The position numbers and the translations under genes are program-made. Of a stretch of 64,000 bases of DNA, positions 1 through 64,000 are shown one piece after another; positions within the stretch are counted from its first letter, which is position 1, and the number at the start of each line of letters is the position of its first letter. The DNA lies in sequence record KY555145.1. One strand, written 5' to 3'. The notes under the pieces are model-generated. The model searched no databases, was not told where the DNA came from, and saw nothing but the letters and a program-made list of their open reading frames with translations.

Positions 1-1
1 C

Positions 2-1114
2 ACGGTCGTCCTGGCTGGTCTGCCGACCGCCGGAGCCCGCGTCCAGATCAGCGACGGCGTCAAGACGGTGCCCTTCCAGTTCGGCGGCTCGGCGGCTCAG
101 CCGACCGTGGTCGTCACCCTCGGCGCCGACGAGACGGAGACCGCCCAGAACCTCGCCGACGCGATCAACAAGCTGCGCGTGCGCAAGCAACTGGAAGTCG
201 GGGCCTCGGCCGCGACCGGCACCGTGACCCTGCGCAACCTGCTGGTCACCGGCGGCTCGATCATCGAGACCGTGGCCGACGCCAATGTCACCGTGACCAA
301 CTTCTCGGGCGGCGACGCCTCGCTGCGCGGCGTGTTCACGATCGAAGCGCTGACCGACGACAAGATCACCGTCAACCCCGCGCCCGCGACCCTGGCCAAC
401 ACGACGGCCAAGGTCAACATCAAGGGCTCGATGCTCCGCAACCCGTTCGACCCGGACGTGATCACGGCGCAGTCGTTCACCTTCGAGACCGGCTTCGAGG
501 ACGTCGACCAATACTACCTCGCCGACGGCATGCGGATCGGCACGATCGCGCTGAACATCGCCGCCAACTCGATCCTGACGGGCTCGTTCGGTCTGCAAGG
601 CCGCGCCTCGACCCGCCAGAACACCTCCAAGCTCGGCGAAGCGCCCTACACCGCGCTCCAGACGACCGCGACGCCCGTGGCCAACGCCACCGTCAACGTC
701 GGCAAGATCGCGATGAACGGCGAAGAACTGTCGACCGCCGTGCAGTCGATCGCCATCAACGGCACGAACAACCTGCGTGACCAGATGGCCGTGGGCTACA
801 AGTTCCCCGCCGGCATCGGCGCGGGCCGCATGGAAATCTCCGGCTCGCTGGTCGCCTACTTCGCCGACGGCAACCTGTGGGACAAGTTCATCAACCACGA
901 GACCGTCTCGGTGAGCTTCCCGCTGACCGACGTGCTGGGCAACCACTACGAGTTCACGATCCCGGCGGCGAACTTCTCGACCGACACCGTGAACCCGGCC
1001 GGCGGCAACCAGGACATCATGGAGAACCTGGAATACACCGCCAAGCGCGACCCGGTCACCGACTGCCAGTTCCAGATCGACCGCTACTCGTCGATCTTCG
1101 CGAACACGAACTAA
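2..1114 (+). CDS. Major tail tube protein (5'-truncated by window edge)
   Basis: Frame is open from base 2; C-terminal phage tail tube-like domain (Thr/Gly/Ala-rich beta protein ending NMEYTAKRDP-like motif); lies directly upstream of chaperone and tape-measure genes. Confidence 0.8.
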   Translation, partial: TVVLAGLPTAGARVQISDGVKTVPFQFGGSAAQPTVVVTLGADETETAQNLADAINKLRVRKQLEVGASAATGTVTLRNLLVTGGSIIETVADANVTVTNFSGGDASLRGVFTIEALTDDKITVNPAPATLANTTAKVNIKGSMLRNPFDPDVITAQSFTFETGFEDVDQYYLADGMRIGTIALNIAANSILTGSFGLQGRASTRQNTSKLGEAPYTALQTTATPVANATVNVGKIAMNGEELSTAVQSIAINGTNNLRDQMAVGYKFPAGIGAGRMEISGSLVAYFADGNLWDKFINHETVSVSFPLTDVLGNHYEFTIPAANFSTDTVNPAGGNQDIMENLEYTAKRDPVTDCQFQIDRYSSIFANTN

Positions 1115-1121
1115 GGGCTTA

Positions 1122-1145
1122 GTCACGATTCCCCCGAATCGTGAC
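1122..1145. repeat. Perfect 10-bp inverted repeat GTCACGATTC-N4-GAATCGTGAC
   Basis: Seen directly, just after the tail tube stop; each arm contains a GANTC site. Confidence 0.75.
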
Positions 1146-1206
1146 AGCCCCACCCGCTTCCCCCGATAGACCAAAGTCCCCAGGACAGAAGTCTCAGCGC
1201 TGAGCA

Positions 1207-1237
1207 GGGCCGCCCGGAAATCGGGGCCGGGCGGCCC
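1207..1237 (+). terminator. GC-rich 11-bp hairpin without U-tract (weak terminator or mRNA-stabilising stem)
   Basis: GGGCCGCCCGG pairs with CCGGGCGGCCC; no poly-T follows. Confidence 0.4.
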
Positions 1238-1264
1238 ACCCTCCCCGATACGGAATCCCCGAAC

Positions 1265-1693
1265 ATGACCGACAAGATCAAGATCGACATGCTGGACCTC
1301 TTCTCGACCGATCGCGAGTCGGAAGAAGCGGGCGTCTGGATTTACCTGGACGAGGCCGAGCAGACCGGTTTCAAGATTCGCGCCCTGGGCGCCAAGGCGG
1401 TCCTCGACCTGCGCGAGGAACTGACCAAGAAGTACCAGTCTCTGATCCGCGCGGGCGGCAAGCTCCCGGACGAGAAGGTCGAGGAAATCAACCTGAAGGT
1501 CATCGCCGGCGGCGTGCTGGCGGACTGGAAGGGTATCATCGTCGGCGGCGAGGAAATCCCCTACAGCGCCGAGGCGGCCTATACGGTCCTGAGCAACCCG
1601 AAGCTGGGCAAGATGTCCGCCTTCATCGCCCAGCACTCGATGGACGCCCAGAACTATCGCGACGACGCCCGTGAGGACGCCGCAAAAAACTAA
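1265..1693 (+). CDS. Tail assembly chaperone (lambda gpG-like)
   Basis: 142 aa, between tail tube and tape measure; ends GCA AAA AAC TAA with a slippery heptamer. Confidence 0.85.
   Translation: MTDKIKIDMLDLFSTDRESEEAGVWIYLDEAEQTGFKIRALGAKAVLDLREELTKKYQSLIRAGGKLPDEKVEEINLKVIAGGVLADWKGIIVGGEEIPYSAEAAYTVLSNPKLGKMSAFIAQHSMDAQNYRDDAREDAAKN
1684..1690 (+). other. Programmed -1 frameshift slippery site A AAA AAC
   Basis: X XXY YYZ heptamer in frame at the end of the chaperone ORF; the -1 frame is open from 1690 to 2160. Confidence 0.85.
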
Positions 1694-2160
1694 CGGCGGC
1701 TCTGGAGTTCACGCTCAGCCAGAAGCACGGGGGCAGTGGGCGCGTCAAGTCGGCGGCCCGCGCCCCCAATGCTGAATCGCCTGACGACTGGCTGGCGCGG
1801 ATCAAGGCTCAGAACTCCGCTCCTCCGCCGAGCGCGGACGACGAGTTCGACCTGAACGCAGAGCCGAAGGGGATTGAGCCCTATCCGGACCTCCTGTGGG
1901 TCTGGGACGGTTTCTGGCGCCTCTCGAACAAACGCCCCAACGGCATGTCCGGCCCGATGCGGATTCCGACCTCGGAGATCGAGGCCTTCACCCGCATCCG
2001 GCGCTGGGACTACGCCAAGAGCAACGAATTCCTGTTCTACGTCGACATGATGGACGAGGTCTACATGGCCCACGTCGCCAAGGTCCTCGAAGAGCAGGAG
2101 CGCCAGCGAGAAACCGCCGCCAACAAGCCCCCGATCCACAATAAGCGGGGCCGCCGATAG
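1690..2160 (+). CDS. Frameshift extension of tail chaperone (gpT-like; G-T fusion is 1265..2160)
   Basis: -1 frame reads LTAALEFTLSQKH...WDGFWRLSNKRPNGMSGPMRIPTSEIEAF..., the same frame as the listed ORF 1945..2160. Confidence 0.8.
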   Translation, partial: LTAALEFTLSQKHGGSGRVKSAARAPNAESPDDWLARIKAQNSAPPPSADDEFDLNAEPKGIEPYPDLLWVWDGFWRLSNKRPNGMSGPMRIPTSEIEAFTRIRRWDYAKSNEFLFYVDMMDEVYMAHVAKVLEEQERQRETAANKPPIHNKRGRR

Positions 2161-2165
2161 GATCA

Positions 2166-5100
2166 ATGGACAGCGAAGCCCTCAAGCTTAAGATCGATTC
2201 CTCGCAAGCGCGTACCGACCTGGACGCGCTTGCGAAGTCCCTCGACCGCGCGTCCAAGGCCGCCGGCTCCATGCAGTCGAACCTCGCCAAGGGGGTCGAC
2301 AAGTCCAACGAGGCCCTGTCGCGCGGGGCCAAGAACATCGAGAAGTTCGCCCGCGTCACGGCGGAACTCTCGAAGGTCAAGCTGTCCGGCGACCCGGCCA
2401 AGCAACTCACCGAATTCGCTAACGCCGTCTCGGCCGTGGCGCGCGCGCGCGAGATCAGCGCCGCCAAGCTCAATGGCCTGTCGAAGTTCGTCCAGGTCGG
2501 CGCGGCTATCTCCAAGCTGCGGTTCACCGGCGAGTCCTTCTCGGGCCTGCACGCCCTGACCCAGGCGATGGACGAGGCCGGCCGCGCCCGCGCCGTCAGC
2601 GCCGCCAAGCTCAAGTCGTTCGTCGACTACATGGAAGTCGCCGCGCGCGCCTCGCGCCTGCGCTTCTCCTCCCAGACCTCCGAAGCCCTGAAGTCCCTGG
2701 CCAGCGCCATGGACGCGGTCGCGCGCTCGCGCGTGGTCAGCCCTCAGAAGCTGGCGGCCTTCAAGGAACTCTTCGCCACCCTGGCCACCGCCAAGGGCGT
2801 GCCGAACGCCGGCGCGATCGCCCGCGACCTCGACACCATCGCCGGGGCCGCCTCGCGCGCCGCCAAGGCCATGGCGGAACTCAAGGGCGCGCGCTCGGGC
2901 ATGGGCTCGATGCGCGCCTCGGGCGGCTCCGGAGGCGGCGGAGGCATCGCTTCGGGCGCGTCCTCCAACGTCAAGCGCTTCAACGAGGAAGTCGCCAAGG
3001 TCAAGGGCCATACCGACAACGCCGCCAAGGGCGTCGACGGCCTGGGCAAGGGCCTGGGTTTCCTGACCGGCCGCTTCAACCTGTCTTATCAGGCGGGTAC
3101 GCTGTTCTCGGCGCTGTTCTCGTCCTTCACCTTCGGCCAACTGGTCAAGGGCATCTACGACACCACGGTCTCGTTCCAGAAGCTGAACAAGGCCATGCTG
3201 TTCGTCACCGGCACCTATGCCGGCGCGCACAAGGCGACCCAGGACTTCATCGACATCTCGGTGCAACTGGGCGCGTCCGTCGAAGACAACGCCGACGCCT
3301 ATTCGCGCTTCGCCATCTCGTCGGCCGCCGCCGGCCTGAAGCTGAACGACGTCAACAAAATCTACCGGTCCACCCAACTTGCCCTGACCGCCGTCGGCGC
3401 CAACAGCGAGCAGGTCGGCTATGCCTTCTACGGCCTGTCGCAGGCCATGGCGAAGGGCAAGATTTCGTCCGAAGAATTCAACCGTCAGATCGGCGAGCAA
3501 ATCCCCGGCAACGCCCAGGCGGGCGCGCGCGCCCTGTCCAAGCTGACCGGGCAGCAGAAGTCGGTCGCCGACCTCTTTGACGAGATGCGCAAGGGCACGC
3601 TCCAGTCCGCGCCGTTCCTGAAGGCCTGGGCCGACGAGATCAACCGCATGTTCGCCCCGCTGCTGCCGGAGGCCGAAAAGCGTCCTGACTTCCAACTGGG
3701 CAAGCTGAAGACCGCCTTCTCCCTCTGGAAGGCGGAAGTGGGCCGGTCGCAGTTCATCGGCGCCCTGACCACCCAGTTCAAGAAGCTCTCGGACATGTTG
3801 ATCGTGGTCGACGGGGATCACCAAGTCCTGACCGAGCGCGGGCGCAAGCTTGCCGAGTCGTTCGGCAAGGGACTGGCCCAGGCCGTCAACATCCTCGGCA
3901 ACGCCCTGGCGTGGCTGGCGGACAACCTCGACAAGGTCGTCGCCGTGATCAAGGTGGTTGGCGCCCTGGCGATCGGCAACGAGTTCGCCAAGTGGGGCCG
4001 GCAGGTCGCGGCCTTCGCCGACAACATGCTGGGCGTCAAGCGGGCGATCGAGGAAGTCTCGGCCGCCGAGACCGCCGCCTCGGGCAAGCGCGCGGTGACC
4101 TCCAAGGCCGGGGCGGTCAACGCCGTCTCGACCGTGGCGTCCGATCGCATGGCGATGGCGACCAACCGCACCCGTAACGCGGTGATGGGCGGCACCTTCG
4201 TCGCCAATGCGGTGGCTCCGGCCGTGCGTCAGTCGCCGCAGTTCTCGCAACTCTCCTACCTGACCGGCAACCCGACCTCGCCCACGCGGGGCGCGCCGAC
4301 GTTCGGCCGTCGCCAGCCCTATACCGGCACCATGACCTTCGACGCGCGCCCGACGGGCCGGGCCGGCGGCATGGGCGGCCTGTTCGCCGCCATGGGCTCG
4401 GGCGCGGCGACCGCCGCCACCGGAGCCTTCACGGGCCTGCGCAAGGCGCTCAACGTCCTGCCCGGCGTCGCCCTGGCGGGGGCCGTGGCCCTGGCGATCT
4501 TCGGCAACAGCATCACCAAGCTGAACGACAAGGCCGTCTCGTACAACAACATCGCCGCCGGCGCCCTGGGCACGGTGGGCGACGAGATCGGCAACGGCAT
4601 GACCGGGCTGATCAACGGCATCCGGGGCCTGTTCGGCGCCGAGCAGAAGGCCCAGGGCACCGGCGACTGGCTGGTGGACCTCTCGGCGACGTTGATCGTC
4701 TTCGGTAAGGCCATCTTCACCCTGGCGACCACGCTCGGTAAAATCCTCGGCACGCTGATGGCCAATGTCATCATCCCGTGGATCGAATTGGGTCAGAAGC
4801 TGGCGTCGGGCGATCTGAAGGGCGCGGCGGCCAAGTCCGGTGAAATCCTCATGGGTCAACTGGGCAAGGGTAACCGCGAGCGCTGGGCCGAACTGGGCAA
4901 GGAACTGGGCAAGGACTGGGGCAAGGCCCTGGACTACGCGGGCACGCGCCAGTCGATCGTCAACGGCGCCCTGAAGTCGGCGGCCGGCGACAGCGCCACC
5001 CCGCAGGGTGCCTCCGACAAATTGACCGAGGCGGCCCTGGCGCAGATGAAGGCCGCCGACCAGCAGGCCCTCGCCGCCGCCGACCTGAAGGACGCCACGG

Positions 5101-8051
5101 CGAACTTCAAGAAGGACCTGGAGCCGCTCAACTTCAACGACCTCTTCAAGCGCGCCTCGGCCCTGGCTGATGGCAGCTTCGCACGCACCGCCGCCGCGTC
5201 CAAGCCGGGCGGCGTGATGGCGTCGCCGGCCGTGGCGACCCAACAGACCGCCGCCACCATCAAGACCGTCATGGCCTCGATGGGCGATCGCGTGTACGCG
5301 ACGGCTGGTCAGCACCTCGGACAGACCGAGGCCAAGGATGCGGCGTCGCTGCAAGCCTACTTCAAGGCCAACGGCGTCACCATCGACCCCAAGAAGCTCT
5401 CCTGGTGCGCGGCCTTCGTCAACGCGGTCCTGGCCCAGAACGGGCTCTCGGGCTCGGGCTCGCTGGCGGCTTCGTCCTTCAAGGACTATGGCGACGAGGT
5501 CTCGCGCACTGACGCCCGCAAGGGCGACATCGTCGTCCTCAAGCCCCAGGCGGCGGGCGCCACCGGTCACGTCGGCTTCCTCGACGGCTTTGACCGTCAC
5601 GGCAACGTGCGCGTCCTGGGCGGCAACCAAGGCGCGGCCGGCGGCGGCGGCGTCAACGTCTCGACCTTCGCCTCCAATCAGGTCGTCTCCTTCCGTCGCA
5701 CGGGCAGCGGCGGGGCCTCCAACTTCCAGGGCGGCGGCATCACCGAGGCCCAGGGCGAAGAAGGCGGTTCGCTGTACGAACGTCGGATGAATATGGTCAA
5801 GGCGCTTGGCACGATCACGGGCCAAGCCTCGCCTGCTGCCGACGCCATTTCTGAGTATCAATCGTCTCTCGAAAAGCTCCGTGACGTCCTGGTGTTCGAA
5901 GAAGGACTGGCTAAGAAGGTGGGTCCGGAGTTCCAGTCCATCTTCAACGCCAAGGTCCTGGAAGAGACGGTCGCCGCCCAGAAGAAGTGGAACCGCTCGA
6001 TCGTCGAGGCGCTCAACCCGATCGCCAAGGAATCCCGGACCCTGGCCGAGGCCAACGACGTCCTGCAACTGCGCGCCAAGGGCCTGTCGCAGGAAGCCGA
6101 CTGGCAAGAGCGCCTGACCGAACTGCGCAACTCCGGCATCAATGTCGACCTGATGCAGGACGAGGCCAAGTGGACCCAGTACCTGAACGAGTTGAAGAAG
6201 CAGGGCCTGGAGATCGACGTCAAGGCCCTGCAACTGAAGCCGGACGAACTGCGCTACCAGCAGGGCCGCGCCGAGGCGCTCCAGGCTGAACTCGACCTGA
6301 CCAAGGCGCTGAACGACGCCAAGCTGGCGGGCATCGCCCGCACCGGTTCCAGCTATGACCGCACCCTGTCGGGCCTCGTCGCCGGCAAGGGCCGCGACGG
6401 CGAGACGCTCGACCAGACCCGTCAGCGTCTGGCGGGCTCGGTCGGCAGCGACGGCCGCAGCGCGCTGGAAGCCCTGCAAGAGCAGGCCGGCGTGATGGAA
6501 GGCTCGCGCATGGCCGACGTCAAGGCCAGCATGCAGTCGCAGCTTGAGATCATGCGCGAGAGCGCGCGCCTCAACAACACCCAGCGCGGCATCTACGACG
6601 ACTACCGCAATATCCTGGGCGAACTGCTGAACAAGCAGGGCGCCTCGCTGAAGGAATTGCTGGACTCGGCCGACGAGGAGACCAAGCGTCTCGCCCAGTC
6701 GTTCGTCCGCGCCAAGGCGGACTTCGAAAACCCGCCCGGCTTCCAGAAGTGGGCCGACTCCCTGGAGCCGCTGGACAAGCGCCTCCAGGACATCAAGGCC
6801 AACTTCCTCGACAACTTCTCCGGCGGCATCACCGATGCGCTGCTGGGTGAGAAGGTCGACTGGAAGGCGATGCTGCACGATACCTTCAAGCAGATGCTGC
6901 GCGCCCAGGTCGATGAGGGTCTGAAGAGCCTCACCTACAAGCTGCTCGGCCAAGGTGGCGACCAGGGCGCGGCCCAAACCCCCGAAGCCCAGGCGCTAGT
7001 CTCGGCGGCCGATGTCCAATTGCAAGCCGGCAACAGCCTGCAACAAGCCGCCGCCAGCCTGATGCAGGCGGCTCAGACCACCGCGACCGCCGGCGCGGGC
7101 GGCGGCCTGGGCGTGATGACGGGCGGACCCGCGATGGGCGGCCTGGGCGGTCTCCTGGGCGGTGGCGGCGCCATGGGTGGCGGTGGCGGCCTCGGCGCGC
7201 TCGCCGGCGTCCTGGGCGGCGGCGATGGCACGGCGACCAACCCCTTCTCGATCGCCGACTCGATCCTCTCGCCGCTGGTCGTCGACCAAACGGGCGGACC
7301 GGGCTTCCAGGCGGCGGGCGCGGCGCTCCAGGGGCTGAACATCACCCCGCCGGGTGGCGGCGGCTTCCTGTCGGGCCTGGGCTCGATGTTCCAAGGCGGC
7401 CTGGGCTCGATGCTGCAAGGCGCCCTGAGCTTCGCCGGTCCGCTGCTGGGCGGCCTGCTGACGGGCGGCAAGAAGAGCCCCAAGACGCCGGCGAGCTACC
7501 GCATGCCGGGCGGCGTCATCGGTCAGGCGAGCACCAACAGCGTCTCGGGCCGCGTGGTTGGCCCCAAGCAAAACCTGATCGGCTCTCTGGCGAACCTGGG
7601 CTTCCAGTTGTTCGCGGGCGGCATGGGCGGCGGCGGCGGCCTGATGAGCATGTTCGGCATGGGCGGCGCTGGCGGCGCGGGAAGCTTCATTGGCTTCAAG
7701 GAAGGCGGCCTGACGGGCGCGCCGGTCAACCGTTATACCGTCTCCTCGCTGGGCTCGATGTTCGCCAACGCTCCGCACTATGCCGAGGGCACCAGCAACA
7801 CCAAGCTGGCCAATGGCGGCATGCCGGCGATCGTCCACCCGGACGAGGCGGTGATCCCGCTGTCGCGTGGCCGCAACGTCCCGGTGGAACTGAAGGGCGC
7901 CGGCGGCGGAAGCTCGACCACCGTGGTCTCGCCGATCACCGTCTACGCCAACGACGTCGACAGCTTCCGCCCGGCCCAGGCGCAGATCGCCCGCAAGCAG
8001 AACCGCACCCTGCGCCGCGCGGCCTTGCGCAACGCCTCGATGGTCAACTAG
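2166..8051 (+). CDS. Tail tape measure protein with internal CHAP/NlpC-like domain
   Basis: 1961 aa Ala-rich helical protein; tape-measure block (GKISSEEFNRQIGEQIPG), lambda-type C-terminal region (HPDEAVIPL), internal WCAAFV...GHVGF...LGGNQ motif. Confidence 0.95.
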   Translation: MDSEALKLKIDSSQARTDLDALAKSLDRASKAAGSMQSNLAKGVDKSNEALSRGAKNIEKFARVTAELSKVKLSGDPAKQLTEFANAVSAVARAREISAAKLNGLSKFVQVGAAISKLRFTGESFSGLHALTQAMDEAGRARAVSAAKLKSFVDYMEVAARASRLRFSSQTSEALKSLASAMDAVARSRVVSPQKLAAFKELFATLATAKGVPNAGAIARDLDTIAGAASRAAKAMAELKGARSGMGSMRASGGSGGGGGIASGASSNVKRFNEEVAKVKGHTDNAAKGVDGLGKGLGFLTGRFNLSYQAGTLFSALFSSFTFGQLVKGIYDTTVSFQKLNKAMLFVTGTYAGAHKATQDFIDISVQLGASVEDNADAYSRFAISSAAAGLKLNDVNKIYRSTQLALTAVGANSEQVGYAFYGLSQAMAKGKISSEEFNRQIGEQIPGNAQAGARALSKLTGQQKSVADLFDEMRKGTLQSAPFLKAWADEINRMFAPLLPEAEKRPDFQLGKLKTAFSLWKAEVGRSQFIGALTTQFKKLSDMLIVVDGDHQVLTERGRKLAESFGKGLAQAVNILGNALAWLADNLDKVVAVIKVVGALAIGNEFAKWGRQVAAFADNMLGVKRAIEEVSAAETAASGKRAVTSKAGAVNAVSTVASDRMAMATNRTRNAVMGGTFVANAVAPAVRQSPQFSQLSYLTGNPTSPTRGAPTFGRRQPYTGTMTFDARPTGRAGGMGGLFAAMGSGAATAATGAFTGLRKALNVLPGVALAGAVALAIFGNSITKLNDKAVSYNNIAAGALGTVGDEIGNGMTGLINGIRGLFGAEQKAQGTGDWLVDLSATLIVFGKAIFTLATTLGKILGTLMANVIIPWIELGQKLASGDLKGAAAKSGEILMGQLGKGNRERWAELGKELGKDWGKALDYAGTRQSIVNGALKSAAGDSATPQGASDKLTEAALAQMKAADQQALAAADLKDATANFKKDLEPLNFNDLFKRASALADGSFARTAAASKPGGVMASPAVATQQTAATIKTVMASMGDRVYATAGQHLGQTEAKDAASLQAYFKANGVTIDPKKLSWCAAFVNAVLAQNGLSGSGSLAASSFKDYGDEVSRTDARKGDIVVLKPQAAGATGHVGFLDGFDRHGNVRVLGGNQGAAGGGGVNVSTFASNQVVSFRRTGSGGASNFQGGGITEAQGEEGGSLYERRMNMVKALGTITGQASPAADAISEYQSSLEKLRDVLVFEEGLAKKVGPEFQSIFNAKVLEETVAAQKKWNRSIVEALNPIAKESRTLAEANDVLQLRAKGLSQEADWQERLTELRNSGINVDLMQDEAKWTQYLNELKKQGLEIDVKALQLKPDELRYQQGRAEALQAELDLTKALNDAKLAGIARTGSSYDRTLSGLVAGKGRDGETLDQTRQRLAGSVGSDGRSALEALQEQAGVMEGSRMADVKASMQSQLEIMRESARLNNTQRGIYDDYRNILGELLNKQGASLKELLDSADEETKRLAQSFVRAKADFENPPGFQKWADSLEPLDKRLQDIKANFLDNFSGGITDALLGEKVDWKAMLHDTFKQMLRAQVDEGLKSLTYKLLGQGGDQGAAQTPEAQALVSAADVQLQAGNSLQQAAASLMQAAQTTATAGAGGGLGVMTGGPAMGGLGGLLGGGGAMGGGGGLGALAGVLGGGDGTATNPFSIADSILSPLVVDQTGGPGFQAAGAALQGLNITPPGGGGFLSGLGSMFQGGLGSMLQGALSFAGPLLGGLLTGGKKSPKTPASYRMPGGVIGQASTNSVSGRVVGPKQNLIGSLANLGFQLFAGGMGGGGGLMSMFGMGGAGGAGSFIGFKEGGLTGAPVNRYTVSSLGSMFANAPHYAEGTSNTKLANGGMPAIVHPDEAVIPLSRGRNVPVELKGAGGGSSTTVVSPITVYANDVDSFRPAQAQIARKQNRTLRRAALRNASMVN

Positions 8052-8066
8052 CTGTCACCCACGACA

Positions 8067-8081
8067 GTCGTGAATCTTGAC
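8067..8081 (+). promoter_or_regulatory. Conserved phage promoter motif GTCGTGAATCTTGAC
   Basis: Intergenic, upstream of distal tail gene; one of about 11 copies. Confidence 0.7.
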
Positions 8082-8134
8082 GTTCCTGGATGATCGTGGC
8101 ATCCAGGGACACCTCCTTTCATGGTTAATGCCCG

Positions 8135-8785
8135 ATGCCGAGCTTCCACGACGTCCTGTTCCCCGAGACCATCAGCTACGGCTCGTCCGGTGGTCCGAAG
8201 TTCAAGACCACGATCTTCCAGGCCGACAGCGGCTTTGAGCAGCGCAACAAGGACTGGAGCGACATCCGCTGCGAGTACGATGTCGCCCAGTCGATCCGCT
8301 CGACCGAGGACATGGACGAGCTTCGCGCCTTCTTCATGGCCCGCAACGGCCGCGCCCACGGTTTCCGCTACAAGGACTGGGGCGACTTCCGCCTCAAGAA
8401 CCAGTTGATCGGCGTCGGCGACGGCGTCACCAAGGTCTTCCAGATCGTCAAGACCTATACCAGCGTCGCCCACGACGGCACCGAGTACACCTACACCCGC
8501 ACGATCCGCAAGCCCAAGTGGGACTCGATCGCCGGCGTCAAGGTCGGCGCCGTGGTTCAGGTCGCCCCGACCAACTACGAGGTCGACTATTCGACCGGCC
8601 TGATGACCTTCGTCACCGCGCCGCCGGCCGACGCCCCGGTCACCATTGGCCTGGGCGAGTTCCACGTCCCCGTCCGCTTCGACACCGACTTCATGGACGT
8701 CACCCAGGAGTTCTGGATGCGCGAGACGTGGCCCAACATCCCGATCGTCGAAATCCGTGACTGGCAAGAGGCCCTGACGCCGTGA
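8135..8785 (+). CDS. Distal tail protein (DUF2460 / GTA-like)
   Basis: FHDVLFP..ISYGSSGGP.F.T...SG.EQRN..W motif and C-terminal F.VPVRFDTD, typical of the family. Confidence 0.9.
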   Translation: MPSFHDVLFPETISYGSSGGPKFKTTIFQADSGFEQRNKDWSDIRCEYDVAQSIRSTEDMDELRAFFMARNGRAHGFRYKDWGDFRLKNQLIGVGDGVTKVFQIVKTYTSVAHDGTEYTYTRTIRKPKWDSIAGVKVGAVVQVAPTNYEVDYSTGLMTFVTAPPADAPVTIGLGEFHVPVRFDTDFMDVTQEFWMRETWPNIPIVEIRDWQEALTP

Positions 8786-10407
8786 AATCCGTCCCCGATG
8801 ACCTGATGGCGCACCTCCAGGAGGAGGTGACCACGCTCGCGACGTGCATCACGATCGTGCGCCAGGACGGCAAGGCGTTCTTCATGACCGACCACGATCG
8901 GCCGATCAAGTTCGAGAACCAGACCTACGTCCCCTACGACTCCTACCAGCGCACGTCGATCCTGATGTCGTCGGAACTGGAAGTCGACACCGCCGACATC
9001 ACCGCCTTCCTGACCTCGAACGGGGTGACGCGCGACGACGTGGCCTCGGGCCTGTTCGACTACGCCGCGATCAAGGTCCAGTTGCTGAACTACGAGCGGC
9101 CCGAGGACGGGGCGATCCTGCTCCGCAAGGGCACGTTCGGCGAAGTGACCATGAACCAGGACGAGACCTTCTCGGCCGAAATCCGGGGCATGACCCAGGT
9201 CCTGACCTACCGGGTCGGGGAGACCTACGCGCCCGAGTGCCGGGCCGACCTGGGCGATCGCCGCTGCAAGATCGGCCTGATGCCTGAGGAGTGGCAGGCC
9301 AACAAATACTACGGCCTCGACGCCTGCGTGCTGGGCGAACTCGTCGCCCCGACGTCGTTCGTCAATCCCGTGGTCGTCAACGGCAACTTCGAGGACGGCG
9401 CCCTCAACGCCGTCGTCACCGCGCCGACGGGCTGGGTGGCCTATGGCGATCCGACCAGCCGCTGGGTCTACAAGCACGACTGGTACAATCTGTCGCGCCC
9501 GCAGGTCGGCAACCAGTTCATCGCCGCCACCCGCACCTCGATCTCCGACAAGCAGGAAGTCGCGGGCATCTACCAGGACATCAACCTCGTCTCCGCCGGC
9601 GTGCCCGCCGCCGCGATCGACGGCGGCCTCTGCCGCGTGCGCTACAAGTCCTTCGCCGCCTGCCTCAACAACCGTGCCCAGTCGCGTGAGCGCCTGACCT
9701 GTATCAAGGCCGACGGCTCGGTGGAGACGATCTGGGACACCGGCGAGATCAAGTACCCCGAGGACCGCTGGATCGCGGTCAACGCCGACGACATCCTGAT
9801 CCCGGCCGGCACGCGCGTCCTACGCATCGACCTGTGGTCCAAGAAGCGCAGCGTCCACGAAGAGGGCGCGGCCTATGACGGGATCAGCCTGTCGATCAAC
9901 CTGCCGGCGGGCACGGCCGGCAACGCCCATGTCTATGGCGGGGTGATGTTCAAGTGCATCCAGGCGGGGATCAGCGGCGGCACCCAGCCGGCCTGGACCA
10001 ACGAACTGGGCGCCACCTATACCGACGGCACGGTCATCTGGCAGTGCGTGACCAACTACAAGAAGGTAGGCACGGTCGCCACGGTCGCCTCCAACAAGTC
10101 CTTCACCTCGACCGACATCACCGAGCCGGCCGGTCACTACGACGGCGGCGTGCTCTACTGGGAAACCGGCCGCAACGCCGGACGCGCCCAGGAGATCAAG
10201 ACCTGGGCCGCCAACCTCTTCACGCTTTTCCAGCGCACCTACTATCCAATCACGGCGGGCGACCGCTTCGTGGTCTATCCCGGCTGCGACAAGCGCCGCG
10301 CCACCTGTGCCGACAAGTTCCACAATATCCACAATTTCCGCGCCGAGCCCGACGTGCCCGGTCAGGACATCTACTACCGCACGCCCAACGCTCCGGAGCA
10401 GGAATGA
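8782..10407 (+). CDS. Tail hub/baseplate protein (DUF2163 / BR0599 GTA-like) with inserted domain
   Basis: N-terminal TTLATC..I.R.DG....TDHD and C-terminal GCDKR..TC..KF.N..NFRAEP motifs; about 200-aa insertion in the middle. Confidence 0.88.
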   Translation: MKSVPDDLMAHLQEEVTTLATCITIVRQDGKAFFMTDHDRPIKFENQTYVPYDSYQRTSILMSSELEVDTADITAFLTSNGVTRDDVASGLFDYAAIKVQLLNYERPEDGAILLRKGTFGEVTMNQDETFSAEIRGMTQVLTYRVGETYAPECRADLGDRRCKIGLMPEEWQANKYYGLDACVLGELVAPTSFVNPVVVNGNFEDGALNAVVTAPTGWVAYGDPTSRWVYKHDWYNLSRPQVGNQFIAATRTSISDKQEVAGIYQDINLVSAGVPAAAIDGGLCRVRYKSFAACLNNRAQSRERLTCIKADGSVETIWDTGEIKYPEDRWIAVNADDILIPAGTRVLRIDLWSKKRSVHEEGAAYDGISLSINLPAGTAGNAHVYGGVMFKCIQAGISGGTQPAWTNELGATYTDGTVIWQCVTNYKKVGTVATVASNKSFTSTDITEPAGHYDGGVLYWETGRNAGRAQEIKTWAANLFTLFQRTYYPITAGDRFVVYPGCDKRRATCADKFHNIHNFRAEPDVPGQDIYYRTPNAPEQE

Positions 10408-10829
10408 CCCGCGACGACATCGTGACCGAAGCGCGCCGCTATGTCGCGCTCCAAACCCCCTGGCGCCATCGAGGCCGCACCGAACGCGGCCTCGACTGCA
10501 TCGGGCTGGCCGTCATGATCTTCGAAAAGTTCAACCTGGAGTATATGGACCAGGACGGCTACGCGCGCACGCCCGACGGTGAGAAGTTCGTCGACGTGAT
10601 CCGCCAGCACATGACCCTGGCCGATCCGACCGCGCTTAAGCCGGGCATGCTGCTGTTGTTCAACGACGATGCCCGGCCCTGTCATGTCGGCATCCTGGCG
10701 CGCCAGCACGGGCGCCTGACCCTGATCCACGCGACCGCCGACAAGAAGCGGACGGTCGAGGAAGTCTATGACCGCCGCTATGCCGCCCGGTTCCGCATGG
10801 CCTTCGATTTTCCCGGCGTTGAGGACTAA
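10404..10829 (+). CDS. Tail-associated NlpC/P60 peptidase
   Basis: MTRDDIVTEARRY...WRHRGR...GLDCIGL...HVGI...IHA; ATGA overlap with the hub gene. Confidence 0.9.
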   Translation: MTRDDIVTEARRYVALQTPWRHRGRTERGLDCIGLAVMIFEKFNLEYMDQDGYARTPDGEKFVDVIRQHMTLADPTALKPGMLLLFNDDARPCHVGILARQHGRLTLIHATADKKRTVEEVYDRRYAARFRMAFDFPGVED

Positions 10830-10831
10830 TC

Positions 10832-13800
10832 ATGGCCGCCGCCATTGCCCTTCCGATCGTCTCCGCCATCGTCAGCACGGCGATCAGCTACGCCTTCCCG
10901 AGCGATGGCCCGCGCCTGCGCGACACCAAGGTCTCGGCCTCGACCTACGGCAACGTGATCCCGGAAATCTACGGGACCGCGCGCGTCGGCGGCAACATGA
11001 TCTGGTCCAAGCCGTTCACCGAGAAGAAGAAGAAGAAGCGGGCCGGCAAGGGCGGCTCCTACTACAACGAATACACCTACTACTGCGACTTCGCCATGGC
11101 CTTCTGCCGGGGGCCGGTCAAGGAAGTGCGCCGCATCTGGGCCGACGGTAAGGTGATCTATGACACCACCGGCGGCTCGGAGGTGATCGACAACAACAAG
11201 TACCGCTTCCGCTTCTATCCCGGCGACGAGACGCAGCTTCCCGACAGCCTCATCGTCGAGGACAAGGGCGCCGATTACGCCCCCGCCTACCGGGGCCTCT
11301 GCTACGTCGTGTTCGACGACTTCGCCCTGGCCGATTTCGGCAACCGCATCCCGCAGATCATGGCCGAGGTCTATGCCGGAGACGAAGGCGGCGCGGCGAT
11401 CACCGACATCGTCCCGCTGCCGAGTTCGCCGGTCACTGGCGGGTCCTATCAGCTTGGCCAGATGATGATCGACGCTGACCGGGGCTATTTCTACCTCGTC
11501 GATTCGGTGTCCAACCCGGCAGGCACCGTTCTGCGCCGCTTCCTGCTGGCGAACGGCAAGGAGGATCGGCGCGAAATCGTCTCGATCCCGCAGACTCAGT
11601 TCCCGCCCTCGGTCTATGACAGCCCTGACCTGACCTCGGTCCGGGCGGTCACCTCCAAGGGCGAGCTTCTCTGCGTCTTCGGCGGGATCAACAACTACAT
11701 GCGGATCGAGAAGCTCGATCCCTATTCCTGGCAGTCGCTGGGGACGATCGGCCGCAGCTATCCTTTCGCGGGCACTCCCGAAAACAGCCTTCAGCACTCC
11801 AACACCAACTTCGAGATTTCGCGGGATGACAAGGGCAACTATCTCTGTCTGACGCTGGGGGTGTTTGGCGAATACAACATCTTCGATCCCTCCGACATGT
11901 CGTTCAAGGCCAAGGGGGAAATGGCCGGCTGGGGTGGTGCGGGTACGCCGATGTACATCTGCGCCCGCCAAGGCGGCTCGGCGGCTTCCCGGCGGTTCTA
12001 CCACGTCACCTACACGGGTGGCGCGTCCTTGCAGGTGTGCAGCCTGGGCGAGGTGCTCTACAATCACCCGCTCGACTATCCGGGCAATTCCCAGACCGCG
12101 TCGTCCTGGGCCTTCTGGGACGAGGGCGATCCGGGGGTGGTCTTCTTCTATTCCGACGGCCCTAACCGCTACATCGCCAAGTGGTCCGAATCCACCGGCG
12201 TGCTGGCCTGGAAGACCCAGCTTCGCAACTCCGATCCGTTCTGCGGCTATGGGGTCTATGGTCTGCGCGCCCGGATCAAGGATAACGAGTTCCACTGGGT
12301 CTACAACAAGCACCTGTTCTCGATCAACACCGCCACGGGTCAGTGGATCGACCGGACGTTCGACCAGGACTTCTACAAGAGCGACAACGACAAGACCGCC
12401 GAACAGGTCAACGACGGTGACAAGGGCCTGCTGTTGCCTCGCGACATCTCCGAGGACTATGTCATCTACGATCCGCGCCGCAACATCGTGATTTGCGTCG
12501 GACAGATTCAGGGCCAAAACGGCATCGTCCACGTCGGAGGCTACACGGGGGGCAAGACCTCGGTGGGGGCCATTGTCGAGCGTCTTCTGGTCTCGACGGG
12601 GCAGATGACCTCGAACGACTACGACCTGACGCCGCTCTACGACATCCCGGTCTACGGGTACGGCTACGCCTCCTCGACCGACATCAAGTCGATCATCGCC
12701 GAACTGCGCAACCTCTTCATGTTCGACCTCGTCGAAAGCGACGGTCGACTGGTCGCGCGCGTGCGCGGCGATCAGGACCCTGACGCCGAGGTGCCCTGGA
12801 AGCTCCTGGGCTCCCAGAGCGGCCCGACCCCGGACAAGGCCGACTACTGGAAAGAGACCCGGATGTCGGAGTCCGACCTCCCGGCCTCGATCGACCTGAC
12901 CTATTCGAACATCGATGACGACTACAATCCGTCAACGGCCAAGTCCAAGCGGATCGCCTCGCCGGTGGCGACCATGCTCTCGCGCCAGCAGGTCAAGGCC
13001 GAGTGCAACCTCGTCATGGACGCGACCGAGGCCAAGAATCGCGTCAACATCATGCTCTATACCCAGTGGGAGGAGCGCACCCAGCACCAGACGGCCCTTC
13101 CCTGGCTCTACGCCAATCTCGACGCTTCGGACCTGATCTCGGTGACCATGGAGGACGGCCGTAACTACTTCGAGCGGATCGGCTCGATCGAGTTCGGCGC
13201 CGACTTCTCCTCGCGCCTGGAAACCTATGGCACCGACAGCGGCGCCTATCTCTCCGACAAGACCGGCGACGGCGGCGGCGCCGGGCGGCCCACGGTCGTG
13301 CCGGCCCCCAAGCCGGTGGTGGGCTTCATCCTCAACACCCCGTTGCTGCGCGACACCCACGACAGCGGCGGCAACTTCTCCAACTGGTATAGCGCCATCG
13401 GCGCCGGCGCGCCGGGCGTGTTCCTCGGCGGCACGATGTTCAAGTCCGCCAATTCGCAGGACTACGTTGATCTCTACCAGGAGCCGGAGAGCGCCGAGTG
13501 GGGCACGGTGATGGGGGCCGTGCCCTCCCCCTCGCACGGCTGGTTCGCGCTCGACTGGGAAACGCGCATCACCATCACGCCGGCGGTCGACTTCTTCGAA
13601 CTGGAGTCGATCACCGACGACGAGCTTTGGGAAGGGCTCAACCTCGTGATGATCGGCGACGAGGTCCTCCAGTTCCGCGACGCGGTGCAGAACGCCGACG
13701 GCACCTGGACGATCTGGAACCTGCTGCGCGGCCGGCGCGGGACGCAATATGCCTGCGACAATCACAAGGCCGGCGAGCGCTTCCTGTTCCTCGACGAGCG

Positions 13801-14308
13801 CTCGATCGAGTTCCAGGCCGAGAACCTCGACACCTCGGGCCAGAACCGCTGGTATAAGGCCGTCGGCTCGGGCATGTCGCTGTTCGAGACCGATCCGATC
13901 CAGATCAATTACCAGCCCCGCGACCTCATGCCCTACCGCCCGGCCGACATCCGTCGGGCGGTCGCGGGCGGCGATGTCACCGTGACCTGGAAGCGTCGCA
14001 CGCGTTTCACGGCCACGCTCAAGGATGGCACCGGCGAAGTCAGCCTCAACGAGGGGACCGAAGCCTATGAGGCCTATGTCCTCGCCACGTCTTACGCGGG
14101 GGACCTGTCGCGTCAGGACGCGCCGGCCGTCTACCGCCGTAAATACACCCTGACGAGTCCGAGCTTCACCTACACGGCGGCCGAGCAGGCGGCCGACGGA
14201 TTTGACGTGAATCTTGACACTCTGCACGTGGTGATCTATCAGTTGAGTTCGGTTGTTGGTCGGGGTTTCCCCGGCGCGCGCTCGATTGAGTCCTGGCAGG
14301 ACTTCTAA
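10832..14308 (+). CDS. Central tail fibre / tip attachment protein (GTA megatron-like)
   Basis: 1158 aa; YG..IP..YGT.RVGGN.IW, PAYRGLCYVVF and GDEVLQF...LLRGRRGT motifs of Phage-tail_3 proteins. Confidence 0.9.
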   Translation: MAAAIALPIVSAIVSTAISYAFPSDGPRLRDTKVSASTYGNVIPEIYGTARVGGNMIWSKPFTEKKKKKRAGKGGSYYNEYTYYCDFAMAFCRGPVKEVRRIWADGKVIYDTTGGSEVIDNNKYRFRFYPGDETQLPDSLIVEDKGADYAPAYRGLCYVVFDDFALADFGNRIPQIMAEVYAGDEGGAAITDIVPLPSSPVTGGSYQLGQMMIDADRGYFYLVDSVSNPAGTVLRRFLLANGKEDRREIVSIPQTQFPPSVYDSPDLTSVRAVTSKGELLCVFGGINNYMRIEKLDPYSWQSLGTIGRSYPFAGTPENSLQHSNTNFEISRDDKGNYLCLTLGVFGEYNIFDPSDMSFKAKGEMAGWGGAGTPMYICARQGGSAASRRFYHVTYTGGASLQVCSLGEVLYNHPLDYPGNSQTASSWAFWDEGDPGVVFFYSDGPNRYIAKWSESTGVLAWKTQLRNSDPFCGYGVYGLRARIKDNEFHWVYNKHLFSINTATGQWIDRTFDQDFYKSDNDKTAEQVNDGDKGLLLPRDISEDYVIYDPRRNIVICVGQIQGQNGIVHVGGYTGGKTSVGAIVERLLVSTGQMTSNDYDLTPLYDIPVYGYGYASSTDIKSIIAELRNLFMFDLVESDGRLVARVRGDQDPDAEVPWKLLGSQSGPTPDKADYWKETRMSESDLPASIDLTYSNIDDDYNPSTAKSKRIASPVATMLSRQQVKAECNLVMDATEAKNRVNIMLYTQWEERTQHQTALPWLYANLDASDLISVTMEDGRNYFERIGSIEFGADFSSRLETYGTDSGAYLSDKTGDGGGAGRPTVVPAPKPVVGFILNTPLLRDTHDSGGNFSNWYSAIGAGAPGVFLGGTMFKSANSQDYVDLYQEPESAEWGTVMGAVPSPSHGWFALDWETRITITPAVDFFELESITDDELWEGLNLVMIGDEVLQFRDAVQNADGTWTIWNLLRGRRGTQYACDNHKAGERFLFLDERSIEFQAENLDTSGQNRWYKAVGSGMSLFETDPIQINYQPRDLMPYRPADIRRAVAGGDVTVTWKRRTRFTATLKDGTGEVSLNEGTEAYEAYVLATSYAGDLSRQDAPAVYRRKYTLTSPSFTYTAAEQAADGFDVNLDTLHVVIYQLSSVVGRGFPGARSIESWQDF
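14204..14218 (+). promoter_or_regulatory. Phage promoter motif copy (GACGTGAATCTTGAC) inside the 3' end of the tail tip gene
   Basis: One mismatch to consensus; positioned to drive the fibre genes. Confidence 0.55.
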
Positions 14309-14328
14309 GCCCCCTTTCCACAATCCCG

Positions 14329-14360
14329 CGATCCCGGCCTGGGCGCCGGGATCGTCCCTT
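14329..14360 (+). terminator. 10-bp hairpin after tail tip gene
   Basis: CGATCCCGGC/GCCGGGATCG followed by a weak pyrimidine run. Confidence 0.4.
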
Positions 14361-14380
14361 GTCATAAAAGTCGTGGAACG

Positions 14381-15223
14381 ATGAGCAATACGCCGATCCT
14401 GAGCATCCCCCAGGTTGCCCCCAACCAGAACCAAAAAGAAGACACGATCAACACGGGTCTGGCGATCCTGGAGGCGGCCCAGAACGACGACATCCAACTG
14501 ACGGTGTCGTCCGGCACCTACAATATCACCACCGTCCAGTTTACCCGCGCCTTCCTGCATCGCTATTCGGGCCATACCGACGCCACGGTCGTGGCGGTTG
14601 TCCCCACCACCCCGCGCTGGTTCGCCGTCGCCAACGAAGGTGGCTTCGCGATGGGATTGAAGGTCTTCGGGCAAGTCCCGGTGACCTCCATCCAGCCGGG
14701 CAAGATCGTCCTCTTCCAGTCCGACGGGACCACGCTGCGGGCGGTCTCCGAGGGGGTCAGCCGCATCTTCGACCTCTCCGACGTCGATGGCTCCGACACG
14801 CCGTCCGACGGGCAGGTCCTGGTCTGGAGCACCACGACCAGTCGGTTCGAGCCGGCCGATCTGCCGGCCGACGTCGACTTCTGGACGACAGGGGTGACCC
14901 CCAACGACGGGGTCGTCCTGCGCAAGCTCTTCCTGCGTCCGGTGCGATTCCTGGCCAACTTCCTGGGCTCGGTCGCCAAGGCCGGCGTAGCGGCGACCGC
15001 CAGCACCGTCTTCACGGTCAAGAAGACCACCGGCGTCACCACCACCACGGTTGGGACCATCACCTTCACGGGCTCTTCGGCCGCCTTCTCCACGGACCAG
15101 GGCAGCGGCGCGGTCACCGTCAACTTCGGGGCCGGCGACATCATGACCATCACCGGCCCGGCCTCCGCCGACGCCACCCTCGCTGACATCGTCGCTTCGC
15201 TCAAGGGCGTCATCCTGCAATGA
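14381..15223 (+). CDS. Short DUF2793-type tail fibre / structural protein
   Basis: N-terminal TPIL.IP.VAPNQNQKEDTIN.GLAILE motif; paralogous to the next gene at both termini. Confidence 0.75.
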   Translation: MSNTPILSIPQVAPNQNQKEDTINTGLAILEAAQNDDIQLTVSSGTYNITTVQFTRAFLHRYSGHTDATVVAVVPTTPRWFAVANEGGFAMGLKVFGQVPVTSIQPGKIVLFQSDGTTLRAVSEGVSRIFDLSDVDGSDTPSDGQVLVWSTTTSRFEPADLPADVDFWTTGVTPNDGVVLRKLFLRPVRFLANFLGSVAKAGVAATASTVFTVKKTTGVTTTTVGTITFTGSSAAFSTDQGSGAVTVNFGAGDIMTITGPASADATLADIVASLKGVILQ

Positions 15224-18200
15224 CCGATTACACGCCGATCCTGAAGCTCCCTGAGGTCGCGCCGAACCAAAACCAGAAGGAAGACACGATCAACACCGCG
15301 CTCGCCATCCTGGAGAGCGCGATGAACAACGTGAAGGTCTACACCCTCACCGGCGCGGGGCCGCGCAACCTCACCGAGGACGACTACACCCGCTACTTCC
15401 TGCACCGGTTCTCGGGCCAGACCGCCGCCTACGAGGTCACCGTCCCGGCCGCCCTGCCGCGTTGGTTCGCGGTCGAGAACGCCGGCAGCTTCGCCATCAC
15501 CGTGCGCTGCCAGGGCGTCACCGGCGGCCTGCCGTTCGAGGTGCCGCCCGGCAAGATCGGGCTGGCGGTCTCCGATGGTTCGGACGTCCGCACCGTCGTG
15601 CCGCAGTCGGGCATGGGCCTGCTCCAGGACCTCTCGGACGTGTCGGGCGTGCCGACCGACAAACAGGTCCTGCGCTACGACGCCGCCACCAGTCTGTGGA
15701 AGCCCTCGACCTTCACGATGGCCTTCACCCAACTGACCGACGTGCCGGGCAGCTATTCGGCCCAGCAGGGCAAGCTTGTGGCGGTCAACGCCGCCGGCAC
15801 GGGCCTGGAGTTCGTCACCTCGGCCTCCAACGTCAACGACTTCCTCGATCTCACCGACACGCCCAGTTCCTACGCGGGCGCGGCCGGCAAGACCGTCAAG
15901 GTCTCGTCGGGCGGCACGGGCCTCGTGTTCGGGAGCCCGACCTTCCTGGAGAGCACCGACACCCCGTCCAGCTACAGCGGCGGCGCCAACAAGTTCGTCC
16001 GGGTCAATCCCGGCTCCAGCGCCCTGATCTTCTCGGACGTCAAGCTGACCGACCTCTCGGACGGGCCGGGGACCTATACCGGCTTTGGGGGCATGTTCCT
16101 GCGCGTCAAGAACGACGGCACGGGGTTCGAGTTCAACACCGGCTCGGGCGGCCCCGACAACTTCCTGGACCTGACCGACACGCCTGACGCGTACACGGGT
16201 CAAGGTAACAAGGCCGTGCGCGTCAAATCCGACGTCTCGGGCCTGGAGTTCTATACCCCCAACTTCCTGCTCCTGTCGGACACCCCGGCCGACTATTCGG
16301 GCGCGGCCAACAAGGTCCTGCGCGTCAATGGCGCGGGCAACGCCGTCGTCTTCAGCACCCTGGCCTTCCAGGACCTCCAGAACGTCCCCACGGCCCAGGC
16401 CAACAAGTGGCTGCGCTGGAACCCGACGGCCACGGCGCTGATCAACGACACCCCGACCTTCCTGGGCCTGTCGGACACCCCGGCGGCCTATGCCGGCAAC
16501 GAAGGCAAGTACGTCTACGTCAAGGGGGACGGCTCGGGCCTGGGCTTCACCGCGACCTCGGCCAACCTGTCGTTCCTGGAGTTGAACGACACGATCGACA
16601 CGACCTATGATTCCAAGACCGACATGGTGCCGATCGTCACCATCGTCTCGGGCTCGCCGGTCCTGCAACTGGGCTATTACGCCTTCGCCAAGCTGGCGGG
16701 GGTCAGCCTGTCCTCGCCGACCAACGGGCAAATCCTCGGCTACAACGCCACCTCCGGCCTGTGGACCAACATCGACGCGCCCGAGGGCGGCGGCGGCTCG
16801 ATCGGCGTGCCGTCGTATGGGACGCATCCCTATTGGCGCCTGCTCCTGCACGCCACCGACGGCTCGACCGTCGAGTACGGCATCCAGGAGATCGAGTTCA
16901 AGCACACCAAGACCGGGGCTGATCTGGCCACTGGCGGCACCGCCTCGGCCTCCACGACGGCTGAAGGCTCGCCGGATGGGGCTTTTGACGACACTGTGGG
17001 CGCGGCGTGGTTCTCCTCGACGGCGGCGGACGGCGAGTGGATCAAATACCACTTCACCGCGCCGGTCGATGTGCGCTACCTGACCCTGAAGGGCTCGCAG
17101 TCGCGGCCCAACGGCTCGCCCTCGGCCTTCTCGGTCCAGTACAGCGACGACGACTCGGTCTGGACCACCGCCTGGGAAGTCACGGGCCAGACGGGTTGGG
17201 CGGCGGGCCAGACCCGCGAGTTCCACGCCCCGATCGACCTCTTCTTCACCGATCTCGCCGACGCCCCGCCCAGCTATATCGGGCAGGCGGGCAAGGCCCT
17301 GCGCGTCAATACCGGCGAGACGGCGCTGGAGTTCTTCACCCCCGCCACGACGCTGGCGACCATGGGGGATGTCGACTTCACCTTCCCGCCGACCGATGGC
17401 CAGTTCCTGCGCTATGACAACGCGACCGGCAAGTGGAAACCCTATACGCTGACGTCCGAAGGGCAGAAGGCGGCCTTCCGGGGCGAATGGTCCGGCTCGG
17501 GCGAGAACATCACCCTGACCTTTGACGCCTTGACCATTCCGAGCGTCCTGTCGCCGGACGCGCCGGGCTGGACGATCGTCGGGCAGGCCGACGCGACGGC
17601 TGGCACCACGCAGGCGCTGAAGTCGCGCCCGATCGGCAATAGCGGGCTCTGCTACGTTGAGCAGACCGTCAATTTCGTCGGCGATACGCCGTTCAAGGTG
17701 CGCTACAAGGTCTCTTCCGAATCGGTCGACGTCTTCCGCGTCCTGGTCGACGGCTCGGTCGTGTTTACCGACAGCGGCAACAACGGGACGTTTGAAGAGT
17801 TCTCGACCACCCTGTCGGGTACGCACACCATCCGCTACCAGTACAGCAAGGACCCCAGCGTCGCGGTGGGGGACGACTGCGTCTATATCAGCCAGATCAC
17901 CTACAAGAAGACGGCGGACACGCCGTTCATCTATGGTGACACCGTCACCTATCTCGGCAATACCTTCTTCTGCCTGATCGACAACACCACCGAGACGCCG
18001 GGTGTGGGAACGGACTGGTCGATGTTCGGCGGCTCGGGCTCGGGCACCTTCCTGGGTCTCACCGACACCCCGGCCAGCTATTCGGGACAGTCGCTCAAGG
18101 CCGTGCGGGTCAAGGCCGACGAGACGGGCCTGGAGTTCTACACCGCCGCGACGGGCGGGGGCGGTGGCTCGGGCGGCGTCCTGCCCGAGCGCACGCGCCT

Positions 18201-19458
18201 GCACCGCACCACCACCCAGTCGATCCCCTCGGCTACCTGGACGGCGGTCCAGTGGGATGCGGAACTGGAAGACCCGGTCGGGGCCTTCGTGTCGAGCGCT
18301 AATACACGCATCACCGTCCCGGCGGGCGTGCAGTATGCGCGGGTCACGGCCTATACGACCTGGAACACCAGCCCGACCAGCGCGACGATCGGTTTGGCGC
18401 TGCGCCGCAATGGCGTCGAAATCGGCGCCTCGGGCGGCACCAGCATCGCCGCTACCCGCACGGGTTTTGCCGAAAGCCACCTGAACCTCACCTCTGAATG
18501 GTTCCCGGTCACGGCGGGCGACTACTACGAGGTCTATGTCCTCCAGAACTCTGGCTCGGCCCAATCCCTGAACGGGCCGGTGACGAAGTTCGGCGAGAAC
18601 TCCTATGTCCAGTTCGAGTGGGACGTGGGACCGGCGGCCCAGCAGTACGAAGCCCACGCCGCCCACAAGGGCTGGCGCGTGATCGTCACCGAGAGCCAAA
18701 CCGACACCTACGCGACCCTGGCGGAACTGAAGTTCTACGACCGGTCCGGAACCCTGGTCCCGACGACGGGCGGCAAGGTCTACGACACCAACTCCCATGG
18801 GACCTATCCGGCCTCCCAGGCGTTCGACGGCAACACTGCCACCTACTGGTCGTCGTTGCAGCAGACCTCGACCGACCTTCCCGGCGGTCCGGGCTATATC
18901 TTCGCCTCGGGCGTCGACGTGGGGTCTTTCAAGATCACCACCACTGGCTCGGACTTCAACACCACCAACTCGCCCAAGAACTTCTCGCTGCAATATACCG
19001 ACGACGATGGCGCGTCGTGGAAGACCTACGCCGTCTACACCAACCAGACGGGTTGGGGCGTCAGCGAGGAGCGCACCTTCACGGTCCCCGTCGTGGGTGT
19101 GGCGGCCAACGCACCGGGTGGGGGCGATACCACGGCCGACTTCGGCTCCTTCATCGCCGGCAAGCCCCTGGCCAATGAAAAGGCGATCCGCTTCGTGGTC
19201 GCCACCCCGTTCACGGTCACGACCGGCCTCCACCAGGGCTCGGCCGAGACGGCGGCGACGGCCTCGCGCACGTTCAGCTTCGCCAAGAATGGCGTCGAGT
19301 TCCTGACCGCGACCTTCGCGGCGGCGGGGACGGTGGCGACGTTCTCGGCCAACGCCGCCACGAGTTTTGCCGCCGGGGACGTGCTGATGATCACCGCCCC
19401 GTCGACCCAGGACGCCACCCTGGCGGACATTTCCTTCACGCTCAAGGGAACCCGATAG
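15220..19458 (+). CDS. Long DUF2793-type tail fibre with ~33-aa repeats and two discoidin-like domains
   Basis: 1412 aa; about 10 copies of FLxLxDTPxxYxG...VRV...GLEF; two similar F5/8C-like modules (AFD.....W.S...F..QY.DD...W). Confidence 0.85.
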   Translation: MTDYTPILKLPEVAPNQNQKEDTINTALAILESAMNNVKVYTLTGAGPRNLTEDDYTRYFLHRFSGQTAAYEVTVPAALPRWFAVENAGSFAITVRCQGVTGGLPFEVPPGKIGLAVSDGSDVRTVVPQSGMGLLQDLSDVSGVPTDKQVLRYDAATSLWKPSTFTMAFTQLTDVPGSYSAQQGKLVAVNAAGTGLEFVTSASNVNDFLDLTDTPSSYAGAAGKTVKVSSGGTGLVFGSPTFLESTDTPSSYSGGANKFVRVNPGSSALIFSDVKLTDLSDGPGTYTGFGGMFLRVKNDGTGFEFNTGSGGPDNFLDLTDTPDAYTGQGNKAVRVKSDVSGLEFYTPNFLLLSDTPADYSGAANKVLRVNGAGNAVVFSTLAFQDLQNVPTAQANKWLRWNPTATALINDTPTFLGLSDTPAAYAGNEGKYVYVKGDGSGLGFTATSANLSFLELNDTIDTTYDSKTDMVPIVTIVSGSPVLQLGYYAFAKLAGVSLSSPTNGQILGYNATSGLWTNIDAPEGGGGSIGVPSYGTHPYWRLLLHATDGSTVEYGIQEIEFKHTKTGADLATGGTASASTTAEGSPDGAFDDTVGAAWFSSTAADGEWIKYHFTAPVDVRYLTLKGSQSRPNGSPSAFSVQYSDDDSVWTTAWEVTGQTGWAAGQTREFHAPIDLFFTDLADAPPSYIGQAGKALRVNTGETALEFFTPATTLATMGDVDFTFPPTDGQFLRYDNATGKWKPYTLTSEGQKAAFRGEWSGSGENITLTFDALTIPSVLSPDAPGWTIVGQADATAGTTQALKSRPIGNSGLCYVEQTVNFVGDTPFKVRYKVSSESVDVFRVLVDGSVVFTDSGNNGTFEEFSTTLSGTHTIRYQYSKDPSVAVGDDCVYISQITYKKTADTPFIYGDTVTYLGNTFFCLIDNTTETPGVGTDWSMFGGSGSGTFLGLTDTPASYSGQSLKAVRVKADETGLEFYTAATGGGGGSGGVLPERTRLHRTTTQSIPSATWTAVQWDAELEDPVGAFVSSANTRITVPAGVQYARVTAYTTWNTSPTSATIGLALRRNGVEIGASGGTSIAATRTGFAESHLNLTSEWFPVTAGDYYEVYVLQNSGSAQSLNGPVTKFGENSYVQFEWDVGPAAQQYEAHAAHKGWRVIVTESQTDTYATLAELKFYDRSGTLVPTTGGKVYDTNSHGTYPASQAFDGNTATYWSSLQQTSTDLPGGPGYIFASGVDVGSFKITTTGSDFNTTNSPKNFSLQYTDDDGASWKTYAVYTNQTGWGVSEERTFTVPVVGVAANAPGGGDTTADFGSFIAGKPLANEKAIRFVVATPFTVTTGLHQGSAETAATASRTFSFAKNGVEFLTATFAAAGTVATFSANAATSFAAGDVLMITAPSTQDATLADISFTLKGTR

Positions 19459-19668
19459 ATGGCCGACGGAACGGCTCGCGTTACACAGGAGACGGTGGAG
19501 GTCATCTCCACCGGCCCCAAGCCCGTTCGCCTCACCCAGGAGACGGTGGAGATCATCTCGACCTCCAAGCGCCCCGCCCGTTTGACCCAGGTCACCTTGG
19601 AGGTGATCCGATCGGTCGGGGTCGCGGCGGAGCGCCCGCGTCGCCTCATCTTCATGCTCGGAGCCTGA
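19459..19668 (+). CDS. Small structural protein with triple repeat
   Basis: 69 aa, R(V/L)TQ(E/V)T(V/L)E(V/I)I three times; abuts both neighbours. Confidence 0.65.
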   Translation: MADGTARVTQETVEVISTGPKPVRLTQETVEIISTSKRPARLTQVTLEVIRSVGVAAERPRRLIFMLGA

Positions 19669-19669
19669 C

Positions 19670-20758
19670 ATGGCCTATATTTTCGTCGACGGCTGCGACA
19701 GCGGTAGCAACGCCAATAACACCGTGATGGCTCAGAAGTGGAGTTGGGCCGTCACCAACACGAGCTACCTTAACTGGGGCGGTACGGGACGCTTCGGCGG
19801 TCAGGCCTACTATGGCGGAGCCACCACGCTCAACATCTATGGCGCCGGGAAAGCCTTCCCGCTTACCGGGACGGCGGTCGGCACCGATGAGTTCTTCATG
19901 GGGTGCAGCCTCTACGCGGCCGGCACGACGAGTGGGGGCTACATCATGGCGTTCCAGAACTCGACTCCGGTGCTCGATGGGTCGGTCACCTTCAGCACGG
20001 GGTCGGCGCCCACCCAATTGTCGATCCGCCTGACCGGTTCGATGACTCTGGCGATCTATCGGGGCGCGACGCTCCTGGCGACGGGCACCACGGTCCTGAC
20101 GGCGGGCCAATGGTATCGCATCGAGGCGCGGATCGTGATCTCCAACACCGGGGTGTTCGATATTCGCCTAAATGGCAATCCCGAGATCACTTTCTCGGGC
20201 GACACCTACGATACGGGCGACCTGGGCGTTCGGCAGTTCTGCATCGTTCCGACCGCCAACACCTCTGCGTCGCTGCGTTTTGACGACATCGTGCTCTACA
20301 ACAGCGCGGCGGTCGAGGGCGAGCCGACGACGTGGCTGGGTGATCTTCGAATCGACACCCTGCGGCCGACCGCCAACGGCGACGTCGTCAACTCCACGCC
20401 GCTCTCGGGCGCGGCCTATGCGGCGGTCGACGAGGTGGCCTCCGACGGCGACACCACCTATACCGAGTCGACCAACATCGGCGACAAGGACCTCTACCAG
20501 CTTAGCGACCTGACCGAAACGCCGCAGACGATCCATGCCGTGGTCGTCACCGCGATGGCCAAGTCGACGGGCACGACCAACCGGGCGATCAAGCTCAAGG
20601 TCAAGTCGAGCGTCGAGGGCGACAGCGCCGCCAAGACCGTGCCGCTGAGCGCCTATGGCGGCCTTCAAGCGACGTTCTCGCGCGATCCGGCAACGGCGGC
20701 GGCCTGGACCGCGACCGCCGTCAACGGCATGCAGGCTGGCTGGCAGGTCGACACCTGA
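19670..20758 (+). CDS. Tail/virion protein, lectin (ConA/LamG)-like beta fold
   Basis: 362 aa, Thr/Gly-rich, GQWYRIE...FDIRLNG motif; last gene of the tail module. Fold is inferred. Confidence 0.65.
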   Translation: MAYIFVDGCDSGSNANNTVMAQKWSWAVTNTSYLNWGGTGRFGGQAYYGGATTLNIYGAGKAFPLTGTAVGTDEFFMGCSLYAAGTTSGGYIMAFQNSTPVLDGSVTFSTGSAPTQLSIRLTGSMTLAIYRGATLLATGTTVLTAGQWYRIEARIVISNTGVFDIRLNGNPEITFSGDTYDTGDLGVRQFCIVPTANTSASLRFDDIVLYNSAAVEGEPTTWLGDLRIDTLRPTANGDVVNSTPLSGAAYAAVDEVASDGDTTYTESTNIGDKDLYQLSDLTETPQTIHAVVVTAMAKSTGTTNRAIKLKVKSSVEGDSAAKTVPLSAYGGLQATFSRDPATAAAWTATAVNGMQAGWQVDT

Positions 20759-20763
20759 CGAAT

Positions 20764-20778
20764 GTCGTGAATCTTGAC
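20764..20778 (+). promoter_or_regulatory. Phage promoter motif copy upstream of lysis cassette
   Basis: Exact GTCGTGAATCTTGAC followed by a CATAGT -10-like element. Confidence 0.7.
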
Positions 20779-20837
20779 ATCGGCATGTTTCCGGACCATA
20801 GTCAAGGCCTTGATTTTCAGCACTTCCGGAATTCCAC

Positions 20838-21479
20838 ATGCGTGTCTCCGACACCGGCCTGAAGCTGATCCAGGCCTGGGAAGGCCTCGGTGACGGGAAC
20901 CCCGCCACGGTCGACCTGGAGCCCTATGTCTGCCCGGCCAAGGTCTGGACGGTCGGTTGGGGGCACGCCCTGAAGACGCCGACCGGTCAGATCATCGACG
21001 TCGACGTCTTCGGCGCCGCCAGGGCCAAGGTCCTGGCGGCCGAATCCATGCAGCGCAAGTTCGGCAAGGGCGCGATCACCCGTGATCAGGCCGTCGCCCT
21101 GCTGCGCGAGGATGTCACCGGCTTCGAGCGCTCGGTCGACAAGATGATCGGCGCGGCCGGAGCCACTCAGGGTCAGTTCGACGCCCTGGTCTCGTTCGCC
21201 TTCAACTGCGGCTCGGCCAACCTCCAGTCCTCGACCCTCCTGCGCCTGCACAACGCCGGCAAGCGCGCGGTGGGCGACGTGTCGATGTCGGCGCTCTGCA
21301 AGGAGAGCAAGCTCTCCACGCCGATCGGTAACATCGCCGTGGCCTTCTCGCGTTGGAACAAGGTCAACAAGGTCTGGGCGCTGGGACTGTTCCGCCGCCG
21401 GCTGTCCGAAGTCCTGGTCTATGGCGGGCATAATCCCGACGAGGCGGTCAAGGCCGCCCAGGGCTTCAAGGGCTGCTGA
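20838..21479 (+). CDS. Endolysin, GH24 phage lysozyme
   Basis: LIQAWEG...YVCPAKVWTVGWGH catalytic region and QFDALVSFAFNCG, F.RWNK, GLFRRR motifs. Confidence 0.92.
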   Translation: MRVSDTGLKLIQAWEGLGDGNPATVDLEPYVCPAKVWTVGWGHALKTPTGQIIDVDVFGAARAKVLAAESMQRKFGKGAITRDQAVALLREDVTGFERSVDKMIGAAGATQGQFDALVSFAFNCGSANLQSSTLLRLHNAGKRAVGDVSMSALCKESKLSTPIGNIAVAFSRWNKVNKVWALGLFRRRLSEVLVYGGHNPDEAVKAAQGFKGC

Positions 21480-21481
21480 TC

Positions 21482-21970
21482 ATGAGCCTGTTCGGTGTCA
21501 TCGCCCTGGCCTGGAAGTTCTTCCTCAACCCGGCCGTCATGGGCGTCGTCTTCGCGGCGATCGCCGCCCTGACGGGCTTGTGGCTGCTGGGCGGCCCGGT
21601 CCTGTTTTGGAAGGTGGTGCGCGACGCGCGCCTCTGGCTCGTCGTCGCCTGCGCGGCGGTGATCTTCGGCTACGCCCATCTCCAGACCAAGCTCGAAAAG
21701 GCCGAGCAGCGCCTGGAGGAGATCGCCGACCAGAAGCAGGCCCATGACGACGGCCAGGAGGTCGTCAAGAACAACATCAAAAAGCAGGTCAAGCGCGCCA
21801 AGCAGGCGGCCAAGTACCAAGAGGTTATTCACGATGCCCCGACTGGCGAAAAGCTCGACGCGCTCCTCGACGAGTTCGCGCGTGATCAAGGCGGTGCTGC
21901 TCCCGTCCCTGGTGATGCTCAGCCTGACCCTGGCGGCGTGTCAGACCGTCCCGGTCGGGTTCTCCCCTGA
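21482..21970 (+). CDS. Inner-membrane spanin (Rz-like)
   Basis: Hydrophobic N-terminal TM segments then a charged coiled-coil periplasmic region; overlaps the lipoprotein gene. Confidence 0.75.
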   Translation: MSLFGVIALAWKFFLNPAVMGVVFAAIAALTGLWLLGGPVLFWKVVRDARLWLVVACAAVIFGYAHLQTKLEKAEQRLEEIADQKQAHDDGQEVVKNNIKKQVKRAKQAAKYQEVIHDAPTGEKLDALLDEFARDQGGAAPVPGDAQPDPGGVSDRPGRVLP

Positions 21971-22223
21971 CGACCTCTATCCCAAGGAACTGCGGACCTG
22001 CGCGCCCGCGCCGCAGGTCCCCCCGCGCCCGGCCCCCGGCGCGCCTCGCTCGGAGGACGCTCAGGCCGGCTACGTCAAGGATGACCATCTCGCCGGCGCC
22101 GACTGCCGCGACAAGGTCGAATCCTGGAACGAGCGGGCCGTCAAGTACGAGGCCCAGTACAAGGCCATGAACGCCGGCCCGGTCGGCAAGTTCTTCGGCA
22201 AGCTCAAAGGGAAGAAGCAGTGA
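21882..22223 (+). CDS. Outer-membrane spanin lipoprotein (Rz1-like)
   Basis: GTG start at 21882 gives MIKAVLLPSLVMLSLTLAA-C with a lipobox, then a Pro-rich linker; overlaps the i-spanin 3' end in another frame. Confidence 0.78.
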   Translation: MIKAVLLPSLVMLSLTLAACQTVPVGFSPDDLYPKELRTCAPAPQVPPRPAPGAPRSEDAQAGYVKDDHLAGADCRDKVESWNERAVKYEAQYKAMNAGPVGKFFGKLKGKKQ

Positions 22224-22699
22224 CGCCGCCCTGGATCGCCGCGCCGCTGCGAGTCTGCGGGAACTTCTTCCGCTGGGTTCGCCTGACCCTGGACACGCTC
22301 TGCGATCGCCCTGACCACCTCCAGCGCTTGTCGATCATCGGCTCGGGCATGGCGGCTTTCCCACTGATCATCGGGATCATCGCGATCCTGGTGCATTTCG
22401 GTCTGCACGGGCCGGACAGCGCCGCCGCCCTGGCGACCATCCCGATCATCGGCAACATGGGCTACGGCGCCCTGGCGCTCTACGCCCTCTCCCAGGTGGC
22501 GCTCCTGGGGATCATCAAGGGCGTGCGGCTTTCTGGCCCCGGCGGCGTCAATGTCGAGATCGAGACCACCTCGGGCGACGGCGACGGCCTGTCCGACACC
22601 CACACCACGATCGTCGAGCGCGGCCGGCGTCACGGCCGCGATCACGATTGTGCTCCCAACCCTCAAGCCGGCTCTGGCGCCGGCGCTATCACGGAGTAG
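22220..22699 (+). CDS. Putative holin / membrane protein
   Basis: 159 aa with two predicted TM helices, inside the lysis cassette, GTGA overlap. Confidence 0.55.
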   Translation: MTPPWIAAPLRVCGNFFRWVRLTLDTLCDRPDHLQRLSIIGSGMAAFPLIIGIIAILVHFGLHGPDSAAALATIPIIGNMGYGALALYALSQVALLGIIKGVRLSGPGGVNVEIETTSGDGDGLSDTHTTIVERGRRHGRDHDCAPNPQAGSGAGAITE

Positions 22700-22704
22700 G
22701 GACC

Positions 22705-22878
22705 ATGCGCGAAGGCTTCATGCTGGAAGGCTATGGCGGTCTGAAGATCGGTCCGGGCGGCGGGGCTGACCCGTACACGACCTTGGGCGACGGCGGCTCG
22801 GAAGGCTGCATCCCGGTCAAGGACGACATCGCTCCGGATGGCGGGACCCAGATCATCTCCCCGCTCGGCTACGGCTAA
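22705..22878 (+). CDS. 57-aa Gly-rich peptide
   Basis: ATG at 22705 preceded by GGAG/AGGGA; phage-like codon usage. Confidence 0.55.
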   Translation: MREGFMLEGYGGLKIGPGGGADPYTTLGDGGSEGCIPVKDDIAPDGGTQIISPLGYG

Positions 22879-22911
22879 CACCCTGCGACATAACGTCGCA
22901 TGTCATGATCC

Positions 22912-22940
22912 TTGACAGAACGACGATCTTCGAGTATGGT
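22912..22940 (+). promoter_or_regulatory. Sigma70-type promoter TTGACA-N17-TATGGT
   Basis: Direct match; preceded by a degenerate copy of the phage motif (GTCATGATCCTTGAC). Confidence 0.7.
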
Positions 22941-22943
22941 CGC

Positions 22944-23238
22944 GGCTCTTCGACGGCATCCCACCGTCACCTATGGCTCGCGACCCACCGTTCGCAGGGA
23001 GATGCTCGCGACCAAGGCGGTAGCCGGAACGACGCTAGGCTGCAAAGCCAAGCCTCCGGAACACGCAGCAGCCGGCTGGAACGCTAGGCCGTTACGTCCA
23101 AACGGGGCCAGGACCTGTGAGGCGAAAGCCGAAAGGCCCCACCACCCGACAAGGGTTCACGCGTGATGCGGAAGAAGGACGTCAGTCCTGAAGTGTCTCA
23201 GGTGCAGAAGGCCCGCCGGTTTCCCGGCGGGCCTTTTT
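22944..23238 (+). ncRNA. Unassigned ~290-nt structured RNA candidate
   Basis: Bounded by a promoter and an intrinsic terminator, no credible ORF, many short hairpins including a GAAA tetraloop. Confidence 0.6.
23208..23238 (+). terminator. Intrinsic terminator
   Basis: AAGGCCCGCCGG/CCGGCGGGCCTT stem followed by TTTTT. Confidence 0.88.
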
Positions 23239-23257
23239 CTGGTCTGGAGACAGGGCC

Positions 23258-24058
23258 TTAGTCGACCGCTTCCAGGCGCCGGCGCTTGGGCGCGCTCGCC
23301 GGCAGGGACGGGGCCAGATCGCCGATCTTGCCGACCACCTTGCCGAGGAACACGATCCGCTTGGGATCGACGTCGACATGATCCTTCAGGTCGGCGCTAT
23401 AGACCCGGAACGCGCCGCCCTTGGAGGGACGGGTGACGTGCGCGACCTGCATGACCTTGTCCATGCCGTAGACGAACTCGCCGCCGGCGGCGCTGGGCTC
23501 TACATCGCGGCGGACCACCGCCATGTCGCCCGGCTTGAGACCAGGGGCGAAGTCGTGGATCGGGGCCAGGGCCAGATCGGTCGGCTCGGCCTCGAAGCGC
23601 TCGCGAAGCCAGTCGGGATCGAGGTTCCAGGTCCGGGCGCGCTTGAACTCGCCAAGGCGGCCTTTGAAGGTCACTTCCTCGACCGGGTTGGGCGCGCCGA
23701 CCCCGAAGGTGATGTATTCGGGCGTCGTCTTGAGGACGTGGGCGATCTGCTCCAGCACGTCGATGTGCGGCTTGACGCTGTCGGACTCGTACATGATGTA
23801 CGCCGTGCGCGCCAGCGGCCGGCGCTCGCCCGCCTGCTTCGGCTCCCAGCCCGGCTTGGTGCTGGTGTCCTTGCGCGAATTGCTCTGTTGGGTCAAGTAG
23901 ACCTGCGAGGCCACTTGCTCCTGAGTCAGGTCGAGGGCCTTCCGGCAGGCGGTGATCCGCTGCCCGATGGTCTGAGGATGCGCAAGATCGGCATCCTTGT
24001 GGATCAAGGAACGAGCGCGATGGGGCACCATCGGCTTCAGTTCGGCCACGGCTTGCAT
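23258..24058 (-). CDS. XRE-family HTH regulator with C-terminal S24-like domain
   Basis: TIGQRITACRKALDLTQEQVA...LEQIAHVLKTTPEYITFG helix-turn-helix; C-terminal GDMAVV...GKVVG as in CI-like repressors. Confidence 0.8.
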   Translation of the reverse strand: MQAVAELKPMVPHRARSLIHKDADLAHPQTIGQRITACRKALDLTQEQVASQVYLTQQSNSRKDTSTKPGWEPKQAGERRPLARTAYIMYESDSVKPHIDVLEQIAHVLKTTPEYITFGVGAPNPVEEVTFKGRLGEFKRARTWNLDPDWLRERFEAEPTDLALAPIHDFAPGLKPGDMAVVRRDVEPSAAGGEFVYGMDKVMQVAHVTRPSKGGAFRVYSADLKDHVDVDPKRIVFLGKVVGKIGDLAPSLPASAPKRRRLEAVD

Positions 24059-24159
24059 TTCGTTCTCCTCCGTCCGTCGGGAACCGCGTCATTCGGTGTC
24101 GGGGTAACACCTGACATTTGCGATGGTTCCACGCCGCAACGTTTCCTTGTCGAAATTGA

Positions 24160-24185
24160 CAAAGAGGGGATGTACACCCTCTTTG
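24160..24185. repeat. 9-bp inverted repeat CAAAGAGGG-N8-CCCTCTTTG (operator or terminator hairpin)
   Basis: Perfect arms, overlapping a TTGACA box, between dut and the XRE gene. Confidence 0.6.
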
Positions 24186-24236
24186 GCAACACATCAAGGC
24201 CAGAGATGAAAAAAGTTTGATACTCGACTTTAGGGG

Positions 24237-24920
24237 TCAGGCGCCCGTCGAGCCGAACCCGCCGGCGCCCCGCTCCGTCTCGTCCAGGCTCTCGACCTCG
24301 ACGACCGGCACGATCAGGCACTGTTCGAGGATGATCTGGGCGATGCGATCGCCGGGCTTGATCTCCACGGTCTCCCCGAAGAAGGGCGCGCCGAAGACGT
24401 CGGCCTGCTTGCCGTGGTGGGTCAGGATGACCTTGACCTCGCCGGTGTAGTCCTCGTCCACCACGCCGGCCAGGACCCCGATGCCCTTGACGCCCAGGCC
24501 CGAGCGCGGCGCGACGCGGGCATAGGTTCCCTCGGGCGCGGTGATCGAGAGGCCCGTCGACAGCAGGGCGCGATCGCCGGGGTTCAGGCGCACTGTCGTC
24601 TCGCCGTCGTAATAGACGTCCAGGCCGGCGGCCTTGGGCGAGCCCCGCGTCGGGAGCTTGGCGGTCTGGGTCAGGCGCTTGACCTTCAGGACCGGGCCGT
24701 CGTGCTTCACCTTGGTCAAACCCCTCGCCTCCTCCCAGGACAGAAACTGGACGTCGCGCGTGAACCGCCCGTAGAGAGCGACGTTCTGATCGACGCCTGA
24801 GCGGACGTCCGCCTCGATGCCGGCGCCCCGAAGGGCGTCGGCGAGGGTGTAGGCCTGCTCAGCTTGCGCAGCCCTTTGATAGAAGACGGTAGCTCGGCCG
24901 TAAAGGTGGGTCGGGGACAT
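24237..24920 (-). CDS. dut: dUTPase with N-terminal extension
   Basis: Motifs AGLD, PRSGLG, GVVDEDYTGE, RIAQ, RGAGGFGSTG. Confidence 0.95.
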   Translation of the reverse strand: MSPTHLYGRATVFYQRAAQAEQAYTLADALRGAGIEADVRSGVDQNVALYGRFTRDVQFLSWEEARGLTKVKHDGPVLKVKRLTQTAKLPTRGSPKAAGLDVYYDGETTVRLNPGDRALLSTGLSITAPEGTYARVAPRSGLGVKGIGVLAGVVDEDYTGEVKVILTHHGKQADVFGAPFFGETVEIKPGDRIAQIILEQCLIVPVVEVESLDETERGAGGFGSTGA

Positions 24921-24937
24921 TATTTTCGGGCCTCTGG

Positions 24938-26371
24938 TTAACGGGGGATGTCGAGGTGATCGGCCAGGGCGTCGGCGCCGCCAATGAAGGCTTCCTCCTC
25001 GCCGGCCGCGTCCAGCAGGAAGATCATCGGCGAGGTGTTCCAGGTCGGGTGGCCCCAGTTCTGGCGGACGTCCTCGAACTTGGCGCGGCGGTCCTCGTCG
25101 CTGGGCTGGACGGCGTCATAGGGGATGCCCTCACGATCCAGGTAGGCCTTGGCCCGGTCGCAGTGCGGGCAGTTGGCCTTGGTGTAGACGCGGTATTCCG
25201 GAGCCCCGGCCGGGGCGGTGATCGCCACCTCGTCCAGGCGCTTGACCGACCAGTAGCGCGGCGTCTCGGGGATCGCGCAGACGCCATCCTCGGCGCAGCC
25301 GTCCTCGTCCGCCGGCGGGGTCCAGACCGGACGCTGGAGGAAGCTGAAGGCCCGTTCCCAGCCAGGGATTTCGCCCTTGCCGTACTCCGTCGAGCGCTGC
25401 TCGAAGAAGTTGGTGTGGGTCGGGGCGTTCATGATCCAGTCGAGCCAATCGAACGGATTGTCCTTGACGCCGTAGTTGGGCTTCAGGCCCAGTTGCAGCA
25501 GGCGCCGGTCGGCGATGTAGCGGATGTACTGCTTGGTGTCCTCGGGGGTGACGCCCTCGATCTGGAGCTTGCGGAACTTGTCCGAGCGGCGCTCGGCGCG
25601 GTTCTTCGCCGCCGGCTTGGCCTCGGCCATGTCCGGAGCGATCGCGAAGGCCTGATCGATGAAGGCGTCTTCGAGGTCCACCATCGCGCGGCAGGCGTCG
25701 TAGATGCGTTTCTTGGTCTCGTCGTTCCAGGCGCGCGGGTGCTCCTTGATCAACTCGTGCAGGAGTTTGATCATCGACTCGACGTGGTGGCTTTCGTCGC
25801 GGATCGACCACTCGACGATCGTGGTCATGCCCTTCATGCGATTGCGACGCTGGAAGGACATCAGCAGGGCGAAGGACGAGAAAAGCTGCATCCCCTCGCC
25901 GAAGGCCGAGAACACGGCGATCTCGACCATCAGGTCGGCGATCGAGTTGCCGCTGTCCCGGTTGAACATGTACTCGTGCTTCTCACGCATCGCCTCGTAG
26001 TCGAGGAAGGCGCGGAACTCCACCTCGGGCAGGCCCAGGGTGTCGATCAGGGTCGAGTAGGCGTCGATGTGGTTGGCCTCGGCGGCGATGAACGCCCCGA
26101 GCATCATCCGCACTTCCGGATGCGGGAAGCGGGGGCCGTACTTCTCGAAGTAGCCGCGCGCCACATCGACGTCGGCCTGGGTGAAGAACCGGAAGAGTTG
26201 CGTCAGCAGGGACTTCTCGTCCGGCGTCAGCTTCTCGTTCCAGTCCTGGATGTCCTGGTCCATGGGGGCTTCGTGCGGAAGCCAGTGCATGGCCTGCATG
26301 GTCTTGTAGGCCTCGTAGGCCCAGGGGTAGACGAACGGCTTGTAATAGTCGCGGGACTTGAGCAGGGACAT
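24938..26371 (-). CDS. nrdB: Ribonucleotide reductase class Ia beta subunit fused to C-terminal glutaredoxin
   Basis: W.P.E, FFTQAD, EANH..Y, EG..LFSSF, RDESHH, NFFE.R.TEY motifs; then YTKANCPHCDRAK...SPMIF...FIGG glutaredoxin. Confidence 0.95.
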   Translation of the reverse strand: MSLLKSRDYYKPFVYPWAYEAYKTMQAMHWLPHEAPMDQDIQDWNEKLTPDEKSLLTQLFRFFTQADVDVARGYFEKYGPRFPHPEVRMMLGAFIAAEANHIDAYSTLIDTLGLPEVEFRAFLDYEAMREKHEYMFNRDSGNSIADLMVEIAVFSAFGEGMQLFSSFALLMSFQRRNRMKGMTTIVEWSIRDESHHVESMIKLLHELIKEHPRAWNDETKKRIYDACRAMVDLEDAFIDQAFAIAPDMAEAKPAAKNRAERRSDKFRKLQIEGVTPEDTKQYIRYIADRRLLQLGLKPNYGVKDNPFDWLDWIMNAPTHTNFFEQRSTEYGKGEIPGWERAFSFLQRPVWTPPADEDGCAEDGVCAIPETPRYWSVKRLDEVAITAPAGAPEYRVYTKANCPHCDRAKAYLDREGIPYDAVQPSDEDRRAKFEDVRQNWGHPTWNTSPMIFLLDAAGEEEAFIGGADALADHLDIPR

Positions 26372-26424
26372 GAAGGGGTCTCAGGAAAAGGAGGAAAGGG
26401 CAGGATGAAGGGGCCGGTGGCCCC

Positions 26425-29232
26425 TTACCCCTCGCATGCCAGACAGTCGGACGAAGCCGTCGGGTTGAGGGCCAGCATCGCGGCCTCTTCGGCGGAACCC
26501 TCGGTCGGCGGCCCCTCGACGATCTCGATCTTCTTGCGCTCGACCTTGGCGTTGGTGTTCTCGGCCCGCTTGGGGGTCGACGAGCGCAGGTAGTAGAAGG
26601 ACTTGACGCCGGCGCCCTCGCCCCAACCCAGGAAGTGGAGTTCCGAGAGGTACTCGGCGTCCGCATCGTGGGGCACGAAGACGTTCAGGGACTGGCCCTG
26701 GCAGATCGACTTGGAGCGATCGACCGCCAGGGTCACGACCCAGCGCTGGTCCATCTCGCGCGCGGTCCGATAGACCTTCAGGAGATGCAGGCGCTCGGCT
26801 TCCGGCATGGTCACGCCATGCTCGGCCAGGAACTCCGGCGTGAAGTGCTGGATCGACCCCTCGGCCGCGACGATCGACTTCCAGATCGCCTCGGTGTCCA
26901 GGCCCAGTTCGCCCAGGCGCTTCTTCAGCCACCGGTTCTTGACGGCGAACGAGCCCGACAGGGTCTTGTGCAGGAAGGTGTTGGCCGGAATCGGCTCGAT
27001 CGACGGCGAGGTGCCCCCGCAAAGGATCGAGGACGAGGCGTTGGGCGCCACGGCCAGCTTGTGGGCGAAGCGCTCGCCCGTGCCTTCCATGTCCGGCGCC
27101 TCGCCGCGCTCCTTGCCCAGCAGCAGGGAGGCCGCGTCGGCTTGCTTGCGCATGTGGACGAACAGTTCCAGGTTCAGCCGGCGGGCGGCGTGGCTCTCGA
27201 ACGGGATGTCCAGCATCTGGAGCAGGGAGTGGAAGCCGAGCAGGCCCAGGCCCACCGACCGTTCGCGCACGGCGCTGTAGGCCGCGCGGTGCATCTCGTC
27301 CGGCGCGTTGTCGATGAACACCTGGAGGCAGTTGTCCAGCATGCGCATCAGGTCTTCGACGAAGGTCGGGTGATCCCGCCATTCCGGCCACTTCTCGGCG
27401 TTGACGCTGGAGAGGCAGCAGACGGCGGTCCGCATCTTACCGAAGATGTCGCGGCCCGAGCCCAGCATGATCTCCGAGCAGTTGCCCGTCAGATAGCCGT
27501 TGAAGACCAGACGGTGGCGCAGGGGCTCGGTCGCGCAGAAGACGTCGGCCTTGTGCGCGAGCGGATGGACGTCGGCGACCGTCGCCGCCAGGATCGAGGC
27601 CACCCCGATCGCGGCGTCGCGCGGCTCGATCGCGTGGGCCAGGACGATGCCACGCTCCGACAGATAGGCCACGTCCCACTCGGCGAGCGAGAAGGCGCTG
27701 ACCGTGTCGGTCAGGCGGATGCGCGGGTGCAGGCCGGACTCGATGGCCATGAGGCGCATCTGGCGGATCAGGTCGACGTCAGTCGAGCCCACGGTCAGCC
27801 AACGCACGCCGTCGATCTCGACCCACTCGCCGGCCGCGTCCAGGGCGCCGGCCAGCCACGTCAGGCGGCGTTCGACGGTCCAGGCGAATGGCACCACGCC
27901 GGGATTGATCACCTGCGGGTCAAAGCGCAGGGTCGTGCCGTGCTCGTCGCCTTCCAGGTTGGTCGACAGCGTCGACAGGCGCTTGAGCACCTCGCCCGGC
28001 AGGCTCGCGGGCACGAAGGCCGACAGCCGGTTTTTGTCGTCGAAGCCGGCGAAGGTCGTCCACCCGGCGGCATAGGCCTGCTCGATCGGCGGCGTCGCCT
28101 CGGCCAGCCCCTCGATCACCGGCGCCTGGGCCTTGGCCAGCACGGTCCCGAGCTTCAGTTCGCCGGCCCGCACCTCCACGCCGTCCTGGGTGTAGAACTT
28201 GTGGTAGGGGGTGCAGTCGAGATAGTCGCCGTCCTCGAACCAGACGCGCACCAGCGAGGCCTTCTCGTCGGTGGGGTTGGTCTGCTGGATCAGGACGCGG
28301 CTGAATTCCTCGCCGTTCCAGACGTCGTGGTATTCGCCCTTCAGGGCCTCGATCGGCAGGTGGCCGTTGCGGGTCAGGATTTCGGTCTCGCCGGTCACGC
28401 AGAGGTTCGACTGGCGGACCTTGAGGCCGAGCTTCTTCTGCGCCTCGGGGAAGTGGCGGTTGGAGGTGTCGATGAAGTGGATGTAGGGCTCGCCCGTCTG
28501 CATCCGCGTCTCGATCAGCAGGCGCCACAGTTCGCGCGCCCGCTCGACGCGGATCACCTCGCCGGTCTTGGGCGAGCGCAGGGCGAACTCGGTGTCGTCG
28601 CGCACCGCGATCATGAACTCGTCGGTGACGTTGACGGCGTTGTGCAGGTTGGTGATCTTGCGGTTCTGGTCGCCGCCGGTAGGCTTGCGGGCCGTGATGA
28701 ACTCGCGGATTTCCGGGTGGCTGATGTCCAGATAGACGGCGTTGGAGCCCCGGCGCGTGCCGCCTTGGCTGACGGCGAGAATCAGGCGATCGTCCACCGC
28801 CATGAACGGGATCACGCCGGTCGACTGCGAACCCTTCGAGGTCTTCTCGCCCAGGCCGCGCAGGGCGCCGTAATAGGAGCCGATGCCGCCGCCCATCGAC
28901 GAGAGCCAGATGACCTCGTCATAGTGCTCGGAGATCGACTCGCGGCTGTCCTCGATCGCGGTGAGGAAGCAGGAGATCGGCAGGCCGCGCGCGGACCCGC
29001 CGTTCGACAGCAGGGGCGTGGCGAACATGAACCAGAGGTTCGAGACATAGTCGTAGAGCCGCTGGCCGTGCTCGGCGTCATCCGCGAAGGCCGCACTCGC
29101 GCGCGCGAAGGCCTCCTGGGGCGAGCTTTCCCCAGGCAGCAGATAGCGTTCACGGAGGGTCTGAAGGGTGAAGTCGTCGAGCAGGGCGTCGCGGGTGAGA
29201 TCGATCTTGATTTCGGAGGGTGCGACAGCCAT
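26425..29232 (-). CDS. nrdA: Ribonucleotide reductase class Ia alpha subunit containing an intein
   Basis: Start MAVAP at 29232 (GAGA upstream); FATP.LSN, LPISCF, QGGTRRG, SNL|C, APNASS, C-terminal CLACEG. Confidence 0.95.
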   Translation of the reverse strand: MAVAPSEIKIDLTRDALLDDFTLQTLRERYLLPGESSPQEAFARASAAFADDAEHGQRLYDYVSNLWFMFATPLLSNGGSARGLPISCFLTAIEDSRESISEHYDEVIWLSSMGGGIGSYYGALRGLGEKTSKGSQSTGVIPFMAVDDRLILAVSQGGTRRGSNAVYLDISHPEIREFITARKPTGGDQNRKITNLHNAVNVTDEFMIAVRDDTEFALRSPKTGEVIRVERARELWRLLIETRMQTGEPYIHFIDTSNRHFPEAQKKLGLKVRQSNLCVTGETEILTRNGHLPIEALKGEYHDVWNGEEFSRVLIQQTNPTDEKASLVRVWFEDGDYLDCTPYHKFYTQDGVEVRAGELKLGTVLAKAQAPVIEGLAEATPPIEQAYAAGWTTFAGFDDKNRLSAFVPASLPGEVLKRLSTLSTNLEGDEHGTTLRFDPQVINPGVVPFAWTVERRLTWLAGALDAAGEWVEIDGVRWLTVGSTDVDLIRQMRLMAIESGLHPRIRLTDTVSAFSLAEWDVAYLSERGIVLAHAIEPRDAAIGVASILAATVADVHPLAHKADVFCATEPLRHRLVFNGYLTGNCSEIMLGSGRDIFGKMRTAVCCLSSVNAEKWPEWRDHPTFVEDLMRMLDNCLQVFIDNAPDEMHRAAYSAVRERSVGLGLLGFHSLLQMLDIPFESHAARRLNLELFVHMRKQADAASLLLGKERGEAPDMEGTGERFAHKLAVAPNASSSILCGGTSPSIEPIPANTFLHKTLSGSFAVKNRWLKKRLGELGLDTEAIWKSIVAAEGSIQHFTPEFLAEHGVTMPEAERLHLLKVYRTAREMDQRWVVTLAVDRSKSICQGQSLNVFVPHDADAEYLSELHFLGWGEGAGVKSFYYLRSSTPKRAENTNAKVERKKIEIVEGPPTEGSAEEAAMLALNPTASSDCLACEG
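27481..28401 (-). mobile_element. 307-aa intein in NrdA at the catalytic SNL/CSE site
   Basis: Starts CVTGETEILT, ends RLVFNGYLTGN before Cys; internal LAGLIDADG-like blocks (YAAGWTTFAG, WLAGALDAAG). Confidence 0.92.
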
Positions 29233-29338
29233 GGGGTCTCGTTCTCGCGTCGAGGCGCGATGCGTTAAAAAGCCCTGAGAAATCAGGGCCTTAGATTGAC
29301 AGCAAAGGATGGTTAAGATAGCCTGAGGGGTCCCGAAA

Positions 29339-29353
29339 GTCAAGATTCACGAC
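29339..29353 (-). promoter_or_regulatory. Phage promoter motif copy driving nrdA
   Basis: Reverse complement GTCGTGAATCTTGACT, then N15 and GCTATCTT. Confidence 0.7.
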
Positions 29354-29394
29354 ACTCGTGGACCCCTCAAAGATTCCTTGACAGCCCCTCGGAT

Positions 29395-29646
29395 TTACTC
29401 GTCGGCGAACTTCATTCCGGCCGCCTGGAGGATGTCCTTGGTATTGCAGGGCTTTCCATCCAAGAGGAAACAGAGGCGGGTTTCGCGGACCCGATCCCCC
29501 AGCGCGGCGATCGCGCGTTCGAGGACCGTCATCCCATCGCCGAGGGGAGCGATCAGGGCTCCGGTCTCGCGCGGGAGGCGAGGGCCGCTGCCCTTCGCCT
29601 CCTTCGGGGTCTTGCTCCGCTTACCGGACAACGCCAGCCACCCCAA
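29395..29646 (-). CDS. Hypothetical protein
   Basis: 83-aa ORF in the co-oriented operon; start uncertain. Confidence 0.5.
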   Translation of the reverse strand: MGWLALSGKRSKTPKEAKGSGPRLPRETGALIAPLGDGMTVLERAIAALGDRVRETRLCFLLDGKPCNTKDILQAAGMKFADE

Positions 29647-29968
29647 CCACCGCCTGGAACTCGGCCAGGGCTTGGTCGACGTCGTGCCCGGCGGCGATCT
29701 TCGCCGAGAGGTCCGCGACGGCGGTGTTGACCCGGTCGAGTTCGGCCTTGAAGTAGTCCGGGGTCTCCTTCAGGATGTTGACCAGCGCCAGGGTGACGAT
29801 GTCGACCACCGGGATGCGGATGGTCTCGCCGTCGGCTTCGTTGAACGAGGCCAGCGACAGGCCGATGGTGAAGCCGCTCGGATTATCCGGCGTCTCGGTC
29901 AGGGCCAGGACCGCTTGGGCGAGCGAGCGCTCTTCTTGGACCTGGATGTCTTCAGTGGGGGAGGTCAT
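29621..29968 (-). CDS. Hypothetical protein
   Basis: 115 aa, AGGA RBS, phage-like codon usage. Confidence 0.75.
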   Translation of the reverse strand: MTSPTEDIQVQEERSLAQAVLALTETPDNPSGFTIGLSLASFNEADGETIRIPVVDIVTLALVNILKETPDYFKAELDRVNTAVADLSAKIAAGHDVDQALAEFQAVVGVAGVVR

Positions 29969-30257
29969 GGGATTCCTGCTGCATGAGGAGGGTGATGCGG
30001 TTGACAGCGTCGACTTCGCTGATCGGCCCGGCCTTCAACAGGGCGTCGATCGTGTCGGCGATCACCCCCTGCTGGTCGAGGGTCATGATCGCGAGGCCGT
30101 AGAGCAGCGCCTGGGACGCGTGGCGCCGGACGCTCGGGGTGGTGTGGTGGATGATCAGGTCGGCCTCGGCGCGGTCCCCGCTGGCGGGCACGAAGGCCGA
30201 AAGCGAGAATTCCGGGGCCAGATCGTCCGGGATATCGAGAGGGGCGGGGGAGGACAT
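29952..30257 (-). CDS. Hypothetical protein
   Basis: 101 aa, GGAG RBS, phage-like codon usage. Confidence 0.75.
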   Translation of the reverse strand: MSSPAPLDIPDDLAPEFSLSAFVPASGDRAEADLIIHHTTPSVRRHASQALLYGLAIMTLDQQGVIADTIDALLKAGPISEVDAVNRITLLMQQESHDLPH

Positions 30258-30295
30258 GCTCGGCTCCGGTGATGTCGTGTCTCCTGACGATTGAT

Positions 30296-30310
30296 GTCAG
30301 GATTCACGAC
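30296..30310 (-). promoter_or_regulatory. Phage promoter motif copy (one mismatch)
   Basis: GTCAGGATTCACGAC on +, intergenic. Confidence 0.55.
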
Positions 30311-30324
30311 ATCGGTCAACAAGG

Positions 30325-31284
30325 TTAATTCGCCGCAGGGGCGTCCCAGACGGCTTCGCCCGGCACGAACTTGCGGAACTGCTGGAAGCCCCGGAAATTG
30401 CCCTGGTGTTCCTTGGTCAGCGCGGCGCCCGGACGGGCGGCGCGGGCTTGGTGCTCCAGCGGCGAGGCGTGGACCGGCTGGGAGGCGGCCAGCTTCAGGA
30501 AGGTCCCGACGTCACGGGTGATCGAGGCCTTGGAGCCGTCGAAGTCGCGGTAGCTGGCGCGCGCGCAGCGCGACGCCGACGAGACGATCAGGAGGCGGTC
30601 GATCTCGGAGACCTCGCGCAGATTGACGAAGGCGAAGTCGATCAGGCCCAGATTGTAGTCGGCCTGAGCCCGCTCGTTGCGCAGGAAGCGCGAGATCGTG
30701 TCGATGTCTTCTTCCAGGTTGATGAACGGCAGGTGCCATTCGCCGGGCCGCAGCAGGCGCGGGGTCTGGGCATACAGGTCCGCCTTGATCCGCCGCGCCA
30801 GGGTCTGGATTTCGTCCTGGGCGCCGGCGTCGTCGCGCAGGGTCAGGAAGTTGATCCAGTCGGTGGCCGAGACCACGACCGAGATGTAGCCGAACCATTC
30901 GGTGGCGCGGTTGACCCACTGCTTATGGATGTTGAGGCCGCCTTCCTCGCGCGGCAGGCCTAGCTTGGCGACGCCGGCGCGCACCGCGTCCGCCATCTCC
31001 ATCCAGATCGCCTCGGCCGCCTCCTGGTCGGCGTTCGACAGGTACTCGCCCGGCTGCATGCCCGGCTTGTTCTCGCGGAACAGCGGCACGTAGGGCTCGT
31101 CCAGCAGCATCTTCTTGAGCGGGATGGCCCGGCTCGACGAGGCGTTGCGGCTGAACACCCGATGGGTCATGAAGTCAGCGTGGACCATGCGCGGGTAGCG
31201 CAGCAGCAGGCTGTCCAGGCGCTTGCCGTCCTGGGTGATCGACGCGGCCAGCGGCGTCGTTTGAACGAAATCGAGGGTCGGCAT
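30325..31284 (-). CDS. thyX: Flavin-dependent thymidylate synthase
   Basis: THRVFSRNASSSR signature, NF..LR...AQ.EI, HASP.EH motifs. Confidence 0.92.
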   Translation of the reverse strand: MPTLDFVQTTPLAASITQDGKRLDSLLLRYPRMVHADFMTHRVFSRNASSSRAIPLKKMLLDEPYVPLFRENKPGMQPGEYLSNADQEAAEAIWMEMADAVRAGVAKLGLPREEGGLNIHKQWVNRATEWFGYISVVVSATDWINFLTLRDDAGAQDEIQTLARRIKADLYAQTPRLLRPGEWHLPFINLEEDIDTISRFLRNERAQADYNLGLIDFAFVNLREVSEIDRLLIVSSASRCARASYRDFDGSKASITRDVGTFLKLAASQPVHASPLEHQARAARPGAALTKEHQGNFRGFQQFRKFVPGEAVWDAPAAN

Positions 31285-31287
31285 GGG

Positions 31288-31824
31288 TCAGTCCTGGTCG
31301 GCGTCGAGCACGATCATGGCGATCGCGTTGTGGAGATCGTCGATCCCCCGGTCGTTGGTGATGGTCCAGTCGGGGACGATCAGGTCCATCTCCAGTTCGG
31401 AGGCGTGCTGGGAGGCGGCGTCCTTGGTGACCTTGCGAGGGTCTTCGACGCGGATGATGCGGCCCTTCAAGGCGCGCACGGCGGCGGCCTCGTTGAGGAA
31501 GCGGCAGTCCGAGCAGACGACGTGGCTGTAGCCGCCGGCCGCCCGCTTGAAGGCCTCGATCCAGGTGTCCTGCTCGTAGGAGCGGAACATCTCGGTGCCG
31601 ATCTTCTGGAGAATGTCGCGAGGGCTCTTGAAGGGATAGCGGTCCAGGACCTGCTCCTTCAGCACGGGGTCCGACATCTCAAGGTCGGTCACGCCATAGG
31701 CGATCTTGGCGATCTCCCGCAGCGGGTCGGCGAAGTTGATGTGGCGGTAGCCGGCGGCTTCCAGGCGGCGGGCGGCCGTCGTCTTGCCGTGCCCGCGCTT
31801 GCCGGTGATGGCAATCAGGTCCAT
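31288..31824 (-). CDS. Deoxynucleoside monophosphate kinase
   Basis: IAITGKRGHGKTT P-loop, FADPLRE, R.ILQKIGTE, DCRF.NE, HASE motifs. Confidence 0.9.
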   Translation of the reverse strand: MDLIAITGKRGHGKTTAARRLEAAGYRHINFADPLREIAKIAYGVTDLEMSDPVLKEQVLDRYPFKSPRDILQKIGTEMFRSYEQDTWIEAFKRAAGGYSHVVCSDCRFLNEAAAVRALKGRIIRVEDPRKVTKDAASQHASELEMDLIVPDWTITNDRGIDDLHNAIAMIVLDADQD

Positions 31825-31833
31825 GGGGTTCTC

Positions 31834-33168
31834 CTAGCGAAGGATGGTGAGGGTCTTGGCCGCGCGGGTGATGCCCGTGTAGAGCCATTTGTCTTCGTCG
31901 GCCCGGAAGCAGCCGCTTTCGTCGATCAGGACGACATCGTCCCACTGCGAACCCTGGCTGGCATGGCAGGTGATGGCGTAGGCCCAGTCCGCGACGATCG
32001 AGCTTTTCAGCGCCCGCCAAGCCTTCTGCTCAGGCGCGGTGTAGCCCTTGTTGGTGCGCGAGAAGTGCTCCTCGAACATCCCCTGGAACATCGTCTTGTC
32101 GTGGTACTCGACGCCGTTCTCGTCGCTGAACGAGCCCTGGAACGTCGCGTCGCCATGGGTGAACTCGACCGACTTGAGCGAGGTCACTTCCGTGCCGTTG
32201 GTCAGGTCCGGGTTGTCACGGACGTTCTTGCGGATGATCAGCGGCTCGTTCTTCTGCGGCCCCACGCGCTCGCCGGGGTATTCGACGTAGCCGAATTCCG
32301 AGCGAAGCTGCTGGTTGACGTTCCACCGGGTCTTGTTGCGGCCGACGATGAACTGCGGGCGGTCCTCGAAATCGAAGACCTCCTCATATTCGGCGCGGCG
32401 CATGACTTTCACCCCGCTGCCGTAGTCGCGGAACGGCAGGTCCTTGCCTTCGCGCGCCAGGGTCGACAGGTGGATGATCGGATTGTCCTGGGCCTGACGG
32501 TGGATTTCCGACAGGAAGAAGTCCGGATCATTGGCCAGCAGGCCCGCGTCGTCCTCGACCGGCGGAAGCTGACCAGGATCGCCCATGGCGAAGATCGGCA
32601 CCCCGTATTCCATGAGGTCGTCGGTCATCCGGCGCCCGACCATGGACGCCTCGTCGACGACGATCAGGCTCGCCAACTGGATGGCGCTGTCGGGGTTCAG
32701 TTGGAAGTTGATCTTGTCCTCGCGGTAGGCCGCGCTGAGTTCGGCCTCCAGGCGCTTGATCAGCTTCTTTTGCGTGAAGATGTGCTGGTCCTTGTCCGGA
32801 TCGCCGCCTTCCATGGCGCAGATGTAGAGCGCTTCGCTGAGCGCTTCCCGGTGGTTTTCCAGGTCGGTTTCGAGTTGTGAGATCGGGGCCGGCTTGGCGC
32901 GGTAGATCGCCGAATGGATCGTGCCCGCGTTGGTGTTGGCGTAGCCCTGGGCCTTCAGCTTGGTCCGCATGACCTTGGCGGCCTTGCCCGTCGGGGCGAC
33001 GAAGGCCACGGTCTCGGGCGCGATGCCGAGGCTGTCGAGAATGAACGGCAGGATGGTGGACTTGCCCGAGCCGGCGAAGCCGGTCATCGTCGTCAGGGGT
33101 TGCCCGTCCTTGATCTTTTCGACAACGACCTTGCGGGCCGTGTCCTGTTGTGCGCTGAGCGTAGTCAT
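31834..33168 (-). CDS. RecD/Dda-like SF1 helicase
   Basis: GFAGSGKST, APTGKAA, TIHSAIY, VDEASMV, GDPGQLPPV, AYAITCHASQGSQW, LYTGITRA. Confidence 0.92.
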   Translation of the reverse strand: MTTLSAQQDTARKVVVEKIKDGQPLTTMTGFAGSGKSTILPFILDSLGIAPETVAFVAPTGKAAKVMRTKLKAQGYANTNAGTIHSAIYRAKPAPISQLETDLENHREALSEALYICAMEGGDPDKDQHIFTQKKLIKRLEAELSAAYREDKINFQLNPDSAIQLASLIVVDEASMVGRRMTDDLMEYGVPIFAMGDPGQLPPVEDDAGLLANDPDFFLSEIHRQAQDNPIIHLSTLAREGKDLPFRDYGSGVKVMRRAEYEEVFDFEDRPQFIVGRNKTRWNVNQQLRSEFGYVEYPGERVGPQKNEPLIIRKNVRDNPDLTNGTEVTSLKSVEFTHGDATFQGSFSDENGVEYHDKTMFQGMFEEHFSRTNKGYTAPEQKAWRALKSSIVADWAYAITCHASQGSQWDDVVLIDESGCFRADEDKWLYTGITRAAKTLTILR

Positions 33169-33193
33169 CGGAGACTTTCGGACGAGACGAGGG

Positions 33194-33220
33194 AACCCGC
33201 CCGGACGCGCCGGGCGGGTT
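33194..33220 (-). terminator. 11-bp hairpin downstream of SSB-like gene
   Basis: AACCCGCCCGG/CCGGGCGGGTT; weak U-tract. Confidence 0.4.
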
Positions 33221-33241
33221 GGTCGAAGGGATCAGGAGCGC

Positions 33242-34330
33242 TTAGAAGCGACCCCGGCCGCGCGAGGCGCGTTCGGTGCGCTCCTCGCCTTCGTCCTCGT
33301 CGTCGCGACCCCGGCCGCGCGTCGGACGCTCGTCACGCTCGTCCTCCTCGTCGCGGCTGCGACGGGCGGGGCGCTCGTCACGCTCCTCGCGGTCGTCGTC
33401 GCGGCTGCGGCGAGCCGGGCGCTCGTCTTCCTCGTCGCGCGAGCGACGGGCCGGACGTTCGTCCTCGTCGTCACGGCTGCGGCGGGCGGGACGCTCTTCC
33501 GGTTCGTCGTCGCGCGCGGCGCGGCGGCTCGAACGCTCTTCGCGCTCCTCCGGCTCGTCATCGCGGCTGCGGCGGCTCGAACGCTCTTCGCGCTCTTCGC
33601 GGTCGTCGTCACGCGAACGACGGGCCGGACGCTCGTCCTCGTCGTCGCGGCTGCGACGCGAGCGCTTGTCCTCGACGGCCTTGGGCTTGTCGTCGTAGTC
33701 GTCCGGCGTGCCTTCCAGCAGCGCGGCCAGTTCCGTCTCCGGCATCCAGCGCACGATCTTGAACTTCGGCGCGTACTTGGTGACCTTCCGGCCGCCCTTG
33801 GTCTTGCCCTCGAAGGGGTTGGAATCCAGGGCGATGATCGGCACCTCGCCGGGGTGGTTGCGGAAGCTGTTGCCGAAGTCCTTCAGGAACGCGGCCAGCG
33901 CCCGGCGCTTGGAGACGTTGTTGGCCTGGAAGACCATCTCGACGTAGGGCTCGTCGATCAGACGGAAATCGATCGTGTACTGCTCGACCGGGCCGTCTTC
34001 CTCGCCGTAGGGACCGTGGTCCGGCAGGCTGTTCTTCGACGGCTGCGGGCCGTCTTGCAGGGCGACCATTTCTTCGTAGACGACCTTGCCGTCCACCCAG
34101 ATCACCCAGCCGCGCTTGTAGGAGCGCAGGTTGGCGGCCATTTCGGTGCCGTTCTTCAGCGGCTCGTCTTCGGCGCCGTAGGAGTACGTGCCGTCGTTGC
34201 CGTCGAACTTCATGAAGGCCTTGCCGTCGCCGCCGCCCTTGAGGTTGTTGGCCTCGTTGGCGATCGCGGCGTAGAAATCGTCCTGGCTGGCCAGATAGCC
34301 GCCGGCCGAACGCGTGGTGAGTTCACCCAT
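33242..34330 (-). CDS. Putative ssDNA-binding/recombination protein with Arg/Asp/Glu-repeat tail
   Basis: About 210-aa globular N-terminus (MKFDGNDG, RGWVIW, Y.PKF.IVRW) in a replication cluster; C-terminal ~140 aa of RRSRD(D/E) repeats. Function inferred. Confidence 0.65.
   Translation of the reverse strand: MGELTTRSAGGYLASQDDFYAAIANEANNLKGGGDGKAFMKFDGNDGTYSYGAEDEPLKNGTEMAANLRSYKRGWVIWVDGKVVYEEMVALQDGPQPSKNSLPDHGPYGEEDGPVEQYTIDFRLIDEPYVEMVFQANNVSKRRALAAFLKDFGNSFRNHPGEVPIIALDSNPFEGKTKGGRKVTKYAPKFKIVRWMPETELAALLEGTPDDYDDKPKAVEDKRSRRSRDDEDERPARRSRDDDREEREERSSRRSRDDEPEEREERSSRRAARDDEPEERPARRSRDDEDERPARRSRDEEDERPARRSRDDDREERDERPARRSRDEEDERDERPTRGRGRDDEDEGEERTERASRGRGRF
33290..33670 (-). repeat. 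Degenerate tandem repeats encoding about 9 copies of RPARRSRD(D/E)E
   Basis: Visible at DNA level (gtcgcggctgcg, ggacgctcgtc units) and in the protein. Confidence 0.85.
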
Positions 34331-34442
34331 TTGCTGATACCTATTTTCTGTGGAGTTCCTCGGAGGCGCGAGTGCCTCCGAGGCTGTTACTAGGACTAGG
34401 CTGAGACTAGGCTAGGACTGGTGGAAGACTTCGTAAGTTGAG

Positions 34443-35579
34443 CTACTCCTCGTCCGCCTTCTGAGCACCCTTTTCAGAGATGTTCAGGCGACCGTGGCCT
34501 TCGCCTTCCCTCATGTAGTCTTCGATGTTGAGACCATTTTCCGCCAGCGCTTCGCGAACGGCGCTGGTGTCGAGGGTCTTGCGACCCTTGATCCACGAGA
34601 TGGAGGCCTTGATCTTTCCGTCTGCCGACTTCGCGACCCGGACTCCGGTATTGTGGAACCACTGCTTCAGAGCCTCCGAAGCAGCCTTGTGTCCCACTTC
34701 GGCCGCCTTTTTCGCAGCCGAGGCGCACCGCTCCTCGGCCACAAGGCGTTCGAACTCTTCCAGGATCGGCGCGGGCGTCGTCTTCGAGTTGGCCTCGCCG
34801 CTCGTGGGGGTGGACTTCTTGGTCGTCTGGGCGCAGGCGACCTTGAACGGGCAGTAGGTGCAGGAGCTATCGATCTTGCCCTCGGCCATGACCTCCGACG
34901 GGTCCTTGATGGCGAAGACGTCGTGCGCGCGCTGCATGGCGACGTCGAACACCTTCTGGTCGAAGGGGACGACGAACACCTCGATGTCGTCGAAGAACGA
35001 AGCGTCGATGTAGATGATGACCGCGTAGTTGGGCCGCCAGGACGAAAGCTGGCGCGTCAATCCCATCTGGACGATCGTCTGGCCCCTATGGATGCTCTTC
35101 TCCTCCTTCAGGTTCACCCGAGGATCGATCGACTTGATCTCCAGGTTGAAGCAGTTGGAGGGGTGCTCGACGTCCTTGCGCGAGCCGCCCAGGGAGGCGA
35201 TGCCGTACTCGGCCAGGGCGTCGTCGTCGGCGTAGATCACCAGACCGTCGGGCGTGGCCGACAGGGGCGCTTCGGGCGAGATGAGGGTCCGCTGGTTCGC
35301 GCCGCCCCAGATCAACTGGGCGTCGCGGGTCAGGTTCTCGGTGATCCACTTCACGCCGGGCTCGACGAAGTAGTTCTCGATCAGGTCGCCGCGTTGCAGC
35401 GCGCCCCAGGACTGCTCGTAGTCCGGGTCCTTCGGGGCGCCGTGCTTGGCGAACCACACCTTGCGCAGGCACCCGAACGCCTCCGAGGCGCCGACCGACT
35501 TGCTGCGGTCATGCTTCCACACCTTCTGGTGGGCCTCGACGTATTCGTTAAACCCGGATTTGAAGTTGATCGCAGCCAT
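34443..35579 (-). CDS. Cas4-like PD-(D/E)XK exonuclease
   Basis: GASE...CLRKVW, SATPDGL, EIKS, C-terminal CTYCPFKVAC, giving the four-Cys Fe-S pattern. Confidence 0.85.
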   Translation of the reverse strand: MAAINFKSGFNEYVEAHQKVWKHDRSKSVGASEAFGCLRKVWFAKHGAPKDPDYEQSWGALQRGDLIENYFVEPGVKWITENLTRDAQLIWGGANQRTLISPEAPLSATPDGLVIYADDDALAEYGIASLGGSRKDVEHPSNCFNLEIKSIDPRVNLKEEKSIHRGQTIVQMGLTRQLSSWRPNYAVIIYIDASFFDDIEVFVVPFDQKVFDVAMQRAHDVFAIKDPSEVMAEGKIDSSCTYCPFKVACAQTTKKSTPTSGEANSKTTPAPILEEFERLVAEERCASAAKKAAEVGHKAASEALKQWFHNTGVRVAKSADGKIKASISWIKGRKTLDTSAVREALAENGLNIEDYMREGEGHGRLNISEKGAQKADEE

Positions 35580-35650
35580 CGCGCACCGTCACATTTCTCT
35601 GGTATCGTGACTTGGGTTCATCCAGGGTCACGGGCCTGGGGCGCGGCGCG

Positions 35651-35734
35651 CTAGGGGCGATCGAGCTTGCTACGCAGCCAGATCAGGAAGGCGGCCCCGA
35701 TGCAGCCAACGGCGATCCAAAAGAGGTCGGTCAC
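35651..35734 (-). CDS. 27-aa single-pass membrane peptide (not in ORF track)
   Basis: GTG start overlaps the upstream TGA (GTGA); MTDLFWIAVGCIGAAFLIWLRSKLDRP. Confidence 0.6.
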   Translation of the reverse strand: MTDLFWIAVGCIGAAFLIWLRSKLDRP

Positions 35735-36360
35735 GCGGCCTTCTCCCGCATCTTGGCCGCGACCATGTCTTCCATGGCGTAGTAGCAGCGCTGGGTGGCG
35801 AGGACGTCGGCGATAGCGGTGTGGGCGTCCTCGAACCCCTCGCCGATGAGGTGCTTGTGGAGGTCGATCAGCTTGGGCTTGCGATAGCCGCCCTGGCGGG
35901 CCGGCAGCTTCATCAGCGGCATGCCGGCCAGGATGGTGTCGAACATCGCCTTGCCGGCGAACGGATCGGCGTCCGGGCGGCCCAGGACGCGCCGCACGAC
36001 GTTGGTCATGATCTTGTTGTCGAACGAGACATGGTTGTGGCCGACGACCACGTCAGCGACCGCCACGAGGTCGCAGAAGGCCTCGATGACCAGCACCTCG
36101 GTGATCCCGATCTGCTCGGAAAGCTCGGGGCTGATCCCGTGGATGGCGGCGGCCCCGCCCTTGCCGTCCTTGCCGACGGTCCAGTCTTGCAGCACGTTCG
36201 CCGGGACATCGCCCAGGCGCAGGATCATGTCCAGGCGCTGCATCTCCTTGCGTTCCGGATTGGCCAGGATCGCACCCAGTTGGACGACGCGAGGCTGTTC
36301 GTCCAGGGAGCGTTTGCTGTCCGGAAAGCCGGTGGTTTCGGTGTCGTAGAAAAGGATCAT
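35731..36360 (-). CDS. DEDDh 3'-5' exonuclease (DNA Pol III epsilon-like)
   Basis: FYDTETTG, VGHNHVSFD, FDT, AH.AIADV motifs. Confidence 0.92.
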   Translation of the reverse strand: MILFYDTETTGFPDSKRSLDEQPRVVQLGAILANPERKEMQRLDMILRLGDVPANVLQDWTVGKDGKGGAAAIHGISPELSEQIGITEVLVIEAFCDLVAVADVVVGHNHVSFDNKIMTNVVRRVLGRPDADPFAGKAMFDTILAGMPLMKLPARQGGYRKPKLIDLHKHLIGEGFEDAHTAIADVLATQRCYYAMEDMVAAKMREKAA

Positions 36361-36408
36361 CGGGCGATCTCGTTCGGGAGTGTCTTGTTAACCAAGTTCC
36401 GGATGGGT

Positions 36409-36423
36409 GTCAAGATTCACGAC
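36409..36423 (-). promoter_or_regulatory. Phage promoter motif copy
   Basis: Exact reverse complement; TTGACA-N15-GTTAACAA on - strand. Confidence 0.7.
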
Positions 36424-36431
36424 ATAGAAAG

Positions 36432-37106
36432 TCACGAAGCACGACTCACGCCCTGGGCTTTGATGATCTCGTAGATACGCTGGGCCGACAGGCTGTAGGC
36501 CTCGGCCAGTTGCGCCACCGGCTCGCCCTTGGCGTAGCAGTCGGCGATCTCGGCGTAGAACCGCTTCTTGGCCTCCTCCCGGCGCAGCTTGGCGTCGGGG
36601 GCGTGGCGGTCGATGAAGCGGTAGATCGCGATCCGGCTGACCCCGTAGTCCTTGGCGATCAAGGGCACGGGCGCGAAGGCGGCGTAGCTTTCGATGATAT
36701 CGGCGGCGTGGTCGGCGAGGGCCATGGTGTTCTCCAGGAGGGCGAGAGCGCGGTCGATCACCACCGCCGCGCGCTTCGAGGGCTGTTTGGTCAGGAAGCC
36801 GCAGCGGCGGCCGACGGCGTAGGGCGGCTCCAGCCCTTCGCAGAGGTACTGGTCGGCGGTCGGGTCCGCGCGGTAGCCGCCGGCGGCCTCAAGCCACCAG
36901 TGGGTCCCGCCGTCGGGGTCGCGCCCGACCATCGGCCGCCAGCCGCCGTCCCAACCGTCCAGCAGATGCCAGAGCGCCTCGGAGGCGACATAGCAGTGCC
37001 CGGCGGTCGGGTTCGAAGCCGTGTACGCGGAACGATAGGGCTCGTGCAGAAGCTCGGGTGTGAGGCTCTTCTGGACCGCGATAAGGGTTTCGAGCGGCGC
37101 CTGCAT
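36432..37106 (-). CDS. Hypothetical protein with C-terminal HTH-like segments
   Basis: ATG at 37106 overlaps the polymerase stop; GHCYVASEAL..HWWL N-terminal block, IAKDYGVSRIAIYR and LAEAYSLSAQRIYEI HTH-like motifs. Confidence 0.7.
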   Translation of the reverse strand: MQAPLETLIAVQKSLTPELLHEPYRSAYTASNPTAGHCYVASEALWHLLDGWDGGWRPMVGRDPDGGTHWWLEAAGGYRADPTADQYLCEGLEPPYAVGRRCGFLTKQPSKRAAVVIDRALALLENTMALADHAADIIESYAAFAPVPLIAKDYGVSRIAIYRFIDRHAPDAKLRREEAKKRFYAEIADCYAKGEPVAQLAEAYSLSAQRIYEIIKAQGVSRAS

Positions 37107-39352
37107 CAGTGCGTCTCCGCCCAGGTGCGGCCCCACTTGACGTCGACATCGACCGGCAGGCGGAAATCGAACCGCTCACCGGCTTCCTTCGCCGCGTCGA
37201 CGATGTTGCGACGGCAGATTTCCTTGATCGCCGGATCATCGCGCACCGCCACCTGCATTTCGTCGTGGACCCAGGCCAGGACGGCGTAGTCGCCGTGCCA
37301 GCCATGGACGAGCCCGTCGTCTTCGTTGAAGGTCTCGAAGTTGACGCACCAGCCCTTGGCGATCGTGGCGCCGGCGCCCTGGAGCTTGGTGTTGAGGGCC
37401 GAGTGCTTGGCCCGGACGAAGAGATGGCGACCGTCGAGGGCGTCGACATAGCCGCGCTTGGCTTCGCGCTGGACGGACTTGACTACCTGTTGCAGCGCCG
37501 GGATGCGCGTCATGATCCGCCGCCGCATTTCCGAGCCCAGGGCCTTGGCCTTGGCGACGTTCATGGTCAGGGACGGGTCGACGGTGCAGCCCAGCTTGTA
37601 GTCCTGGGCGCCGTAGATCATGGCGTAGATGAAGGTCTTGGCGGTGTCGCGCGACTCCATCTCCATGGCCGCTTGGTGGACGCCGTGGACGTCGCCATCG
37701 AGCACGATCTTGCCGTACTGCCCGTTGTCGAACTCCGCCATGAAGTGGGCCAGACAGCGCAGTTCGATACCGGCTTGGTCGGCGCCCATCAGGGTCCAGC
37801 CCTCGGGGACGTAGAAGAGGTCGCGGCAGTCCCAGCCGTGATCGCCCTCGCGGCCCTTCATCAGGACCTTCTTGGTGACCACCTCGCCCTTTTCGTTCAG
37901 GGTGAACTCGCCCTCGGGCGTCAGCACCGGGCGACCCCGGATTTGCTTGCCGTCCGGGCCGAGCAGCGGGATCGTCTTGGCCTCGTCCTTCCACTGCGGC
38001 GGCGACTTGAAGACGACGCGAGGGACCTGGGCGATGTTGGGGTTGGAGTGCGAGGCCCGGTTGGTCACCGTGCCTCCGACATTGACGCGGCCGTGAATCT
38101 TGCCGTCGCCGTTCCACTCCTCGCACTTGACCAGCCAGCCGTTCTTGCCGTCGACCAACTGACCCAGGCGCTTCTTGTAGTAGAAGATTTCCGCCAGGGT
38201 CTCGCAGATCGGGATCACCAGCTTCTTGGTGTTCTCGTCCTCGGCCTTGGCCAGATCGCGCAGCACTTCGTCGTCCACCACTGGCGAGCCGGTTTCGGTG
38301 AACTCCTGGGGTTGCCAGCCATAGACCTTGGTCAGGCGGTCGATGATCTGCGGACGCGAGTTGGGGTTGAACTCGGTGATCTTGACCGGGCAGAAGGCCG
38401 CGCCGGCGGTGCGGTCGCCCTTCATCGGGTCCTTGTACTTGACATCGCGCGTCGGGACCGTCACCTCGGCCCAGTGCTCGCGGCTGTCGTCCTCGCCGAA
38501 TTCGGGGCGCGGCTTGTAGGCGACCTGATCCTTCTCGGGCTTGCCGGTCTCGGGCGAGGTGTAGGTGGTCGACTTGTGGCGCTTGAGCCACTTGCCCGGC
38601 ACCCACCAGGAGCCGAAATGGGCGATCGCCTCGTCCGACATCTTGGTGTGCGCCGTGCGCAGTTCTTCTTCCAGGCGACGCGCGCGCTCGCGGTGGAACG
38701 GGAAGCCGTTGCGCTGCACCCGCTCCATCATGTCGTGGATCATGTGTTCGAGCGTGATCGCGGTCTTGGACCACGGCCGGCTCTCGATCTTGCGCCACAG
38801 GGCCTCGGTGACCTCGACGTCCTGGATCGCGTAGTCTTCCATGTCCTGGTTCCAGGACCCCCAGACGTACTTGCTGATCTCGGCCTTGTCGGTGATGCCC
38901 TTGGCCTTGGCCTCTTCCTCGGCCACGTCGGCGTAGTCGCCCTTGGGGAAGCCCAGGCGCTGGCCCCAGGCGCCCAGTTCGTGCGAGCCGATGTAGCCGC
39001 CCCACAGGTCGCCGCGCTTCCACATCCGGAAGTCGTCGTCCTTGAGGTCGGCGAACAGCATGCGCGTCATCACCAGGGTGTCGCGGATGATCCCCTGGGG
39101 ATTGAACTTGTTGCCATAGACCTTCCACAGGGCCTCGCAGTCGAAGCCGATGATGTTGTGGCCGATCAGCATGTCGGCGTCGTTCAGCATCGCGACGCCT
39201 TCGAGGATGTTGTCCTCGCGCTTGTTGCGGTGGAAGACCCAACGCTGACGGGTGTCGGCGTCCTTGATCACCAGGATGTGGATGCGCGTCAGTTGCAGCA
39301 GCAGCCCGTCGGTTTCAAGGTCGAACAGGAGCCGGCGCTTACGGAGCTTCAT
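37106..39352 (-). CDS. T7-like family A DNA polymerase
   Basis: FDLETDGL exonuclease, GHNIIGFD, DGKIHG, SHSNPNIAQVP, GADQAGIELRCLAH, AKTFIYA..YGA, VHDEMQ. Confidence 0.96.
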   Translation of the reverse strand: MKLRKRRLLFDLETDGLLLQLTRIHILVIKDADTRQRWVFHRNKREDNILEGVAMLNDADMLIGHNIIGFDCEALWKVYGNKFNPQGIIRDTLVMTRMLFADLKDDDFRMWKRGDLWGGYIGSHELGAWGQRLGFPKGDYADVAEEEAKAKGITDKAEISKYVWGSWNQDMEDYAIQDVEVTEALWRKIESRPWSKTAITLEHMIHDMMERVQRNGFPFHRERARRLEEELRTAHTKMSDEAIAHFGSWWVPGKWLKRHKSTTYTSPETGKPEKDQVAYKPRPEFGEDDSREHWAEVTVPTRDVKYKDPMKGDRTAGAAFCPVKITEFNPNSRPQIIDRLTKVYGWQPQEFTETGSPVVDDEVLRDLAKAEDENTKKLVIPICETLAEIFYYKKRLGQLVDGKNGWLVKCEEWNGDGKIHGRVNVGGTVTNRASHSNPNIAQVPRVVFKSPPQWKDEAKTIPLLGPDGKQIRGRPVLTPEGEFTLNEKGEVVTKKVLMKGREGDHGWDCRDLFYVPEGWTLMGADQAGIELRCLAHFMAEFDNGQYGKIVLDGDVHGVHQAAMEMESRDTAKTFIYAMIYGAQDYKLGCTVDPSLTMNVAKAKALGSEMRRRIMTRIPALQQVVKSVQREAKRGYVDALDGRHLFVRAKHSALNTKLQGAGATIAKGWCVNFETFNEDDGLVHGWHGDYAVLAWVHDEMQVAVRDDPAIKEICRRNIVDAAKEAGERFDFRLPVDVDVKWGRTWAETH

Positions 39353-40397
39353 GGAGCACCTTGAGGATTTGATCGCCGATCCAGTCCACCATCGGGACGA
39401 TCAGGCTGTTGCCGACGATGGTCCGGCGCTCGGTGTCCGAGAGCCCTTCGATCGCGGTGTGGCCGACGGGCATGCCCATCAGGCGCTCGTACTCGGACAC
39501 GGTGTGATTGCGGATGCGCCAGTCCTCGCCTTCCTTGACGAGCAGCATGGCGACGCTGGAGCCGCCGCCGGCCGTGCGCAGGCAGTTGGCGATTACGCCG
39601 CGCTCTTCGATTTGCTGGTCGGGGCGACCGCGAACAGCGAGGGATCGAGCCCGTGGGACAGGGCGGCCGTCAATTCCGGCGACAAGGTCCGACCGGCCCG
39701 GATCGCGTTGTTCAGGAGGGTCAAACGCCGGGACGGGCTCATGTACAATCCGGCGGGGATCGATTCCGGAGCGTCGAGTACACGCGACAAGCACAAGCCG
39801 GGGGCGGGACTGGGGGATTCCGAACTGGGGGCCGTCGAAGACCGTCCAGGCAATCGCGCGGCGCGGTCCCAGCACATAACCACAGTCCGGCCACCGATGC
39901 CCTGCCGCGTCGTCGTCACCTTCGGGCTTTCCGTAGGGATAGAGGGGTTCTCGCTCGCCGGCGAGGCGTCCGAGGAATTGTCCAAAGGCGTTGTCCTTGT
40001 TGGAGAGGAGCTTGACCACATTCTCGAAACAGAAGATCGGAGGATCGACCTCGTCGATCACCCTCAGGCCCGAGAGCGTCAGTTGTCCGCGCGGGTCGGC
40101 CAGACCCAGGCCCTTGCCGGCCTCGCTCCACGGCTGGCAGGGGAACGACGCCCACAGGACGTCGACCTTGCCCTCGTGGGGCGTGCCGTCGATCTGTTCG
40201 AGGTTCCCGAGGTTCGGGACGGTCTTCCAGTGCGTCTCCAGGAGACGGATCGGGGCCGAGGCGATCTCGCTGAAGAAGCGGGCCTTGCCGCCCTTCTTCT
40301 CCCACGCCACCGAGGGGACGTCGGCGCCGGAGCAAAGGGTCGCAAAGACCCACGGCGTGACGCCGGAGGCGTCCGCAGGGGAGGGGTTCGGGGACAT
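39339..40397 (-). CDS. C5 DNA cytosine methyltransferase (orphan)
   Basis: SFPCQ.WS (motif IV), FENV (VI), FG.PQ.RPR (VIII), R..VGNS (X). Confidence 0.9.
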   Translation of the reverse strand: MSPNPSPADASGVTPWVFATLCSGADVPSVAWEKKGGKARFFSEIASAPIRLLETHWKTVPNLGNLEQIDGTPHEGKVDVLWASFPCQPWSEAGKGLGLADPRGQLTLSGLRVIDEVDPPIFCFENVVKLLSNKDNAFGQFLGRLAGEREPLYPYGKPEGDDDAAGHRWPDCGYVLGPRRAIAWTVFDGPQFGIPQSRPRLVLVACTRRSGIDPRRIVHEPVPAFDPPEQRDPGRSDLVAGIDGRPVPRARSLAVRGRPDQQIEERGVIANCLRTAGGGSSVAMLLVKEGEDWRIRNHTVSEYERLMGMPVGHTAIEGLSDTERRTIVGNSLIVPMVDWIGDQILKVLHEAP

Positions 40398-40416
40398 GGC
40401 TCTATGGTTAACGGAT

Positions 40417-40434
40417 GTCGTGAATCACGTCAAG
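40417..40434 (-). promoter_or_regulatory. Promoter with phage motif variant (TTGACG-N15-GTTAACCA on - strand)
   Basis: GTCGTGAATCACGTCAAG on +. Confidence 0.6.
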
Positions 40435-40452
40435 AAATGTCGTCAGCGACGA

Positions 40453-41241
40453 CTAATTCTTGTCGGCGGCGGGCTGACGCAGGCGCGCGTGCATGGCCTC
40501 GATCTCGTCGTCCGACAGCGGCCGGCGGCCGGTGGTCTTGACTTCGCCGCGCCAGATGGTGTCGGCGAGCTTCAAGAACGCCTTGGCGAGCTTCTGCTTG
40601 TCGGTATGACCGATCGCGCGCTGGAGACCTTCGGGCCAGCGCGGCGGCAGGGCGTAGAAATACATCAGCCCCGGCCGCGTCCAGACGTCGACAGCGAAGT
40701 CGCCCGCCTGCCGGCGCCCGACCGCGAACGACTGATCGCCGAGCATGGCGATGTTGTTCTCGTCGTAGTAGCCGATCCCGAGCCTGATCTTGTCGATCTC
40801 GCTGTCATAGGCCAGCCACAGGCAGCGGCCGTCGCCCAGCGGGACGTTCTCGATCTCCCAGTCCTGGGGATGACCCCAGACCGCGTCGTGGGCCTCGCGG
40901 ATGGCGTCGGCCAGCATGCCGGTGATCGTCTTGGGCGAGACCGAATCCCCGACCACCAGGAACGAGCCGGGCTCGATCTCCAGGGTCTTGTCGACCCCGA
41001 AGTGCTCGGCCAGCCGCCCGGCCTTGAACGAGAAGCCTTCGCGCTCGATGCGGTCGGCGATCTCGTAGGCGAACCCCGGCTTGAGGTTGAGGGTCATGAC
41101 GTGCGAGACGTTCAGGCCCGAGGCGGATTCATGGCCCAGGCCGATTTGGATCGAGTGGGTCTCGGAGGTCACCAGGGCGTAGAGGAAGCCCCCGGAGGGC
41201 CGGGTCGGATAGGCGACCCGGCGGGAGAAGAGGAGGGTCAT
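40453..41241 (-). CDS. Hypothetical protein
   Basis: 262 aa, GAGG RBS, phage-like codon usage. Confidence 0.8.
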   Translation of the reverse strand: MTLLFSRRVAYPTRPSGGFLYALVTSETHSIQIGLGHESASGLNVSHVMTLNLKPGFAYEIADRIEREGFSFKAGRLAEHFGVDKTLEIEPGSFLVVGDSVSPKTITGMLADAIREAHDAVWGHPQDWEIENVPLGDGRCLWLAYDSEIDKIRLGIGYYDENNIAMLGDQSFAVGRRQAGDFAVDVWTRPGLMYFYALPPRWPEGLQRAIGHTDKQKLAKAFLKLADTIWRGEVKTTGRRPLSDDEIEAMHARLRQPAADKN

Positions 41242-41251
41242 GGGACCTCGC

Positions 41252-42955
41252 TTACAGGCGCCAGTGGCGGCCGTTGAAGGTGATCAGCGCCCGCTTGCCA
41301 TTCGGGTACTGCACGCAGTGGGTATGCGCCCAGGACGAGGGGCCGGTGTTGTAGCCCATGTCCAGCTTCGAGGTCGTGCCGGTGTTGTAGGCGCTCTCGA
41401 AAATGCCGGGCGAGTGGGTGTGACCGAACGTCACCTTCGGGCCGATCTTGGCGAACTGCTGGATGTTGCCGCGCGAGCCGTTGGCGCCGTTGTGGCCGTG
41501 GTTGGAGTGCTCGACCCCGCCAACGACGCAGGTCTCGTCCTCGCGCAGGAACTTCACGCCGTTGCAGTTCCAGACGTCGAAGGCGTTAGTCATCACCTCC
41601 TCGAAGATCGAGAAGTTCTTCTCGCCGGTCCGGATCGAGGCGTAGACCGCCCGCTGGCAGGTCAGGAAGAACTCGGCGTTGACCGGGTCGGCGCGGTAGT
41701 CGGCCGTCTTCAGCCACTTGTTGAGCGCCAGATCGTGGTTGCTCTCGACCACCGTGACCTTCGAGTCCGGTGCCTGCCGGCCCAGAATGGTCAGGAACAT
41801 CGCCACCTCGCGCAGTTCCTGTTCGACGCTTTCAGAGCCCTTGACATAGAGCCGGAAGCGGTCGTGCGGATCGGCGATGTTGTGGTGGTTGCGTGCCCGG
41901 AAGTCGGACACGTCATGGACGAAGATGTGCTCGGGGCGCAGGACGTCGACCATCGACGGCGTCGCCACGCTGCCCCACACCCGGCTCCCGTCGGCCGAGC
42001 GTTGCTCGGTCGGGAAGAAACCGAAGGTGGCGGCCGAGACCTCCGGGTCGATCTGGGCGACGTGGATGTCCCCCGGCGTCAGGCAGGACACGCGATGGCC
42101 CTCGGTCACCACGCCGTCCTTGACGAACACGTCCAGATCGTAGAACGACCCGTCGGTGTCGCCCAGCAGGTGGCGGCAGAAGAACTTGCCGTCCTCGTCG
42201 ACCTCGACCAGCACCGCGCCCAGTTGGTGGTGGAAGCTGGCCTTGATCCCGGCCTTCTTCGGCACGTAGTTGGGCTTGGTGACCGCGCCCGTCGTCATGA
42301 TCTGCTTGGACGGGGTGTGCTTCATCGTCGGGACGCTGACGAGTTGCACCTTGGCGTGCGGGAAGATGCCCCAGCGCTCACGGGTGTAGGAGTGGAAGCC
42401 CGACAGCGGGTTCTCGGCCGTGGGGAGGGTGTTCATCTCGCCGCAGAAGTCGATCCGGTCGGCGATCCGCACGCGCTCGGCGACGAGGTATTCCATCACC
42501 CGCTTGTGGAAGAACGCCGCGTGCTTGGCGTGGTCCTCGAACAGGCGCTTGGAGTAGGTGAAGCCGGCGATCATGATCTCGCACGGCGCGTCCCGGCGCA
42601 GGTGCTCGGCATAGGCTTCCAGGTTGTCGACGAACCCCTCGTGGATGTGCGTCGAGTCCTGGGCCGAGGACAGGATGAACCGCCGGCGCCCGGTGGTCTC
42701 GTCCACCGTCACAGTCCGCGCGGCCGGGGCCGGGCGGTGCGACAGCGGGTCTTTGCGCATCGAGTAGAGCCGGTTTTGCAGGGTCGTGCGCTTGACGCTG
42801 TACTTGCGCGAGAACGCCCGTTGACCGCCGGCCTTCTTGACCATCGCGTTCAGTTCTTCCGGGGTCACCGAGTAGATGTCGAAGGGACCCTCGGCCGGCA
42901 AGGCGTCCTTGGGCTTCTTGCCCGCCTTGGAAGCGTGTTCGAACTCAGCCGGCAT
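41252..42955 (-). CDS. T5 A1-like protein / metallophosphoesterase-fold nuclease
   Basis: Start MPAEF at 42955; RFILSSAQ, TTGAVT..NY...KAG..A.FHH.LGA, GDIH, HD, SNHD, GHTHS motifs. Family assignment is from recalled similarity. Confidence 0.7.
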   Translation of the reverse strand: MPAEFEHASKAGKKPKDALPAEGPFDIYSVTPEELNAMVKKAGGQRAFSRKYSVKRTTLQNRLYSMRKDPLSHRPAPAARTVTVDETTGRRRFILSSAQDSTHIHEGFVDNLEAYAEHLRRDAPCEIMIAGFTYSKRLFEDHAKHAAFFHKRVMEYLVAERVRIADRIDFCGEMNTLPTAENPLSGFHSYTRERWGIFPHAKVQLVSVPTMKHTPSKQIMTTGAVTKPNYVPKKAGIKASFHHQLGAVLVEVDEDGKFFCRHLLGDTDGSFYDLDVFVKDGVVTEGHRVSCLTPGDIHVAQIDPEVSAATFGFFPTEQRSADGSRVWGSVATPSMVDVLRPEHIFVHDVSDFRARNHHNIADPHDRFRLYVKGSESVEQELREVAMFLTILGRQAPDSKVTVVESNHDLALNKWLKTADYRADPVNAEFFLTCQRAVYASIRTGEKNFSIFEEVMTNAFDVWNCNGVKFLREDETCVVGGVEHSNHGHNGANGSRGNIQQFAKIGPKVTFGHTHSPGIFESAYNTGTTSKLDMGYNTGPSSWAHTHCVQYPNGKRALITFNGRHWRL

Positions 42956-43646
42956 AGAGCAACTCCGGTTTGGCGCTGACCGGCTTGGACCAATCCCAGA
43001 CGTACCAAGCATAGGCGAAGCGCGGGGCGCCCTTGGTGCCGGCGATCCAGCGAGGGCGGTGGCGAAGGGTGACCTTCGCGGTGAAGGCGGGGTGATCGAA
43101 CAGGTCCTTGCGCGAGCGCGCGGCGTCCCATTCGTGGCGGCAGAGGAAGGCGACGAGGCCCTGATCGGCCTCCATCAGCGACAGCGCGTGGCGCGCGGCG
43201 CGCTCGGCGTCCTTGCCGTAGGGCGGGTTGGTGATGATGGCGTCGGGACGCGGCGGCAGCGGCGTGGGCTTGCGCTCCTCGCCCTTCTCATCGACGATGG
43301 TTTCGGGCCGGGCCTTCAGCGCGCCCAGGCGGTCGAGGTCCGCCGGCGTCAGCTTGAAGAAGTCCTCCACCGCGTCCACCTCGAAACCCTCGTAGCGGTG
43401 GATGTCCGTGGAGAGGACCTCCTGCACGAAGGGCTTGAGCGGCGTGGCGATCGCGCCGTTGCCCGCGAAGGGCTCCCAGGCGAAGAACGGGGCGAAGTCG
43501 TCGCCCAGGGCCTCGATCAGGGCGTCGAAGGCCGGCCGAGGAGTCGGGTAAAAGTCCAGCGGGGTCCTGGCATATCCGGAGGCGCCCAGCATGGAGGGGT
43601 CTTTGCGACCAGCATCGGAGAGAGACATGGTCGTGAGGGATGTCAT
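42945..43646 (-). CDS. Small amino-methyltransferase (m6A/m4C type)
   Basis: DFYPTP, WEPFAGNGAI (motif I), IITNPPY (motif IV). Confidence 0.85.
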   Translation of the reverse strand: MTSLTTMSLSDAGRKDPSMLGASGYARTPLDFYPTPRPAFDALIEALGDDFAPFFAWEPFAGNGAIATPLKPFVQEVLSTDIHRYEGFEVDAVEDFFKLTPADLDRLGALKARPETIVDEKGEERKPTPLPPRPDAIITNPPYGKDAERAARHALSLMEADQGLVAFLCRHEWDAARSRKDLFDHPAFTAKVTLRHRPRWIAGTKGAPRFAYAWYVWDWSKPVSAKPELLYAG

Positions 43647-43660
43647 GGTTAACGAAGGGT

Positions 43661-43675
43661 GTCAAGATTCACGAC
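43661..43675 (-). promoter_or_regulatory. Phage promoter motif copy
   Basis: Exact GTCAAGATTCACGAC, back-to-back with the promoter of the large ncRNA. Confidence 0.65.
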
Positions 43676-43676
43676 A

Positions 43677-43705
43677 TTGACTGTCGTGAGCCACCACGCT
43701 AGACA
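43677..43705 (+). promoter_or_regulatory. Caulobacter sigma73-type promoter TTGACT-N15-GCTAGACA
   Basis: Matches TTGAC...GCTANAWC housekeeping consensus. Confidence 0.75.
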
Positions 43706-44368
43706 GGGGGCTACGGGCCGTCCTCCTGCGTTAGCCCCGCCGCCGCGCCTTCCAGGCGGCGAAGGTCGGGACGGAGCCGAAGGCGAGCCGGCCGAGGCAG
43801 CGGTTGGCGAGCAAAAGGAGAACCCGGCGAGCGGCGGAAGGCGAGTTCCTCGCCCTCGAACTCGGAAAGCACGTGGTGATGCCGGAACCACCGCGTTCGC
43901 GCGGACGTCTGGACGTTGCTAGGCGTAAGGCTGGCCTGCCGAGAAATGGAAACGGCCGGGGCGGGCGGGACTTGATCTCGTCCGCCTTTCCGCCTAAGCT
44001 TCCCTCATTGCAGGCGCAGCACCGCCCTTCGCTAACGGCCCCGAGGGGTACGCAAGGGCTAGAAGCCTTGCCTGGGACAGGACTGCCTCTGATCCAGGAA
44101 CGCCCTGGGCCGCGTAGCGCCCATGACGCGAACGCCGGCCGAGAATGGGCGACTAGGCGTGACGGCGGCCAGAGGCCGCAGCGACATTCCAAGCTCGATA
44201 GAGCGATCGGCGGGCCGGGGCGAAAGCCCTGTTTCGAGAGCCAGGGCAACCCGTCATAGGTCCTGGTCGGGCGACGAGGCAGCAAGTCCCGCGAACGGAG
44301 CCTCTGAGGTGGCGTCACCAAGATGCAGCAGACGCAAAAAGGCCCCGATCGCGAGATCGGGGCCTTTT
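43706..44368 (+). ncRNA. Unassigned ~630-nt large structured RNA candidate
   Basis: Own promoter and terminator, no credible ORF, many tetraloop hairpins, 10-bp long-range pairing 43874-43883 with 44311-44320. Confidence 0.7.
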
Positions 44369-44369
44369 C
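44336..44369. terminator. Bidirectional intrinsic terminator
   Basis: AAAAAGGCCCCGATC-GCGA-GATCGGGGCCTTTT. Confidence 0.9.
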
Positions 44370-44373
44370 ATGT

Positions 44374-44462
44374 TGGAGCTTCGGGAGGGACTCGAACCCT
44401 CATAGGTGTTCCCACCAGCAGAGATTTGCAATCCCGCGCCTAACCTCTCAGTCCACCGAAGC
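44374..44462 (-). tRNA. tRNA-Cys(GCA) with long variable arm
   Basis: Acceptor GCTTCGG/CCGAAGC, U73-CCA, anticodon loop TTGCAAA, T arm GAGGG-TTCGAGT-CCCTC, 18-nt variable region with GGTG-GGAA-CACC hairpin. Confidence 0.88.
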
Positions 44463-44645
44463 ACAAAAGGACCTCGACGCCCGAAGGCCCGAGGTCCGAT
44501 CCGTAACCAGGGGAGGGCCGTAGCTGTCCCCTGACCCTGAACGACAGGTGGCGGGCTTGGTCGTCATCCCGTCAGGCTCGCGGCGCCGCTCGCCTGAACC
44601 GCCGATATGCCACGAGGGCAGTGATCCGCAGGTCCCCACAAATAG

Positions 44646-44682
44646 CAAAAAGGCCACGATCCGCGAGGACCGTGGCCTTTTC
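44646..44682. terminator. Bidirectional intrinsic terminator (3' of GOLLD-like RNA)
   Basis: AAAAAGGCCACG...CGTGGCCTTTT. Confidence 0.85.
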
Positions 44683-44687
44683 GTTTT

Positions 44688-45560
44688 CCGACGGGCTGAG
44701 ACTACACCCATCAGCAATCCCGCTTCGAGGATTATTCCCCAGGTGCGACCCCAGGTATTCCCTCGACGTCCACCAGACCCCTTGCGGTAGTCCAGTCCGA
44801 GATCATCGCCGCCGTTCTTGCGCACCCCGAAGGGATTGCGGGTCTGGCGTTTGACCCATCATGGCGAACTACTCGACAGTTCCTTCCCCGCTGGGCTTGC
44901 GACCCACTCACCGGCGCTAACCGGCTGACGAAGCTCTTCCTATCGACACCTCGCGGGCTTGCGACCCTTGAGATGACTCCGTTACCCGAGGGCCGGAGCA
45001 TTTGGCGACTTACGTCCGCCACTGGACCAGTCTTTGCGTTTTTCATCGAAGCGGGGATTGAACCCGCGACCGACAGCTAGGACGGCTGTTGCACTACCAC
45101 TGTGCTATTCGCAAACCCACCAAGACGTGCTGGTCCAGTTGTTCCCAGAGCTTTTGACCCCAGAAATGCAACACGCCTCATATCTTTCGCCTTGCGGGCT
45201 ACTCGACTGCTCTTCAGGACCCCGTCTCCCCCGACCTTTCGGCCAGGATGCCCAGCACCCCTCGAACTGAAGCAAAGCTCTTCACCGCGAAGTGTCGAAC
45301 CCTGCAACCCAAACGGTTATCCGTACTCCCTAGACACGCTTGCACGGGATAGTCCGCTTGCGACGGACTGGCGGTTAAAGCCTCGGAGTTACCCCGGCCC
45401 CGCCTTGTCTCCCACGGTCTTCAGGTCTATCCCCTTTTGCAAGAGGCGGCCAGCTTCCCAGCCCGGACCCGTCGGCTTCCTCTGTCCTCTTGCGAGGTCG
45501 GGCGGCCTATGGGAGACCGTCCCTGTCACCCCGTCGCCGGGGCTTTCGTCAGAAGCGACG
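44688..45560 (-). ncRNA. GOLLD-like giant ornate RNA (~870 nt)
   Basis: On - strand: GAGTAGCCCGCAAGGCGAAAGATATGAGGCGTGTTGCATT...CAAAAG, a second GAGTAGTT, many GCAA/GAAA tetraloops and 3' GGGTGTAGTCTCAGCCC, all resembling recalled GOLLD consensus; flanked by promoter and terminator. Confidence 0.75.
45043..45114 (-). pseudogene. tRNA-like element embedded in GOLLD-like RNA
   Basis: Intact D arm (GCAC/GTGC), anticodon stem (ACAGC/GCTGT, loop CGTCCTA) and T arm (GCGGG-TTCAATC-CCCGC), but only a 4-bp acceptor stem and no CCA. Confidence 0.75.
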
Positions 45561-45565
45561 ATGAC

Positions 45566-45594
45566 GTTCTAGCGACAGCCCACGTCGTCGTCAA
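45566..45594 (-). promoter_or_regulatory. Sigma73-type promoter TTGACG-N15-GCTAGAAC for GOLLD-like RNA
   Basis: Near-perfect Caulobacter housekeeping consensus on - strand. Confidence 0.8.
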
Positions 45595-45650
45595 CGACTT
45601 TTTACATCCCGGCGCGGAATTTTTTCGACAGTCGTGGATGACGACAGTGC

Positions 45651-45679
45651 TTGACATTCTCGTAGACCCATGCTAGGTG
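45651..45679 (+). promoter_or_regulatory. Promoter TTGACA-N15-GCTAGGTG for tmRNA
   Basis: Divergent from the GOLLD promoter. Confidence 0.7.
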
Positions 45680-45681
45680 TC

Positions 45682-46058
45682 GAAAATCGTTGTAATTCGG
45701 ACAACGGAACTGGCGGCAAGACAGGGGTGCGAATCCCCTCGCCTCCACCATCGACGCCCGGCGCTGGGAGTACGCGACTCCTGGGCAGGGAGTGTTACCC
45801 TGGCGGGCTGCGGCCCGAGCCAAAGGTAGCCGGGCGTCGTTGATGGGGGCGACTAGCTTTCGATTGGCGCTCGGGACTGAAAGACGCAACGGTGGGTGAC
45901 CTCCACATCGGCTTGCCGGTGATCGGGTCAGGCAACAGTAAATGTCGCCGACAATGACAACGACGTCGTGGCTTTCGCCTCGGCTCGTGAAGCCATCGCC
46001 GCCTAATAAGCGGTAGAGGAGCCCGCCGGGAGCTTGGCAACAGAATCCCGGCAACCCC
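45682..46058 (+). ncRNA. ssrA: Circularly permuted two-piece tmRNA
   Basis: Acceptor piece ends AGGGG-TGCGAAT-CCCCT-CGCCTCC-A-CCA (45750); coding piece starts GGGGGCG (45845), giving a G3.U70 pair; resume context AACAGTAAATGTC-GCC; tag frame 45947-46006 encodes ADNDNDVVAFASAREAIAA-stop-stop; 3' GGCAACAGAA motif. Confidence 0.92.
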
Positions 46059-46187
46059 CTTTCGCAGGCGGGAACACCAACAGGCGATCTGTCGGGCGAC
46101 CGATTTCCGATCCGTGTTCCCGTCTTCGAAAGGTGGTCAGGCCTACCCTCTTGGTGTGCTATCCAAGGGTCTGGCCACTTTACAGAA

Positions 46188-46266
46188 CGCGGGGTAGAGG
46201 AGTCCGGTTGTCCTCGTCTGGCTCATAACCAGGAGATCGTGGGTTCAAATCCCACTCCCGCTCCCA
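46188..46266 (+). tRNA. tRNA-Met(CAT), initiator-like
   Basis: CGCGGGG acceptor with C1xU72 mismatch, loop CTCATAA, T arm GTGGG-TTCAAAT-CCCAC, CCA end. Confidence 0.88.
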
Positions 46267-46270
46267 ATGC

Positions 46271-46549
46271 GAACGCCGGCTGTTGAGAACGACGGCGTGA
46301 CAAGCTCGGAGAGAACGAGCACTCCAGTCCGGGGTATGAGGCCGGACTAGCGGACGCCGTAGCGATTGCAGGCGTGACACCCGGAGATAGCGGGACCGAT
46401 TTTCCAGGCTCCATGCCCGGCGCGTCGGGGGCGGACCGTTAATCCGCCCGGCGTCAGAGGATGAGGCTAGTTCTCGGCGATGAAGCTGCGCGCGCAGTGA
46501 GAAAGCCAGGGCATGGCGCTTGGAAAGTCGGTTCGCGGTTCGTCCGCTA
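46271..46549 (+). ncRNA. Structured spacer RNA: two tandem motif copies plus long rod-like stem
   Basis: GRACGCC...GGCGTGACA-hairpin twice; 23/24-bp stem 46395-46418 with 46509-46532; 9-bp stem 46348-46356 with 46541-46549. Confidence 0.55.
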
Positions 46550-46554
46550 CGAGA

Positions 46555-46628
46555 TGGAGATGTCGCCGGTTCGAGTCCGGCAGGTCCCCCAAAAGGAGGC
46601 CTTAGCTCAGTCGGTAGAGCGCTCCTAT
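46555..46628 (+). pseudogene. tRNA 3' half followed by tRNA 5' half (permuted order)
   Basis: 46555-46591 = anticodon-stem strand, variable loop, T arm GCCGG-TTCGAGT-CCGGC, acceptor AGGTCCC; 46596-46628 = GAGGCCT-TA-GCTC-AGTCGGTA-GAGC-G-CTCC. Confidence 0.6.
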
Positions 46629-46637
46629 CCCACCTTT

Positions 46638-46722
46638 GGTACGGTGGCTCGACAGGTAAGGCATCGGCCTCATAAGCCGAGGGTTCGTCCCAATCCTGGT
46701 TCAAATCCAGGTCGTACCTCCA
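46638..46722 (+). tRNA. tRNA(CAT), Met or Ile2, with long variable arm
   Basis: Acceptor GGTACGG/TCGTACC, U73-CCA, TCGGC-CTCATAA-GCCGA, 14-nt variable region GGG-TTCGT-CCC-AAT, T arm CCTGG-TTCAAAT-CCAGG. Confidence 0.88.
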
Positions 46723-46795
46723 ATCGACGCTTGACCCCAGGCCGCAGGCTGCTAAGCTTCCCCGGTCGGGATCGTCCCGCGTCCTTTCCAAGGTC

Positions 46796-46828
46796 AAGCC
46801 CCCGGAGCCTCGCTTCGGGGGCTTTTCA
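46796..46828. terminator. Intrinsic terminator closing the RNA island
   Basis: AAGCCCCCGGAG...CTTCGGGGGCTTTT. Confidence 0.85.
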
Positions 46829-47179
46829 GTTCTCGACCACCCGCAGGCGCCGGGCTTCGTTGGCGCGCTCCTCCGCCGCCACGCGCGAGACGTCTTGCAG
46901 ATGCGCCTTGGCGATCAGGTCGGGTGCGCCCACGGCCCGGAAGGGCACCTTGACGGAGAGGTCGACATAGCGCCGCAAGAGCGGCTCGAACTCCAGCCCT
47001 CGCGCCTGGGCGATCCGCGACAAGGCGCCGGCGACGATCGCCACGACCAGGACGTTGGTCGGTGTCTCCTTGGTCAGGGTCCAGATGCCCGGTATCGATT
47101 GTCCAGGATGAAGCTCCTGCCGCGACACGTCGTCGGCGGCGGCGCGGAAGAGGTTCTCGTAAGGGACGTTTTCGAGCAT
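46826..47179 (-). CDS. Hypothetical protein
   Basis: Likely start MLENVPYE at 47179; codon usage becomes phage-like only from there. Confidence 0.65.
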   Translation of the reverse strand: MLENVPYENLFRAAADDVSRQELHPGQSIPGIWTLTKETPTNVLVVAIVAGALSRIAQARGLEFEPLLRRYVDLSVKVPFRAVGAPDLIAKAHLQDVSRVAAEERANEARRLRVVEN

Positions 47180-47258
47180 GCAACAACGATAGCGATCTTT
47201 TGCCGCCTGTCTACCCTCTACTCTTGATAGTAGTAAAGCGTTGATTTCAACACAAGCG

Positions 47259-47645
47259 CTAAAGACGCCCGCCGTAATAGTCCCGCCACATCCCCTCCCA
47301 GTAGTCGATGTGCTTCTCGGTGCAGTCCGGGCAATACCGACGGTCCCGGTTGGGGTCCTCGCCCTTGCCATCCCAGTGGTAGCAGGTCATTGAGCCGACC
47401 ATCCCCAGGCTCCAGAACGTCCCGCAGTGTTCGCATCCCCCAAGGGCGATGTTCTGCATCGTCCGGTGGTGGTTCCACTTGCAGAGCCAGTTGAACCAGA
47501 GTTCATAATAGAGGGCGTCGCGGATGCTGCTGTACTGGGTGAGGCGGACCTGAACGACCTTGCGCCGGCCGTTAGGCTTCAGGTCGCGGTCATAGGTCGG
47601 CCTGTAGAAGACTTTGATCTTCGGAAACCAGCGGCGTTTCTTCAC
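47259..47645 (-). CDS. Hypothetical protein with Cys motifs
   Basis: GTG overlaps the SNF2 stop; CEHCG and CPDC pairs suggest Zn binding. Confidence 0.65.
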   Translation of the reverse strand: MKKRRWFPKIKVFYRPTYDRDLKPNGRRKVVQVRLTQYSSIRDALYYELWFNWLCKWNHHRTMQNIALGGCEHCGTFWSLGMVGSMTCYHWDGKGEDPNRDRRYCPDCTEKHIDYWEGMWRDYYGGRL

Positions 47646-49588
47646 GTGTCCATGACCTTTGCGATGTTGTCTTCCTTCTCCTTGGCGGCCTGGGCGATGC
47701 GCGCGTCGAGCGAGCCGTTCGCCACCAGGAAGAAGCACATGATTTTCTCGGCCGTCTGCCCGATCCGGCAGGCGCGGTCCTCGGCCTGCTCGATCAGGGT
47801 CGGCGTCCAGTCCCCCTCGGCGAACGCCACGTCATGCGCCCGCGTCATGGTGAAGCCTACACCGGCGGCCTGGAGGTTACAAACGATGACCCGGCAGGAC
47901 TCGTCGTCCTGGAACTTGTCGACCTGAAGCTGGCGCTTGTTGACGGGGGTCCCGCCATAGATCATCGCCGGATTGTAATCCGCCAGCGCCTCGGCGAGCG
48001 CCTTGACGACGTCGGAGTGGTAGGCGAACAGGATCAGCTTGTCGCCGCCGTCGAGGAAGTTCTTGACCCAGGGGATGATCGCCGGGAGCTTGGCCATCCC
48101 CAGTTCGCGGCGGACGGCGGCGATCTCCTCGAACAGCACCGCCACGGCCGGCGGCGCGAGCCCCAGCACGGCGGCGGCGTAGTCGAGATTGAGCGCCCGC
48201 GAGTTGGGCTTGTCAGGATCACCGTCCTGTCCCACCGCCTTGTCGAAGCCGTAGCGCTGGGCCGTCTCCAGGATCGACAGACCCAGGCGGATGTCGCGCT
48301 GGTCCTCGGTCTCGTTCTCGCCGGCCAGCACCGTGGCCTCGTAGAGCTTCAGCGCCTGGGAAAGCTCGTCCTCGCGCGCCACGACCTCGCGGATTTCCGG
48401 GCTGTCGAGGAGGACGATCTGGCGGAACTTCGGCGGAAGCTCGGGCAGCACCTCGCGCTTGTTCCGCCGCACCATGAAGGTCGAGCGCAGCCGATAGCCC
48501 AGTTCCTCCAGGTTGGAGGCCCCGGTGAAATTATAGGCGCCGTGCTTGCCGCGCGTGTTGTCGAACCAGCCCTCGCAGTAGCGGTAGCCGAAGTCGTTGT
48601 AGCTCTTCCCCAGGCCATCGGGATCGAAGGCCTTGACGATCGACCACATCTCGATCGGGCGGTTCATCATCGGCGTGCCCGACAGGAACACGCGGCGCTT
48701 GGCGTCGACCGGGTTGAACCAAATGTCGGCCAGCACCGGCTCGCGGTTCTCGGCCTCGGCCTTCTTGATCTCGGCGGCGTTGGCTTCCTTGCGCTTCTTG
48801 CGCACCGCCGCCTTCGAGCGCGCATCCATCTGCTCGCCGCCGAGGATGAAGATCGTGCGCCCGCTGTCGGGGGTCTTGATCGCGTGACATTCGTCGCAGA
48901 CCAGGAGGTCCCACGGCTGCTCGTGGATTTCCTTGGAGAAGCGCTCCAGGATGTCGTAGTTGATGATCACGACATCGGTCTTGGGCCACCAGCGCGGGTG
49001 GACGACCTTCTTGAAACGCGGCTTGCCGTTCTTGTAGAAGCCGTCGCGCACGGTCTCGCGATAGCGCGTCTCGGCGATCCCGACGCTCAGGCCCTTGCTG
49101 CACCAGAGCAGCCATTCGCGCCGCCAGTTCTCCTTCAGCGAGGCGGGGACCACCACCAGCACGCGGCGGATTTTCTTGATCGCGTTGGAGACGCCGATCG
49201 CCTGGATCGTCTTGCCCAGCCCCGGCGGATCGGCGATCAGGGTGTCGCGCCGCCCCGGCAGGGTGGCGAAGTCGATCCCGGCGCGTTGGAAGGGCTTGAA
49301 GTCCCAGCCCTTGGCCTCGACCGCCTTGGAGATCGGCGGCCAGAAATCGCAGTCGGCCTTGTAGGAGAGCGCCCGGCTGATGTTGGCCAGATGCTCGCGG
49401 CGTCCCAGTTCGTCGAGCGCGTTGGTCTTCCAGACCACGCCGGGCACCGCTAGGGCGACAGCCGGGTTGTGGGTGATCAGCGCCCGGCGGGGCGGGCTCC
49501 AGGTGAAGCCGGCCTCCTGGAACCGCTTGCGGTCTTCCCATTCGGTGACGGCCCAGAAGTAGCCGTCGCGATAGTCGATAAAAGCCAT
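47642..49588 (-). CDS. SNF2/HARP-like helicase
   Basis: LIADPPGLGKTIQAI, VVINYDIL, CDECH, LSGTPMMNRP, FMVRR.K..VLPELP, AAGVG.T.TRA, QAEDRA.RIGQ. Confidence 0.93.
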   Translation of the reverse strand: MAFIDYRDGYFWAVTEWEDRKRFQEAGFTWSPPRRALITHNPAVALAVPGVVWKTNALDELGRREHLANISRALSYKADCDFWPPISKAVEAKGWDFKPFQRAGIDFATLPGRRDTLIADPPGLGKTIQAIGVSNAIKKIRRVLVVVPASLKENWRREWLLWCSKGLSVGIAETRYRETVRDGFYKNGKPRFKKVVHPRWWPKTDVVIINYDILERFSKEIHEQPWDLLVCDECHAIKTPDSGRTIFILGGEQMDARSKAAVRKKRKEANAAEIKKAEAENREPVLADIWFNPVDAKRRVFLSGTPMMNRPIEMWSIVKAFDPDGLGKSYNDFGYRYCEGWFDNTRGKHGAYNFTGASNLEELGYRLRSTFMVRRNKREVLPELPPKFRQIVLLDSPEIREVVAREDELSQALKLYEATVLAGENETEDQRDIRLGLSILETAQRYGFDKAVGQDGDPDKPNSRALNLDYAAAVLGLAPPAVAVLFEEIAAVRRELGMAKLPAIIPWVKNFLDGGDKLILFAYHSDVVKALAEALADYNPAMIYGGTPVNKRQLQVDKFQDDESCRVIVCNLQAAGVGFTMTRAHDVAFAEGDWTPTLIEQAEDRACRIGQTAEKIMCFFLVANGSLDARIAQAAKEKEDNIAKVMDT

Positions 49589-49639
49589 GGGCGCCGCACG
49601 TGGTTAACGCGCGGACTGTCGCCCATCATGACACTAGAT

Positions 49640-49654
49640 GTCAAGATTCATGAC
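49640..49654 (-). promoter_or_regulatory. Phage promoter motif copy in divergent promoter region
   Basis: GTCAAGATTCATGAC on +. Confidence 0.65.
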
Positions 49655-49726
49655 TTGACCCAAGGCGTTAACCATGTCACGTTCGCCGCACGGCCGAGAG
49701 ATCGGCCGGTCACAAGGAGAACTATC

Positions 49727-50026
49727 ATGACCCTGATCGTCAAGATCATGTCGGGCGAGGACCTGCCCGACACCGCGCCCGAAAAGCGCTTCACCCTCCA
49801 CGCCGGCGTCAAATCCTTCCATCCGGTGGTCCAGTCCCCGGAGGCTCCCGGCGGCCACCCCTATTGCTATGTCCGGCTCTACATCGCCGACCCGGTCAAG
49901 ACCGCCGCCGTGCCCGGCTTCGTCGAGCATGAGGTCACGGTCGAGGCGCCGGGCAACGTCTACGTGATGAACGAGGCCGGCAAGACCATCGCCACCTGGA
50001 CCCCGCCCTGCGGCAAGCCGAACTAG
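49727..50026 (+). CDS. Hypothetical protein
   Basis: AAGGAGA RBS; 99 aa ending VYVMNEAGKTIATW. Confidence 0.75.
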   Translation: MTLIVKIMSGEDLPDTAPEKRFTLHAGVKSFHPVVQSPEAPGGHPYCYVRLYIADPVKTAAVPGFVEHEVTVEAPGNVYVMNEAGKTIATWTPPCGKPN

Positions 50027-50253
50027 AGTTGCGCAGCGGCTTCCGGGTCTTCCGGATGCCATCCCAAACGTTGAAGGGCGGCCACGACATCAAGGGCGGG
50101 GCCGCCCTTTTTCTCGGTGCCCAGCAGGAGGAAGACGAACCGCTCGCCCTTGGGCGCCTTGAACGTCGCCCGGAAGGGACCCATCTCGGTGTCCATTTCG
50201 ATCGTGCAGGTGGTCATGGTGGCGCAGTCGCCGGTCTTCATCGCGATCATCAC
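50023..50253 (-). CDS. Hypothetical protein
   Basis: 76 aa, overlaps the upstream stop. Confidence 0.6.
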   Translation of the reverse strand: MMIAMKTGDCATMTTCTIEMDTEMGPFRATFKAPKGERFVFLLLGTEKKGGPALDVVAALQRLGWHPEDPEAAAQL

Positions 50254-50819
50254 GCGGCTTCCTTGATTTCCCGAGCCCGCTCGGTCCAGATCATCAGGTC
50301 ATAGTCGGCCGGGCTCATCCCGGCGCGATCGGCCAGCGCCAGGAAGGCCTCCTCCAGCCGCCGATAGACCTTGGCGTTGCCCGGCGTGGCCTTGGGGACC
50401 TCGATCCCGTGTTCGGCCAGATGCGCCAGGATGTGGGTGTCGAGCGCCGAGAGCCGTTGATCCGTCCGCGAGTGTAGCAGGAAGAACCGCGCGGTCTTCG
50501 GACCCACGCCGGGGATCGCCTCAAAGGCTTCGACCGGATCGTGTCTCAGGTCGAGGTCCAGGCTGTAGGCGAAGCACTTCAGCAGGCGGTTGTACTGCCC
50601 GATGCCGCGCATCTCCATGTTCAGGCGCAAGGTGTCGTAATGTAGCGCCTCGCGCACTTTGTCGAACGGGGAATCTCCCAGCATAGTCGAAAGCATCGCT
50701 TCGAGCTTGCGAGCCTGGATGTCGGCGGTCTTACCGGCGACGATGCAGCAGAACAGCCAGAATTCCTCCAACTCGGCATCGGTGCGGTCGAACTTGGTGA
50801 CGTTGCGCGGATCGATCAT
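50250..50819 (-). CDS. HhH-GPD superfamily DNA glycosylase-like protein (OGG-type)
   Basis: Start MIDPRN at 50819; IPGVGPKTARFFL helix-hairpin-helix and ALDTHIL motif. Confidence 0.75.
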   Translation of the reverse strand: MIDPRNVTKFDRTDAELEEFWLFCCIVAGKTADIQARKLEAMLSTMLGDSPFDKVREALHYDTLRLNMEMRGIGQYNRLLKCFAYSLDLDLRHDPVEAFEAIPGVGPKTARFFLLHSRTDQRLSALDTHILAHLAEHGIEVPKATPGNAKVYRRLEEAFLALADRAGMSPADYDLMIWTERAREIKEAA

Positions 50820-51298
50820 CAGGGGGCCTTTGCGGCGGTGGTGGTCTTGTACTTCTTGGCGTGGCGCAGCCCCTTCCACGAGGCCTTGTAGCCGTCGAGG
50901 TTACGCCAGCCGCTACAGCAGGGCGAGCCGCAGGAGCAGTGCATGTAGGCCTTCTCGGCGTGCCCGCGACTGACCAGGACCTTCATCGCCGAGGTATTGT
51001 AGTCCTCCGGCGCCGGGAAGACCTTCTCGGGCTCGGCCGCCATCTCGATCAGCAGCCGCTTGGGGCCGTCGTTCTGGCATTTGCGGCAGTAGGCGACCTC
51101 GTCATAGGCCAGGGCCTCGGCTTCTAGCTCGGCCTGGGCCTTGACCTCCTCGGCGAACTCCTCGTAGGTCTGCGCCCCGCTCAGGTAGCGCGAGACCTCG
51201 TGGGTCCTCGGAATCGCCTTGGCGCAGTCCCGGCAGTGGACGGTGTACTGCGCCGTCCAGGAGGCCCGTTCGATATGGTCGAGGTCGTAAGCTGTCAC
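50819..51298 (-). CDS. Hypothetical Cys-rich protein
   Basis: 159 aa; CRDC, CRKC and HCSCGSPCC motifs. Confidence 0.7.
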   Translation of the reverse strand: MTAYDLDHIERASWTAQYTVHCRDCAKAIPRTHEVSRYLSGAQTYEEFAEEVKAQAELEAEALAYDEVAYCRKCQNDGPKRLLIEMAAEPEKVFPAPEDYNTSAMKVLVSRGHAEKAYMHCSCGSPCCSGWRNLDGYKASWKGLRHAKKYKTTTAAKAP

Positions 51299-51744
51299 AG
51301 GTGCGGGGCCAGTTCGCGATCCATGCGGTCGAGTTCCCCACGCTTGTGGAGTTCAGCGACCCGGTGCAGGGCGATCAGCTTCTGCTCGATATAGGTCATG
51401 GTCGCCGGCGAGCGGGTCGGGAGTTCCGACAGGCCCGTGCCGATGCCGTCCGAGGGCCAGACCACGATGCCGCCTTTCTTGACGTGGGTGAAGAGCCGGC
51501 GGAAGTCCTCGTCGATCGACCGGCACTGGGCGTCGACCGCCACCGGATCGTCGCCGAAGAAGTCGGTGTCGTGCATGCCCGGCGTGCGCTTGGTCGCCAC
51601 GCCCACGGCGTTGGGCTCCCCGCGCATGTGCCCGGCTTGGCCGCCCATGCCCTTGCGGATCATGTTGTCGCCGAACACGTAGAGCACGTCGGGATTGCGG
51701 CGCAGGTCTTCGCGGAAGATGCGGTGTTGGTAGATGAGGGGCAT
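51295..51744 (-). CDS. Conserved phage hypothetical protein
   Basis: Start MPLIYQ at 51744; YVFGDN...G.GGQA..MRGEPNAVGV.TK motif common in large phages. Confidence 0.8.
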   Translation of the reverse strand: MPLIYQHRIFREDLRRNPDVLYVFGDNMIRKGMGGQAGHMRGEPNAVGVATKRTPGMHDTDFFGDDPVAVDAQCRSIDEDFRRLFTHVKKGGIVVWPSDGIGTGLSELPTRSPATMTYIEQKLIALHRVAELHKRGELDRMDRELAPHL

Positions 51745-51802
51745 CGGGCGATCCTTGAAAAGGCGGGGACCGGCGAACCGGTCCCCTGGAGGTGGGGTTC
51801 TG

Positions 51803-53431
51803 TTAGGCGCCGTGCGCCGCGACATAGGCCTTGGCGTAGGCCTCGCGATAGGCCGCTTCGTGGATGACGCCGGCCTCGTCGGTGAGGTCTTCGAACGCCT
51901 CGAAGTGGTCGCCGGTGGAGGCGTCCAGGTCGAAAACGCCGTCGAGCCGAGCCTGCTGGGCGTCGGCGCGCCCGTCGATGTCACCGACGAGCTTGGCCCA
52001 GGCCGCGTACTGCGCCTCGATCACCGCGTCGAAGGCGGCGATATAGGCGTTGCTCATCGTCGCATCGATGTCGAGCGGCGATTCGGTGACGTCGTTGTAG
52101 CGCTCGCCCTCGAAGCCGTCGAGGATATCGACGATCGCGTCGGCCAACGCGTCCTCGTCGGTTTCGGCCATCGCCTCGGCGATCGCCTTATGGGCGTCCT
52201 GCTCGCCCCAGGTCCGAGCGATGCTCTCGCCCAAGACCGCGTCCTCGGTCGGGAAGCCGTTCTCGTCGAGCACCGGATCGGTGCTTTCGGCCGTTTCTTC
52301 GTCCTCGGCTTCGGGGCCGGGGTCGGTTTGCTCGGCGTCAGCCTTACCGGCGGCGAAGGCCTCGCCATAGCCGCGCACATAGCCCTCCGAGTAGGCTTGC
52401 CGGGCCGAATCGGGGCCGTCGCTGAGTTCGCCCGGCATGTCGAAAGACGCGTCATACTCCCAGCCGTTCTCGGCGTCGGCGGCCCCGGCCTTGCGACCAG
52501 CTTCTTCGCCGGCCTTATCCCAGTTGGTCTCGACGTCGTCGAACGACACCGACACCTCGGCGGTGGTCGCGGCTTCCGGCGCCGAGGCCGTCACGGTCAC
52601 GCCGTCGGCGGCGGTGGCGTCGGTGGCGTCTTCCGGGTCCTCGACCGGCGCGGCGGCCTTTTCCTCGGCGAAGCGCCGCTCGACGGCGGCCGAGAAGTAG
52701 TTCTTGGCGTCGGCCTCGGGGATTTCGGCCAGCACTTCCATCTTGCAGCAGCGCAGCTTGGCTTGGTTGTAGTCGGTCGGGATCGCCGTCACGTCGCTCG
52801 GATTGATCTCGACGATGATGATCTTGCCGACGCCGTTGTGGAACTGGAGCAGGTAGTCGAACGAGCAGGCGTGCAGGCCACGCGAGCAGAGCGCATTGCG
52901 GTTGGGGTCGCACTTGTCGCGGTCCATCTCGACCGTCGAGCCGATCTTGTATTCGACCGTGCCCGAGTGGTGGTCGAAGAAGTCGGCGCGCACGCGCTTG
53001 AAGGCGTGGAAGTTGCCGTCCGGGGTCAGGGGCAGGCGACCCTTCTCCAGGAAGGCGTAGAGGTCCGCCGCGATCGACTTGTCGGGGTTGAGGTGAACCT
53101 TCTCGATGAACTTGGTCAGTGGCTCGATGTCGAAGCCTTCGGACAGCACGCGCTTGAAAGTGCCGGCCGCCACGTAGTCGATCACGTGGCCGTCCAGGCG
53201 CAGCCGGTCGCGGTCGTCGAGGATGACGCGCCCGAACGACTGGGCCGCGACATAGGCGGCGACGTCGGCGATCAGGCGGATTTCGTCGATGTCCTGCGGC
53301 ACCTTGCGCAGGGCTTCCTCCAGCTTCTTGGCCTGGGCCGAGGCGCGGGGAAACACGCGGTAGCGACCATCGAGCGTGATCGAGATCACGTCGTTGGTGA
53401 TCGTCGACGCGATCTTCTTGGGGGTGGTCAT
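51803..53431 (-). CDS. rIIB: rIIB-like protein with acidic C-terminal extension
   Basis: DLYAFL....LPLT.DGNF.AFK.V..DF.D.HSG, CS.GLH.C, INP.DV..IP.DY...KLRCC motifs. Confidence 0.9.
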   Translation of the reverse strand: MTTPKKIASTITNDVISITLDGRYRVFPRASAQAKKLEEALRKVPQDIDEIRLIADVAAYVAAQSFGRVILDDRDRLRLDGHVIDYVAAGTFKRVLSEGFDIEPLTKFIEKVHLNPDKSIAADLYAFLEKGRLPLTPDGNFHAFKRVRADFFDHHSGTVEYKIGSTVEMDRDKCDPNRNALCSRGLHACSFDYLLQFHNGVGKIIIVEINPSDVTAIPTDYNQAKLRCCKMEVLAEIPEADAKNYFSAAVERRFAEEKAAAPVEDPEDATDATAADGVTVTASAPEAATTAEVSVSFDDVETNWDKAGEEAGRKAGAADAENGWEYDASFDMPGELSDGPDSARQAYSEGYVRGYGEAFAAGKADAEQTDPGPEAEDEETAESTDPVLDENGFPTEDAVLGESIARTWGEQDAHKAIAEAMAETDEDALADAIVDILDGFEGERYNDVTESPLDIDATMSNAYIAAFDAVIEAQYAAWAKLVGDIDGRADAQQARLDGVFDLDASTGDHFEAFEDLTDEAGVIHEAAYREAYAKAYVAAHGA

Positions 53432-53452
53432 GGTCGTCTCCTTGAGACCGGC

Positions 53453-55576
53453 TTAGCTGAACGCCAGGGTGAGCGGGATGGCCTTGATCAGGCCGGGCAG
53501 GGCCTTGATGCAGGCGGTGATCTGCGCCTCGGTCGAGGCGTGGTTCATCATGTCCAGGTACTTCCGGACCGGATGGTTGTAGTGCTTGTAAACCTTCTGG
53601 TGGCCCTCTTCGATGATCTGGATCGTCTTGCTCTTGGGCGGGGCCTTGTAGGAGCCGTTCTCCTCATAGAGCGACTTGAGGTAGGAGCGCTCGCGCTCGG
53701 TCCACTCGGCGATGTTCGCCGCCAGGAACGGCTTGAGCGCCACGAAGAAGGCCGCCAGCGGCGAGGAGGTCATGCGGCCCAGGGCGTCGTATTCCGCCGG
53801 GCAGTGCTTGACCGCGCGGGTGAAGAACCCGAAGGCCGTCGACGAGGAGGAGAACTTCCCCAGCAGATTGACGCACTCGTCGAGCGTGATCTTGTGCTTG
53901 GCTTGCAGGGCCGCGTCCACGGCCGCGCGCAGCGACGGGATGTTGGCCTCCTCGACGTGCTTCTGGGCGGTCGGCGAGGCGATGTAGATGTGCTTGATCC
54001 CGAACTTGTTGGCCACCACGAAGGTGTCCTCGGGCTTCTTGCGGTACTGGTCCGACGTCACCCAGGCCACGCCGCCGTCGAGATCGGTCTCGACCTCGAC
54101 CACCGCCCGCTGCTCGCCCGCCCGCTTGGCCAGGGCCAGACCCCGGATCGGCGGGGTGTAGACCGCCTGCGGCTTCTTGCCCTCGACCCGACGCGGCACC
54201 ACGCCGCGCAGGTCATCGATGTCGACCTCAACGAACTTGGCCTTCGGCAGGGCGCATTGCCAGAACTTGGCGGGCTTGTCGAACGCCAGCAGGAAGTCGC
54301 CGGACTTCACCTTCAGCTTCTCCTCCAGGTAGAGGCGGAAGAGCCGGGCCAGACGGCGGGTCTCGCTCTGGCTGAACTCGCTCTGCGTCGAGGCGTCGCG
54401 CGAGGGGTCCATCAGGTCGGAGACGTCGCGGATCACGTAGAAGGTCCGCTCGGCGTCATTGTCGAGCGATAGGGTCTTCTCGATGCGGTAGCCCCAGCGC
54501 TCGCGGTACTGGTCGAACGTGGCCTTGTAGATGCACGACACGCCCGAGAAGGAGATGCTGGAGGTGGTCAGCCCCGTCGCCGGATGGGTCACCGACTTAT
54601 TGAGGAACTGAGGCTTGAGCTTGTTGTAGGTCTTGAAGAACTCGACCACCGGCTCGATGTCCTTGACCTTGTCCCAGATCACCATCTCGACCTCGGTGGT
54701 GATCTCGCCGATCTTCTTGATCAGGGCCTCGACCGCGTCGGGCTTGTACTGAATCTCTTCCCGCGACGGGATCGGCTCCACCGTGCCGATCGGCACCGTG
54801 ATCAGCCATTTGCGGCCCATGTCGTGCGGCAGCGTCAGCCCGCCCTTGTTGGCCAGCGGATAGATCACGCAGCCCTGGCGCACGTTCCAGGTCGAGGGCA
54901 GCGACGAATTCTCGTAGGCCGCCCAGGTGCCGTCGGTGGCCTCGAACTGCGGGGTCCCCAGGCCCTGTCCCAGGTCAATGTTGGTGTCGAACATCGGCGA
55001 GTAGCCGAGCGCGACGTTGCGGATCGCCTTCTCGAAGGCGGGGAAGTCCTTGGCCGCCACGCCGACCGTGACGCGCACCCCGACCGGCTCGGCGCACTCC
55101 TCGGTGCCCTGGAGCATGATCCGGGGCCGCCCGCCCTCGCCGATCGCGGCGGTATAATGACGCACCACGTCGCCGTCATAGCAGGACACCGAGAACTGGC
55201 TGGTGTAGGCGAACGGGCTCTTGGAGCCCAGGCCGAAGGCGCCGACCAGATCGTCGGTCTGGTCCTTGTCCGACTCGAACAGCGTCGAGTAGAGGAACAT
55301 CACCTTCTCGTGGTTCATACCAACGCCGTAGTCGCGGACGTAGAATTCCGGACGCAGTTCGTTCGGAGCGTGGACGAAGAAGGTGCCCTTGTAGCCCGAA
55401 ACCAGTTGGGAGTCGTAGGCGTTGGTGGTGACTTCGCGCACCATCGAGCCGATCTTGTCCGAATAGAGGCCGTCGATCAGCATCCGGAAGGCCTTGCCGG
55501 AGGCCTTGATCGTGAACTCCTGCTCCTCCTCGACCCCGATGGTTTCAAGGATGACGGGCTCGGCTCCAAGACGCAT
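53453..55576 (-). CDS. rIIA: rIIA-like protein (N-terminal GHKL ATPase)
   Basis: Start MRLGAE at 55576 (GGAG RBS); LYSDK...VRE.TTNAYDS, RDYG.GM, G.FGLGSKSPFAYT motifs; adjacent to rIIB. Confidence 0.92.
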   Translation of the reverse strand: MRLGAEPVILETIGVEEEQEFTIKASGKAFRMLIDGLYSDKIGSMVREVTTNAYDSQLVSGYKGTFFVHAPNELRPEFYVRDYGVGMNHEKVMFLYSTLFESDKDQTDDLVGAFGLGSKSPFAYTSQFSVSCYDGDVVRHYTAAIGEGGRPRIMLQGTEECAEPVGVRVTVGVAAKDFPAFEKAIRNVALGYSPMFDTNIDLGQGLGTPQFEATDGTWAAYENSSLPSTWNVRQGCVIYPLANKGGLTLPHDMGRKWLITVPIGTVEPIPSREEIQYKPDAVEALIKKIGEITTEVEMVIWDKVKDIEPVVEFFKTYNKLKPQFLNKSVTHPATGLTTSSISFSGVSCIYKATFDQYRERWGYRIEKTLSLDNDAERTFYVIRDVSDLMDPSRDASTQSEFSQSETRRLARLFRLYLEEKLKVKSGDFLLAFDKPAKFWQCALPKAKFVEVDIDDLRGVVPRRVEGKKPQAVYTPPIRGLALAKRAGEQRAVVEVETDLDGGVAWVTSDQYRKKPEDTFVVANKFGIKHIYIASPTAQKHVEEANIPSLRAAVDAALQAKHKITLDECVNLLGKFSSSSTAFGFFTRAVKHCPAEYDALGRMTSSPLAAFFVALKPFLAANIAEWTERERSYLKSLYEENGSYKAPPKSKTIQIIEEGHQKVYKHYNHPVRKYLDMMNHASTEAQITACIKALPGLIKAIPLTLAFS

Positions 55577-55620
55577 GGCAAACTCCGAAAGGCAGGCTTG
55601 AGTGAATGTGTTGCCGATCC

Positions 55621-55648
55621 TTCTAGCGAGGCGTTCTGGCTCTGTCAA
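55621..55648 (-). promoter_or_regulatory. Promoter TTGACA-N15-GCTAGAAG for rIIA
   Basis: Matches housekeeping consensus on - strand. Confidence 0.7.
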
Positions 55649-55669
55649 CACACTCCAGCCTGCCGGGAT

Positions 55670-55684
55670 GTCGTGAATCTTGAC
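55670..55684 (+). promoter_or_regulatory. Phage promoter motif copy
   Basis: Exact GTCGTGAATCTTGAC; next five bases (GTTCC) are identical to the 8067 copy. Confidence 0.7.
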
Positions 55685-55703
55685 GTTCCGCGACGCCTGA
55701 GGC

Positions 55704-55955
55704 ATGCTCGTATTCATGCGGAACATCACGGCTGAAGCGACGGGCAAGACCCGCACTTGCACGTCCGAGGATTATCCCTGGCCCCCGCGCGGGTCCGAGG
55801 GATGCGATTGCATGGAAAAGTCCAGCAACCCCAAGCGTGACTTCATGCTGATCGCCGACCGCACCGGTGTAATCGTATGGTACGCGAGGATGACATGCCC
55901 GATTCACGGCCCGAAGATCAAGACGTCGGACGTCGCAACCGAATCCACGACCTGA
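55704..55955 (+). CDS. Hypothetical protein
   Basis: 83 aa; CDC and CPIHG motifs; start uncertain. Confidence 0.5.
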   Translation: MLVFMRNITAEATGKTRTCTSEDYPWPPRGSEGCDCMEKSSNPKRDFMLIADRTGVIVWYARMTCPIHGPKIKTSDVATESTT

Positions 55956-56302
55956 TCGTCGGCGACCCTCGGGAGGACGCCCGCTACGCCCGCAAGCTCA
56001 GTAACCGCGACAAGACGATGTTCGTCTGCGGGGTCCTCAACCATCCCGCCTCGGCCTTTGATCTCGATCTCCCGTTCCCGATCGAGGACTGGATCGCCTC
56101 GGACGACAACTCCCTGGTCTGCGCCGGGCTCTACCTGACCGATCTGCGCCTCCAGTTCTACGAGGCCCTGGCGCCGGCCCAGGACGACGAGCAGGCCTTC
56201 GTCCGCCAGGGCGAGGCCGAGTTCTGGTATCACCGCTTCAACGTCATGATCGAGCGGCGCGCCCACGGCGTGCTGGTCACCGACGGGCGCGTCCTCCATT
56301 GA
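55895..56302 (+). CDS. Hypothetical protein
   Basis: GAGGA RBS before ATG 55895; 135 aa. Confidence 0.7.
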   Translation: MPDSRPEDQDVGRRNRIHDLIVGDPREDARYARKLSNRDKTMFVCGVLNHPASAFDLDLPFPIEDWIASDDNSLVCAGLYLTDLRLQFYEALAPAQDDEQAFVRQGEAEFWYHRFNVMIERRAHGVLVTDGRVLH

Positions 56303-56673
56303 GCAGCGATCTGCCTCTCTACGATGGCGCGCTGACGGGCAAGCTCGTCGGCCGCTTCGTGCGCGCCGGGCAGGCGTTCGATGTCGTGCGTCCCGGCTTC
56401 GACGCCCAGGGGATCAAGCGCCAGACCTGGACCCAGATCGTGCATGGCGGCGTTCCCGTCTTCGAGGTCAAGGTCCGCACCGATCTCGACAACGTGATCG
56501 ACCGCTTCGACGAACTGTGGGAGCGTCATATCGGCGAGGACGAGGACCTGCTCGCCCGCGCCCTGGCCTCGGTCAAGAAGGAGCGGACCGCCAAGTTCCG
56601 GGATGGCAAGTCGGGGGTCACGCCGGCCCCGACCGTCCACGACGTCCGCATCCCCACCGCCTATAGCGGTTGA
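56299..56673 (+). CDS. Hypothetical protein
   Basis: 124 aa, overlaps the upstream stop. Confidence 0.7.
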   Translation: MSSDLPLYDGALTGKLVGRFVRAGQAFDVVRPGFDAQGIKRQTWTQIVHGGVPVFEVKVRTDLDNVIDRFDELWERHIGEDEDLLARALASVKKERTAKFRDGKSGVTPAPTVHDVRIPTAYSG

Positions 56674-56752
56674 CATTTTGTTGGCGTTCGAGGGTTGACA
56701 GCCCGGATTTCATGACTTAGATGCCTCCTCAACGACAACGAAGGAGGCTCTC

Positions 56753-57379
56753 ATGCCCAAGCGGATCAAAGGCAAGCGCATCGCCCTGCACCGGGCCAAG
56801 GTGCTCGACGCCGACGAGTTCAACAACCTGATCGAGGGCGTGTCCCGTCGCGAGCACGGTCTGCGTGACCGCGTGCTCTTCAAGCTCTCCTTCTATTGCG
56901 GCCTGCGCGTCGCCGAGATCGCCGGCCTGGAATGGCGCAAGCACCTGCTGGACGCCAGCGGTCGTCTGCGCCCCGCCATCCACGTCACCCACGACATCGG
57001 CAAAAACTCGGTCGAGCGCTTCATCCCGATTGAAGCCTCGCTGGCCGAGGACCTGCGCGCCCTGCGCAAGACCTGCCGCGACAACCGCTTCGTCATCTAC
57101 CCCCTGCGCGTGACCATGCGGGGCGGCCCGGAGAAGACCGACGCCAACACCCTGGCGCAATACATGCGCCGGACGTTCCTGGAGTTTGGCCTGGACGGCG
57201 CTTCGTCGCACTCGGGCCGTCGCACCTTCATCACCGACCTCGCGCGGAAAGCGAACCTCGTGGGTTGCTCGCTCCGGGACATCCAGGGCATGGTGGGTCA
57301 CAAGCGGATCGAGACCACCGGCAGCTATATCGAGACCAGCCGGCAGCAGGACCAACTCGTCGCCCTGGTCCTGCGATAG
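56753..57379 (+). CDS. Tyrosine recombinase, catalytic domain only
   Basis: GLRVAEI (R), HSGRRTF (HxxR), VGH, and Tyr in TTGSY; 208 aa. Confidence 0.92.
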
Positions 57380-57388
57380 GAGGGCGCG

Positions 57389-57802
57389 ATGACCTATGTC
57401 TGCACCACCGAGACCGACGAGATCATCAACGCCCAGCCCGTTGATCTGGACGCGGCCGAGGCCCTGCTGCGTCCGCGTCCGAACTTCGCCAAGGCCAGGG
57501 GCGTCTGCCGCGAGTGCGGCGCGCCCAAGAACGAACGGCGCCTGGGTGCGGACTTCTGCTCGACCCGCTGCCGCTCGGACTTCCACAACCGGGCCAAGAT
57601 CGAGGGCGCGTCGCTGATCCACATCGTCAAGCGCTGGCGGCGCTATCGTCGCCCTGGCGACTTCGCCTTGATGACCAAGATGGCGGATGACCTGATCCGC
57701 GCCGACAAGCTCGCCAACCGCAGCTTCTATCCCGACCCGCCGGCCACGGCTCACGCCAAGGTCGTCGCCACCAACATCGCCGGGCGCCGCAAGGCCCGTT
57801 AG
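57389..57802 (+). CDS. Hypothetical protein with Zn-finger
   Basis: CRECG...FCSTRCR motif; GGAGGG RBS. Confidence 0.75.
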   Translation: MTYVCTTETDEIINAQPVDLDAAEALLRPRPNFAKARGVCRECGAPKNERRLGADFCSTRCRSDFHNRAKIEGASLIHIVKRWRRYRRPGDFALMTKMADDLIRADKLANRSFYPDPPATAHAKVVATNIAGRRKAR

Positions 57803-57816
57803 TCCAGGAGTACAGT

Positions 57817-58071
57817 TTGACCACACCGAACCAAGCCCCCGTCCACACCGTCGAGAGCGGTGGTCACCTCTTCCAGGTCTATGCGGCCCCGGAGAACCAC
57901 ACCCACCGCTACCTCGGCTATTGCGACGGGGCGATCAGCGTCAGCGGCTCCAGCGTTGACGTCGTTCTGCGGGCCTTGGTGACCAAACATCCGGCGGTGC
58001 GGCCCAGCGGCGAGGTGATCGATTTCACCGCCTATCGCCTCAAACGCCTGGGCGAGGAATTCGCCGCCTGA
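57817..58071 (+). CDS. Hypothetical protein
   Basis: 84 aa, AGGAG RBS, TTG start. Confidence 0.65.
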   Translation: MTTPNQAPVHTVESGGHLFQVYAAPENHTHRYLGYCDGAISVSGSSVDVVLRALVTKHPAVRPSGEVIDFTAYRLKRLGEEFAA

Positions 58072-58088
58072 CGTCGTGATTTAACACT

Positions 58089-58103
58089 GTCATGAATCTT
58101 GAC
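58089..58103 (+). promoter_or_regulatory. Phage promoter motif copy upstream of primase
   Basis: GTCATGAATCTTGACA then N16 and GCTAGATG. Confidence 0.7.
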
Positions 58104-58162
58104 ACCTGTCGGGATTGGAGGCTAGATGGCTCCCGCCTTTCACCCCCGTCCCGACAGGCTTC

Positions 58163-61100
58163 ATGTCCCACTCTTTCGATTTCCTCGCCGCGCTGTTCGC
58201 GGCGCATGAAGGCCCGATCGCCTTCGAGCACAACAACAAGACCGTCAAGACCCGCGATCCCGCGTTCGTGGAAGAGCACGATGGCGAACTCTATGTCTCT
58301 CCGACGACCCCGGACGGCCGCGTGGCCTTCGTGTTCGGCACGGACCAGGACGTCGACGCCGATGTCTGGGAGGCGTTTCGCCTCAAGCCGACCGTCGTCC
58401 TCTACAAGGAAAAGACCGGCGACATGATCGTGGCCTGGGCCTTCGAGGAGACCCAGGACATCGACGACGTGCGCCGCCTCGCCGAGGCGCTGGGCATGGC
58501 CGATCTGGAAGAGCCGATCCCGCTGCCCGGCACCAACGGCTGGTCGCTGGTCCGCGCCGAGGAGAGCGACTACTACCTCCTCGACGAGGTCGAGCGCGTC
58601 TATGCCCCGGACAAGAAGACCGGCTACGACGACCCGCCGAAGAACCGGCAAGAAAATCGGCAAAATTCTGACACGCAATCGGCGCAAGCTTCGGAAAAGG
58701 CTGGCAAAAAAGCCTCTTCCAAGACCGGCAAAAAGACCGGCGCCGACGCGCCGCCGTGGGACGAGGACCTCGGGACCTACGCCGACGCCGTGATCAAGCG
58801 CCCCTATGACGAGGGCGACCCGGCGCTGGCCCAGGAGATCATCGTCTCCGTCGGGGCCAACAGCAAGTCGATGAACTGGCAACCCAAGGCCATGCCGCTG
58901 GGCGCGTTCGTCGCCCAGTTCTGCCAGCACCGCGAGGGCGCCAAGGACGGCGTCTCCTTCGTGCTGGGCGACATGGTGCCGGGCCAGCGCAAGAAGACGG
59001 CGATCAAGGCCCTCTACGCCGTGGGCCTGGACGTCGACGTGGGCATGTCCTCGGCGGCGATCGACGCGGCCCTGGCCAAGTTCGGGCGCATGGCCGTCCG
59101 CTATACGACCCATTCCCACTTGAAGGCGGTCACCGACGTCAAGAAGGACGTCCTGATCAAGTGGTGCGAGCAGGAAGCCGACGGCGCCGACTACGAGGAG
59201 GACGAGGTCCTCCAGCGCTACTTCCTGGCCAAGGAACTGATGACCCCGGACGTCGCCAAGACGGTCGAGTTCAACGGGACCGAGCACAAGGACGGCGGCA
59301 TCATGGTCACCGTCAAGCACGCGCCGATCGCCAAGCACCGGATCATCGTCCCCCTGGCGGCGGCCTTCGACATCTCCAAGGTCGCGCCGACCCAGAAAGA
59401 GGCGATGGACAAGTGGGCCAAGGTCCCGACCGCGCTCGCCCGCGAACTGGGCGTGCCGCTGGACAAGTCGTGCCTGGACCCCTCGCGCCTGTTCTATCTG
59501 CCGCGCCACGCCAAGGGCAAGCCGTTCGAGATCAGCCTGTTCGGCGGCGACCTGTTCGACTGGAAGAGCCTGACCCTCGACGATCCGTTCGAGGCCGAGA
59601 TCGCCAAGCTGACCAAGGGGACCAGCAAGTCCAAGACCGAGGCCGGTCGCAACCTGGGCCGCTGGTCGATGAAGGCCGCCCACGGCTTCCAGGTCGTCCA
59701 GGTCATGGAGGAGCACTGCCCCGACAAGCTGCGCCACCAAGTCTCGGCCGGCTACGAGATCGAGTGCCCGTTCGACGAGCTTCACTCCAACGCTGGCGAC
59801 ACCGAGGATCGCGCCTGTCTGGCGGTCAACGCCGGCGATGGTCCGAGCGAGTGGTTCACCGTCCGCTGCCAGCACGAGTCCTGCCGCGAGTTCACCAATC
59901 TCGACATGCTCGGCAAGATGGTCGAGGACGGCTGGTTCGACCGCGACGTGCTCGACGACGAGACCTACAACATCGTCGAGGCCGAGAACGCCCCCAACCC
60001 GCAGGCGGCCAAGAAGATCGAGAAGGAGGACAAGGCCAAGGAAGCCTATATGCAGGCGATCTTTGACCTCCCCGAATCCGACTTCACCGACGACGACGTC
60101 GAGAAGGTCCTGCGCGTCTGCTGCGAGGCCAATCTGGGGACCCTGGCCGAGAACAAGGCCAAGGAAGCCCTCAAGGCGCGCCTGGGCGTCACCGGCACGG
60201 TGATCAACAAGATGTTCAAGGACATGAAGGCCACGGTCGCGCGCGAGCAGAACGCCGAGGGCGCGGTCAAGGACCCGCTGGGCCGCAGCATCTTCGCCTA
60301 TGCGGGCGAGTTCAACTTCGACGAGGCCTTCGCCTGCTGCTTCCGCGCGCTGGTCAACACCAACCGCGAGAAGGACCAGCCGATCTTCTCCTGCTTGCAG
60401 GACAAGCCCGTGCGCATGGCTCCCGAGCCGGATGGTCGTCTGAAGTTCACCGAGATCGGCACGGCCGCCTCCATGGGGGCCGAACTGAACGAGCTTGTCA
60501 CCTTCGTGCGCAAGAACGAGCAGGGCCAGGGCGCGCGCGGAAGGGTTCCCGACGACGTGGCGCGCCACGTGTTCGAGAAGGCCTACACCCGCCTGCCGCG
60601 CACGCCCGAGATCATGTACACCCCGATCTATACGGCCGAGGGTGACCTGATCCGCAAGCCCGGCTGGTATCAGAACCTCGACATCCTGATGGCCGACATC
60701 GGCTTCGACGTTCCGAAGGTGTTCAGCGATCCGACGCCCGAGGAGGTCGAGGACGCCGTGAAGCTCCTGACCGACGAGGTCCTGATCGACTTCCCGTTCC
60801 TGGACTATGACACCGCCGGCAACGAGCGGCGCGAGCCGTCCATGGCCAACGCCCTGGCGATGCTGATCACCCCGTTCATGCGCCGCATGATCGATAGTTG
60901 CACGCCGGTGTTCTTCGTCTCCAAGCCGACGCCGGGCACGGGCGGGACCTTCCTGGGGATGGTGCCGATCATCCTGTTCGACGGCGAGGAGCCGGCCCCG
61001 ATTCGCTACACCCAGAACGAAGAGGAAATGCAGAAGGCGCTTTTGGCTTCTCTCATGAATTCAAAGGCTTACCTCTTCTTCGACGACGTCAAGGAGTTCA

Positions 61101-61819
61101 ACAACCGGGTGTTGCTGATGGCGATCACCTCGCGTTATATTGGTGGTCGCGTCCTCGGCTCCTCGAAGAACATCGAGATGCCGAACAACTCGATCTGGAT
61201 CGCCACGGGCAACAACCCGCTGATCTCCTCGGAAATGGCCCGGCGGGTGGTCGACATCCGCCTCAACGCCAAGACCTCGGACATCCAGAAGCGCACCTAC
61301 AAGCACCCCGACTACGTCCAGTGGCTCAAGGCCAATCGCGGCGAGATCGTCCACGCGATCCTCACCCTGATCGCCCATTGGATCAACTGCGGCATGCCGA
61401 AGTTCACGGCCCGCAAGCGCGCGTCGTTCGAGGACTGGTCCGAGAAGGTGGGCGGCGTGCTGATGTGCGCCAACATCGAGGGCTTCCTGGACAACCGCCG
61501 CTCGGTCGCCGCCGACATGGATGAGGCCGCGATCAAGCAACTGGTCCGCGATTGGCTGCTCAAGTGGGGCGAGAAGACCCAGGTCAAGATCGCCGACCTG
61601 TGGAGCTACGCCTACGACATGGAACTCGACATCGTTTCGGGGGCCAACGACGACCAGAAGAAGGCCCGCTTCATGCGCATCCTTCCAACCCTGGACGGCC
61701 GGACGTTCAAGATGCCGCGCGGCGACTGCATGGTCCGCGCCGGCTCCGACGCCGACGGCAATGTCACCTATCATCTGGAGCGCCTGAGCGCGACGGAGGA
61801 GGTCCTGGAGACTGCCTGA
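58163..61819 (+). CDS. Large primase/helicase-like replication protein
   Basis: AEP-like DVD...YTTHSH...HRIIVPL...D.SRLFYLP; Zn-like CPF..LH...CQHESC; C-terminal P-loop-like KPTPGTGGT with LFFDDV and ATGNN. Confidence 0.75.
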   Translation: MSHSFDFLAALFAAHEGPIAFEHNNKTVKTRDPAFVEEHDGELYVSPTTPDGRVAFVFGTDQDVDADVWEAFRLKPTVVLYKEKTGDMIVAWAFEETQDIDDVRRLAEALGMADLEEPIPLPGTNGWSLVRAEESDYYLLDEVERVYAPDKKTGYDDPPKNRQENRQNSDTQSAQASEKAGKKASSKTGKKTGADAPPWDEDLGTYADAVIKRPYDEGDPALAQEIIVSVGANSKSMNWQPKAMPLGAFVAQFCQHREGAKDGVSFVLGDMVPGQRKKTAIKALYAVGLDVDVGMSSAAIDAALAKFGRMAVRYTTHSHLKAVTDVKKDVLIKWCEQEADGADYEEDEVLQRYFLAKELMTPDVAKTVEFNGTEHKDGGIMVTVKHAPIAKHRIIVPLAAAFDISKVAPTQKEAMDKWAKVPTALARELGVPLDKSCLDPSRLFYLPRHAKGKPFEISLFGGDLFDWKSLTLDDPFEAEIAKLTKGTSKSKTEAGRNLGRWSMKAAHGFQVVQVMEEHCPDKLRHQVSAGYEIECPFDELHSNAGDTEDRACLAVNAGDGPSEWFTVRCQHESCREFTNLDMLGKMVEDGWFDRDVLDDETYNIVEAENAPNPQAAKKIEKEDKAKEAYMQAIFDLPESDFTDDDVEKVLRVCCEANLGTLAENKAKEALKARLGVTGTVINKMFKDMKATVAREQNAEGAVKDPLGRSIFAYAGEFNFDEAFACCFRALVNTNREKDQPIFSCLQDKPVRMAPEPDGRLKFTEIGTAASMGAELNELVTFVRKNEQGQGARGRVPDDVARHVFEKAYTRLPRTPEIMYTPIYTAEGDLIRKPGWYQNLDILMADIGFDVPKVFSDPTPEEVEDAVKLLTDEVLIDFPFLDYDTAGNERREPSMANALAMLITPFMRRMIDSCTPVFFVSKPTPGTGGTFLGMVPIILFDGEEPAPIRYTQNEEEMQKALLASLMNSKAYLFFDDVKEFNNRVLLMAITSRYIGGRVLGSSKNIEMPNNSIWIATGNNPLISSEMARRVVDIRLNAKTSDIQKRTYKHPDYVQWLKANRGEIVHAILTLIAHWINCGMPKFTARKRASFEDWSEKVGGVLMCANIEGFLDNRRSVAADMDEAAIKQLVRDWLLKWGEKTQVKIADLWSYAYDMELDIVSGANDDQKKARFMRILPTLDGRTFKMPRGDCMVRAGSDADGNVTYHLERLSATEEVLETA

Positions 61820-61846
61820 CGGGGGTGAGTGCTCCAGGCCCACGAG

Positions 61847-61877
61847 AAAGGCCCCAGGATCGCTCCTGGGGCCTTTT
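61847..61877. terminator. Bidirectional intrinsic terminator
   Basis: AAAGGCCCCAGGA/TCCTGGGGCCTTTT between convergent genes. Confidence 0.88.
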
Positions 61878-61897
61878 GAGTGTCTGAGGCTGGCCGA

Positions 61898-62242
61898 CTA
61901 GAGCCAGATGATCTGAGGGGCCTTGCCGCGCTTCCTGACGATCTGCACGAGGCCTTCGGCGACGAGCTTGCCGTACAACCGGTCGAGCGAGGCGGTCTTG
62001 GTCCGGCCTTTGTCCCCGGCTTGCTGGCGCCGCCGCGCCTTGCGGTTCATCGCCTCCCGTCCGTAGGTCATCTCGATCCCGGTCTGGAGGTCCTGGCGCG
62101 TCAGCTTGCCGCTGGCGAGGGCTTGATCGAGCACCTCCACGGCCTCGGGCGGGTACTTCTCCCGCGCGGCCTTCAGATAGGCCGCCTTCTCCTCGGGGGA
62201 TAGAGTTTCGACGGGGTCTTGTTCGGGGGTCGGCGCGGTCAT
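61898..62242 (-). CDS. Hypothetical protein
   Basis: GGAG RBS before MTAPTP at 62242; 114 aa. Confidence 0.7.
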   Translation of the reverse strand: MTAPTPEQDPVETLSPEEKAAYLKAAREKYPPEAVEVLDQALASGKLTRQDLQTGIEMTYGREAMNRKARRRQQAGDKGRTKTASLDRLYGKLVAEGLVQIVRKRGKAPQIIWL

Positions 62243-62357
62243 GAAAATCTCCAGGCGCGGGAATGTCACCCCTGATGACACACCCAGCACGAGACGTAAA
62301 GTGTTGACAGACGACACTCGCAGCCGGTATTGAACCTCCTGTACGGTAAGGGAAAAC

Positions 62358-62957
62358 ATGATCGACGACGAGTCAGACTGGCAGGAAGGCGAGCTTTCGC
62401 CGCCCCGCGCCCCGATCACCACCAAGGACCTGACGGCCGCCGCCCAGAGCGTCGCCGGCGGGCGCATGGCGGCGATGCGGGCGGCTGGAGAATCCCATCG
62501 ACGCGATTTCCTGATCCTGCGTGGACCGCTGGGCGTTGTCCGGCTCTCGTTCGCGCATGTTCCGGTCCTCCAGGCGCTTTGGCGTGTCTGGGCTCGCAAG
62601 CGGCTCCAGCGGATCGATGATCCCGGCGCCAATCTTGCAGAGATCGGAGCCGAGATGGGTTTGGAGGTCAGCGCGGTCCGCCCGGTGATCACCAGCCTGC
62701 ACAAGAACCGACTGATCCGCACGCGCCGCAGCCACCACGGCTGGCAGGGCGTGCGGGCGACCTACTACCCGTCGGAGATCGCCGTCCAGGCCCTGGGCTT
62801 GGCGGAGGTCCTCGGCCCTGGTCACGCCGTCCAGGTGGGGCGTAACGCCTCGGCCTGGGCGAGCCGCAGCCAGACCGAGCCCGGCAACCTGTTCCAACAC
62901 GCCGCGCTGTTGCGGGGCGGGGCTCATGCCAGGGCCTACGATTCGGAGTATTCATGA
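62358..62957 (+). CDS. Winged-helix DNA-binding protein (putative)
   Basis: LAEIGAEMGLEVSAVRPVITSLHKNRLIRTRR wHTH-like segment; upstream TTGACA promoter and AAGGGA RBS. Confidence 0.7.
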   Translation: MIDDESDWQEGELSPPRAPITTKDLTAAAQSVAGGRMAAMRAAGESHRRDFLILRGPLGVVRLSFAHVPVLQALWRVWARKRLQRIDDPGANLAEIGAEMGLEVSAVRPVITSLHKNRLIRTRRSHHGWQGVRATYYPSEIAVQALGLAEVLGPGHAVQVGRNASAWASRSQTEPGNLFQHAALLRGGAHARAYDSEYS

Positions 62958-62958
62958 A

Positions 62959-63375
62959 ATGCCGCAAACCGCGAAAGACCTCAAAGCCGCCGACGTCCAG
63001 CCCGCCGGGGCTAAGGGAAGCGCGCAGCCTGGAGGTGCTGAAGGGGCGACCTCCACGGGTGCGGTCCTTCTGAGCAAGGAGGCCATCGGCCAGATCGGGG
63101 AAGCCCTCGGCGGCCGGACCCATTGGCAGGCCTCGATCGCGCGTCGGGTCGGCGTCTCCAAGTCGCAGATCACCCGCTATCTCAATGGCGATCGCACGCC
63201 CAACACCGCCCTGGGCGACATCTTCATGGACCTGATCGTCGGGAACATCGAGGAACTGTCCGACCTCCTGAGCACGCCCGGCCTGCCCGAGGCCGAGGGC
63301 GCGGTGGTCGCCGAAGCCCAGCGCCACATCCAGCAAGCCGTGCAGTTGCTGCGCGACAAAATCCTGTATTCCTGA
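62959..63375 (+). CDS. HTH (XRE-like) DNA-binding protein
   Basis: WQASIARRVGVSKSQITRYLNGDRTP motif. Confidence 0.78.
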   Translation: MPQTAKDLKAADVQPAGAKGSAQPGGAEGATSTGAVLLSKEAIGQIGEALGGRTHWQASIARRVGVSKSQITRYLNGDRTPNTALGDIFMDLIVGNIEELSDLLSTPGLPEAEGAVVAEAQRHIQQAVQLLRDKILYS

Positions 63376-63383
63376 GGTCCCGC

Positions 63384-63854
63384 ATGTCCCTGATTGAGAA
63401 GCTCAACAACGACGCCCTGGCCGCCCGCAAGGCGGCGATGCGCAAGGAAGCCGGCGGCGAGCACGCCGTTCTCCTGGCGACGGTCGCGGCGGACGCCGCC
63501 ATGATCGCCAAGAACGACCGCCAGAACCCCGGCCGCGACGTCACGGACGAGGACGTCGTCGCCACGCTGAAGAAGCACATCGGCGGCATCGACACCACCC
63601 TGGCGGAACTGACCAAGCGCGGCCGGTCCGAGGAGGAGCAGTCGCGCTTCATCGTCGAGCGCCGGCGCCTGGAGGCCTATCTGCCCCAGACCCTGTCGGG
63701 CGGCGATCTGACCGACGCGATCCACGCCACGGCCGCCAAGCTCGGCGTCGACCTGCACGTCAAGAGCACCAAGGCGATCGTCGCCGATCTGCAAGAGCAG
63801 TTCCCTGGCCAGATTGATTCTTCGGAAGTCGCGCGCTATCTTAAGAACGTCTGA
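63384..63854 (+). CDS. YqeY/GatB-like domain protein
   Basis: LIEKL..D...A.K...R...TDEDVVA.LKK...E...LEAYLPQ.LS..DL...I pattern of YqeY. Confidence 0.8.
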   Translation: MSLIEKLNNDALAARKAAMRKEAGGEHAVLLATVAADAAMIAKNDRQNPGRDVTDEDVVATLKKHIGGIDTTLAELTKRGRSEEEQSRFIVERRRLEAYLPQTLSGGDLTDAIHATAAKLGVDLHVKSTKAIVADLQEQFPGQIDSSEVARYLKNV

Positions 63855-63881
63855 TCCCAGACGAAATCCCAGTCAGAACTT

Positions 63882-63912
63882 AAAAGGCCCCGGAGCGATC
63901 CGGGGCCTTTTT
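63882..63912. terminator. Bidirectional intrinsic terminator
   Basis: AAAAGGCCCCGGA/TCCGGGGCCTTTTT. Confidence 0.9.
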
Positions 63913-63932
63913 CTATTGGTGGACGGGGCGCC

Positions 63933-64000
63933 TCACGCCGCTTCCGTCTCGGGACCATCCTTGATCCAGGCCGCGTAGAGGTCTTCCAGGACCTTGACGC
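63933..64000 (-). CDS. C-terminus of a gene running off the window
   Basis: ...VKVLEDLYAAWIKDGPETEAA-stop converging on the terminator. Confidence 0.5.
   Translation of the reverse strand, partial: VKVLEDLYAAWIKDGPETEAA

Follow-up and report, generated by a model that had tools for sequence, protein, structure and literature searches.

The described systems closest to the locus reported here are GOLLD, ROOL, the species 1 and 2 RNAs of phage T4 and the bacterial Y RNAs. GOLLD resembles it in being phage-borne, hundreds of nucleotides long, rich in hairpins and placed among tRNAs, while ROOL (RF03087) belongs to a similar size class and occurs in a phage or tRNA-adjacent setting. The T4 species 1 and 2 RNAs are untranslated stable RNAs encoded beside the phage tRNAs and are presumably matured by the tRNA-processing machinery of the host. 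With the Y RNAs (YrlA, YrlB) the likeness is of another kind: several different small RNAs have one short module in common and lie near tRNA-like elements. For bacterial Y RNAs, GNCGAAN0-1G has been put forward as the element that Rsr recognises (PMC4201824).

The stretch of DNA that we analysed (64,000 nt of sequence record KY555145.1, hereafter the window) belongs to the Caulobacter phages Ccr10/Ccr2/Ccr29 of the phiCbK group. The locus at 43706-44368 matches all three at 100% and is 94-98% identical in phiCbK, Swift, Magneto and Karma (Shapirovirus, Dolichocephalovirinae). Its wider setting is the DNA-replication module, where it occupies a non-coding stretch bounded by a methylase/A1-like operon and an SNF2 helicase. 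On one side it adjoins this operon, which lies on the - strand and encodes a T5 A1-like protein and a DNA methylase; on the other side comes a cluster of RNA genes, the second RNA island of the phage. The tRNA-cluster context perceived in an earlier note on this DNA is real. Together with a tRNA-Met, the island contains:

44374-44462, - strand: tRNA-Cys, convergent with the locus
44693-45179, - strand: bona fide GOLLD RNA (RF02032; covariance model, 165 bits) with an embedded tRNA-Gly
45658-46097: permuted tmRNA
46188-46266: tRNA-fMet
46557-46624: Y-RNA-like element, a partial and sub-threshold YrlA-like match

No RNA-processing gene was found near the locus in the Ccr10-type phage, and no earlier description of the locus RNA was found in the literature searched on phiCbK and Caulobacter phage RNAs, including the genome paper of Gill et al. 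2012.

A cmscan of 43300-47000 against Rfam 15 at E<=10 gave no family match in the locus (GOLLD, ROOL, OLE and raiA included), which agrees with its description as unassigned in the earlier note. The minor matches, all far below the gathering score, were to ncS011 (44336-68; terminator-like and partial), asX2 (17.0 bits, 44257-44365) and PhotoRC-I (17 bits, - strand). With the GOLLD model (at least 150 bits), nothing was found in 43706-44368 at E<=10, the sole match being the true GOLLD on the - strand, ~300 nt away. In contrast to that RNA, the locus lies on the opposite strand, with tRNA-Cys and terminators in between; it also occurs in Rogue-type phages, whose examined locus shows no GOLLD; and it is modular, has a putative internal promoter and is restricted to one phage subfamily. 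The opposite strand and the presence in Rogue-type phages indicate that the locus is independent of GOLLD. From ROOL it differs in the lack of a model match at E<=10 and of any sign of a single conserved global fold. It has no sequence relation to the T4 species 1 and 2 RNAs, and its units differ from these in having their own predicted promoters and a common covarying motif, which avoids the main tRNA cluster. Within 43706-44368 there is no match to a tRNA or to YrlA (RF02553; covariance model, 69 bits, T and D arms). Unlike Y RNAs, the locus has no T/D arms, and its conserved module stands at the 3' end of a unit and not in a 5'/3' terminal stem. We would class the locus as a new family or variant among the phage-encoded stable structured RNAs beside tRNAs, its distinctive feature being, as judged from sequence comparison, a motif in common and an expandable array of units.

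The locus is at present labelled as a protein gene, and both strands hold an open reading frame:

43731..44321, - strand: gp126c, a GenBank 'hypothetical protein' of 196 aa, not a gene
43804..44259, + strand: ORF pointed out in the earlier note

The gp126c frame is open over 196 codons and has been annotated in several GenBank records, which speaks for the locus encoding this protein; at ~70% GC, however, long open frames are expected anyway. Frameshifting 1-nt indels in this frame distinguish phages that are 96-98% identical (CbK, Swift, Karma), Swift, the Rogue group and BL57 have stop codons in it, and of its 16-17 indels 14-15 are not a multiple of three. The annotation of gp126c-type ORFs in relatives is inconsistent, either varying in length or missing altogether. 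The + strand ORF, in which the earlier note had left room for a conserved coding signal, carries frameshifts and stops and is broken in all relatives compared. Neither ORF has a match in Pfam. Since neither survives in the relatives, the locus is non-coding, and we give practically no credence to gp126c as its product. On these comparisons, 43706-44368 is a genuine non-coding RNA locus that had gone unannotated and is mislabelled as a protein gene.

The predicted transcription signals are the following:

43669..43705, + strand: putative promoter P1, with -35 TTGACT at 43677-82 and -10 GCTAGACA at 43698-705
43972..43999, + strand: putative internal promoter P2, TTGATC-N16-CTAAGC, of the class TTGAY-N17-CTA
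44337..44368, both strands: bidirectional intrinsic terminator (A-tract, 10-bp GC stem at 44341-64, GCGA loop, UUUU)

The earlier note had claimed promoter P1 (with its 15-nt spacer) as well as the terminator; both are found exactly where it had placed them, the former conserved across three lineages, the latter canonical and likewise conserved. A perfect 8-bp palindrome, TCACGACA/TGTCGTGA (43669-76 / 43682-89), encloses the -35 of promoter P1 and is likely an operator. The -35 region and the palindrome are identical, as is the block GGTTAACGAAGGGTGTCAAGATTCACGACATTGACTGTCGTGA, in nine phages of three lineages, and the -10 region that comes next is nearly identical in the same nine, while the RNA bodies are only ~65% identical. 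Promoter P1 fits the consensus of Caulobacter sigma-73, TTGACGS-N10-14-GCTANAWC. In promoter P2, the spacing is kept exactly in the CbK, Rogue and BL57 lineages, with CTA 17 nt past TTGAT; its -35 is located inside an RNA hairpin loop, so that one of the two proposed roles may be wrong. The class TTGAY-N17-CTA occurs eight times in the 64-kb window where 0.65 would be expected, a count that none of 100 shuffles attains, and half of these occurrences are in the RNA island: before the locus RNA, within the locus, before the tmRNA and facing GOLLD. The -10/start context of promoter P2, CTAAGCTTCCC, recurs at 46748-58. The terminator is common to the locus and the convergent tRNA-Cys; among relatives, its stem is conserved and its loop variable. 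By its conserved -35/-10 spacing and its GC hairpin followed by a U-tract, the locus has the make-up of a transcription unit with a putative sigma-70-type (Caulobacter sigma-73-like) promoter and an intrinsic terminator.

A consensus structure was obtained with RNAalifold from nine sequences of three lineages (CbK, Rogue, BL57). It has 152 pairs, 41-44 of which show compensatory changes, and a consensus minimum free energy (MFE) of -171.8 versus -105.8 +/- 6.4 for column shuffles (z = -10.4); the compensatory pairs number 44 versus 30.8 +/- 4.9 in the shuffles, a modest covariation statistic because the full region is covered by no more than three independent lineages. The consensus z-scores of modules 1, 2 and 3 are -5.5, -3.2 and -5.6 on the + strand and -3.0, -2.7 and -2.4 on the - strand; the weaker structure of the reverse complement, together with the orientation of the promoters, assigns the RNA to the + strand. 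The helices with support are local, and the RNA can be described as three modules, one of them containing at its 3' end, and another in degenerate form, a ~60-nt motif with a helix P1 and a hairpin P2 that is treated below:

43706..43999, + strand: module 1, the lineage-restricted 5' part, with hairpins 43788-43807 and 43872-43895
43933..43986, + strand: degenerate motif copy closing module 1 (GGCC, loop UGCCGAGAAAUGGAAAC, GGCC, covarying hairpin with TTGAT in the loop)
44003..44187, + strand: module 2, the conserved core RNA, with GCGCAGCAC (44014-22), GCUnGAAGCC, GGACUGC (44080-86) and the 3' motif
44188..44336, + strand: module 3, with hairpins and a helix like helix P1, running into the terminator
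44193-204 and 44217-30, + strand: module 3 hairpins GCUC-GAUA-GAGC and GGGGC-GAAA-GCCCU
44241-45 / 44262-66 and 44308-19, + strand: module 3 hairpins CCAGG/CCUGG and GGUG-GCGU-CACC

Module 1 aligns with the Rogue group only, at ~63% identity; Bajun, Kabachok, PW and L020, the last a metagenomic contig from IMG/VR, show no recognisable counterpart. The stem of its hairpin 43788-43807 covaries around an invariant loop, AGGCAG. The degenerate copy that closes it scores only 4.3 bits in the window and is hence assigned by alignment, the homologous Rogue site scoring 18.6 bits (L002 3012-3072); its GCCGAGA and CTTGA do not vary among three lineages, and its hairpin has two compensatory columns. The block order of module 2 is common to the CbK, Rogue and BL57 lineages, CcrPW, Kabachok/Marchewka (Brevundimonas) and contig L020, with a distance between GCGCAGCAC and the motif of 116-156 nt (202 nt in a variant copy of Bajun); in the cross-genus alignment the middle of this module is too poorly aligned for covariation. 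Exactly at the boundary of modules 2 and 3, the Rogue group has an insertion of 17 nt and BL57 one of 56 nt. In module 3, hairpin 44217-30 is GNRA-capped, with GAAA in the Ccr10-type phage and GCGA in relatives, and the pair 44310-44317 is U-A, G-C or C-G across the three lineages. The module ends in an invariant GCGUC...CCAAGAU...GACGC, which resembles helix P1 of the motif fused to the terminator. Between modules 1 and 2, the AGGCAG loop (43795-800) and CUGCC (44083-87) keep an invariant 5-bp complementarity that could be a real inter-module contact and would then argue for a larger fold. Conservation throughout the subfamily is limited to the ~190-nt core and, above all, to the ~60-nt element at 44121-44187.

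The strings on which the earlier note had built its structure are all found at its coordinates: GGGGCTA (43707-13), TAGCCCC (43732-38), CTGCCTC (44083), GAGGCAG (43794 and 44276) and the arms TGGTGATGCC (43874-83) and GGCGTCACCA (44311-20) of a 10-bp long-range duplex. The duplex itself is not upheld: 92.5% of dinucleotide shuffles hold a long-range duplex that long or longer, and six of its 10 pairs are lost in the Rogue and BL57 lineages. Each arm instead forms a local hairpin of its own that is preserved through differing sequences, GUGGUG/CACCGC becoming CAGGAG/CUCCUU in relatives for the one and GGUG/CACC becoming GGGA/UCCC and GGCG/CGCC for the other. The first stem, GGGGCTA/TAGCCCC, is retained in the nearest relatives only (66.7% of cells paired). 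As to the two GAGGCAG copies proposed as alternative partners of CTGCCTC, the one at 43794 makes up the conserved loop on a covarying hairpin, but the one at 44276 is not conserved. Many of the short local hairpins do covary, but the overall 'ornateness' is at chance level, with an MFE z of ~0 once the terminator is left out. The z of -2.46 for the whole region is due to the terminator alone; folded as single sequences, the three modules (module 3 minus the terminator) give z ~0 on both strands, control coding segments behave alike, and this is as expected at ~70% GC. What stands, then, is a hitherto unassigned non-coding RNA with its own putative promoter and terminator; a single ~630-nt ornate RNA of GOLLD/ROOL class does not, the pairings invoked for it being at chance level or unconserved. 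Nor does the locus look like a large RNA class: it is modular, with a putative internal promoter at 43972, and the subfamily has in common the ~190-nt core and the ~60-nt motif. A caution for similar work is that, in DNA of ~70% GC, chance yields both 'ornate' stems and 10-bp long-range duplexes, and comparative evidence alone discriminates.

The motif that ends module 2 is the best conserved part of the locus:

44121..44187, + strand: canonical motif, YUGAnGCGA, helix P1, GAC, hairpin P2 (73.7 bits, E about 1e-18 to 1e-19 with model R1)

Its elements follow one another as GCGAAC, helix P1, UGAC and hairpin P2. In helix P1, ACGCC (44132-36) pairs with GGCGU (44156-60); in hairpin P2, 44165-70 pairs with 44174-79 around an AGA loop. 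The short core 5' of helix P1 reads CGCGAACG in the window and GGCGAACG in Rogue, Bajun, the third copy of Kabachok and the fourth of L020. With a covariance model trained on 24 copies, 28 are detected in 11 sources, at 38-82 bits. Hairpin P2 covaries at four pairs, G-U pairs included, and helix P1 is nearly invariant, with two compensated variants; the covariation of the motif exceeds that of 500 out of 500 shuffles and of all slid registers. The strand is fixed by the G-U pairs and by the co-orientation of the motif with tRNA-Cys, tmRNA and tRNA-Met (Colossus, PW, L020). The GA dinucleotides that flank helix P1 on both strands could, we infer, form tandem G.A pairs. A simple k-turn or k-junction was considered and not adopted, as the tandem GA flank fits but a consistent C-stem was not found. 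The motif has no match in Rfam at E<=10, and its covariation marks it as a compact RNA element, new to Rfam.

Two more copies occur in the window:

46262..46325, + strand: second motif copy (50.3 bits), directly 3' of the CCA end of tRNA-fMet
46341-46401: weaker third motif copy (13.6 bits)

The placement after tRNA-fMet is repeated in Rogue, BL10 and BL57. In distant genera (Colossus, PW and eight Brevundimonas phages), BLASTN matched only 44121-44187 of the locus. There are three motif copies in Colossus, four in PW, three to four in Kabachok and six to seven in L020, mostly 220-260 nt apart. In all, the motif is present in one to seven copies per phage and is confined to the island with tRNA-Cys, tmRNA, tRNA-Met and, in some phages, GOLLD. 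It stands at unit ends, where it is often followed by a TTGAC-N17-TAnnnn promoter of the next unit, and also 3-6 nt 5' of tRNA-Cys or tRNA-Met; taken together, the copies beside tRNAs lie 0-6 nt from them. The unit bodies have nothing in common except the motif. A scan of a further 57 kb of Ccr10, in which the main cluster with its 22 tightly packed tRNAs lies, found no copy; because that cluster does without it, we reject the motif as a general tRNA-processing signal. A pattern scan of bacterial genomes and metagenomes gave 119 loci, almost all of them chance matches at 20-30 bits; the real one is contig L050 (64.7 bits), which with L020 makes two phage-like contigs that carry the motif.

The reading that we favour, and regard as probable, is that of a modular stable-RNA locus with two promoters and three modules, made up of units with a common handle motif. 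Host RNA polymerase would start at promoter P1 (~43706) and at promoter P2 (~44003) and stop at the terminator (44341-68), giving predicted nested transcripts of ~660 and 365 nt. The RNA would be a chain of three independently folding, hairpin-rich modules with no global fold, each of them closed by a version of the motif: the first by a degenerate one, the second by the canonical one and the third by one fused to the terminator. The motif is the unit of conservation in otherwise different RNA units of ~200-260 nt, arranged in related phages in arrays of one to seven. It may serve as a common handle that a trans-acting factor recognises; this factor, a protein and perhaps a nuclease or chaperone, would define or protect the unit ends or build a ribonucleoprotein (RNP), and the variable bodies would supply unit-specific functions. 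The motif is thus probably a binding or end-defining site.

The alternative of one ornate RNA of ~630-660 nt with a single GOLLD/ROOL-like fold, which might enter higher-order assemblies, draws on the presence of only one strong terminator, since transcripts from promoter P1 should then cover the whole region, on the setting beside phage tRNAs that GOLLD and ROOL also have, and on some long-range helices proposed by RNAalifold, besides the AGGCAG/CUGCC complementarity mentioned above. We hold it to be unlikely: covariation is absent from the long-range pairs, the 10-bp duplex is of a kind that chance produces and is broken in relatives, insertions sit between modules 2 and 3, module 1 is without recognisable counterpart in Bajun, Kabachok, PW and L020, and the putative internal promoter, the near-zero MFE z and the missing GOLLD or ROOL match speak against it too. 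Compensatory changes that keep the helices, G-U pairs on one strand only and a consensus structure that is stronger on the + strand make it highly improbable that the locus is a DNA-level element (a replication origin, operator array or recombination site) giving rise to no RNA. The motif moreover abuts tRNAs and is co-oriented with them, and the promoter-to-terminator layout fits transcription; to be set against this are the perfect palindrome at promoter P1 and the fact that a conserved element is repeated in non-coding DNA of the replication module.

As for what the motif does, its units may be Y-RNA-like partners of Ro60 (Rsr), with the GCGAACG core as the Ro60-binding element, a proposal by analogy that we find quite unlikely. 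A Ro60 gene (TROVE and vWA domains) lies directly upstream of the motif array in Brevundimonas jumbo phages, the Ro60-encoding Colossus, PW and Kabachok have three to four canonical copies against one in arrays without Ro60, the most conserved letters, (G/C)GCGAACG, fit GNCGAAN0-1G (PMC4201824), and sub-threshold YrlA-like tRNA-like elements are present in the same island. Yet there is no TROVE/Ro60 gene in the window nor in phiCbK-, Rogue- and BL57-type genomes, and these phages, like Bajun, which also is without Ro60, retain the motif. Conversely, no motif was found at three other Ro60 loci, namely that of Colossus, 24 kb from its array, and the closest ones of Xanthomonas and Ralstonia phages. 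The units have no T- and D-arm domain and no YrlA match, and a likeness over 7 nt can be chance. It is less probable still, and in our view very unlikely, that the motif acts as a self-cleaving ribozyme of a new kind, or as the site of a dedicated nuclease, by which island transcripts would be cut into units. The punctuation-like placement between units, 0-6 nt from tRNA ends, and the compact two-helix core with invariant, purine-rich joining strands would suit such a role, but the hammerhead, HDV-like, twister, pistol and hatchet models give no match at E<=10, the densely packed main tRNA cluster does without the motif, and many units have their own predicted promoters, so that cutting is not required. 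By inspection, a hammerhead reading of CUGAnG..GAA was rejected: the copies that follow tRNA-fMet do not preserve the CUGA, no stem II lies between CUGAnGA and GAA, and the would-be stem III is followed by a G. An HDV-like fold was rejected likewise, for want of a P2 strand for the double pseudoknot.

More ambitiously, the motif may be a new functional RNA module, either a Ro60-independent RNP handle analogous to Y RNAs or a catalytic or processing element, that organises an expandable array of small RNAs and also flanks tRNA-Cys, tRNA-Met, tRNA-fMet and the GOLLD leader; we put this forward tentatively, as a rather unlikely possibility. The importance of the locus would be greater if the motif were indeed an RNP handle or a catalytic element. 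Independently of this, the second RNA island of the classic model phage phiCbK has gone unannotated, with one locus in it labelled as a protein, and the annotation should change. The expansion of the motif from one to seven copies among related phages may offer a tractable entry to the stable RNAs of phages during infection, GOLLD included, with the practical appeal of a single motif to mutate or pull down in a host that is genetically easy.

A GAGGCAGCG hairpin seen in PW and L020 was discarded, as it matches by chance. In the GOLLD of the island, a weak motif-like element is located in the first ~60 nt past the presumed transcript start.

The non-coding RNA locus at 43706-44368 is followed by a bona fide GOLLD RNA at 44693-45179, for which GenBank carries no annotation, and by further RNA elements, some of them candidates only.

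Features at and beside the RNA locus (window positions)
43669-43676 / 43682-43689 (in the stretch 43660-43689): perfect 8-bp palindrome TCACGACA/TGTCGTGA around the -35 TTGAC of promoter P1
43665-43660, minus strand: divergent TTGACA for the methylase operon, beside the palindrome
43667-43671: GANTC methylation site, beside the palindrome
44646-45594, minus strand: GOLLD unit, likely promoter to terminator
44683-44646, minus strand: GOLLD terminator
44693-45179, minus strand: GOLLD RNA (RF02032, 165 bits)
45042-45115: tRNA-Gly(UCC), embedded in GOLLD
45504-45554, minus strand: weak motif-like element, CUGACGAAAGCCCC..GGGGUGAC plus hairpin (13.9 bits)
45594-45570, minus strand: likely GOLLD promoter, TTGACG-N17-CTA
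45658-46097, plus strand: phage-encoded permuted (two-piece type) tmRNA, tag peptide VADNDNDVVAFASAREAIAA
46557-46624, plus strand: sub-threshold YrlA (Y-RNA-like) match (29.7 bits versus a gathering score of 69)
46727-46825, plus strand: miniature unit, TTGACC-N16-CTAAGCTTCCCC, with a terminator ~40 nt further on
46800-46825: intrinsic terminator of the miniature unit

GOLLD was found in the phiCbK group and in BL57, and was not found in the fetched loci of Rogue, Colossus, PW, Bajun and Kabachok. The weak element resembling the motif (the ~60-nt RNA element of the locus) is placed within the first ~60 nt downstream of the presumed GOLLD start; its BL57 copy is nearly identical and therefore offers no covariation by which to judge it.

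The palindrome around the P1 -35 box, which is identical in nine phages, is likely an operator. Promoter-like sequences of the class TTGAY-N17-CTA occur eight times in the window (at 14214, 29343, 43677, 43972, 45594, 45651, 55648 and 63814) versus 0.65 expected by chance, and half of these copies fall within the 2-kb RNA island, the cluster that also holds the tmRNA, itself without annotation in the Ccr10 record. The miniature unit, situated 3′ of tRNA-Met, is a candidate small RNA of ~60 nt.

The YrlA-like match, consisting of a T-arm and then a D-arm, lies directly 5′ of tRNA-Met; YrlA-like matches also occur in L004 (3786-3898) and L143 (8-77 and 465-563). In phage Gurke, more complete YrlA-like matches, one of them annotated as “tRNA-Ser”, flank a Ro60 gene. 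Ro60/Rsr orthologues (TROVE + vWA) are present in Brevundimonas jumbo phages, CcrColossus and CcrPW (L007, 584-1969; L143, 630-2000; Colossus L148, 3001-4410); phages of the phiCbK, Rogue and BL57 types lack them, as does Bajun. Immediately downstream of the Ro60 gene, the Brevundimonas phages carry the motif array.

The largest island version among those seen is that of a metagenomic phage contig (L020, IMGVR_UViG_3300033068_001629; 800-7100), where an apparently non-coding array of ~4 kb with six to seven motif copies is followed by tRNA-Cys, tmRNA, tRNA-fMet and tRNA-Met, all on one strand.

Follow-up and report, generated by a model that had tools for sequence, protein, structure and literature searches.

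A GOLLD RNA gene with a tRNA-like insert in a phiCbK-like Caulobacter phage

The locus and its transcription unit

Positions 44300-46800 of the window, the 64-kb stretch of DNA analysed here, are 100% identical to the Caulobacter phages Ccr10, Ccr2 and Ccr29, in line with the original prediction, which had placed the DNA in an alphaproteobacterial phage. Over the same region, identity is 97-99% with phages including phiCbK, Karma, Swift and Magneto and falls to 92% with BL57. Ccr10 is a phiCbK-like giant siphophage of the genus Shapirovirus (Dolichocephalovirinae) whose host is Caulobacter crescentus. Coordinates are given as window positions, obtained by subtracting 56992 from the position in KY555142.1.

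The whole window was scanned with the Rfam 15 models at their gathering thresholds, which gave six matches, the strongest to GOLLD and the others to a permuted tmRNA and four tRNAs, one of which falls within the GOLLD match. No ROOL, OLE, group I or II introns, RNase P or other large RNAs were found in the window at gathering scores, and within the GOLLD unit the scan detected no family besides GOLLD and a partial tRNA match at the linker insert. According to Rfam and ARAGORN, the unit is flanked by tRNA-Cys, the tmRNA and two tRNA-Met (Table 1), and the expected proximity to tRNA genes was thus found, with a tmRNA in addition. In the GenBank records examined, only tRNAs are annotated at the locus and GOLLD is unannotated; the tmRNA is annotated solely in the record of Brevundimonas phage Bajun. 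The records of these phages should gain annotations for both the GOLLD ncRNA and the tmRNA.

Table 1. Features of the GOLLD locus and its neighbours, in window coordinates.
Feature	Position	Strand	Basis
tRNA-Cys	44374-44462	-	ARAGORN
Whole GOLLD transcription unit, about 916 nt	44646-45561	-	predicted start to terminator-stem end
Intrinsic terminator, 17-pair hairpin then U-run	44646-44683	-	
RF02032 match, conserved 3' region, 487 nt	44693-45179	-	Rfam
3' core, 342 nt, including pseudoknot	44693-45034	-	RF02032 alignment
Linker with tRNA-like insert	45035-45118	-	RF02032 alignment
tRNA-like module in J13/15, GenBank tRNA-Gly(TCC)	45042-45115	-	ARAGORN, Rfam tRNA
Variable block, anticodon-loop positions 33-37, five consecutive bases	45079-45083	-	six-phage alignment
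First model hairpin	45119-45179	-	RF02032 alignment
5' domain, 382 nt, less conserved half, GCAA/GAAA-capped hairpins abundant	45180-45561	-	outside Rfam model
GOLLD promoter: -35 TTGACG, 15-nt spacer, -10-like GCTAGAAC	45594-45589; 45573-45566	-	
Two-piece (permuted) phage tmRNA with own promoter, divergent neighbour outside GOLLD	45651-46097	+	Rfam and ARAGORN
tmRNA promoter: TTGACA, GCTAGGTG	45651-45656; 45672-45679	+	promoter elements
tmRNA gene, ARAGORN call	45658-46097	+	
Permuted tmRNA RF04321 match, 71.9 bits	45688-46006	+	Rfam 15
Two tRNA-Met		+	ARAGORN

Housekeeping promoters of Caulobacter follow the consensus TTGaCgS-N10-14-GCtANAWC, which we take the GOLLD promoter to fit. Six Shapirovirus phages and Bajun preserve both of its elements; the spacer and the upstream DNA have diverged (63% identity to BL57 in the six-phage alignment). 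Among the six Shapirovirus phages, unbroken conservation extends from about 45562, next to the predicted start near 45561, to just beyond the terminator hairpin at 44683-44646, which is kept in all six. Promoter elements and opening bases are shared by the syntenic unit of Bajun, whose terminator hairpin stands at the matching position but has another sequence.

The coincidence of promoter, terminator and conservation block at their limits predicts a transcript of about 916 nt; the RNA is presumably expressed, with the ends given in Table 1, and presumably not processed further. The original prediction had described a promoter-to-terminator unit of roughly 870 nt at 44688-45560. A discrete unit is indeed present and that span is essentially right, but the length was underestimated: the left edge at 44688 misses the terminator hairpin. 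The strand, which had been left unstated, is the minus strand. A stranded, rRNA-depleted total-RNA time course of phiCbK infection has been published, and the portion of its supplementary tables that was available has no rows for the GOLLD region (PMC10688885).

Family assignment and conservation of the two domains

The original prediction had assigned the DNA to the GOLLD family and named a search with the Rfam model as the way to check it. That cmsearch was positive: on the minus strand, window 45179-44693 scores 165.3 bits with RF02032, above the gathering score of 150 (E = 1.4e-44), and the alignment runs end to end through model positions 1-416. Non-canonical pairs are few in the 3'-domain helices. 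The strands of the long-range pseudoknot, AGUGGCGGAC and GUUCGCCAUG, form nine of ten pairs, and at four pairs both bases depart from the family consensus. A lineage-specific hairpin with the loop UUAGCG, the common form in more than 30 related loci, takes the place of one internal model hairpin, and in two 3'-domain hairpins the RF02032 alignment shows insertions, also lineage-specific, of 27 nt and about 18 nt.

The architecture is also that of a GOLLD RNA. There are two domains, with a 382-nt 5' domain, the 487-nt Rfam region and a tail making up the ~916 nt. The variable linker (J13/15) holds a tRNA-like element between model positions of about 62 and 131, and the RNA lies in a Caulobacter phage with adjoining tRNA genes. 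The full-length match, the pseudoknot, the lack of any other family and a row in a published alignment together identify the region as the GOLLD RNA gene of a phiCbK-like Caulobacter phage, with a probability of about 0.97.

This published row also means that the novelty implied by the original prediction does not stand. Kretsch et al. (Nature 2025, PMC12286853) searched GenBank phage genomes with the Rfam GOLLD model, and their Supplementary File S3 includes KY555142.1:c102171-101685, which is window 45179-44693, as well as phiCbK, Ccr2, Ccr5, Ccr29, Ccr32, Ccr34 and Karma. The locus has thus already been detected in a published alignment and is never discussed or annotated in the literature searched. 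In that literature, no paper names both GOLLD and phiCbK, and none that names GOLLD and Caulobacter treats these phages; GOLLD and the tmRNA both go unmentioned in the paper on the phiCbK genome. The family call itself will be unsurprising to specialists, and it is the question of function that becomes directly approachable here.

The repeated GCAA and GAAA tetraloop stems reported in the original prediction are a real enrichment, with a qualification as to their form. The motif CGCAAG occurs seven times in the 923-nt unit. Equal-sized stretches on either strand of the 64-kb window average 0.47 copies (sd 0.81), and five or more copies are reached only by stretches that overlap the GOLLD unit. 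GCAA is found 12 times in the unit, the mean in equal-sized stretches of the window being 2.8. GNRA loops with at least four closing pairs number five, against 0.95 in dinucleotide shuffles, where 2 of 500 reach five. Many of the supposed GCAA tetraloops are in fact C-GCAA-G loops, however, some of them pentaloop-like. A candidate pairing of a UUGCG in J13/15 with the invariant CGCAAG loop was dropped, as the UUGCG is not conserved across the wider clade.

The 5' domain is 91.4% identical to that of BL57, and six predicted pairs are maintained by two-sided changes. Its folding energy does not differ significantly from that of shuffled sequences (z = -1.1), a null outcome that is frequent with GC-rich sequence, and the domain was judged on comparative evidence. 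The 5' domain has no blastn similarity to GOLLD RNAs outside Caulobacter except in its last ~120 nt, which resemble the sequence directly upstream of the Rfam match in 10 other GOLLD loci. In an nhmmer search with the domain outside the Caulobacter phages, the match in Roseobacter phage DSS3P8 was significant (E = 2e-4) and nine others were weak (E 0.2-1). The weak matches were used only because all ten are collinear, ending 1-4 nt from the Rfam match. A GAGUA...GCAA hairpin is common to the end of the 5' domain and the related GOLLD loci. Over the remainder, the 5' domains of the other GOLLD RNAs from alphaproteobacterial phages (Cp1R7A-A1, Phosso, DSS3P8 and Bajun) are largely unalignable with that of the Caulobacter phages.

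Relative to BL57, just one of 342 nt is substituted in the 3' core (99.7% identity), which is near-invariant among relatives whose flanks have diverged; judging by that one substitution, it is under strong purifying selection. Five ORFs of the GOLLD unit were compared with Pfam and gave no match, and the unit is self-contained, non-coding and encoded on the minus strand. ORFs of 76-156 aa can be found on both strands, and the BL57 record calls a “hypothetical protein”, BL57_146c, inside the RNA. The idea that the locus encodes small proteins, namely BL57_146c in the 5' domain of BL57 and a 156-aa plus-strand and a 104-aa minus-strand ORF here, is nevertheless scarcely credible. Spurious long ORFs are plentiful on both strands of this GC-rich genome, other records have no CDS there, the covariance model fits at E = 1e-44, and the substitutions seen in relatives keep base pairs. 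The small CDS inside the RNA should be removed from the BL57 record.

GOLLD is found above threshold in Karma and BL57 and, farther afield, in Mesorhizobium phage Cp1R7A-A1 (193 bits), Sinorhizobium phage Phosso (187 bits) and DSS3P8 (150.7 bits), where a tmRNA likewise adjoins it. Bajun shares the order tRNA-Cys, GOLLD, tmRNA, two tRNA-Met, but its GOLLD lacks a tRNA insert and scores below the Rfam threshold, yet is present in the list of PMC12286853. At the syntenic site of CcrRogue (Poindextervirus), the order tRNA-Cys, tmRNA, two tRNA-Met is kept and GOLLD is not there; Rogue, CcrBL10 and Colossus were not found in the available part of the PMC12286853 GOLLD list. Since CcrRogue-type relatives do without it, GOLLD is dispensable for such phages on laboratory hosts, and the pattern of presence and absence marks it as an accessory element in this phage lineage.

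The same absence would suit a decaying, non-functional GOLLD remnant that was acquired along with the tRNA/tmRNA island, as would the degenerate anticodon loop of the insert and a modest Rfam score of 165 bits next to the 166-226 bits of other phage contigs. Such a remnant is very improbable, however, given a 3' core with one substitution in 342 nt relative to a phage whose adjacent non-RNA DNA is only 63% identical, and a promoter and terminator that are both intact and conserved.

The tRNA-like insert in the linker

ARAGORN folds the insert into a cloverleaf with intact D, anticodon and T arms. The Rfam tRNA model also detects it, aligning at positions 4-67 alone with 42.5 bits. In place of a seven-pair acceptor stem there are four inner pairs followed by two mismatches, and CCA is absent. 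The seven-nucleotide anticodon loop, CGUCCUA, has G33 instead of the canonical U33 and a pyrimidine, U37, at the position where a canonical tRNA has a purine. Elsewhere in the window, the tRNAs have acceptor stems of 6-7 pairs and encode CCA. CCA is likewise encoded in those Gly and Lys tRNA genes that were inspected in the main tRNA island of the phage, where almost all acceptor stems are complete and from which Gly(UCC), Lys(CUU) and Lys(UUU) are already available. The short acceptor, the missing CCA, the aberrant loop, the partial match to the tRNA model and the redundancy with existing phage tRNAs all point to the insert being a tRNA mimic and not a normal tRNA, and records should no longer list it among the working tRNA-Gly or tRNA-Lys genes.

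In the alignment of six Shapirovirus phages, the anticodon loop of this insert contains the only variable block of the Rfam region. It reads GUCCU here and in phiCbK, AUCCU in BL57, and UCUUA in Karma, Swift and RBC57, where the resulting loop, CUCUUAA, is that of a canonical Lys(CUU). Of the 5-7 positions in the 487-nt Rfam region at which this phage and the Karma group differ, five belong to the block. Gene conversion was considered and set aside: the stems of the phage's own tRNA-Lys(CUU) and tRNA-Gly(UCC) differ, and neither is an obvious donor. A kissing motif formed by an anticodon-loop palindrome, UUAA, was also dropped; it has the look of an ordinary Lys/Asn loop and is absent here.

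Related modules were sought in IMG/VR with a T-arm motif followed by a GOLLD linker motif, which yielded 43 loci. All 18 loci tested contain GOLLD at 166-226 bits with a tRNA match inside. The insertion site is identical in every one, and at least 28 related but distinct sequences occupy it. A homologous module is also found there in Cp1R7A-A1 and Phosso; its anticodon and T stems show compensatory changes, and its anticodons are CAG (Leu) and UCU (Arg). In contigs from MAGs, the GOLLD-plus-T-arm motif was found in seven, of mixed taxa, and ARAGORN predicted inserts in two; these were left out of the statistics.

Seven contiguous acceptor pairs are present in 2 of 29 distinct embedded elements versus 339 of 399 neighbouring tRNAs (Fisher p = 1.6e-18, a value that overstates independence, the embedded elements being homologous). 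The embedded acceptor typically has four or five pairs (20 of the 29), and positions 1-2 are paired in 39-50% of cases, near chance. The anticodon and T stems, by contrast, are 96-100% paired, with three to five pair types at most positions; the two T-stem pairs nearest the loop are always G-C. Most of the elements have a canonical CU-NNN-AA loop and score 56-66 bits with the tRNA model; the loop of this phage, without U33 and with a pyrimidine at 37, is the least tRNA-like of the 29. It could equally be the product of decay of the module. Embedded anticodons are chiefly Lys UUU (8), Asn GUU (7) and Lys CUU (3), whereas Lys and Asn make up about 7% of the neighbouring tRNAs. This bias and the short acceptor may have been inherited from one ancestor and not repeatedly selected. 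Neither the short-acceptor rule nor the variability of the anticodon loop was found described for the embedded element in the literature searched.

Cage assembly and possible roles of the module

GOLLD was reportedly described by Weinberg et al. in 2009, and its cage was solved in 2025. The known GOLLD cages are closed, dihedral and protein-free, consist of 10, 12 or 14 copies and have the linker directed inward (PMC12286853, PMC12990946). The env-38 GOLLD forms a 14-mer (PDB 9MEE; PMC12286853). That of Streptococcus agalactiae forms a 12-mer at full length and a 10-mer from the 3' domain (PDB 9L0R, 9LMF; PMC12990946), and the copy number varies with helix content (PMC12990946).

The Caulobacter RNA has much in common with env-38: the two domains (about 380-420 nt for the 5' and about 410-490 nt for the 3'), the pseudoknotted 3' core, the variable linker, the location in a phage by tRNA genes and the many GCAA/GAAA loops. 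It differs in having 60% GC, a tRNA-like insert where env-38 has a 42-nt disordered linker, and extra insertions in two 3'-domain hairpins. An exact 29-mer from env-38 had no match in the viral and metagenome contig collections searched. The S. agalactiae RNA belongs to the same family, but comes from a Firmicute chromosome or prophage and is without helices P9, P11a-c and P21b. Its copy number changes with helix content, and a cage of different size is therefore plausible here. One candidate loop of the Caulobacter RNA holds the “GC” dinucleotide reported for bridge B8; the helix assignment is tentative, and the loop was not used as evidence. ROOL is likewise a large ornate phage RNA found by tRNA islands. 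It assembles from RNA alone into an 8-mer cage whose internal linker is disordered, but its sequence and fold are unrelated.

By analogy with these structures, the Caulobacter RNA probably assembles as a cage of some stoichiometry. Roughly 10-14 copies of the two-domain fold would self-assemble into a closed dihedral cage held together by kissing loops and A-minor contacts. If the linker points to the lumen, as in the env-38 and S. agalactiae structures, 10-14 tRNA-like modules would lie inside.

What the cage might be for is less clear, and it may have little to do with the module. A cage with some other cargo or role (ribosomal subunits, proteins, metabolites or the nucleation of a condensate), in which the insert is a passenger or merely structural, is possible but doubtful. 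Many GOLLD RNAs are insert-free, including env-38 and the syntenic one of Bajun, the cage-forming 3' core is by far the most conserved part, and such cargos figure in the published discussion (PMC12286853). On the other hand, the arms of the module are kept by extensive compensatory change at a fixed site in at least 28 distinct sequences, which argues for selection on the module itself.

Morgado et al. are said to have described GOLLD in 2020 within horizontally transferred mycobacterial tRNA arrays. The mycobacterial RNAs resemble the Caulobacter one in that a tRNA-shaped element without a separate transcript sits inside the linker of an RNA located among tRNA genes, but they are actinobacterial and have another anticodon. 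In Mycobacterium aubagnense, the element is an embedded “pseudo tRNA” for which no separate transcript was detected (PMC6582537), and “inhibited storage” of the embedded tRNA-Phe has been proposed for mycobacterial GOLLD (PMC12990946). Applied here, a true tRNA would stay unprocessed in the cage until its opening, when RNase P and RNase Z would release it. The canonical CU-NNN-AA loops and the 56-66-bit scores of most embedded elements would agree with this proposal. It is nonetheless improbable for the Caulobacter module, given acceptors of 4-5 bp in 20 of 29 elements and no CCA, both of which are complete in the other phage tRNAs inspected, a loop in this phage without U33 or purine 37, an anticodon redundant with existing phage tRNAs, and a free pseudo-tRNA that was not detected in M. 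aubagnense.

The reading put forward here is that the module stays covalently in the cage and, as a decoy or sink, draws off a host factor that recognises the anticodon loops of tRNAs, for example an anticodon nuclease used in defence. This guess, itself tentative and unlikely, draws on the conserved arms, the dispensable acceptor, the fast-changing loop and the company of phage tRNAs, a tmRNA and an RtcB RNA ligase, which is annotated elsewhere in the same phage genome; the decoy would protect translation jointly with these. Anticodon nucleases specific for tRNA-Lys and phage countermeasures to them exist, and we know of no target nuclease in Caulobacter. In a closed cage the modules would be enclosed, an arrangement that speaks against a decoy.

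The more specific version, in which an acceptor-truncated mimic present in 10-14 copies per cage serves as an RNA-only counter-defence decoy and the loop block sets its trapping specificity, is a decidedly long shot. If the decoy reading is true, such a device guarding translation would be the first function found for GOLLD. The account as a whole, comprising the GOLLD identity, the cage proposed by analogy and the decoy guess at their respective strengths, is very probably the best explanation of the locus.

A short-acceptor mimic with a variable anticodon also offers a concrete and testable lead toward GOLLD function, and the phiCbK group is a tractable system in which to follow it. The genetics of Caulobacter crescentus are mature, and the stranded RNA-seq time course of phiCbK infection is already public. 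The GOLLD-bearing Shapirovirus phages and the GOLLD-less CcrRogue-type relatives provide a natural contrast, and sister phages differ essentially just in the anticodon loop of the insert.

A permuted tmRNA divergent from GOLLD

Next to GOLLD, the giant phage RNA, lies a gene for a two-piece (permuted) tmRNA (see the table), whose tag peptide is VADNDNDVVAFASAREAIAA. In the window, the two RNAs are transcribed divergently, with 57 nt between their two -35 boxes. The tmRNA is unannotated in the records examined for Ccr10, phiCbK, Karma, Swift, RBC57, BL57 and CcrRogue. It is retained in CcrRogue, a Poindextervirus relative in which GOLLD is absent, and in the Brevundimonas phage Bajun as well. 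In Roseobacter phage DSS3P8, too, a tmRNA follows GOLLD at a distance of about 160 nt on the downstream side, and a beta-type tmRNA is found 6 kb from GOLLD in the IMG/VR locus L032.

On the other side of GOLLD, a conserved, unannotated spacer of about 180 nt separates the GOLLD terminator from tRNA-Cys. It holds a second terminator-like hairpin (44490-44469); no promoter for tRNA-Cys was identified, and the spacer had no match in Rfam. In phage BL57, a “hypothetical protein” CDS, BL57_146c, is annotated within the GOLLD 5' domain and is very likely a spurious call.

Features in and around the GOLLD locus and elsewhere in the phage
Feature	Sequence	Coordinates	Strand	Length
BL57_146c, CDS in GOLLD 5' domain	L003 (phage BL57)	1714-1920
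Two-piece (permuted) tmRNA	window	45651-46097	+
Spacer, GOLLD terminator to tRNA-Cys	window	44463-44645	-	~180 nt
Long tRNA-Cys	window	44374-44462	-	89 nt
Long tRNA-Met (one)	window	46638-46722	+	85 nt
Long tRNA-Lys(CUU) and tRNA-Lys(UUU)	KY555142.1, beyond window	49593-49775		87 and 91 nt
RtcB RNA ligase, same phage	KY555142.1, beyond window	136012-137244

The tRNA-like insert and its anticodon loop

The phiCbK/Ccr10 group differs from the Karma/Swift/RBC57 group by five consecutive substitutions in the anticodon loop of the tRNA-like insert (window 45079-45083, minus strand). Outside this block, the GOLLD RNA is about 99.5% identical between the two groups. The pattern suggests that the five bases were replaced together as one block, not that they mutated one by one. 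A donor for the block was sought among the phage’s own tRNA genes and none was found.

The motif of a T-arm followed by the GOLLD linker also occurs on seven MAG contigs of the genome_contigs collection (L058-L064), binned as Rhodoferax, Phyllobacteriaceae, Hyphomicrobiales, Dolichospermum, Treponema and Bacteroidales, which are probably phage contigs. ARAGORN called the insert in only two of the seven.

An RNA ligase gene and unusual tRNAs

The phage encodes an RtcB RNA ligase, a family that reseals tRNAs after anticodon-loop cleavage. About 6-9 kb from it are NAD-salvage genes for a nicotinamide phosphoribosyltransferase and a NadM-family nicotinamide-nucleotide adenylyltransferase. This is background to the suggestion that damage to tRNAs is of importance to this phage.

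Several phage tRNAs owe their unusual length to an additional stem within the variable region. In bacteria, long-arm tRNAs are normally those for Leu, Ser and Tyr only. Non-canonical anticodon loops are also found in some ordinary, non-embedded tRNAs of GOLLD-bearing phage arrays (IMG/VR loci L013, L019, L022, L027, L035, L043, L047 and L053), such as a tRNA-Asp with the loop CTGTCTA, which has a pyrimidine at position 37, and a tRNA-Lys with the loop CCTTTGA, which lacks U33.

Follow-up and report, generated by a model that had tools for sequence, protein, structure and literature searches.

The window, i.e., the whole stretch of 64,000 nucleotides that was analyzed (sequence record KY555145.1), contains a gene for a circularly permuted tmRNA, which ARAGORN and Rfam together place at about 45686-46058 on the plus strand. 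With a probability of roughly 80%, as judged from the sequence, it is a genuine and functional ssrA gene of the phage, with the circular permutation that is typical of alphaproteobacteria.

Detection of the gene and its distribution among phages

The window is part of the Caulobacter phages Ccr10/Ccr2/Ccr29, which belong to the phiCbK group (large phiCbK-like siphophages; Dolichocephalovirinae, Shapirovirus), and corresponds, calculated by offset, to about positions 56993-120992 of Ccr10. The tmRNA region (45600-46150) is 100% identical to Ccr10, Ccr2, and Ccr29, and 99.5% identical to phiCbK. ARAGORN called a permuted tmRNA ("tmRNA*") at 45658-46097 on the plus strand, with the tag VADNDNDVVAFASAREAIAA followed by two stop codons. 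The Rfam 15 model RF04321 (tmRNA_permuted) matched at 45688-46006, covered model positions 1-213 from end to end, and reached 71.9 bits (E 7e-12) at a gathering score of 47. The agreement of two independent detectors supports a genuine permuted tmRNA, and thus bears out the preliminary description, which had proposed a phage-borne, permuted tmRNA gene of the two-piece type. All elements that it had listed (acceptor piece, intervening segment, coding piece, G3.U70, CCA, and two stop codons) were recovered at the positions it had given, and its span of 45682-46058 fits the predicted start at about 45686 and the predicted 3' end at about 46053-46058.

ARAGORN and the alpha_tmRNA model of Rfam had been named as a check. 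The first part held; in contrast, the window copy did not match RF01849 (alpha_tmRNA) at the gathering threshold of 50 bits, and therefore the general permuted model RF04321, whose threshold is reached, was used. The best match of the same clan shown for the window in an E-value search was beta_tmRNA with 36 bits. Colossus and Bajun scored 53.5 and 57.4 bits with alpha_tmRNA, and the hosts 209-234 bits. The window tmRNA is best described as alpha-like in architecture and far diverged from the alpha_tmRNA model. With RF04321 the relatives RBC63, CcrBL10, Rogue, Colossus, and Bajun scored 82-90 bits, i.e., higher than the window copy. ARAGORN reported no tmRNA in RBC63, CcrBL10, Rogue, Colossus, and Kabachok; in these five the tmRNA was revealed by Rfam or, for Kabachok, by direct reading, and thus a miss by ARAGORN is no proof of absence. 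The new permuted model of Rfam finds genes of relatives that ARAGORN misses.

Homologues were found in 28 Caulobacter phage records and one Brevundimonas phage record. In CcrBL9, CcrSC, CcrPW, an uncultured viral contig, and Kabachok the tmRNA was recognized by ARAGORN or by direct reading. The gene of Karma is identical to that of the window over 45685-46190. None of the 28 Caulobacter phage records in GenBank annotates a tmRNA, and the BL64 record annotates the region as "hypothetical protein". Both this annotation and the open reading frames across the region (e.g., one at 45602-46054 on the minus strand) are most plausibly spurious, and a protein gene was rejected because the conservation pattern is that of a paired RNA.

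The gene order tRNA-Cys, tmRNA, tRNA-Met was constant in all sampled Dolichocephalovirinae, and it was the same in Shapirovirus, Poindextervirus, Colossusvirus, Bertelyvirus, and Brevundimonas phages. The fixed position in at least five phage genera argues for a long vertical inheritance. With host ssrA, only a stretch of 32-41 nt in the T-arm region could be aligned by BLAST, with about 90% identity. This restriction to the T-arm, together with alpha_tmRNA scores far below those of the hosts, indicates that the phage tmRNA is not a recent capture from the host.

Predicted structure of the two pieces and of the flanking elements

The predicted features are collected in Table 1. When phage and host sequences were aligned over their full length with MAFFT, P2, PK1, and the 3' part came out of register, and shorter alignments were used instead.

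Table 1. Predicted elements of the permuted tmRNA gene and its surroundings (positions in the window).
Feature	Position	Strand	Basis or remark
Promoter-like site	45651-45679	+	-35 TTGACA 45651-45656, 17-nt spacer, -10 TAGGTG 45674-45679
Acceptor piece	45686-45750	+	Rfam alignment, covariation, unconstrained MFE fold
P2a, P2c, P2d, 3' strands	45688-45692, 45713-45715, 45717-45719	+	Rfam alignment
T-arm AGGGG-UGCGAAU-CCCCU	45723-45739	+	stem 45723-45727 with 45735-45739; 7-nt loop UGCGAAU
Acceptor 3' strand CGCCUCC	45740-45746	+	U70 at 45744; direct reading
A73; encoded CCA	45747; 45748-45750	+	
Intervening segment	45751-45844	+	94 nt, presumably excised
Coding piece	45845-46058	+	3' end at about 46053-46058
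Acceptor 5' strand GGGGGCG	45845-45851	+	G3 at 45847
D-loop analogue	45852-45863	+	
P2d, P2c, P2a, 5' strands	45864-45866, 45868-45870, 45887-45891	+	
Pseudoknot PK1	45892-45930	+	covariation
PK1 stem 1	45892-45895 with 45903-45906		
PK1 stem 2	45897-45901 with 45926-45930		UGACC with GGUCA
Tag reading frame	45944-46009	+	ARAGORN; (U/C)AAAU context; in-frame length differences
P5-like hairpin CCGC/GCGG	45999-46013	+	both stop codons in loop
PK2-like element	46019-46052	+	hairpin GCCGGGA/UCCCGGC, 46025-46031 with 46046-46052
Long hairpin 3' of the tmRNA	46056-46136	+	apical motif UCUGUCGG; family-conserved
tRNA-Met (CAU), initiator-like	46188-46266	+	annotated as tRNA-fMet in CcrBL10
Second tRNA-Met (CAU)	46638-46722	+	terminator-like hairpin 46808-46820 downstream

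The two acceptor strands form a stem of 7 bp with G3.U70, which is followed by ACCA. In an alignment of 11 sequences that included two hosts, T-arm and acceptor stem were 100% paired and G3.U70 was invariant. Pair 5:68 alternated between GC and CG, the outer pair of the T-stem occurred with four pair types, and two of the five T-stem pairs covaried. The positions of the tRNA-like domain that would be needed by host AlaRS and SmpB lie in invariant columns and are the same in phage and host. When the tRNA-like domain, P2, and stem 1 of PK1 were analyzed together in seven phage sequences, 97.4% of the cells were paired and nine pairs were changed on both sides; none of 500 shuffles was as good, and controls with slid partners were only 44-55% paired. 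Unconstrained MFE folds, both of the precursor and of the two-piece dimer, rebuilt the acceptor stem, the T-arm, and P2.

P2a was 100% and P2c/d 95% paired, with compensatory changes in both. The P2b helix of the Rfam model is not formed in the window copy, where the alignment carries non-canonical marks. A rival to P2a that was considered is a local hairpin (45688-45692 with 45702-45706), which covaries in most family members, including CcrPW and the uncultured genome L122, and is broken in Colossus. P2a was chosen over this hairpin because none of the seven sequences disrupts P2a and because the MFE fold favors it.

PK1 was also well preserved, with 95.5% of the cells paired and both sides changed in 8 of the 14 pairs, values that none of 500 shuffles reached. 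Its stem 2 was 100% paired, and three of its five pairs were changed on both sides: the window has UGACC/GGUCA, Bajun has UGGCU/AGCCA, and the uncultured contig has UGAUC/GAUCA. An extra hairpin (45907-45920) is inserted between the two stems of PK1. Further downstream, the loop motif CAACAGAA of the PK2-like hairpin is common to the phage tmRNA and host ssrA. By eye, GAGC (46019-46022) may pair with GCUU (46032-46035) to give a candidate pseudoknot, for which Colossus would have GCGC/GCGU. The 3' end of the coding piece is approximate and was placed by homology to the host, whose ssrA model stops just past the CAACAGAAUCCC hairpin common to host and phage, and by the divergence point of BL57, the sequence of which is wholly different from 46054 onward.

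The intervening segment folds with an MFE of -55 kcal/mol (z -3.8). It has a closing stem of 11 bp (45752-45762 with 45829-45839) and four small hairpins, and at its end a 5-nt leader, UUGAU, precedes G1. It is 81-118 nt long in eight of the 11 phage copies, 36 nt in Kabachok, 51 nt in L122, and 29-30 nt in the hosts. In the Rogue group, Colossus, and Bajun the closing stem forms again, from other sequence. Among the members of the phiCbK cluster, one tag codon is the only site that varies in the mature pieces, and substitutions accumulate in the intervening segment and downstream of 46053. That the mature pieces are kept while the changes lie in the intervening segment and the 3' flank points to a functional RNA, not a relic.

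In the upstream flanks that were read, TTGACA is followed after 17-18 nt by a hexamer starting with TA, at the same distance from the tmRNA; CcrBL9 is the exception. We infer that the conserved site at 45651-45679 is a promoter, with a transcript start at about 45686. A consensus promoter scanner gave no call on the plus strand, where it missed the site because the -10 hexamer has no T at position 6; what it reported was a weak site on the opposite strand. On the other side of the gene, the long 3' hairpin has 21 consensus pairs, with compensatory changes in 11 of them (RNAalifold), and the region 45985-46187 folds with a z of -5.66. This hairpin is not present in host ssrA and gave no match in Rfam. 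Its role could be in processing, as a site of the RNase III type, or in protection of the 3' end as a cap.

The tmRNA and the initiator-like tRNA-Met are probably transcribed together. The plus strand showed no terminator-like site between the tmRNA promoter and 46808, and thus the transcript probably spans both tRNA-Met genes. As a side observation on tRNAs, a GOLLD RNA with an anticodon-swapped tRNA was noted.

Tag reading frame and probable resume codon

The frame consists of GUC (45944-45946), 19 further codons up to 46003, and the stop codons UAA UAA (46004-46009); its end reads GCC AUC GCC GCC UAA UAA. The resume codon comes immediately after (U/C)AAAU in about 45 distinct permuted tmRNAs, and the window has UAAAU directly before GUC. 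Within the phage family the context is (U/C/G)AAAU followed by GUC, and in Kabachok it is CAACU followed by GUC. ARAGORN also starts the tag of the window at GUC, and the VNDND of Colossus and CcrPW lines up with ANDNF of the host. The context and this alignment favor GUC (Val, 45944) over GCC (45947) as the resume codon, the former being the likelier of the two with a good share of the odds left to the latter. Translation from GUC would give the tag (A)VADNDNDVVAFASAREAIAA of 21 residues; with GCC the tag would lack the Val, and the frame is the same either way. The preliminary description had started the tag at GCC, i.e., with Ala, which is probably to be replaced by GUC and Val in view of the context in permuted tmRNAs and the ARAGORN call, while its frame and the remaining tag residues were correct.

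The host tag that it had given for Caulobacter, ANDNFAEEFAVAA, was recovered as the encoded tag from 55 Caulobacter/Brevundimonas genome loci, and its full form is AANDNFAEEFAVAA (PMC9393093). The phage tag is indeed unlike that of the host (VADNDNDVVAFASAREAIAA versus ANDNFAEEFAVAA), as had been claimed. The sequence VADNDNDVVAFASAREAIAA is shared by the window, Karma, Swift, and Magneto. The other tags are VAANDNDVVAFASAREAIAA in phiCbK and BL57, VASNDNDVVAYASAREAIAA in CcrBL10, VAANDNAPFAVREAIAA in Rogue, RBC63, Bajun, and one uncultured contig, VNDNDAPVMEQLLAA in Colossus, VNDNDAPVMEQRLAA in CcrPW, VNAANDNDVVVSTMTSVKLAA in CcrBL9 and CcrSC, and VEAHNDNFAAGERVLLAA in Kabachok. They comprise 15-21 encoded residues, and the length differences between the genes are in-frame, being multiples of 3 nt.

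The C-terminal Ala-Ala of ssrA tags directs degradation by ClpXP. It had been noted for the window that these two residues are kept, and every copy of the family ends with xAA. All phage tags have an NDN block, a hydrophobic-Ala-Ala end, and a stop, and the stops lie in the P5 loop. The tag is thus private to the phage lineage, as the preliminary description had held, and its NDN and xAA elements are the ordinary ones. Their presence suggests ordinary handling by ClpXP and SspB rather than re-routing.

Proposed function, alternative explanations, and relation to known tmRNAs

The preliminary description had also stated that the window has no smpB. This was confirmed by tblastn with E. coli SmpB, for which the best match in the window had an E of 0.07; the same query matched 68 phage records, none of which was from a Caulobacter or Brevundimonas phage. 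The query matched Pfam PF01668 with 194 bits. Because a phage smpB is absent, dependence on the SmpB of the host was assumed, and it is natural to expect that host SmpB, AlaRS, and EF-Tu would serve the phage tmRNA.

In the proposed mechanism, the gene would have a sigma-70-type promoter of its own (TTGACA at 45651) and would probably share one transcript with the two tRNA-Met genes. Host RNase P would cleave 5' of G45845, and the 3'-processing enzymes of the host would trim to the CCA ending at 45750, whereby the structured intervening segment of 94 nt would be removed. The acceptor piece of about 65 nt and the coding piece of about 210 nt would be held together by the acceptor stem and P2. 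Host AlaRS would charge the phage RNA via G3.U70 and A73, and host SmpB and EF-Tu would bring the alanylated RNA to ribosomes stalled on broken mRNAs during infection. Translation would resume at GUC 45944 and add (A)VADNDNDVVAFASAREAIAA, the -AIAA end of which would probably route the tagged product to host ClpXP. The likely benefit would be more capacity for ribosome rescue during the takeover of a host in which tmRNA is limited by the cell cycle.

The two-piece SsrA of Caulobacter crescentus, a permuted tmRNA of the alpha type (Rfam RF01849/RF04321) reportedly described by Keiler, Shapiro and Williams in 2000, has the same order of acceptor piece, intervening segment, and coding piece. Also the same are the acceptor stem with G3.U70, A73, and encoded CCA, the T-loop of the type UGCGA(A/U)U, the D-loop analogue, P2, PK1, the (U/C)AAAU before the resume codon, NDN near the start of the tag, the xAA end, the stop in the P5 loop, and the CAACAGAA loop motif in the 3' hairpin. 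The differences are considerable. BLAST aligns the T-arm region only, and the host scores 234 bits with alpha_tmRNA, whereas the phage copy is below the threshold. The intervening segment is highly structured and 94 nt long in the phage, compared to 29 nt in the Caulobacter host. PK1 of the phage has the inserted hairpin, and both the 5' leader hairpin and P2b are missing. The resume codon is probably GUC (Val) instead of the GCG (Ala) of the host, the encoded tag has 20 residues and two stop codons instead of 13 residues, and an extra conserved hairpin beyond the 3' end is found only in the phage.

Some of these differences could mean that the RNA is specialized, as the preliminary description had suggested, in that the longer tag alters handling by SspB or the protease, or that the RNA escapes the cell-cycle control of transcription or of decay by RNase R, e.g., by means of the family-conserved 3' hairpin, which could act as a cap where the coding piece exposes its 3' end. 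We regard this as unlikely, but as the most serious of the alternatives. The phage tag has 21 residues compared to 14 in the host, and the extra residues lie between NDN and xAA; the -35 is near consensus, unlike the upstream region of host ssrA; and the covarying hairpin of about 80 nt after the coding piece is absent from host ssrA. In addition, Caulobacter tmRNA is degraded by RNase R, and its two-piece form is thought to offer an entry point (PMC12320835). However, the tag retains both elements of ordinary handling, NDN and AIAA, and IAA and LAA ends are common among other permuted tmRNAs. The variation of the tag from 15 to 21 encoded residues within the family indicates that apparently no particular length was selected, and in BL57 the sequence of the 3' hairpin is replaced entirely. 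A more specific version of regulatory escape is somewhat less likely still. It holds that the hairpin at 46056-46136 would be retained on the mature RNA and block RNase R, so that rescue would outlast the clearance of host tmRNA at the G1-S transition, and that the delivery of tagged products by SspB and ClpXP could be tuned by the unusual Val resume codon together with the longer stretch that separates NDN from AIAA.

It is improbable that the RNA acts as a decoy or inhibitor, which would soak up host SmpB or occupy stalled ribosomes and thereby shut down trans-translation of the host. The phage has no smpB, and its RNA must therefore compete for host SmpB; a precedent is the RNA of mycobacteriophage DS6A, which consists of a tRNA-like domain only (Hudson et al. 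2014, PMC4131195). A decoy would need no tag frame, yet the frame, the xAA end, the stops, PK1, and the resume context are kept across genera, and the phiCbK cluster shows no variation in the mature coding piece. The DS6A RNA has no tag frame and is a reported tmRNA inhibitor (PMC4131195), whereas the window gene has a complete and conserved one; a decoy of the DS6A type was rejected on the grounds of the 20-codon tag frame that is conserved across the family.

Least probable of all is a passenger without selected function, which would have been captured with the tRNA cluster and be drifting, or be an attP-like leftover of integration into ssrA: tmRNA genes are common integration sites, one host locus (L055) shows repeated ssrA 3' ends, and the gene sits within a tRNA island, but it is complete and not a 3' fragment, has only about 35-40 nt in common with host ssrA, and has its structure maintained by compensatory changes in at least five phage genera at a fixed position. 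An attP or island-border fragment was rejected on the same grounds (full-length gene, host match of 32-41 nt), and also because no integrase is annotated beside the gene in phiCbK.

Other phages also carry permuted tmRNAs, i.e., the OM43 phage Melnitz, pelagimyophages, and cyanophages, and these are likewise two-piece and without a phage smpB. Genes of the Melnitz type have a glutamine riboswitch in the 3' domain, whereas Rfam found none in the window gene. Permuted phage tmRNAs come mostly from aquatic phages (Buchholz et al. 2022, PMC9004378). The tmRNAs of the Bxz1 group of mycobacteriophages and of Bacillus phage G share with the window gene a large, tRNA-rich genome and the use of host SmpB (PMC4131195), but they are one-piece and of standard order, whereas the window gene is permuted.

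The gene class and the presence of the gene in the phiCbK group are already on record, and the discovery is thus modest. Gill et al. (2012) had found only tRNAs among the RNAs of these Caulobacter phages with Rfam (PMC3556154), and the ssrA list of Hudson et al. (2014) consists of mycobacteriophage and Bacillus phage genes only (PMC4131195). Buchholz et al. (2022) ran ARAGORN on 18,146 phage genomes and obtained 53 unique two-piece tmRNAs, and their Table S1 lists phiCbK, Karma, Magneto, CcrSC, CcrBL9, and CcrPW as "Permuted" (PMC9004378); the presence counts as recorded because the gene of Karma equals that of the window. The tmRNA database of 2025 contains 79 phage sequences. In the searchable papers the tmRNA genes of Caulobacter phages are only listed, not described, and no functional work was found. 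Compared with these papers, three points appear to be new: how structure and tag compare within the subfamily, the probable use of a Val codon for resumption, and the family-wide conservation of the 3' hairpin. RNA-seq data of phiCbK infection are public (GEO GSE241057; PMC10688885), and the supplement of that paper has no rows for phage RNA genes.

If the gene works as proposed, phiCbK-like phages would supply a rescue RNA of their own to a host in which tmRNA is cleared at a set stage of the cell cycle. Caulobacter and phiCbK form a well-developed genetic system, in which ssrA can be deleted without loss of viability, the biochemistry of ClpXP and SspB is established, and RNA-seq of infection exists. 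This tractability makes the system a convenient place to ask what purpose phage tmRNAs have, a question that dates from the first examples in mycobacteriophages.

GOLLD RNA and its embedded tRNA

A full-length GOLLD RNA is encoded next to the phage tmRNA gene, at a distance of about 500 nt and in divergent orientation. The match to the Rfam model had a score of 165.3 bits (threshold 150) and an E-value of 1.4e-44. The variable region of the GOLLD RNA contains an embedded tRNA, and this tRNA alone is annotated in the phiCbK RefSeq record and the matched phage records, while the GOLLD RNA itself is not. Conserved GOLLD RNA was found in 18 records of the phiCbK cluster, and weak similarity was detected in the Mesorhizobium phage Cp1R7A-A1 and the Sinorhizobium phage Phosso. 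A literature search revealed no paper connecting GOLLD with Caulobacter phages.

The embedded tRNA was compared with its counterpart in phage Karma. Over a length of 91 nt, the two were identical, with the exception of five consecutive bases in the anticodon loop. These are GUCCU in the window, resulting in the anticodon UCC (Gly), versus UCUUA in Karma, resulting in the anticodon CUU (Lys). The GenBank labels are in accordance with this difference, i.e., a tRNA-Gly is annotated in the records of phiCbK, Ccr10, Ccr2, Ccr29, Ccr32, Ccr34, S2L, and BL57, and a tRNA-Lys in those of Karma, Magneto, Swift, Ccr5, and RBC57. The difference is a clean swap of the anticodon loop, with the rest of the tRNA being invariant.

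Features in the neighborhood of the phage tmRNA gene (positions in the window unless stated otherwise)
Feature	Position	Strand	Remarks
GOLLD RNA, full-length	44693-45179	-	RF02032
tRNA within GOLLD	45042-45115	-	Karma counterpart: L188, 393-466
Stretch from GOLLD 5' end to tmRNA promoter	45180-45650		about 470 nt, no annotated feature in phiCbK
Long hairpin, tmRNA-tRNA-Met gap	46056-46136		apical UCUGUCGG, internal loop CA/UU
Second hairpin	46139-46178		3' of long hairpin

Structures flanking and within the tmRNA gene

The stretch between GOLLD and the tmRNA promoter has no counterpart in Rogue-type phages, which have neither GOLLD nor tRNA-Gly, and in which only about 285 nt lie between tRNA-Cys and the tmRNA.

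On the other side, two hairpins lie between the tmRNA and the tRNA-Met genes, and folding of this stretch as a whole yielded a z-score of -5.66. A comparison of six phages revealed 21 consensus pairs for the long hairpin, 11 of which were compensatory. It had no match in Rfam, and the host ssrA (tmRNA) gene is devoid of a counterpart.

The intervening segment of the tmRNA (45751-45844) is about three times as long as those of the hosts, and it is predicted to form a closed, multi-hairpin fold (-55 kcal/mol, z-score -3.8). Its interior is nearly identical in the phiCbK group and the Rogue group, while the closing stem differs in sequence between the two groups, with the stem being rebuilt.

Permuted tmRNAs in other records and the host ssrA gene

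A tmRNA is annotated in none of the 28 GenBank records of Caulobacter phages, and in BL64 the region is labelled "hypothetical protein". In RBC63, CcrBL10, Rogue, Colossus, and Kabachok, the existing tmRNA gene escaped detection by ARAGORN. A complete permuted tmRNA, also unannotated, is present in the Rhodobacter phage RcSimone-Hastad (63 kb), with the tag ANDNVRMDAQALAA. Furthermore, the T-arm and acceptor motif of alpha-type permuted tmRNAs was found in at least 120 IMG/VR contigs (L062-L181), a number that pools phage-borne genes with any host flanks of proviruses. These contigs encode dozens of distinct tags, most of which start with ANDN and end with ALAA.

In the host Caulobacter vibrioides OR37 (L055), repeats of the ssrA 3' end are located downstream of ssrA (4413-4775). 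The repeat unit comprises the last approximately 75 nt of ssrA (GCCUGCCAACAGAAUCCCUCCACUUUCC...), and the alignment revealed at least two further copies. These repeats look like scars of genomic islands that integrated in the tmRNA gene.
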